A DNA stretch of 14,901 nt. Source: Nitrospirota bacterium. GTDB lineage: Bacteria > Nitrospirota > JACRHJ01. The first letter of the stretch is position 1, and the number at the start of each line of letters is the position of its first letter. The position numbers and the translations under genes were made by a program. The stretch spans positions 1-14,901 of the forward strand of contig CAWJRJ010000010.1 in the NCBI GenBank assembly GCA_963845245.1, in the 5' to 3' direction. Under the pieces are notes generated by a model. That model worked only from the letters and a program-made list of their open reading frames with translations. It searched no databases and was not told the origin of the DNA. Below are positions 1 through 14,901 of this stretch, one piece after another.

Positions 1-2
1 AC

Positions 3-527
3 CGCGAGTTCGGCTTCCTGAAAGAGATACTCGTATCGCCCATCTCACGCTTCTCCATCGTATTCGGCAAGGCTATGGCCGGGACGACGATCTCGCTTTT
101 CCAGGTACTTCTCATGGTCATCTTCATACCCATACTCGGAATAAAGATAACCTTCGTGCAATTCTTCCTTCTCCTATTCTCGGCCGGCCTGCTGGCCTTT
201 GCGCTCACATCGCTTGGCATACTCATCGCCTCGCGGATGTCCTCATATGAAGGCTTCAACATCATAATGAACTTCCTTGTCATGCCCATGTTCTTCCTGT
301 CCGGCGCGATGTATCCCGTAAAGTTGCTGCCGCCCGCCCTTAAGATGATTACCCATTTCAACCCGCTCACATACGGCGTGGATGCGATGAAAAACGTGCT
401 GCTGTCAAACGCGGCAGGCAACGTAATGGGGCCTGAATACCCGCTCGGGCTTGACCTCGCGGTGGTATCCGGGTTCCTTGTGGTCATGGTGGTCCTTGCC
501 AACCATTCCTTCCGCAGGGCCGGCTGA
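3..527 (+). CDS. ABC-2 type transporter permease (DrrB/YadH-like), 5'-truncated by window edge
   Basis: Frame is open from base 3 (REFGFLKEILVSPISRFSIVFGKAM...), the typical ABC-2 permease 'DREFGFLKE..V.P' segment. C-terminal 'PMFFLSGAMYPV..LP' and 'NPLTYGVDAMK' motifs and several hydrophobic TM stretches follow. Confidence 0.9.
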   Translation, partial: REFGFLKEILVSPISRFSIVFGKAMAGTTISLFQVLLMVIFIPILGIKITFVQFFLLLFSAGLLAFALTSLGILIASRMSSYEGFNIIMNFLVMPMFFLSGAMYPVKLLPPALKMITHFNPLTYGVDAMKNVLLSNAAGNVMGPEYPLGLDLAVVSGFLVVMVVLANHSFRRAG

Positions 528-562
528 TTTCCCTGTCAGCAACTCCAAATAAATAAATATCC

Positions 563-591
563 TTGACCACTAACTTTTTATTAGTTATGAT
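563..591 (+). promoter_or_regulatory. Putative sigma70 promoter of the histidine kinase gene
   Basis: TTGACC (563-568), 17-nt spacer, TATGAT (586-591), in an AT-rich intergenic region 30 nt upstream of ATG 622. Confidence 0.6.
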
Positions 592-621
592 TATCGAATA
601 TTATAATAACCAGGGCCTTCC

Positions 622-3080
622 ATGGCGAACTTCTTCGAGCAACAGCTTGATTACCTGATTTTCTTCTACGGTACCTCCTTCTTTGTCCTGGCCACCGCCT
701 GCTATATCGCGCGTAAACGCGGTGACGATACCCTCCCCTGGGGATGGCTTTTTCTGTTCAGCATAGCCCACGGACTCAACGAATGGCTTGACCTGGCATA
801 CCTGAACCTGGGAGGCGGCACCCTTCTGACAGTGCTGCGAATTTCCGCGCTCAGCATTTCCTTTATTTTCCTGATGGAGTTCGGAATATCAGGCACCCTG
901 CCGAAAGCGACGGCATTAAAATGGCTGCCGTTGCTCGTTGGTATAACTCCGCTTGCCGGTTTTGCTGTCGGCGTTTCCGGCGCCCTTTCAATCTGCAGGT
1001 ACCTGCCGGGCCTCACCGGGGGCATATGGGCATCGGCCGCTTTCCTTGCTGCGGCCCGGAGCAAAAACAATGCGACTTTAAAGGTCACAGCGGCTATCAT
1101 GATGTTGTATGCGCTGGAAACGGGGCTCGTCGTTGATGCCGCTCCGTTCTTCCCGGCCTCCGTCCTGAATTTTGAGACCTTCTTCAAGGCCACAGGCATA
1201 CCAGATACAGTTTTTCAAGGCTGGCACGATCTATGCGGCAAGCGTGGCAATCCTGTTTTTTATCCAGAAACGGACCAGGGAGGAACAACGGCAGGCGCCT
1301 TTCCATTTTGTGATTACCTCTGGCTGCATTTCTTTTTATAATCCTTTCCGGATTTGTCTTCACTGCATACCTGGGCAGCCATGCGGAAAAAAACGCAAAA
1401 GATGACCTCCTTACAAGGACCAAGTCCGCAGCCGCAGCCATCAACCCGGAGCGCGTGGCAAAACTTACAGGAACCGACGCGGATTTAGGCAGCCCGGACT
1501 ATATACGGCTGAAGGAACAGGTGCAGAAGATAAAGGGGGCCAACCCGGACTGCCGCTACGTCTATCTTATGGGCCTCCGTGGGGACAAGTTGATATTCCT
1601 TGTGGACGCCGAACCAGTTGGATCCAAGAATTACACAGGTCCCGGATACGTGTATGAGGACAGCTCCCCAGCTTACGTAGCAGATTATAAGGCCGGCCGC
1701 ACAACCGTATATGACGTTTACGAGGACTCCTGGGGCACCTGGGTTACCGGCTCAGACTATATACGCGACAATAAGGGCCGTGTCCTGGCCCAGTTCAGCA
1801 TGGACGTGGACGCACACAACTTCGGGCAGGTTATCCGTGAATTCAGATTTTTCGGCATACTTATAACCTTTGGCGCACTCACTGCCTTCCTGATAGGGAT
1901 GCTCAGTTTTGACTCCTACCTGACCTGGCTGCGCGTCCGACAGACAGCGGAGCATGAAGCCACGTTAATGGTAGCCCAACAGCGTGCCGCCGGAGAGAAG
2001 AAGCTGCGTTCCATAACCAGCGCACTCGGTGAAGGTATCATAGTGCAGGACTTGGAAGGCGGGATAAGTTTCGTCAATCCTGAGGCAGAGAGGCTCCTGG
2101 GGTGGGATGAACACGAGATTACGGGGTCTTCCTTGTGTGACGTCCTTAAGCACCGGGACATGGAGAACAAACTTGTACCAGAAGATAGGACTGCGGCATA
2201 TTTATCTTTTACGACTGGAGATACACACAGAGCAGAAAAGGAGTATTTCACGAGAAAAGACGGTAGCGTCTTCCCGGTATCCTATGTTTCCTCGCCAATA
2301 GTCGAAGAAGGTAAGATAAACGGAGTTGTGTTGGCTTTTCAGGACATTACCGCGCGCAGGAACCTGGAAAGACAGAGCCGCGACTTCCTGGCCATGGTAA
2401 GCCACGACCTCAAATCGCCGGTAGCCATAATTCAAGGATACACTGAATTACTTGCAAAAGAGAAGTCAGGCATACTCGATGCAGACTCACTATCAATGGT
2501 GGACAGCATAAGAAAAAGTTGCGAAAAACTTTTGAGCCTATTAAACGACTTCCTCACCATATCGAGTTCCGAGGCAGGCGCACTGACGCTGCAGCAGGCT
2601 CCCGAGGATATAACTTCGCTTGTGAGAGAGACATGTTTCAACCTCTTCCCGTTTGCGGAAAAGAAAGGCCTCGTTATCTGTACTACTTTGCAGGAAGACA
2701 TCCCCCGCGCGATCATCGACAAGATGAAGCTCCAAAGGGCCATCAGCAACCTGCTTTCAAACGCCATAAACTACACACCCTCCGGCGGCTCAATAAATGT
2801 AGGTGCCTGCACTTCCAGTGTCGGTGATGAGAAATTTATAGTATTATCCGTAGCCGATACGGGCCCAGGCATCAAGGAAGACGAGTCAGAGAAGATATTT
2901 GAAAAATATTACCGATCTCGTCATAACTCAGGAGTCAAAGGGACCGGTCTTGGTCTGGCCATCGTGCGGGCCGTAGCAAAGGCACATGGCGGGAGCGCAA
3001 CCGTCGAGAATTCCACCCCCGGAGGCGCTACTTTCAAGATCACTATCCCACTCAAAACCCCCTCCACAACAGCCATTTAA
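622..3080 (+). CDS. Membrane sensor histidine kinase (multi-TM N-terminus, periplasmic Cache-like domain, PAS/PAC, HisKA, HATPase_c); two apparent +1 frameshifts (~1204, ~1314)
   Basis: ORFs 622-1341, 1172-1405 and 1455-3080 join into ~818 aa if one base is removed near 1204 (TGIP|IQFFKAG) and one near 1314 (FHFV|IPLAAFLFIILSGFVF...). PAS 'GEGIIVQDLEGGISFVNPEAERLLGW', H-box 'VSHDLKSP', N-box 'NLLSNAINYT', G1 'DTGPGI', G2 'GTGLGLAIV'. Confidence 0.85.
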
Positions 3081-3102
3081 GGCAAAATCATCCAGTTTGG
3101 GT

Positions 3103-3131
3103 TTGACATCCGGCCCCGGTTGTCCTAAAAT
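3103..3131 (+). promoter_or_regulatory. Putative sigma70 promoter of thiF-hydG
   Basis: TTGACA (3103-3108), 17-nt spacer, TAAAAT (3126-3131); -10 ends 10 nt before ATG 3142. Confidence 0.75.
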
Positions 3132-3141
3132 TCAGGTTACA

Positions 3142-3951
3142 ATGTTGTATTTAAGAATTAACGAGCGGTCCACCGAGTTCAGTGACCCTCCCAAGCTCAT
3201 GGAGGTTCGCGCCAAGTACAAGCCGGATGCCAACCTAGTAATATTGAACGGTTTTCCAACGACTGAAAACCCAATCCTTCAAGATGGCGACAACGTAATC
3301 CTTATAAGGAAGGGCGAACAGCCGTCCAGGGACGAGCTCGAAGCCCTCATGATGGCACGCCATACCCCCGGGGTGCATGAGAAGGTAAAGCTTGCGCGGG
3401 TGGGCATAGCGGGGGTGGGCGGCCTTGGCTCCTCTGTTGCAGTCGCGCTGGCCCGCGTAGGTATCGGCGAACTGGTTCTAGCGGACTTCGATGTAGTAGA
3501 ACCAAGCAACCTCAACCGTCAGCAGTTCTTTGTCGACCAGATAGGTAAACACAAGGTCGATGCGATGGAGGAGAACCTCCGTCGTATAAACCCTTATGTC
3601 AAGGTGGTCACGCACAGGGCCTTACTTGACGAAGCCAACATCCCAGGCATATTTTGCGGAGTGGATGCGTTGGTCGAGGCATTCGACCTGGCGGAGAGCA
3701 AGGCCATGTTGATTAACTCGATGGCTCGCTCATGTCCCGGCGTACCGGTCGTCGCCTCTTCAGGGGTGGCCGGCCACAGCCCATCAAACAGCATACAGAC
3801 AACTCCTTTCAGCGTTAATTATTATATCGTGGGAGATCAGGAGACCGAAGCGGCGGCAGGAGTGGGTCTCATGGCCCCGAGGGTAGGGATCGCTGCCCAC
3901 CACCAGGCGAACTGCGTCTTGAGGCTCCTGCTCGGAGAAACCGGAGAGTAA
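3142..3951 (+). CDS. thiF: Sulfur carrier protein ThiS adenylyltransferase ThiF with N-terminal ThiS-like ubiquitin domain
   Basis: 'VGIAGVGGLGS', 'DFDVVEPSNLNRQ', 'VEAFD', C-terminal 'GLMAPRVGIAAHHQAN' of the ThiF family-2 type. N-terminal ~60 aa ('YKPDANLVILNGFP...LQDGDNVILIRKG') is ThiS-like. The 3142 start is preferred over 2986, which overlaps the kinase. Confidence 0.9.
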   Translation: MLYLRINERSTEFSDPPKLMEVRAKYKPDANLVILNGFPTTENPILQDGDNVILIRKGEQPSRDELEALMMARHTPGVHEKVKLARVGIAGVGGLGSSVAVALARVGIGELVLADFDVVEPSNLNRQQFFVDQIGKHKVDAMEENLRRINPYVKVVTHRALLDEANIPGIFCGVDALVEAFDLAESKAMLINSMARSCPGVPVVASSGVAGHSPSNSIQTTPFSVNYYIVGDQETEAAAGVGLMAPRVGIAAHHQANCVLRLLLGETGE

Positions 3952-3958
3952 CAAAAGA

Positions 3959-5335
3959 ATGGCTGCACAAGATTTGGTTACAGACATCGCAGGCAGGGTC
4001 GAGGCGGCGCTATGCGCGGCAGGAAAGTACGATGCCTCAAGGCTTGAGGATATCCTCGCAAAGGCAGAACTGGCGGAAGGGCTTTCTCTCGAAGAGGCCG
4101 CATTCCTGCTTGCCATTGAAAACGAAGAGATGCTTGAGCCGGTATACAGGGCTGCGGCAAATGTCAAGGACCAGGTATTCGGCCCTCGCGTTGTCCTGTT
4201 TGCACCGCTTTACCTATCTAACTACTGCTCGAACGACTGCCTTTACTGCGGCTTCAGGCGCTCAAACGACAAGGCGCGGCGGAAAGCGCTCACCCTGGAC
4301 GAGGCTGTTGAGCAGGCGCGGATCCTTTCGGCATCCGGCTTTAAGAGGATCCTCCTTGTCGCCGGCGAGCATAATACCCACTCAGGGGTTGACTACCTGA
4401 CCGAGGCCGCGGATGCCATATATTCAAAGACCGACATCAGGATACTGCACGTAAACTGCGCGCCTCTTGAGACTGAAGATTTCAGGAGGCTGAAGTCGGC
4501 AGGCTACGGCGTTTACCAGTGTTTCCAGGAGACATACCACCGCGACACCTACTCGAAGATGCACCCGACCGGCCGGAAACGGGACTACGACTTCAGGCTT
4601 GCCGCGATGGACAGGGCTCTTGAGGCCGGCTTCGGTGACGTGGGCCTTGGCGCGCTCCTGGGGCTTTATGACCACCGCTACGACGTCCTCTCGGTGATCG
4701 CTCACTCACAACACCTCGAAGAACGCTTCGGCGCGGCAGCGCATACCATATCCGTCCCACGGCTCAGGCCCGCCGAGGGCGCGCCTCTAGCCACGCCGCA
4801 ATATCCTGTTAGCGACAGCGAGTTCAAAAAGATCGTCGCGGTATATCGCCTGAGCGTCCCGTATGCTGGCGTGGTGGTCACGACACGCGAGCCCGAGGCG
4901 CTCCGCGAAGAGACGCTGGACATCGGCGCGTCGCAGATATCGGCCGGCTCGTCCACCGAACCCGGAGGCTACGGGAAAGGCGTCCACAACACGGCACAGT
5001 TCGACACGAACGACGTAAGAGAGCTTTCAACTATGATGGACGTGATTGCGCGGAAAGGCCTGCTCCCTTCGCTTTGCACTTCCTGCTACCGAAGCGGCAG
5101 ACAAGGCAACGCGTTTCTGGATGTTGCATCCTCAGGTGCGATGAAAGACTTCTGTACCCCGAACGCCTTATTGTCTCTCAAGGAATACATACTTGATACG
5201 GCCTCGGAAGGCCAGAGGAAAGCGCTGGAAGACACTCTGGACAAGTTTGTCTCGTCCGTAGACGAACCGGCAAGAAGCGACCTCATGCGGAAACTTTCGC
5301 AGGTTGAAAAAGGCGGGCGGGATATCCACTACTAA
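3959..5335 (+). CDS. hydG: Radical SAM tyrosine lyase of the HydG family ([FeFe]-hydrogenase maturase HydG / ThiH-like)
   Basis: 'FAPLYLSNYCSNDCLYCGF' (CX3CX2C, 4226-4249), 'FQETYH', 'HTISVPRLRPA', 'SQISAGSST.PGGY', and C-terminal 'SLCTSCYR...DFCTPNALLSLKEY' (CX2CX22C, 5075-5155), which is characteristic of HydG and absent from canonical ThiH. Starts 7 nt after the thiF stop, with GGAGAG upstream. Confidence 0.85.
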   Translation: MAAQDLVTDIAGRVEAALCAAGKYDASRLEDILAKAELAEGLSLEEAAFLLAIENEEMLEPVYRAAANVKDQVFGPRVVLFAPLYLSNYCSNDCLYCGFRRSNDKARRKALTLDEAVEQARILSASGFKRILLVAGEHNTHSGVDYLTEAADAIYSKTDIRILHVNCAPLETEDFRRLKSAGYGVYQCFQETYHRDTYSKMHPTGRKRDYDFRLAAMDRALEAGFGDVGLGALLGLYDHRYDVLSVIAHSQHLEERFGAAAHTISVPRLRPAEGAPLATPQYPVSDSEFKKIVAVYRLSVPYAGVVVTTREPEALREETLDIGASQISAGSSTEPGGYGKGVHNTAQFDTNDVRELSTMMDVIARKGLLPSLCTSCYRSGRQGNAFLDVASSGAMKDFCTPNALLSLKEYILDTASEGQRKALEDTLDKFVSSVDEPARSDLMRKLSQVEKGGRDIHY

Positions 5336-7342
5336 TAGATTATAACGTCCTTGTCAAGCTGTACGGGGGGCAGCTCCCCGGAGGCATCCTTTACTCCAGC
5401 CATGTCTTCAAGGGATTTGACTGCGCAATTCCGCACCCGTTCGCTCGGGTCCTTCTCCGCCGACCTTTCAAGCTCGCCTCTTGAGCCGGGCTCCATGATC
5501 ATCCCCAATGCCAGGGCCACCTGCACCCTCACCGACTCGTCATCTTCAAACCGGAGCATGTCGGTAAGCGGCTTTGCCGAACTCTTGAGCCCGAGCATCC
5601 CAAGCGACCATGCAGCAATGCCGCGTATGCCGGCATCCTTGTCCTGCAGGGCCTCAACCAATACCTTTTCGGCGGTCGGCTCTTTTATGAAACCAAGCGA
5701 CCTCACCGCCTCCACCCTCACCCTGGGCTCAGGGTCTTTCGCCTGGGAGATTATGCTGTCGAAGGCCCTCTGGTCGCCAAGCTTGCCAAGCGCGCGCAGG
5801 ACCTCGACTCGCACGGGGATGACCGTCTCTTCGACAAGAAGCCCCGTCAGAGACGGCAGGCTTTCCGTACTGCCGACGTTGCCCAGCGCGCCGGCCGCCA
5901 GCCGCCTCACTTCGGAGTCTTCGTCCTTGAGTGCCCTGACGAGCGCAGAAACCGACTTTACCGATTTGATGTTCCACAAGGCCGCGGCAGCGGCCCTCCT
6001 GATATCGGCAGGCCCTGACGACAGACATTTAAGGAGCGGATCGACGGCCTCCTCGCTCTTTATCTGCCCAAGCACGGATATGGCAAGAAGCCTGAAGGCC
6101 GGGCTTTCCTCGTCCAGCATCATGCACAGCCTCTTCACCGCCTTCGTGTCCATACCGAAGGTCTTGGCAAGGTCTGTCTCCTTCTCCTGGAAGAACACCC
6201 CTTCCGGCATCTTCACGTGGGCCGCTTCCCATACGGCGTTGTCCTTGTCAAGCCGGACCGGGCCGAACGTCCTTGTAATGCGCCTGGAAGGGTCATCCCC
6301 GTGAAGCAGTATCTTGAGGAATGCGTTTGCGCCGTTTTCCTTAAGGCCTGGGTTGTACTTCACAAAGAACGTATAGACTTCGGGCGAAGCGACCTCAAGG
6401 GAGAACACCTCCGGCCCGAACGAGCCCTTACGGTCCATATCGAGCGAGCCGGCCGGTATTGCAGCCTCGCACAGCCACGCATCCGGGGCTTCATTGAATG
6501 TATGGTGGCCGAAGCTGTCCCACACATGCAGGTCGAAGTCGGCGGTCGGGCTGTCCCACGTGAGTATGGCCACCAGGTCCTTCGGTCTGGCGTCGAACGT
6601 GTTGACCCTTACCGACGCACTCCTGCCGGCATGGCCCGAGCGGTTCACCGCCTCCACAGCGAGTGTGTTGACTCCGGGTAAAAGAGCTGCATTCTGGCTC
6701 ATGACCCCTTTTTCAAAGGCAACCCTTTTAGGCATACCGTTTATGACAAGATACCCCTCGGATGCCTCTGAGCCGCTGACCTTTGCCGTTACGGTTATCA
6801 CCCTGTCGGACGTCAGGTCAAGCGATGCACCGTCCCTGGGTTCTGTTATAACCACCTTGGGGCCGCCCGGCAGAGGCCTTGTAGAAGACCTCCACCGAGT
6901 CCTTGCCGAGGTTGCCGTCAAGGTCCGCGGCCAGCGCAACGATCTTGTTGATGCCAGGCTCAAGGGCCAGGTCGGTCTCGAACACGCCCCCGTTTGCCGC
7001 CACGACCTGTGTCTCGTTGTTTACCCTCAGGAATATCTTGGTTATCCCACTGCCGACCCTGCCCCTTATCTTGCAGCAGGAGCGCTCGGAATTCCCTGGA
7101 GATGGCTCTATAATCGCGACCAGCGGGTCTTTCTTGGCAAGCCTTGCCGCCTTTGATATATCTTCCCGTTTTATGGAAAGGCCCCTCTCCTCCGGGACCG
7201 CCTTCTTTACGCCATCGATGGTCGGAAGCAGACTCAACCCTTCCCTCTCGACGGGCGCTACTTCACGCCTTTCCACTGCGAGGGCAGGGCAGGCGCTAAC
7301 GGCAGACAGGGCAACCAATATTGCGGCAACCAGTGTTTTCAT
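5332..7342 (-). CDS. Exported protein: signal peptide, two Ig-like domains, YfaP/DUF2135-like domain, C-terminal HEAT/PBS-lyase repeats; one apparent +1 frameshift (~6866-6880)
   Basis: ORFs 6818-7342 and 5332-6963 fuse to ~669 aa by removing one base (EVFYKASA|GGPKVVITEP). Signal peptide MKTLVAAILVALSAVSACPALA. Two 'P.V.I.EP..G...L.PG.N.I...A....G..G' units. 'DLVAILTWDSPTADFDLHVWD...GSLDMD...FGPEVF' resembles YfaP. About 8 HEAT-like units (e.g. 'DEDSEVRRLAAGALGNVG'). Confidence 0.8.
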
Positions 7343-9185
7343 CTATTGAGCCGTCTTCCCCGATGTCTCTTTTATCTTCTCTTCGACCTTCGCCAGGCTT
7401 CCGGCGGCCTTTTCGTTTCTGGGGTCGAGCTTAAGCACCTCGCGCCACTTCGCCACAGCTTCCCTGAGTTCGCCCTTTGTATAGTGCTCAACACCCTCGA
7501 GGTAGAGCCGCCTGATTTCCTGCTCGCTTGCGGCGGGCTGTGCCGCCTGCCTCTCCTGTGATGCGCGCGCGGCCTCGGACTCCTGGATGCGTGCGTTCTC
7601 GGCCGCTATCCTTGCCATGGTATCGTCGAGCCCCTTCTTTGCAGAAAGGTCTTCCGGGAGGTATTTCACAAGCCTCTCGTACGATTTCCTGGCAGCGGAA
7701 AGCCTGCCTTCATCAAATGCGGCCTTTGCCTTCGCTCTTTCATCCTGTATGCGGCCCTGGACCTGCGAGAGCGACTTGGCTGCGGGCCCGTCTGTAGGGT
7801 CCAGCGCGATTATCTTCTCGTACCAGCCGGACGCCTCTCCAAGCGCCTCCCTCTGCATGGCGTCTTTTGCCTTGGCCCTCAAGGACCCGACCTCGGCCGC
7901 GATACGTCCTGCCACTTCCTTTTCAAGCTCCGCCGCCTGCCTGTTGCCGGGGTAGGCCCTTACTATCTGCCCGCACAACTCTTTCGCCTCCGGTAGTTCG
8001 CCCTTTGAAAGTGCCGCCCTGACGGCAGGCGTTTTTTCGTTTATGTCCCTCTCGACGCGTGCCTTTGCCTCTTTCAGCCCTTTGGCGGCATCGGAATTTG
8101 ACGGGTCAAGCGATGCGGCCTTCTCGTACAAGGCTAAGGCAGAGCCAAGTTCACCCATTGCAGAGGCGTCACTGGCTTCTTTCAGGGCCGATTCCGCCGA
8201 TGCCCTCTGCGCCACTTCAAGCTGGGCCCGCGCACGGGACATATCCGGCCTAAGCTCCAGAGCCTGCCTGAACTCTGAGGCGGCATCCTCGTACCGTTCC
8301 AGCGAGAACAGGTTGTAGCCCCTGTAATAATGGGCATCCGCGTCGTTCGGCTTTATCCTTATCGCCCTCTCGAACATCTCTGCAGCCTGCCCTGCTTTGT
8401 CCCTGTTCTGGTAATCGACGCCTATGTTAAAGAAGGCGGTGGCAAGCGCATCCTTCGTCTTCTCGTCAGCCTGCTCTTTGAGGACGATCCTGTCAAAATA
8501 TGTCTTTGCAGCTGAGTAGCCGTTCTCTTTGTAATTTATCATGCCCATGTAATATAGGGCTTCGAAGTTGTCAGGGTCCGCTTCCAGCGCAGCCGAGAAC
8601 TCCTGGATCGCATCTGAGTAGCGTTCCTGCCCGTACCATATCCTGCCCCCAGCGTTCCTTATCAATGCCGTCGCCGCGGCATCTCCGGCCTTCGCCGACC
8701 TTGCCTTTTCAAGCTCTGCCAGCGCGGCAGCGAACTCCTTCTTTTCCGCCTTGACCAGCCCCATGTAATAACGGGCGTCACCGTCGTTTGGGTCCGCCTC
8801 CAGGGCTATTGCAAGGCTCTTCTCAGACCTGACGAAATCCTTGGCCTTGTAATACGCGCTCCCCAGGTTTGCGAATGCGGCAGCGAAGTTGAACTCCGAT
8901 GTTACCCCCATGCCGGCCGCAGCCTCCTTTGCCCTTGGCCAGGCTGTCGGATGCCTCATCGAACCTTCCGACCTTATAATATGCCAGGCCCGCATGGTAT
9001 TGCAGGTACGGGTCCTTCGGCTCCTTTGCGGCAAGCGGCGCAAGTATCCTCAGCGCCTCATCCGCCTTGCCCGCGCGCAGGTATGCAACGCCCTTTTCAT
9101 ATGAGCCGTCCGACGCATATGCAGATACGGCAAAAATGACGGCTGCAGCGACGGCTAAAAGTATCCTAAGACCTTGGTTTTTCAC
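7343..9185 (-). CDS. Exported tetratricopeptide repeat (TPR) protein; one apparent +1 frameshift (~8932-8936)
   Basis: GTG start at 9185 with SD GAGGT 5 nt upstream, signal peptide MKNQGLRILLAVAAAVIFAVSAYA. Fuses with ORF 7343-9043 by removing one base (DSLAK|AKEAAAG) to ~613 aa. Many TPR units ('ALEADPNDGDARYYMG', 'AIRIKPNDADAHYYRG'). Confidence 0.85.
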
Positions 9186-10575
9186 CGATTACCTCGTATA
9201 CCTGTTGCGGTTCGTTTTTCCCTTTGAGCATTACCTTTTCTTTTTTCTCGATCTCAAACTGCCCGCTCACCAGCCTGAACGTCTCTTCACTGATTATTAT
9301 GTCCTCTTCCCGGGATAGCGGGACAAGCCTTGCCGCGAGGTTTACGGCGTCCCCGACTACGGTATAATTCATGCGCGACTGCGAGCCCACATTACCCGCC
9401 ACTACAGTACCGCTGTTTATCCCTATACCGATATGCACCGGCAGCAACCCGCCTTTAACACGCCTCTCGTTGAACTGGCGCATGGCCTCACGCATCTTTA
9501 AAGCAGTCCTGATGCACCGTACCGCGTCGTCTTCCGCCTTGACCGGCACGCCGTATATGACCATCATGGCGTCGCCTATGAACTTGTCTATAAAGCCGCC
9601 GTTCTCGAACACGATATCGACCATTAGTGAGAAATATTCGTTCAGGAACGATATCACTCCTTTCGGGTCAAGCTTCTCAGCCATTGCGGTAAAACCTCTG
9701 ATGTCGGTGAACAATATGGTCACGTACCTGTGCTCGCCGCCAAGCTGAAGCTTGGTATGCTCTGGGTCGCCAAGCAGTTTGTCCGCGAGTTCCTTGCTCA
9801 TATAGCGTGCAAAACTGTCCTTGATAAGCTCCTTTTCGCGGAGCCCCCTTGCCATGTCGTTGAACGCCAGAGCCAGCTCGCCTATCTCGTCCAGCCTCTT
9901 TACCTCGACCTTCTGGTCCAGGTTGCCGCGCCCTATAGCGTTTACGCCCTCCACCAGCTCGTTGATGGGCGAGAAGGTCACCCTGGCAAGGGTGAATGCA
10001 CCTACGCCGCCCAGCAGAAGCCCGATCAGGGCCACGCCCCCGACCGTACGCCTCACCTTTGATGCAGCCTCTTCTATCACCGCGCTTGAAAGGCCCAGGT
10101 GCACCTGACCGAGCGTCTTTTTCTCCACCCCGGCAAGGGTGATCGGCACGGATATGTCGTAAAGGTCGTAGCCGTCAGGACCCTTTGCCTCCTCGATTAC
10201 ATAGCCGTCGCCTTTCTCAAGGGCCTTGAGGCCTGGCCAGGGCTGGTAGGGCGTACCGGACTTTTTTATGTCGCTGTGGGCGCGTACGACCCCTGAGCCG
10301 TCCACTATCTGGATATAGCTTACGCCCCTGTTGTTCATGGAGGATGTTATAAACTGGAAGAGGTACAGCTCGTCGCCTTTACCCACAAGGGCGTCCTCCG
10401 AGGAGCGGGCGATGTTCTTGGCAATCGCTATGCCCTTCTCCTTTATCTCAAATGAAAGGCTGCGGCGCATCTTGTCGGCCGTTACGGCCATAACGATGGC
10501 GCCGACTGCCGCGATGAGGACTATCGTGAACAGGGCCAGTTTTACTCGCAGGCTGAATATGGATTTTTTGGGCAT
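9166..10575 (-). CDS. Membrane-anchored class III adenylate cyclase (TM, periplasmic Cache-like domain, TM, HAMP, cyclase)
   Basis: Likely start MPKKSIFSLRVK at 10575. Two TM helices, HAMP 'PINELVEGVNAIGRGNLDQKVEVKRLDEIGELALAFNDMA'. Catalytic motifs 'ILFTDIRGFT', 'DKFIGDAMM', 'IGIGINSG', 'NYTVVGDAVNLAARL'. Confidence 0.92.
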   Translation of the reverse strand: MPKKSIFSLRVKLALFTIVLIAAVGAIVMAVTADKMRRSLSFEIKEKGIAIAKNIARSSEDALVGKGDELYLFQFITSSMNNRGVSYIQIVDGSGVVRAHSDIKKSGTPYQPWPGLKALEKGDGYVIEEAKGPDGYDLYDISVPITLAGVEKKTLGQVHLGLSSAVIEEAASKVRRTVGGVALIGLLLGGVGAFTLARVTFSPINELVEGVNAIGRGNLDQKVEVKRLDEIGELALAFNDMARGLREKELIKDSFARYMSKELADKLLGDPEHTKLQLGGEHRYVTILFTDIRGFTAMAEKLDPKGVISFLNEYFSLMVDIVFENGGFIDKFIGDAMMVIYGVPVKAEDDAVRCIRTALKMREAMRQFNERRVKGGLLPVHIGIGINSGTVVAGNVGSQSRMNYTVVGDAVNLAARLVPLSREEDIIISEETFRLVSGQFEIEKKEKVMLKGKNEPQQVYEVIGEKPRS

Positions 10576-10695
10576 ATGCGCACCGGCAGGATTATCGATT
10601 ACTGTATATTTTTTACACGGATAAACTACCATAACAGGCATGGAAAGACAACACTTAACTGCCGACCACATTGGAAGAGGCGGGAGAAAAATACC

Positions 10696-10724
10696 TTGAT
10701 AAAAACCCGTCCGGCATCTATACT
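10696..10724 (+). promoter_or_regulatory. Putative sigma70 promoter of thiS (leaderless architecture)
   Basis: TTGATA (10696-10701), 17-nt spacer, TATACT (10719-10724), 6 nt, then ATG 10731; no SD. Confidence 0.7.
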
Positions 10725-10730
10725 TTTCAT

Positions 10731-10928
10731 ATGAAAATTCAGGTGAACGGAAATGAGATGACCATGGATGAGGGAGCTACGGTTGCCTCTCTGCTTGAAG
10801 GACTGGGGCTTTCGGACAAGAAGGTAGCCGTGGAGCACAACATGGTTATCCTCGCAAGGGACGGCTACGGCACTACATTGAACGAAGGCGACGTGATTGA
10901 GATAATAAGCTTTGTCGGCGGAGGTTGA
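10731..10928 (+). CDS. thiS: Sulfur carrier protein ThiS
   Basis: 65 aa, MKIQVNG...VAVEHN...LNEGDVIEIISFVGGG with C-terminal di-glycine; classic ThiS pattern. Confidence 0.95.
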   Translation: MKIQVNGNEMTMDEGATVASLLEGLGLSDKKVAVEHNMVILARDGYGTTLNEGDVIEIISFVGGG

Positions 10929-10944
10929 ACCATCAGGGGGAGAC

Positions 10945-11922
10945 ATGGAGAACATAGCCAGACGATTTTTTTCTAATTATCTTCGGATCGACAAGGAGCT
11001 TATCATAATACTGCTCCTTGTGACAATCACGGCGTTCATTTTCTTTTTTGTGTCAAACCAGCGCGCGTTCCTTAATTTTTTCTACGTACCGGCCCTCCTA
11101 GGCGCATATTTCTACGGTAAACGCTATGCCGCGCTAGCGGCCATTTTCTCGATTATCCTCATCGGCATAATAGCATATGCCTATCCGGATACCTTTATCA
11201 CAAAAAATGATAGCGAGTTGTATCGTTGGCTTGACATCGGCACATGGGGAGGCTTCATGCTGGTCACGGCATACCTTATGGGCCACCTTTACGAAAAAAA
11301 GGAACAGACCGCACGCGAGATAAAGAAGACCTACCAGGGGATCGTAGAGATGCTCTCGTTGATCATTGATGCCGTCGACCAGCAGACCCAGAGCCATTCA
11401 TACAGGGTATCAATGATAGCTGAACGGCTCGCTATGAAGGCAGGCTGCTCTACCGAAGAGATCGAGAACATAAGAGTCGCCGCGCTTCTTCATGACCTGG
11501 GGAAGATAGGCGTCAGCAGCGAGATACTAGCAAAGGTCGGCAAGCTCTCAGAGGAGGAACGCGCGCATATAAAGACGCACACTGCAAACGCGGTGGACAT
11601 GCTCGAACCTGTAGGAGGAAAAGTAATTGAACTCCTCCCGCTCATATTGAACCACCACGAGAGTTACGATGGGACCGGCTACAATGCTATGATAGGCGAG
11701 AAGATACCCATAGGGGCACGGATAATCGCAGTCGCAGACGTCTATGACGCACTCACCTCAGACAGGCCATACCGAAAGGCCCTAAGCCCGTTCCAGGCAA
11801 AAAGCGAGATTGTTGTCAATTCGGGGATACGGTTCGACCCTCATGTCGTCAAGGCATTCGAGCTTTCATTCCCTGAGTTCGAGACCGACTCCCACCTTTA
11901 CTCCTTAAAACTCGGCCTTTAA
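10945..11922 (+). CDS. Membrane-bound HD-GYP-family phosphohydrolase (putative cyclic dinucleotide phosphodiesterase)
   Basis: SD-like AGGGGGAG before ATG 10945, about 4 N-terminal TM helices, then 'HSYRV', 'LLHDLGKIG', 'HHESYDGTGYN', 'IPIGARIIAVADVYDALTSDRPYRK'. Confidence 0.9.
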   Translation: MENIARRFFSNYLRIDKELIIILLLVTITAFIFFFVSNQRAFLNFFYVPALLGAYFYGKRYAALAAIFSIILIGIIAYAYPDTFITKNDSELYRWLDIGTWGGFMLVTAYLMGHLYEKKEQTAREIKKTYQGIVEMLSLIIDAVDQQTQSHSYRVSMIAERLAMKAGCSTEEIENIRVAALLHDLGKIGVSSEILAKVGKLSEEERAHIKTHTANAVDMLEPVGGKVIELLPLILNHHESYDGTGYNAMIGEKIPIGARIIAVADVYDALTSDRPYRKALSPFQAKSEIVVNSGIRFDPHVVKAFELSFPEFETDSHLYSLKLGL

Positions 11923-11941
11923 TTACACTTTTCAAATTTTC

Positions 11942-11975
11942 TGTTAAAATAGTTTTTATTTATTAAAAATGGAGG
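11942..11975 (+). promoter_or_regulatory. Putative extended -10 promoter and ribosome-binding site of pgi
   Basis: TGtTAAAAT (11942-11950) in an AT-rich spacer; GGAGG (11971-11975) 8 nt before ATG 11984. Confidence 0.55.
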
Positions 11976-11983
11976 CCAACGTT

Positions 11984-13415
11984 ATGGCAGACTGGAAAGA
12001 CCAGAAATGGCAGGTCGGCATGGAGATAAAGTACGACTTCAACTTCATGATGTCGGAGTTCATCGGGCCGGAGAACGGAGTAGTCAAAGGTGAGGTGGAC
12101 GCGCTCGCGGACAGGGCTGATGCGGTGCACAAGGATCTGACCGAAAAATCGCAGGGATGGCTCGCTTCCGTTTTTCGACCTCCCCTACCAGGACACATCC
12201 GCCATAAAGGAACTCGCGGACGAGCTTGCAGGCGAGTTCGAAAACTTCGTCCTGCTCGGCATCGGCGGCTCTGCGCTGGGGCCGATTGCGCTACACACCG
12301 CGCTTCGGCACCCGCACCACAACATCCGCACAAAGAAGGAGCGTGGCGGCAGGCCCAGGATGTTCTTCGTGGACAATGTTGACCCCGACCAGTTCTCAAG
12401 CCTCATGGAATCGATAAAACTCGATAAGACCGTCTTCAACGTGATTACCAAGTCAGGCGGCACGTCCGAGACGATGGCCCAGTTCATGATAGCCCGGGGC
12501 CTTGTAAAAAAGGATCTGGGGAAGAAGGCTCTCAAGAAGAACTTCGCATGCATCACAGACCCGGAGAAAGGGAACCTGCGGAAGATAGTCCGGGACGAGA
12601 AGCTTCGCTCCCTTGAGGTCCCGCCACTGGTGGGTGGCAGGTTCTCTGTGTTCACCCCTGTCGGGCTCCTCTCTGCGGCGGTCTCTGGCATAGACATCGA
12701 CGAGCTGCTTGCCGGTGCGGCCAGCATGGACATGCGCACATCCAGGCCCGGCATATGGGAGAACCCGGCATATCTCTCGGCAGCTCTCCAGTACCTTGCG
12801 GACACCAAGAAGGGCAAGAATATCTCGGTGATGATGCCCTACTCCCAGGCGCTAAAGGACGTCGCGGACTGGTACAGGCAGATATGGGCGGAGTCGCTCG
12901 GTAAGAGGCTTGACCTTCAGGGCAATGTGGTGCATACCGGGCAGACGCCGGTAAAGGCACTCGGCGCGACCGACCAGCACTCGCAGGTGCAGCTTTACAT
13001 GGAAGGCCCGAACGACAAGACGTTCACATTCCTGCGTGTGGAGGAGTTCGATACCAAGGTGACCATCCCGAAGGACTTCACGGACATCCCCGGCGCGGCG
13101 TTCCTTATAGGCAAAAGCCTGAACCAGCTTATAAACGCGGAGCAGGCGGCGACCGAGACGGCGCTGATGTCGGCGGGCAGGCCGTGCGCCACAATCACGG
13201 TCCCGGCCGTGAACCCGTTCACGCTTGGCCAGATACTCTACATGTTCGAGGTCCAGACGGCCTTTGCGGGCGGGCTGTACGGCATAGACCCGTTCGACCA
13301 GCCGGGCGTGGAAGAGGGCAAGCTCCTCACCTACGCGATGATGGACAGGCCGGGGTACGAGAAAAAGAAAAATGAACTTGAGAAGATAAAGAAGAAGGCG
13401 GGGTATGTAATTTAA
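11984..13415 (+). CDS. pgi: Glucose-6-phosphate isomerase; one apparent +1 frameshift (~12144-12148)
   Basis: Removing one A from the A5 run gives ~476 aa: ...RRDGSLPFFDLPY...VLLGIGGSALGP, 'ITKSGGTSET', 'VGGRFSVFTPVGL', 'QIWAESLGK', 'GATDQHSQVQLY', 'PFDQPGVEEGK'. Confidence 0.95.
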
Positions 13416-13422
13416 TGAACAA

Positions 13423-13451
13423 AGGGGGCCTTCAAGCCCCCTATTCTTTTT
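13423..13451. terminator. Probable bidirectional intrinsic terminator between convergent pgi and rsmD
   Basis: 7-bp stem AGGGGGC (13423-13429) / GCCCCCT (13436-13442), 6-nt loop, followed by ATTCTTTTT on + and TTGTT on -. Confidence 0.75.
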
Positions 13452-14008
13452 CTAAAAGCCTGTACACACTCACGACTGTATCGCCGTAGTTATAATCCTT
13501 CTTCTTGTCTAGACGCCCTATCTCTTCCGGGGCGTGGTATTTCTTAAAATGCTCGAAAACAATTATTGCGTCTGCCGAAAGGTACACCGCGTCCTCTGCA
13601 CCAAGCAGTTCCATCGTATCCATGCCTACCTTCTCATGGTATGGCGGGTCAACGAACACGATATCGAACGGCCCAAGCTCCGAGGCGGTCTTCTTAAGGA
13701 ACTGAAGCACGTCCTTTGTCACAACGGCGGCATGATCGCGGTAGCCCAGTGCTTCGAGGTTCTCGGATATCAACCTGGTGGACTTCACCGAGCTATCTAC
13801 GAACACCACCCTGGCTGCGCCGCGGGAGAGCGCCTCAATCCCAACCGCGCCCGGTGCCCGCAAAAAGCTCTAGGAAGCTCGCATCGTCCACATTGCCGCC
13901 AATTATGGAAAACAGCGCCTCGCGCACCTTGTCCGATGTCGGCCTGACGCCGCCGTGCTTCGGAGGCTTTATCTTGCGCCCCTTTGATTCACCGCCTGAT
14001 ATCCTCAT
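13441..14008 (-). CDS. rsmD: 16S rRNA (guanine966-N2)-methyltransferase RsmD; one apparent +1 frameshift (~13850-13852)
   Basis: ATG at 14008 gives MRISGGESKGRKIKPPKHGGVRPTSDKVREALFSII...FLELFAGTG; removing one base continues AVGIEALSRGA...'DIVFVDPPY'...'YGDT'; ~188 aa. Confidence 0.93.
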
Positions 14009-14014
14009 GCCGCT

Positions 14015-14044
14015 ATTCTAAAGGCTGGCTTAAGCGCAAGTCAA
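14015..14044 (-). promoter_or_regulatory. Putative sigma70 promoter of rsmD (leaderless architecture)
   Basis: Minus strand: TTGACT (14044-14039), 18-nt spacer, TAGAAT (14020-14015), 6 nt, then ATG 14008; no SD. Confidence 0.65.
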
Positions 14045-14086
14045 GCGCGATGTTGTGTTAATACTTAAAGACGGGCGGATGCGGGA

Positions 14087-14896
14087 CTACTGTTTGGGAA
14101 ATTCTAGGAGGTTTGACAGTTTGACGCTCTCGATAGCGATTGCATGTGGCGGGTACATCTTCCTTCGTCCATTATTTTCCATCACACCTATGCTGAACGT
14201 CTTCGGCGGCGTAATAACCTTGCCGTCGAAAGTGGTAAAGCCGTGCATGTACGAATCGAAGGTTTTTTCTGGCTCGTAACCTGGGAATTTACCTCCATTC
14301 CTTGGCCCCCTCCTTCTGTTGACGGGGATGATGTTTCCGTTGACGTAGACCCTGTCGTCCGAGGGTTTCTTACCCCAGGTCACGGTGATTTTTATCTTGG
14401 TGCCGGTCTCTGGAGGCCCTCCGGAAGACGGGGAATAGTTGAAACCCACACCCCCGAAGGCGTCTTCCATTATCATTGGGTACAGTATGAAACTTCCGAC
14501 AGTAACGTCGTGGTCATTCAAGCCGACCGAAAAAATCGGTACACTGTTTTCGTCGTATATTGTAAAGAGGGCCTCTATTTCCTTCCCAAGCTTCTTAAGC
14601 AGTACTTTGTCCACAACTACAGTGTTGATCTCAAGGGTGCCCTGCTCCGTATCCAGTATTTCAGCGTTATACGAGTAGCAGTCCCCATCCCTGGATGCCG
14701 TCCAACCGACTGGCGGGGGGAAATCCGGGCTTTTTACCGGCTGGCTGCCTGAGTGGGCAAGCAGCGGGGCCGACACAACCCCGTCCTTAAACTCGAATAT
14801 GGTTTGTTTGAAAATGTAGGATGGTGGGGCCTCCTCCGCGAAGGCCCCACTTGCCGTAATCAACATAAATAAAATCAATAGCAGGCTTTTAATCAT
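14087..14896 (-). CDS. Exported hypothetical protein, possible LamG/concanavalin A-like jellyroll
   Basis: 269 aa ORF with signal peptide MIKSLLLILFMLITASGAFA; beta-rich; motif series 'QGTLEI', 'ITVTWG', 'RVYVNG', 'FSIG', 'IESVKLSN'. Confidence 0.65.
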   Translation of the reverse strand: MIKSLLLILFMLITASGAFAEEAPPSYIFKQTIFEFKDGVVSAPLLAHSGSQPVKSPDFPPPVGWTASRDGDCYSYNAEILDTEQGTLEINTVVVDKVLLKKLGKEIEALFTIYDENSVPIFSVGLNDHDVTVGSFILYPMIMEDAFGGVGFNYSPSSGGPPETGTKIKITVTWGKKPSDDRVYVNGNIIPVNRRRGPRNGGKFPGYEPEKTFDSYMHGFTTFDGKVITPPKTFSIGVMENNGRRKMYPPHAIAIESVKLSNLLEFPKQ

Positions 14897-14901
14897 ACCT
14901 A

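What the first reader, a model, noticed from the sequence alone, without database searches (positions are those of the whole stretch)
3142..5335. Complete HydG (with CO/CN-forming auxiliary cluster motif) co-transcribed with thiF, in the position expected for ThiH
Seen in sequence: the radical SAM gene 7 nt after thiF has CX3CX2C, the 'HTISVPR' His (4742-4744) and a C-terminal CTSC-X22-C (5075-5155). Established: ThiH and HydG both cleave tyrosine to p-cresol + dehydroglycine. ThiH lacks the C-terminal cluster domain and passes dehydroglycine to ThiG. HydG uses its CX2CX22C [4Fe-4S] cluster and His-bound dangler Fe to make an Fe(CO)2(CN)(Cys) synthon for [FeFe]-hydrogenase. No hydA/E/F or thiG is in the window. 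Inference: either a HydG has been recruited as the dehydroglycine source for thiazole synthesis (non-orthologous ThiH), or ThiF/ThiS sulfur relay plus a HydG-type enzyme serve an undescribed sulfur/CO/CN metallocofactor pathway.
Basis: partly seen in the sequence, partly recalled or inferred. Interest (0 to 1): 0.75.

Follow-up and report, generated by a model that had tools for sequence, protein, structure and literature searches.

The report
HydG-type tyrosine lyase serving thiamine synthesis
The gene looks like the hydrogenase-cofactor enzyme HydG, iron-sulfur extra domain included, but it belongs to a widespread sister lineage that sits in vitamin B1 operons of bacteria without that hydrogenase and most likely does the job of ThiH.

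Summary
Window 3142-3951 encodes a ThiS-like/ThiF fusion. Seven bases later, 3959-5335 encodes a 458-aa radical SAM protein with CX3CX2C, the HTISVPR histidine and CTSC-X22-C. It scores as HydG (426 bits, cut-off 312), not ThiH (331, cut-off 380), and its model matches HydG structure 4WCX (TM 0.95).

The 90%-complete genome shows no HydA, HydE, HydF, ThiO or second ThiH/HydG. It does have thiS (window 10731-10928) and thiG-thiE-thiC.

- The ThiSF pairing is kept in 10 of 10 family genomes with the gene.
- Of the 80 best relatives, 57 lie beside thiamine genes, 19 beside hydE/hydF and none beside both.
- A TPP riboswitch precedes the operon in 9 of 11 loci scanned.
- Six HydA-bearing genomes carry both a true HydG and this type.
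- Six residues separate the two types almost perfectly.

It is therefore most likely the ThiH-equivalent dehydroglycine source, which NCBI labels HydG. The auxiliary-cluster cysteines and histidine stay conserved even in genomes without any hydrogenase, and their role there is unknown. Branching order relative to true HydG is unresolved (AU p 0.23). This scan noted the same lineage before on other DNA (e1-1537475).

Side finding: a HypC-radical SAM plus HydG module beside [NiFe]-hydrogenase genes, in genomes where HypF was not found.

The parts
3103..3131 (+). Promoter-like site TTGACA-17-TAAAAT just upstream of thiSF
   Evidence: 11 of 12 consensus matches. 5 sites were found in the region against 1.2 expected. 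This is a consensus match only, not shown to function.
3142..3951 (+). ThiS-like ubiquitin-fold domain fused to a ThiF (fam2) adenylyltransferase, 269 aa
   Evidence: PF14453 ThiS-like plus PF00899 ThiF. NF006395 276.7 bits (cut-off 159) and TIGR02354 239.9 bits (cut-off 152.2). The same fusion lies directly upstream of the lyase gene in 10 of 10 family genomes that have the lyase.
3959..5335 (+). HydG-type ('long ThiH') radical SAM tyrosine lyase, 458 aa (P0001)
   Evidence: HydG HMM 426 bits. 4WCX matches at 421 bits over the full length. AF2 model pLDDT 92.8, TM 0.95 to 4wcx_A. Thiamine context of relatives.
4226..4249 (+). CX3CX2C radical SAM cluster motif (C90, C94, C97)
   Evidence: translation. 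Invariant in alignment A2.
4742..4744 (+). His262 of HTISVPR, which aligns with the histidine ligand of HydG's dangler iron
   Evidence: and the alignment to 4wcx. His in 80 of 80 relatives. V, A, L, Y or I in 5 short ThiH. The ligand role is taken from review PMC10114646.
5075..5155 (+). CTSC-X22-C auxiliary [4Fe-4S] motif (C373, C376, C399)
   Evidence: Present in 76 of 80 relatives. Invariant in A2.
10731..10928 (+). Free-standing ThiS sulfur carrier, 65 aa, C-terminus VGGG
   Evidence: PF02597 47.6 bits, the only match in the genome; translation. Its homologues sit between the lyase gene and thiG in 51 of 80 related loci.

Best explanation
The gene at 3959-5335 encodes a radical SAM tyrosine lyase with HydG architecture. 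It has a TIM-barrel radical SAM core and a C-terminal domain carrying the CX2CX22C cluster site and the conserved histidine. It belongs to a distinct, widespread thiamine-pathway lineage, a 'long ThiH'.

Inferred mechanism:
1. It cleaves tyrosine to p-cresol and dehydroglycine, as ThiH and HydG both do.
2. The dehydroglycine goes to ThiG.
3. ThiG combines it with DXP and with ThiS thiocarboxylate, made with the adjacent ThiS-like/ThiF protein and the free ThiS at 10731-10928, to build the thiazole of thiamine.

It is not an [FeFe]-hydrogenase maturase.

Shown: sequence, fold, gene context, riboswitch control in relatives, paralogy with true HydG, and lineage-specific residues. Inferred: the chemistry and the hand-over to ThiG.

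The conserved auxiliary cluster and histidine must do something in this pathway, but what is open. My guess is that they hold or pass on the labile dehydroglycine. The barrel residues that differ from HydG (R162I, N164H, T185V, I225F, I306V) may keep it from being split to CO and CN-.
For: 1. Own genome (90% complete): no HydA, HydF, HydE, ThiO or second ThiH/HydG-family gene. thiG-thiE-thiC are on contig 37 and thiS is in the window.
2. ThiSF lies directly upstream in 10 of 10 same-family genomes with the gene.
3. Of the 80 best relatives from 185,579 species genomes, 57 have thiamine genes beside them (ThiG 49, ThiS 51, ThiSF 9), 19 have HydE-like or HydF, 0 have both and 4 have none. L071, L078 and L094 read ThiSF-lyase-thiS-thiG-thiE-thiC.
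4. A TPP riboswitch sits directly upstream of the operon in 9 of 11 loci scanned.
5. Of 61 genomes of the phylum, 21 have a match over the HydG cut-off, but only 1 (G055) has HydA and HydF.
6. Among the 50 genomes behind the loci, HydA is in 8: 6 with a thiamine-linked copy and 2 controls. Those 6 each carry two copies, a true HydG at 642-670 bits and the thiamine-linked one at 430-453 bits. No short ThiH was found in the 48 non-control genomes.
7. Six positions separate thiamine-linked from HydE/F-linked proteins: I/H/V/F/V/L in 90-100% of 50 (L372 90%, the other five 98-100%), against R/N/T/I/I/F in 19 of 19.
8. In both quick trees the window protein sits in a ThiSF-linked clade (support 100), outside the clade holding all HydE/F-linked proteins (support 98, 91).
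Against: - It passes NCBI's HydG model and fails its ThiH model. It keeps every known HydG hallmark, including the histidine whose only described role is to bind the dangler iron. A plain ThiH needs none of this.
- The window's own locus has no TPP riboswitch, and neither does the genome. thiG is on another contig.
- The argument by elimination is weak. 20 of the 61 sampled genomes have ThiG but no ThiH, HydG-type gene or ThiO at my thresholds, so the phylum holds an unrecognised dehydroglycine source.
- The AU test does not reject joining the window's clade to the maturase clade (p 0.229). The careful tree search did not finish.
- There is no experiment and no expression data.
Confidence: 0.8

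Rival explanations
1. Bifunctional enzyme. It feeds dehydroglycine to ThiG, and its auxiliary cluster with the histidine-bound iron also still makes CO and/or CN-, or an Fe(CO)x(CN) unit. One possible use is the CO ligand of [NiFe]-hydrogenase, whose anaerobic source is unknown (the last point is recalled, not from a call).
For: The three cysteines and the histidine are conserved in 56 of 57 thiamine-linked relatives. The genome has [NiFe]-hydrogenase large subunits. Close HydG relatives sit beside [NiFe]-hydrogenase genes in other lineages.
Against: Six genomes with the thiamine-linked gene show no HydA, HypF or [NiFe] large subunit, yet keep the motifs. Two of them, the same genomes as G004 and G029, are 96-97% complete. 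The genome has HypF and HypE for cyanide. Polar barrel residues invariant in HydG are replaced.
Confidence: 0.12
2. A HydG-type enzyme and the ThiS/ThiF sulfur relay together build an undescribed sulfur/CO/CN metallocofactor unrelated to thiamine.
For: In the window's own family the pair stands alone, without thiG and without a riboswitch. All HydG hallmarks are intact.
Against: The same pair is continuous with thiS-thiG-thiE-thiC under a TPP riboswitch in L071, L078 and L094. The ThiF is the thiamine-type fam2. The genome needs a dehydroglycine source for its ThiG and shows no other.
Confidence: 0.04
3. An ordinary [FeFe]-hydrogenase maturase HydG whose partners hydA, hydE and hydF were missed in an incomplete MAG. 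Its position next to thiF would then be chance.
For: HydG HMM score above the cut-off. The genome is only 90% complete with 5.2% contamination.
Against: HydA and HydF were found in 1 of 61 related genomes, although 21 have the gene. Adjacency to ThiSF is 10 of 10. The residues invariant in 19 of 19 HydE/F-linked proteins are not present. Bit scores fall in the thiamine-linked range of 393-465, not the 500-670 of the other copies.
Confidence: 0.03

Closest known systems
[quoted passage not shown]
   Same: Full-length homology: 421 bits to 4wcx and 43% identity, with the model at TM 0.95 and rmsd 1.5 A. It has CX3CX2C, the C-terminal CX2CX22C and the histidine that binds the dangler iron. It presumably cleaves tyrosine to p-cresol and dehydroglycine in the same way.
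   Different: No HydA, HydE or HydF in the genome. The gene sits with thiamine genes rather than hyd genes. Six positions invariant in HydE/F-linked proteins are replaced. It lies outside the maturase clade in both trees, though the AU test is not decisive. In genomes that have HydA it occurs as a second paralogue.
ThiH, 2-iminoacetate synthase (TIGR02351; E. coli b3990; structure 7PD1 from Thermosinus carboxydivorans)
   Same: The same place in the pathway and operon, next to thiS, thiF, thiG, thiE and thiC (compare E. coli thiCEFSGH). The same radical SAM plus BATS core: 7pd1 matches at 210 bits and TM 0.90 over the ThiH chain. JGI names close relatives 2-iminoacetate synthase.
   Different: It is about 90 residues longer, with a complete HydG-type auxiliary cluster domain. 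ThiH has V, A, L, Y or I in place of His262. It scores below the ThiH model cut-off, 331 against 380. Short and long forms did not co-occur in the 48 non-control genomes searched.
Thiamine-operon tyrosine lyase with a HydG-type iron-sulfur domain, noted earlier in this scan (e1-1537475)
   Same: The same lineage by description: it sits in a thiamine operon, has CX2CX22C, is mislabelled HydG and appears to be undescribed.
   Different: Another genome. Here the gene is paired with a ThiS-like/ThiF fusion, detached from thiG, and without a riboswitch.

Membership tests
HydG ([FeFe]-hydrogenase maturase, TIGR03955) | HMM score above the curated cut-off | tested here: met
   426 bits against a cut-off of 312.15.
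HydG ([FeFe]-hydrogenase maturase, TIGR03955) | Radical SAM CX3CX2C, C-terminal CX2CX22C and the dangler-iron histidine | tested here: met
   C90/C94/C97, C373/C376/C399 and H262. They align with 4wcx.
HydG ([FeFe]-hydrogenase maturase, TIGR03955) | HydG fold including the C-terminal domain | tested here: met
   AF2 model pLDDT 92.8. TM 0.95 and rmsd 1.5 A to 4wcx_A over 462 columns.
HydG ([FeFe]-hydrogenase maturase, TIGR03955) | Co-occurrence with HydA, HydE and HydF | tested here: not met
   None found in the own genome (90% complete). HydA and HydF were found in 1 of 61 relatives, although 21 carry the gene.
HydG ([FeFe]-hydrogenase maturase, TIGR03955) | Residues invariant in HydE/F-linked proteins (R162, N164, T185, I225, I306, F372 in window numbering) | tested here: not met
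   The window has I, H, V, F, V, L. HydE/F-linked proteins have R, N, T, I, I, F in 19 of 19, and in 15 of 15 for the first five positions (F372: F in 12, Y in 3).
HydG ([FeFe]-hydrogenase maturase, TIGR03955) | Placement inside the clade of HydE/F-linked proteins | tested here: inconclusive
   It lies outside that clade in two quick trees (support 98 and 91). The AU test does not reject joining them (p 0.229). The careful search was unfinished.
HydG ([FeFe]-hydrogenase maturase, TIGR03955) | Makes CO and CN- or the Fe(CO)2(CN)(Cys) synthon | not testable with these tools
   Needs an enzyme assay.
ThiH (2-iminoacetate synthase, TIGR02351) | HMM score above the curated cut-off | tested here: not met
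   331.2 bits against a cut-off of 380.
ThiH (2-iminoacetate synthase, TIGR02351) | Encoded with thiS, thiF, thiG, thiE and thiC | tested here: met
   ThiSF lies 7 nt upstream and thiS is in the window. 57 of 80 relatives lie beside thiamine genes, and none of those beside hyd genes.
ThiH (2-iminoacetate synthase, TIGR02351) | TPP riboswitch control of the operon | tested here: inconclusive
   None in the window or the genome. Present directly upstream in 9 of 11 related loci. The 2 without it belong to the window's own family.
ThiH (2-iminoacetate synthase, TIGR02351) | Only recognisable dehydroglycine source in a genome that has ThiG | tested here: met
   One ThiH/HydG-family gene, no ThiO, ThiG present. 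Caveat: 20 of 61 related genomes have ThiG and no recognisable source.
ThiH (2-iminoacetate synthase, TIGR02351) | Short C-terminus without an auxiliary cluster domain | tested here: not met
   458 aa with the full HydG-type domain. 7pd1 covers only residues 42-369.
ThiH (2-iminoacetate synthase, TIGR02351) | Hands dehydroglycine to ThiG (ThiH-ThiG complex) | not testable with these tools
   Complex prediction was handed the job three times and was never run.
ThiF fam2 (TIGR02354 / NF006395), upstream gene | HMM score above the curated cut-off | tested here: met
   276.7 bits (cut-off 159) and 239.9 bits (cut-off 152.2). It has an extra N-terminal PF14453 ThiS-like domain.

The most novel reading that the evidence does not exclude
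The HydG-type second active site (auxiliary [4Fe-4S], histidine and perhaps a fifth iron) has a working role in thiazole biosynthesis itself. It might bind and hand over the labile dehydroglycine, or take part in sulfur or electron transfer. The 'long ThiH' would then be the ancestral state from which the CO/CN chemistry of the hydrogenase maturase HydG was later derived. This fits three observations: conservation of the site in hydrogenase-free genomes, the thiamine-linked lineages standing outside the maturase clade, and the replaced polar barrel residues.
Probability: 0.3. Interest if true: 0.8.

Novelty: new variant of a known kind. Interest (0 to 1): 0.6.

Why it matters
- **Annotation.** HydG is used as a marker of [FeFe]-hydrogenase maturation, and NCBI's model names this whole lineage HydG. 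Many genomes without that hydrogenase are therefore mislabelled, while JGI calls the same proteins ThiH.
- **Enzymology.** A natural, strongly conserved enzyme combines ThiH's pathway role with HydG's complete second metal site. It is a ready-made comparison for asking what decides whether dehydroglycine is passed on intact or split into CO and CN-. The review I read calls that step the last grey area of the HydG mechanism (PMC10114646, passages).
- **Evolution.** It offers a concrete intermediate between ThiH and HydG.

Tried and rejected
- **Complex prediction** of the lyase (A2) with ThiG (A3): the queue was full twice, then the tool was declared unavailable. Nothing was folded, so the ThiG contact is untested.
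- **Careful tree:** not finished after two 300-s runs. The quick trees were used.
- **AU test:** it did not settle whether the window's clade is separate from the maturase clade.
- **RNA evidence:** no RNA holder was listed.
- **Earlier notes by place:** nothing. Notes by sequence returned only ordinary hydEFG loci, which I did not use.
- **Literature:** searches for 'HydG-like' (0 papers), HydG+ThiH+thiamine+lack, HydG+ThiH+phylogenetic+C-terminal, ThiH+HydG+tyrosine lyase+structure, HydG+sequence similarity network, HydG+NiFe+HypC+radical SAM+carbon monoxide and HypC+HydG+HydE. None turned up a description of a thiamine-operon HydG-type enzyme or of the HypC-radical SAM/HydG module. The library covers only CC-licensed PMC papers and bioRxiv.
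- **Papers not held:** Pagnier 2016 and Dinis 2015 (PNAS). I could not map the lineage-specific residues onto the published channel or anion site.
- **F225 as a ThiH-like residue:** rejected as a general rule, since only 3 of 5 short ThiH have F.
- **The 200-aa ORF between thiG and thiE on contig 37:** no Pfam or NCBIfam hit and no homologue in the 80 loci.
Full report
**What is in the window.** A 269-aa protein is encoded at 3142-3951. Its first ~58 residues match Pfam ThiS-like (PF14453) and the rest matches ThiF. It scores above the cut-offs of the thiamine-type ThiF models: NF006395 at 276.7 against 159, and TIGR02354 at 239.9 against 152.2. Seven bases after its stop, 3959-5335 encodes a 458-aa Radical_SAM plus BATS protein (P0001). 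It carries CSNDCLYC (C90-C97), HTISVPR (H262, nt 4742-4744) and CTSC-X22-C (C373, C376, C399; nt 5075-5155). A strong promoter-like site (TTGACA-17-TAAAAT, 3103-3131) lies just before thiSF, and no terminator-like site follows. No Rfam family, and so no TPP riboswitch, is found in the window. It is 65 aa and ends VGGG.

**HydG or ThiH by sequence and fold.** NCBIfam scores P0001 at 426 bits on HydG (cut-off 312.15) and 331.2 on ThiH (cut-off 380). Against solved structures it matches HydG 4wcx over its full length (421 bits) and 4rtb (378 bits). ThiH 7pd1 matches only residues 42-369 (210 bits). An AlphaFold model built on 36 sequences has pLDDT 92.8. It superposes on 4wcx_A at TM 0.95 and rmsd 1.5 A, and ThiH covers only the barrel. 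By architecture this is a HydG.

**The genome says otherwise.** The window lies in a 2.88-Mb, 37-contig assembly that is 90% complete with 5.2% contamination. Closest homologues are named Nitrospirae/Nitrospirota. I found the following:
- No HydA.
- No HydF: best match 92 bits against a cut-off of 325.
- No HydE: the only real match is P0001 itself.
- No ThiO.
- No second ThiH/HydG-family gene.
- No TPP riboswitch anywhere.
- ThiG, ThiE and ThiC on contig 37.

The genome thus has every thiazole-branch gene except a recognised dehydroglycine source, and P0001 is the only candidate. It also has [NiFe]-hydrogenase large subunits, HypF, HypE and HypC.

**Relatives in the phylum.** I searched 61 genomes, including the window's own.
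- 27 have a match to the HydG model at E<=1e-30 and 21 are over the cut-off.
- Only G055 has HydA and HydF. There HydG sits next to an ammonia-lyase and HydF, so it is a real maturase.
- In the window's own family, 10 of 11 other genomes have the gene. All 10 have ThiSF directly upstream, and none of the loci from other families does within 1.5 kb.
- In families f2 and f7 the gene stands next to thiG-thiE-thiC. In f6 a short ThiH is fused to ThiG.
- ThiG is in 56 of 61 genomes. ThiO over its cut-off is in 13, all in families f4 and f10.

One result cuts against an argument by elimination. 20 genomes have ThiG but no ThiH, HydG-type gene or ThiO at my thresholds, so another dehydroglycine source must exist in the phylum.

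**Relatives at large.** A pattern scan of one genome per species found 585 relatives, and the best 80 were fetched.
- 57 loci have thiamine genes beside the lyase gene (ThiG 49, ThiS 51, ThiSF 9).
- 19 have a HydE-like gene and/or HydF.
- None has both. 4 have neither: three Acidobacteriaceae and one contig-end fragment.
- The usual order is lyase-thiS-thiG-(gap)-thiE-thiC.
- L071, L078 and L094 read ThiSF-lyase-thiS-thiG-thiE-thiC, which ties the window's gene pair to the thiazole genes.
- The thiamine-linked loci come from Nitrospirota, Thermodesulfovibrionia, Deltaproteobacteria/Thermodesulfobacteriota and Deferribacteres MAGs, and from cultured Moorella mulderi and Neomoorella stamsii.
- Rfam finds a TPP riboswitch directly upstream of the lyase gene, or of its operon, in 9 of 11 loci scanned. 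The two without it are from the window's own family.

**Paralogy.** I searched the 50 genomes behind these loci: 46 thiamine-linked, 2 Acidobacteriaceae and 2 HydE/F controls.
- HydA is present in 8, namely 6 thiamine-linked genomes and the 2 controls.
- Each of those 6 has two HydG-family genes: one at 642-670 bits and the thiamine-linked one at 430-453 bits. In Moorella mulderi the high scorer sits beside a HydE-like radical SAM gene.
- Most HydA-less genomes have a single copy, at 393-465 bits.
- A short ThiH-level match was seen only in the Heliobacterium control. It was seen in none of the 48 other genomes.

**Sequence signature.** CX2CX22C is present in 76 of the 80 proteins. The exceptions are a frameshifted fragment and the three Acidobacteriaceae, which have different spacing. 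The His motif is present in 80 of 80. Six columns separate the groups. The 50 thiamine-linked proteins have I162, H164, V185, F225, V306 and L372 in 90-100% of cases (L372 90%, the rest 98-100%). All 19 HydE/F-linked proteins have R, N, T, I, I, F. The result is the same with a second aligner and extra sequences. In the model, 162-166, 183-187 and 304-307 are barrel strands, and H262 begins strand 261-265. I therefore infer that these residues face the barrel channel, but I could not measure this. A review states that the channel connects the two sites and that 2-iminoacetate fragmentation may happen in it. It also states that deleting the C-terminal domain gives a ThiH-like enzyme releasing mainly 2-iminoacetate (PMC10114646, passages). 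Replacing polar Arg, Asn and Thr by Ile, His and Val could then spare dehydroglycine for ThiG. This is inference.

**Trees.** I built two quick maximum-likelihood trees: 84 rows and 61 rows with E. coli and Heliobacterium ThiH added. Fragments L099, L103, L110, L114 and L115 were left out. Rooted on short ThiH, both trees show:
- All long proteins in one clade (support 97-98).
- All HydE/F-linked, [NiFe]-linked and Acidobacteriaceae proteins, plus L122 and L140, in one subclade (98 and 91).
- The thiamine-linked lineages outside that subclade.
- The window protein in a ThiSF-linked clade (100).

The backbone is weak. An AU test does not reject uniting the window's clade with the maturase clade (delta lnL 11.6, p 0.229), and the careful search did not finish. 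'HydG arose from a long ThiH' is therefore a reading, not a result.

**Is the extra domain there for a hydrogenase?** Six genomes with the thiamine-linked gene (G066, G067, G068, G080, G083, G098) show no HydA, no HypF and no [NiFe] large subunit. All six keep the cysteines and the histidine. Contig coordinates identify G098 as G004 (97% complete) and G066 as G029 (96% complete). The conserved site is thus not explained by hydrogenase maturation. Its role in this pathway is the open question.

**What is known.** Names given by sources are split: NCBI calls close relatives HydG and JGI calls them 2-iminoacetate synthase. My literature searches found no description of a thiamine-operon HydG-type enzyme. 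I read passages of the ThiH structure paper (PMC9046217), of ProPhylo (PMC3226654), of a 2024 JBC paper (PMC11736057) and of two reviews. None mentions it. The library is partial, and two key HydG structure papers were not held. I saw it after my own tests, and it agrees with them.

**Verdict.** The gene is a member of a widespread, apparently undescribed variant: a ThiH-role enzyme with HydG's full architecture.

Noticed in passing
L050 6700-9420 (G018); L061 5528-8399 (G026); L156 6442-9607; L157 405-3127; L158 1918-4621; L159 4870-9452: A second conserved module. A HypC (PF01455)-radical SAM fusion protein of 421-448 aa lies directly next to a high-scoring HydG (500-563 bits), and in G018 the two are fused into one 906-aa protein. 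The module sits beside [NiFe]-hydrogenase genes: large subunit, small subunit, HycI protease and HypC. No HydA was found in these genomes. HypF was found in 0 of 6 genomes of Nitrospirota family f8, five of them 95-100% complete. HypF was also found in 0 of the 4 Desulfobacterota MAGs with the module, although all 4 have [NiFe] large-subunit matches. This may be a tyrosine-derived radical SAM route to the CN/CO ligands of [NiFe]-hydrogenase that replaces HypF. I found no paper on it. The window's genome lacks the module.
   Followed up: partly
window 10731-10928 (+): A free-standing ThiS, the only one in the genome. It lies 5.4 kb downstream of the lyase gene and overlaps the start of an HD-GYP-type gene (10912-11922) by 17 nt. 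The thiazole genes of this genome are thus scattered over three places.
   Followed up: yes
L060 860-3172 (G016): In Nitrospirota family f6 a short ThiH is fused to ThiG in one 770-aa protein, followed by thiE. The unfused short ThiH of two other family members (L041, L043) carry a Cys-rich tail, CRRC...C.C...C.
   Followed up: no
L122, L140 (MAGs with HydA); L112, L117, L118 (Acidobacteriaceae): Intermediate forms. L122 and L140 are thiE-lyase-thiS-thiG-thiC-linked, yet they nest in the maturase clade and carry a mixed signature (R162, H164, V185, I225, V306, F372). The Acidobacteriaceae proteins have a similar mix, a different Cys spacing and no thiamine or hyd neighbour. Their genomes have no HydA.
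   Followed up: partly
L003 2-1443 (G000 contig 37, upstream of thiG): RNase J is split over three consecutive ORFs in different frames. This is either a broken gene or assembly errors in the MAG.
   Followed up: no
window 11969-13415 (+): Glucose-6-phosphate isomerase matches only from profile position 127 onward, in ORF 12360-13415. The overlapping upstream ORF 11969-12382 has no family hit. This may be a frameshift or a divergent N-terminus.
   Followed up: no
G000 contigs 27 and 28: Two near-identical sets of [NiFe] large subunit, HycI-like protease and HypF. They may be a true duplication or strain mixture, given 5.2% contamination.
   Followed up: no
genomes G070-G102 (table): Many related genomes have [NiFe] large-subunit genes with one or two in-frame TGA codons, as expected for selenocysteine-containing [NiFeSe] hydrogenases.
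   Followed up: no
window 1-3080 and L057 5411-11476: Partly conserved surroundings. An ABC-2 transporter lies upstream of thiSF both in the window and in G007. A PAS histidine kinase lies upstream in the window but downstream in G007.
   Followed up: no

Follow-up and report, generated by a model that had tools for sequence, protein, structure and literature searches.

To our knowledge, few bacterial class III adenylate cyclases have been matched to an extracytoplasmic signal, and hardly any to control by accessory proteins. In YfiBNR (TpbB) of Pseudomonas aeruginosa, YfiN is repressed by YfiR, which is in turn sequestered by YfiB, a lipoprotein of the outer membrane (PMC4887326, PMC4655355). 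The locus considered here, which lies in a 14,901-nt stretch of DNA from a Nitrospirota bacterium (the window), resembles that system in architecture only: both are three-gene units that pair two exported proteins with a membrane cyclase bearing HAMP and a periplasmic sensor domain. The output of YfiBNR is c-di-GMP, made by a GGDEF domain, whereas the output domain of the trio belongs to PF00211 and its predicted product is cAMP; moreover, partner control of the cyclase was demonstrated there, whereas for the trio we infer it. Searches with genes 2 and 3 against Pfam and NCBIfam returned no YfiR- or YfiB-related family.

A second comparison concerns a single domain. YfaP, MagA and MagF (DUF2135, COG4676), of which we take the latter two to be members of the DUF2135/YfaP family, are periplasmic proteins with a β-sandwich domain related to one found in gene 3 of the trio. 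In P. aeruginosa, MagA and MagF co-purify with MagD in an inner-membrane-associated envelope complex (PMC3735191). Unlike in those proteins, the domain here shares its polypeptide with two Ig domains and a HEAT array, is encoded beside a cyclase, and falls below the Pfam DUF2135 threshold. An earlier note on this DNA had drawn an analogy with yfa/mag operons; the analogy stands at the level of the domain only, because the window contains no alpha-2-macroglobulin gene, and neither the window genes nor those of the orthologous loci yielded an A2M/MG-domain family. Full-text literature searches for DUF2135 returned no paper, and those for yfaP together with yfaS, or for a Cache-HAMP cyclase with a periplasmic TPR protein, returned nothing relevant.

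The three genes are co-oriented on the minus strand, as first proposed, and comprise a sensor cyclase gene (gene 1, 9166..10575), a TPR gene (gene 2, 7343..9185) and a gene for an Ig- and HEAT-containing protein (gene 3, 5332..7342). The couplings originally claimed between them also hold: the cyclase stop codon (9168-9166) and the GTG start of the TPR gene at 9185 give a 20-nt overlap, and the TAG of the TPR gene (7345-7343) directly abuts the ATG of gene 3 at 7342. The ORF map leaves an intergenic region 5' of the cyclase (10576..10911), presumed to be the promoter region and common to a divergent HD-GYP gene. A consensus scan of this interval found no minus-strand sigma-70-like site, and a promoter and terminator scan of the window gave site counts near chance; no RNA run was listed as holding window sequence.

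Gene 1 encodes a membrane sensor protein of 469 residues, whose ATG start at 10575 agrees with the starts of five orthologues. Its layout is TM1, a periplasmic sCache_3_2 domain, TM2, a HAMP domain and a class III cyclase domain, in keeping with the earlier description of a periplasmic domain between two transmembrane segments followed by HAMP; two hydrophobic segments are present, and all three domains are matched by Pfam. The single-Cache domain (PF17203, E 2.3e-11, residues 68-207 of a 501-residue ORF) occupies 10051..10470 on the minus strand, the HAMP domain (PF00672, E 1e-14) 9835..9990, and the catalytic domain (PF00211, Guanylate_cyc, E 6.7e-35) 9205..9732. The catalytic match scored 120.8 bits (Pfam gathering cut-off 21.9), and 123.4 bits in a second scan. 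Relatives among PDB sequences include CyaB of P. aeruginosa (3r5g, E 1.1e-37), Cya2 (2w01) and CyaC of Spirulina (1wc0, E 3.1e-32); CyaB and CyaC are class IIIb adenylate cyclases. The domain aligns over its full length with CyaB and CyaC and has the same Lys/Thr, metal-site, Asn and Arg residues; in the CyaB alignment, FTDIRGF, IDKFIGD, NYTVVGD and VNLAARL match CyaB residues. Both metal-binding Asp residues and the Asn and Arg of the catalytic site are present, and the substrate-specifying positions are Lys and Thr, where Cya2 has Glu in place of the Lys. We take these residues to have their customary roles, with Asp in metal binding, Lys and Thr in substrate recognition, and Asn and Arg in transition-state stabilization. 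The protein differs from CyaB and CyaC in its N-terminal sensor, here sCache_3_2 plus HAMP, and we know of no dedicated exported partner proteins for either of those cyclases. On sequence grounds, the gene 1 product is an adenylate cyclase of the inner membrane that combines sCache and HAMP domains with a full set of class IIIb-type catalytic residues.

The cyclase domain also matches the PycC models of PADLOC (best E 5.3e-26), which could place the locus among Pycsar-like cyclic-nucleotide anti-phage systems with the cyclase as the sensor. Such matches would be expected of class III cyclase domains generally, and the purine-type Lys/Thr pair, the periplasmic sensor and the HAMP domain argue against this reading. 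No effector was found: the TPR protein had no PADLOC match and gene 3 had HEAT-repeat matches only, so that neither neighbour of the cyclase matches a cNMP-activated effector. We rejected the defence reading, which we consider extremely improbable.

Gene 2 would encode, if read through, a predicted exported TPR protein of about 610 residues (ORFs and Pfam). Gene 3 would likewise encode a predicted exported protein of about 669 residues (ORFs, Pfam and orthologues), consisting of a signal peptide, a linker, two Ig domains, a DUF2135-like β-sandwich, HEAT repeats and a conserved C-terminal tail. The signal peptides attributed to both proteins were recognised by eye, the N-termini resembling signal peptides both in the window and throughout the orthologues, and the repeat and interaction modules gave strong matches to TPR, Ig-like (Glucodextran_B/Big_7) and HEAT families. 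A search of PDB sequences with the N-terminal profile of gene 3 gave glucodextranase and Ig matches only. The HEAT array (PBS-lyase type, PF13646, E 5.9e-65) spans 5374..6147 on the minus strand, and its Foldseek matches are to alphaRep and CpcE/F (E 1e-12 to 2e-7). An AF2 model of the orthologue at locus L029, which is 88% identical in nucleotide sequence, had a pLDDT of 77.1, and a Foldseek search with the whole model found HEAT designs as well as unspecific Ig/MG hits of low TM-score. The protein ends in an acidic-hydrophobic tail, LDKDVIIY (5335..5358, minus strand); in alignment A5 the pattern D-x-D-[VL]-[VI]-[IV]-[YF] closes 10 of the 11 rows that carry a C-terminus, the remaining row (G002) ending in N.

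The β-sandwich domain (6187..6594, minus strand), supported by a 21-sequence alignment (A8) and hhalign, is the part of gene 3 to which the label YfaP/DUF2135 had been given, and this label is borne out in part. Pfam DUF2135 (PF09906, gathering threshold 22 bits) did not match the window domain or the domain of an intact orthologue (G003) even at E<=10, and a genome-wide scan with PF09906 gave just 11.9-12.9 bits, at sites outside the window. However, an alignment of the family (A4) compared by hhalign with a DUF2135-positive domain (P0134, 26 bits in Pfam) gave 96.7% and E 3.6e-10 over 116 columns, which supports remote homology of the gene 3 domain to DUF2135. The AF2 model of the domain (pLDDT 80.9) found its best fold matches in TerD proteins, with VIA Z-scores of 7.7 (121 aligned, rmsd 3.8) and 7.6, although a Z below 8 can reflect a common arrangement; Foldseek comparison with TerD proteins gave E-values of 4.3e-3 to 3.1e-2. 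The fusion of Ig and DUF2135-like domains with HEAT repeats is rare: among the 18 best representatives scanned, HEAT was found just in P0012 and a fragment, P0023, and the fused architecture was seen only beside TPR and cyclase genes.

Both downstream genes had been described as single open frames, which does not hold for this assembly: each carries a 1-nt frameshift that was overlooked. The TPR gene is present as two ORF pieces (9185..8823 and 9043..7343), while its orthologues are single ORFs of 610-695 residues. Alignment of both pieces to the orthologues shows that the frame changes between ...DSLAK and EAAAG..., which places the site at 8925..8941 on the minus strand, with the shift most simply located in the GGG run at 8934-8932. 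Gene 3 is split into 7342..6818 and 6963..5332, and its intact orthologues have 665-689 residues. In a blastn comparison with L029, 1761 of 2009 bases are identical and the sole frame-changing gap is a single extra base at window position 6872. Such breaks could mean that the module is decaying in this organism, with the TPR gene and gene 3 as true pseudogenes and the cyclase alone functional; the presence of one frame-breaking indel in each gene fits this, as does the position of the one at 6872 outside any homopolymer, which counts against an artefact. Apart from these single indels, however, the genes are clean, gene 3 having no further frame-breaking gaps relative to its 88% identical intact relative, and all orthologues of both genes are intact. 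Other genes of the genome are broken in the same way: 9 of 48 sampled ORF matches in this genome (G000) were split between frames, including those of an AnmK-family gene, a histidine kinase and a response regulator, and in the same assembly the RsmD gene of the window is frame-split and that for PGI probably broken too. Since housekeeping genes are among those affected, assembly indels are the likely cause of both frameshifts. Decay is therefore improbable, and the two frameshifts are, on this comparison, most likely assembly errors. One DNA run was found to hold a 0.07 fraction of the window words, in three contig pieces that cover only 7041-7209, 9553-9805 and 9882-10113 and thus include neither frameshift site. 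Because of the frameshifts, the window copy of the trio is unsuitable for cloning.

The order cyclase-TPR-gene 3, whose conservation across genomes had been put forward as a check on the proposed module, is kept in all six loci that reach far enough. In all six, the cyclase reading frame runs into the start of the TPR gene (as ATGA in four, by 34 nt in one and by 20 nt in one); gene 3 directly neighbours the TPR gene in 8 of 9 loci, and the two overlap or abut in 6 of 8. The genes upstream of the trio differ in 5 of 5 loci reaching upstream, while the trio itself is kept as a group. Gene 3 is present in 3 of 401 Nitrospirota genomes; of the 12 genomes of the family, the same 3 carry both the cyclase orthologue and gene 3, and the searches turned up neither gene in the remaining 9, a pattern that a single gain or loss might explain. 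The known trio loci all belong to one Nitrospirota family (55-68% amino acid identity) and also share a neighbouring HydG-ThiS/F-kinase block, so that close kinship alone accounts for some of the conserved gene order. None of the three proteins reaches the cut-off of any NCBIfam model. Taken from these comparisons of sequence, the trio is a conserved three-gene operon limited to one family of Nitrospirota, and genes 2 and 3 are predicted Sec-exported repeat proteins that are translationally coupled to and co-inherited with the cyclase.

We tentatively favour the view, held somewhat short of conviction, that the exported pair acts in the cyclase pathway as periplasmic accessory or co-sensor proteins within this lineage-restricted operon, the frameshifts being errors. 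The trio would then plausibly be, by analogy, a YfiBNR-like accessory-protein sensor for cAMP. In such a scheme, the TPR protein would hold the gene 3 product, either by its conserved C-terminal tail (...DDDVIIY) or by its N-terminal linker, the pair would bind or leave the Cache domain and so switch the HAMP-cyclase output, and the cAMP produced would be read by the genome's cNMP-binding proteins, of which five domains were found; the switching logic would equal that of YfiBNR. A more specific form of this idea is an undescribed tripartite periplasmic cAMP sensor, in which a complex of the TPR and gene 3 proteins, with the TPR protein perhaps clamping ...DDDVIIY-COOH, gates the Cache-HAMP cyclase in response to Ca2+ or to a macromolecular or proteolytic cue perceived through the TerD-like DUF2135 domain, and which has a sister module on a two-component system; in all these particulars we regard it as rather unlikely. 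If control by the partners were true, the co-inherited cyclase-TPR-HEAT unit would offer a tractable three-gene case, expressible in E. coli lacking cyaA, and a first way into the function of the DUF2135/YfaP domain. As it stands, a lineage-restricted operon of uncultured Nitrospirota hints at new envelope sensing.

Two points weaken the case that the partners control the cyclase, namely the usual direct binding of ligands by Cache domains and the existence of a related cluster without a cyclase, and both bear on a different reading to which we give serious weight: that the genes are co-transcribed and mechanistically independent, the Cache domain sensing a small periplasmic ligand alone while the TPR and gene 3 proteins are envelope scaffold proteins, as in the cyclase-less cluster, that are merely co-expressed or serve as a parallel output. 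Cache domains ordinarily bind small ligands directly. That of gene 1 shows 57-62% identity among seven orthologues with an invariant core, which fits direct small-molecule binding, and NCBIfam models show a resemblance of the N-terminal sensor region to DcuS/MalK-family sensors, below cut-off; against PDB sequences the Cache profile reached only an MCP Cache structure, weakly (E 0.14). Distant DUF2135-like proteins also occur with CsgG-like/TPR, PEGA and OmpA domains, in envelope contexts that lack cyclases. On the other hand, independence does not readily account for the strict co-occurrence of cyclase and gene 3, for the conserved stop/start overlaps, or for a fused gene 3 architecture known only next to TPR and cyclase genes, all of which favour accessory proteins acting in the cyclase pathway.

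The related, paralogous cluster has the order [TPR..Ig-Ig-DUF2135-like]-[TPR]-[HEAT]-[M29-like] and was found in G000 (C21, 47.8-56.7 kb) and in a second genome of the same family (G007, C6). It shares with the trio an Ig-Ig-DUF2135-like module, 35-36% identical to the module of the reference orthologue in A4, as well as a large exported TPR protein and a HEAT protein. It differs in that the DUF2135-like module forms the C-terminus of a 1078-residue protein that also contains TPRs, the HEAT repeats have a gene of their own, the genes that come next encode an M29-like peptidase and a NarL-type regulator, and no cyclase is present. Such TPR, DUF2135-like and HEAT proteins therefore have a role of their own. 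The TPR protein of the trio was considered as a close paralogue of the cluster TPR proteins and rejected as such, the similarity being that of generic repeats. The NarL-type response regulator adjoins the cluster, and in G000 it is accompanied by a fragmented dCache-GAF-HisKA_3 kinase.

Three consecutive genes were mapped as open reading frames (ORFs) to the minus strand of the window, a complete contig (C10, 14,901 b) from a 2.88-Mb metagenome-assembled genome (37 contigs, 90% completeness, 5.2% contamination). Gene 1 (9166-10575, minus strand) encodes a cyclase with Pfam matches to sCache_3_2 (E 2.3e-11), HAMP (1e-14), and Guanylate_cyc (6.7e-35); its Cache domain is flanked on either side by hydrophobic segments, and its ATG at 10575 coincides with where five orthologues start. 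The closest solved relatives are Cya2 (2w01), CyaB (3r5g), and CyaC (1wc0), and in alignments to these both metal-binding aspartates, the asparagine, and the arginine are kept. The substrate positions hold lysine (glutamate in Cya2) and threonine (shared with CyaB), which is the pattern of adenylate-specific class IIIb enzymes. The same genome encodes five cNMP-binding domains, along with one or two additional cyclases. The end of gene 1 overlaps the GTG start (9185) of the TPR gene (gene 2, 7343-9185) by 20 nt, and the TAG of gene 2 (7345-7343) directly abuts the ATG (7342) of gene 3 (5332-7342). The coordinates and junctions of the earlier note were thus right, and its assignment of signal peptides to both downstream proteins agrees with the signal-peptide-like N-termini seen on visual inspection of the window proteins and of all their orthologues.

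What the earlier note overlooked is that genes 2 and 3 are both broken in this window, neither forming one continuous open frame. Gene 2 lies in two ORF pieces (9185..8823 and 9043..7343), the frame switching between ...DSLAK and EAAAG..., near a GGG run at 8934-8932, and gene 3 is divided likewise (7342..6818 and 6963..5332). In every orthologue, each of the two genes is one uninterrupted ORF; compared with its closest relative, at locus L029, gene 3 is identical at 1761 of 2009 nt, and only a single additional base, at 6872, alters the frame. Because housekeeping genes are frameshifted too, these sequence comparisons point to assembly indels as the cause. In the window, RsmD is also split, near 13850, the main frame of PGI has no start codon, and a PAS histidine kinase (1314-3059) aligns in three frames to a relative whose 825-aa protein is intact; the many frame-breaking indels include ones within 1314-3080, 11969-13415, and 13441-14017 of the window and within two other contigs of the assembly (C21, 56214-60053; C24, 47547-49415). 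AnmK-family, M29-like, and response-regulator genes elsewhere in the assembly are similarly split. When ORFs from relatives' loci were matched to this genome, 9 of 48 sampled matches were divided between frames; some of the 48 are antisense shadow ORFs, so that real genes are split more often than this. A coverage filter and the merging of nearby matches left both trio genes outside the nine.

Nine loci in all carry gene 3. The TPR gene is immediately upstream in eight, the contig of the ninth (L031) ending too near to tell, and the cyclase is upstream of the TPR gene in all six loci that extend that far, so the three-gene order, whose conservation the earlier note had left to be established, is upheld. 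In each of these six, the cyclase stop overlaps the TPR start (as ATGA in four, by 34 nt in one, and by 20 nt in one), and gene 2 overlaps or directly adjoins gene 3 in six of eight loci, the other two having gaps of 18 and 62 nt. Upstream neighbors differ across all five loci reaching upstream (HD-GYP, SLT, DUF4388-DnaJ-TPR, POR-like, and LOG-like). A search with gene 3 recovered full-length orthologues from just three of the 401 Nitrospirota genomes sampled (3 of 162 genera). These three belong to one family (f1), and a 41-genome sample agrees. Pattern scans confirmed relatives at 6 of 33 pattern-matching stretches in genome contigs, two of them full-length and from two already-known genomes, and at 9 of 60 in metagenome contigs, six of them full-length. 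Of 12 family genomes, the three with gene 3 also have a cyclase orthologue, which a search at E<=1e-30 did not detect in the remaining nine (65-97% complete); as the genomes are kin, one gain or loss might account for this co-occurrence. In one of the three (G003), the cyclase lies on a separate 2.2-kb contig, at its end, which a contig break could explain. These comparisons show that the trio, an intact sensor adenylate cyclase plus two exported scaffold proteins, is a conserved, translationally coupled, and co-inherited unit.

For gene 3, the protein modelled was the L029 orthologue, whose identity to the two pieces in the window is 91% and 87%. The model (pLDDT 77.1, pTM 0.70) runs from a signal peptide through ~50 residues of disordered linker and a pair of Ig domains to a beta-sandwich (residues 256-378), then a HEAT array (399-648) matching alphaRep and CpcE/F, and ends in a short C-terminal strand. 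The YfaP/DUF2135 label given to the beta-sandwich holds as remote homology, since the family profile aligns to the Pfam-positive DUF2135 domain of the representative protein P0134 (96.7%, E 3.6e-10, profile alignment), although the gene 3 domain has no Pfam DUF2135 match. Folded alone (window 6187-6594; pLDDT 80.9), it finds its best fold matches in TerD Ca2+-binding proteins (Z 7.7/7.6; Foldseek E 4e-3 to 3e-2, ranks 1-3 and 5), a modelled likeness that is suggestive, not decisive. Conserved Asp-rich motifs in this domain, ADxDLH and LDxDxxGxGPE, might provide metal ligands. Among the 11 rows of alignment A5 that include the C-terminus of this protein, 10 end in D-x-D-[VL]-[VI]-[IV]-[YF]-COOH. 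This acidic-hydrophobic-aromatic tail (window 5335-5358; examples LDKDVIIY and LDDDVVVY) appears to resemble C-terminal peptides that serve as ligands of TPR or PDZ domains.

Beyond the orthologues, the Ig-Ig-DUF2135-like profile matched 7,852 representatives at E<=1e-3, most via the Ig domains. Among 18 of the best 150 scanned with Pfam, mainly single-stretch matches over most of the profile, HEAT was present only in P0012 and the fragment P0023, and one protein had an OmpA domain; the usual form has the module at the C-terminus of ~1,000-1,200-aa proteins. A paralogous cluster of this kind lies in the window's own assembly (contig C21, 47851-56705; L019, L020) and in a related genome (G007, contig C6; L021, 7762-17237). 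It encodes, in order, a 1078-aa protein (N-terminal TPR, hydrophobic segment, C-terminal Ig-Ig-DUF2135-like module), a YbgF/BamD-like TPR protein of 1139 aa, a HEAT protein of 329 aa, an M29-like peptidase, and a NarL-type regulator. Neither copy includes a cyclase, and a fragmented dCache-GAF-HisKA_3 kinase is inserted in the copy on C21. In clusters of KSB1 and an unclassified bacterium (L024, 2625-6815; L025, 4256-9486), the DUF2135-like domain occurs in PEGA-bearing proteins, one with an Ig match; a TPR-CsgG-like protein adjoins these genes, a ~390-aa protein without a Pfam match belongs to the same clusters, and in KSB1 a separate TPR protein comes next. What recurs across these settings is the pairing of TPR proteins with a DUF2135-like domain located in the envelope. 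COG4676 corresponds to the YfaP/DUF2135 family. In P. aeruginosa, an inner-membrane-associated complex has been described in which MagA and MagF co-purify with MagD (PMC3735191).

The exported TPR and gene 3 proteins may serve as accessory or co-sensor proteins in the cyclase signalling pathway. The conserved gene overlaps, the co-occurrence of cyclase and gene 3, the constancy of the trio amid varying flanks, and the HEAT-fused form seen only beside this cyclase favor such a shared pathway. It is weakened by the cyclase-less paralogous cluster, which shows that the parts can work alone, and by the Cache domain itself, as Cache domains usually bind small ligands and the core here is invariant among orthologues. 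Functional coupling is a serious possibility that stops short of being probable, and direct gating of the cyclase is less likely still. The proposed parallel is YfiBNR, where YfiR and YfiB act on YfiN (PMC4887326, PMC4655355), much as the gene 2 and gene 3 proteins might act on the cyclase. None of the three proteins reached the cut-off of an NCBIfam model, PADLOC returned only generic PycC and HEAT models, and a literature search found no paper naming DUF2135 and none on such a trio. On this analysis, the trio would best be filed as an accessory-protein-coupled membrane cyclase variant restricted to one uncultured Nitrospirota family.

Upstream of the cyclase in the window is a divergent membrane HD-GYP gene (10912-11922; HD_5 E 7.5e-31), not kept at the other trio loci, whose product scores below the cut-off of the NosR-type c-di-GMP phosphodiesterase model. 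In eight of nine loci, the trio is followed downstream by a convergent gene for a HydG-like radical SAM protein, and a HydG-ThiS/F-kinase block is kept beside it in the same proportion (8/9). The radical SAM gene of the window (within 2986-5335, preceded by a ThiS-like/ThiF fusion) scores 426 bits, above the NCBIfam HydG equivalog cut-off of 312, and 331 bits against the ThiH model, below its cut-off of 380; its 3' end overlaps that of gene 3 by 4 nt (5332-5335). At two loci (L014, 12056-13285; L030, 9902-11125), a gene for an ankyrin and TPR protein of ~408 aa directly follows gene 3, before the HydG-like gene.
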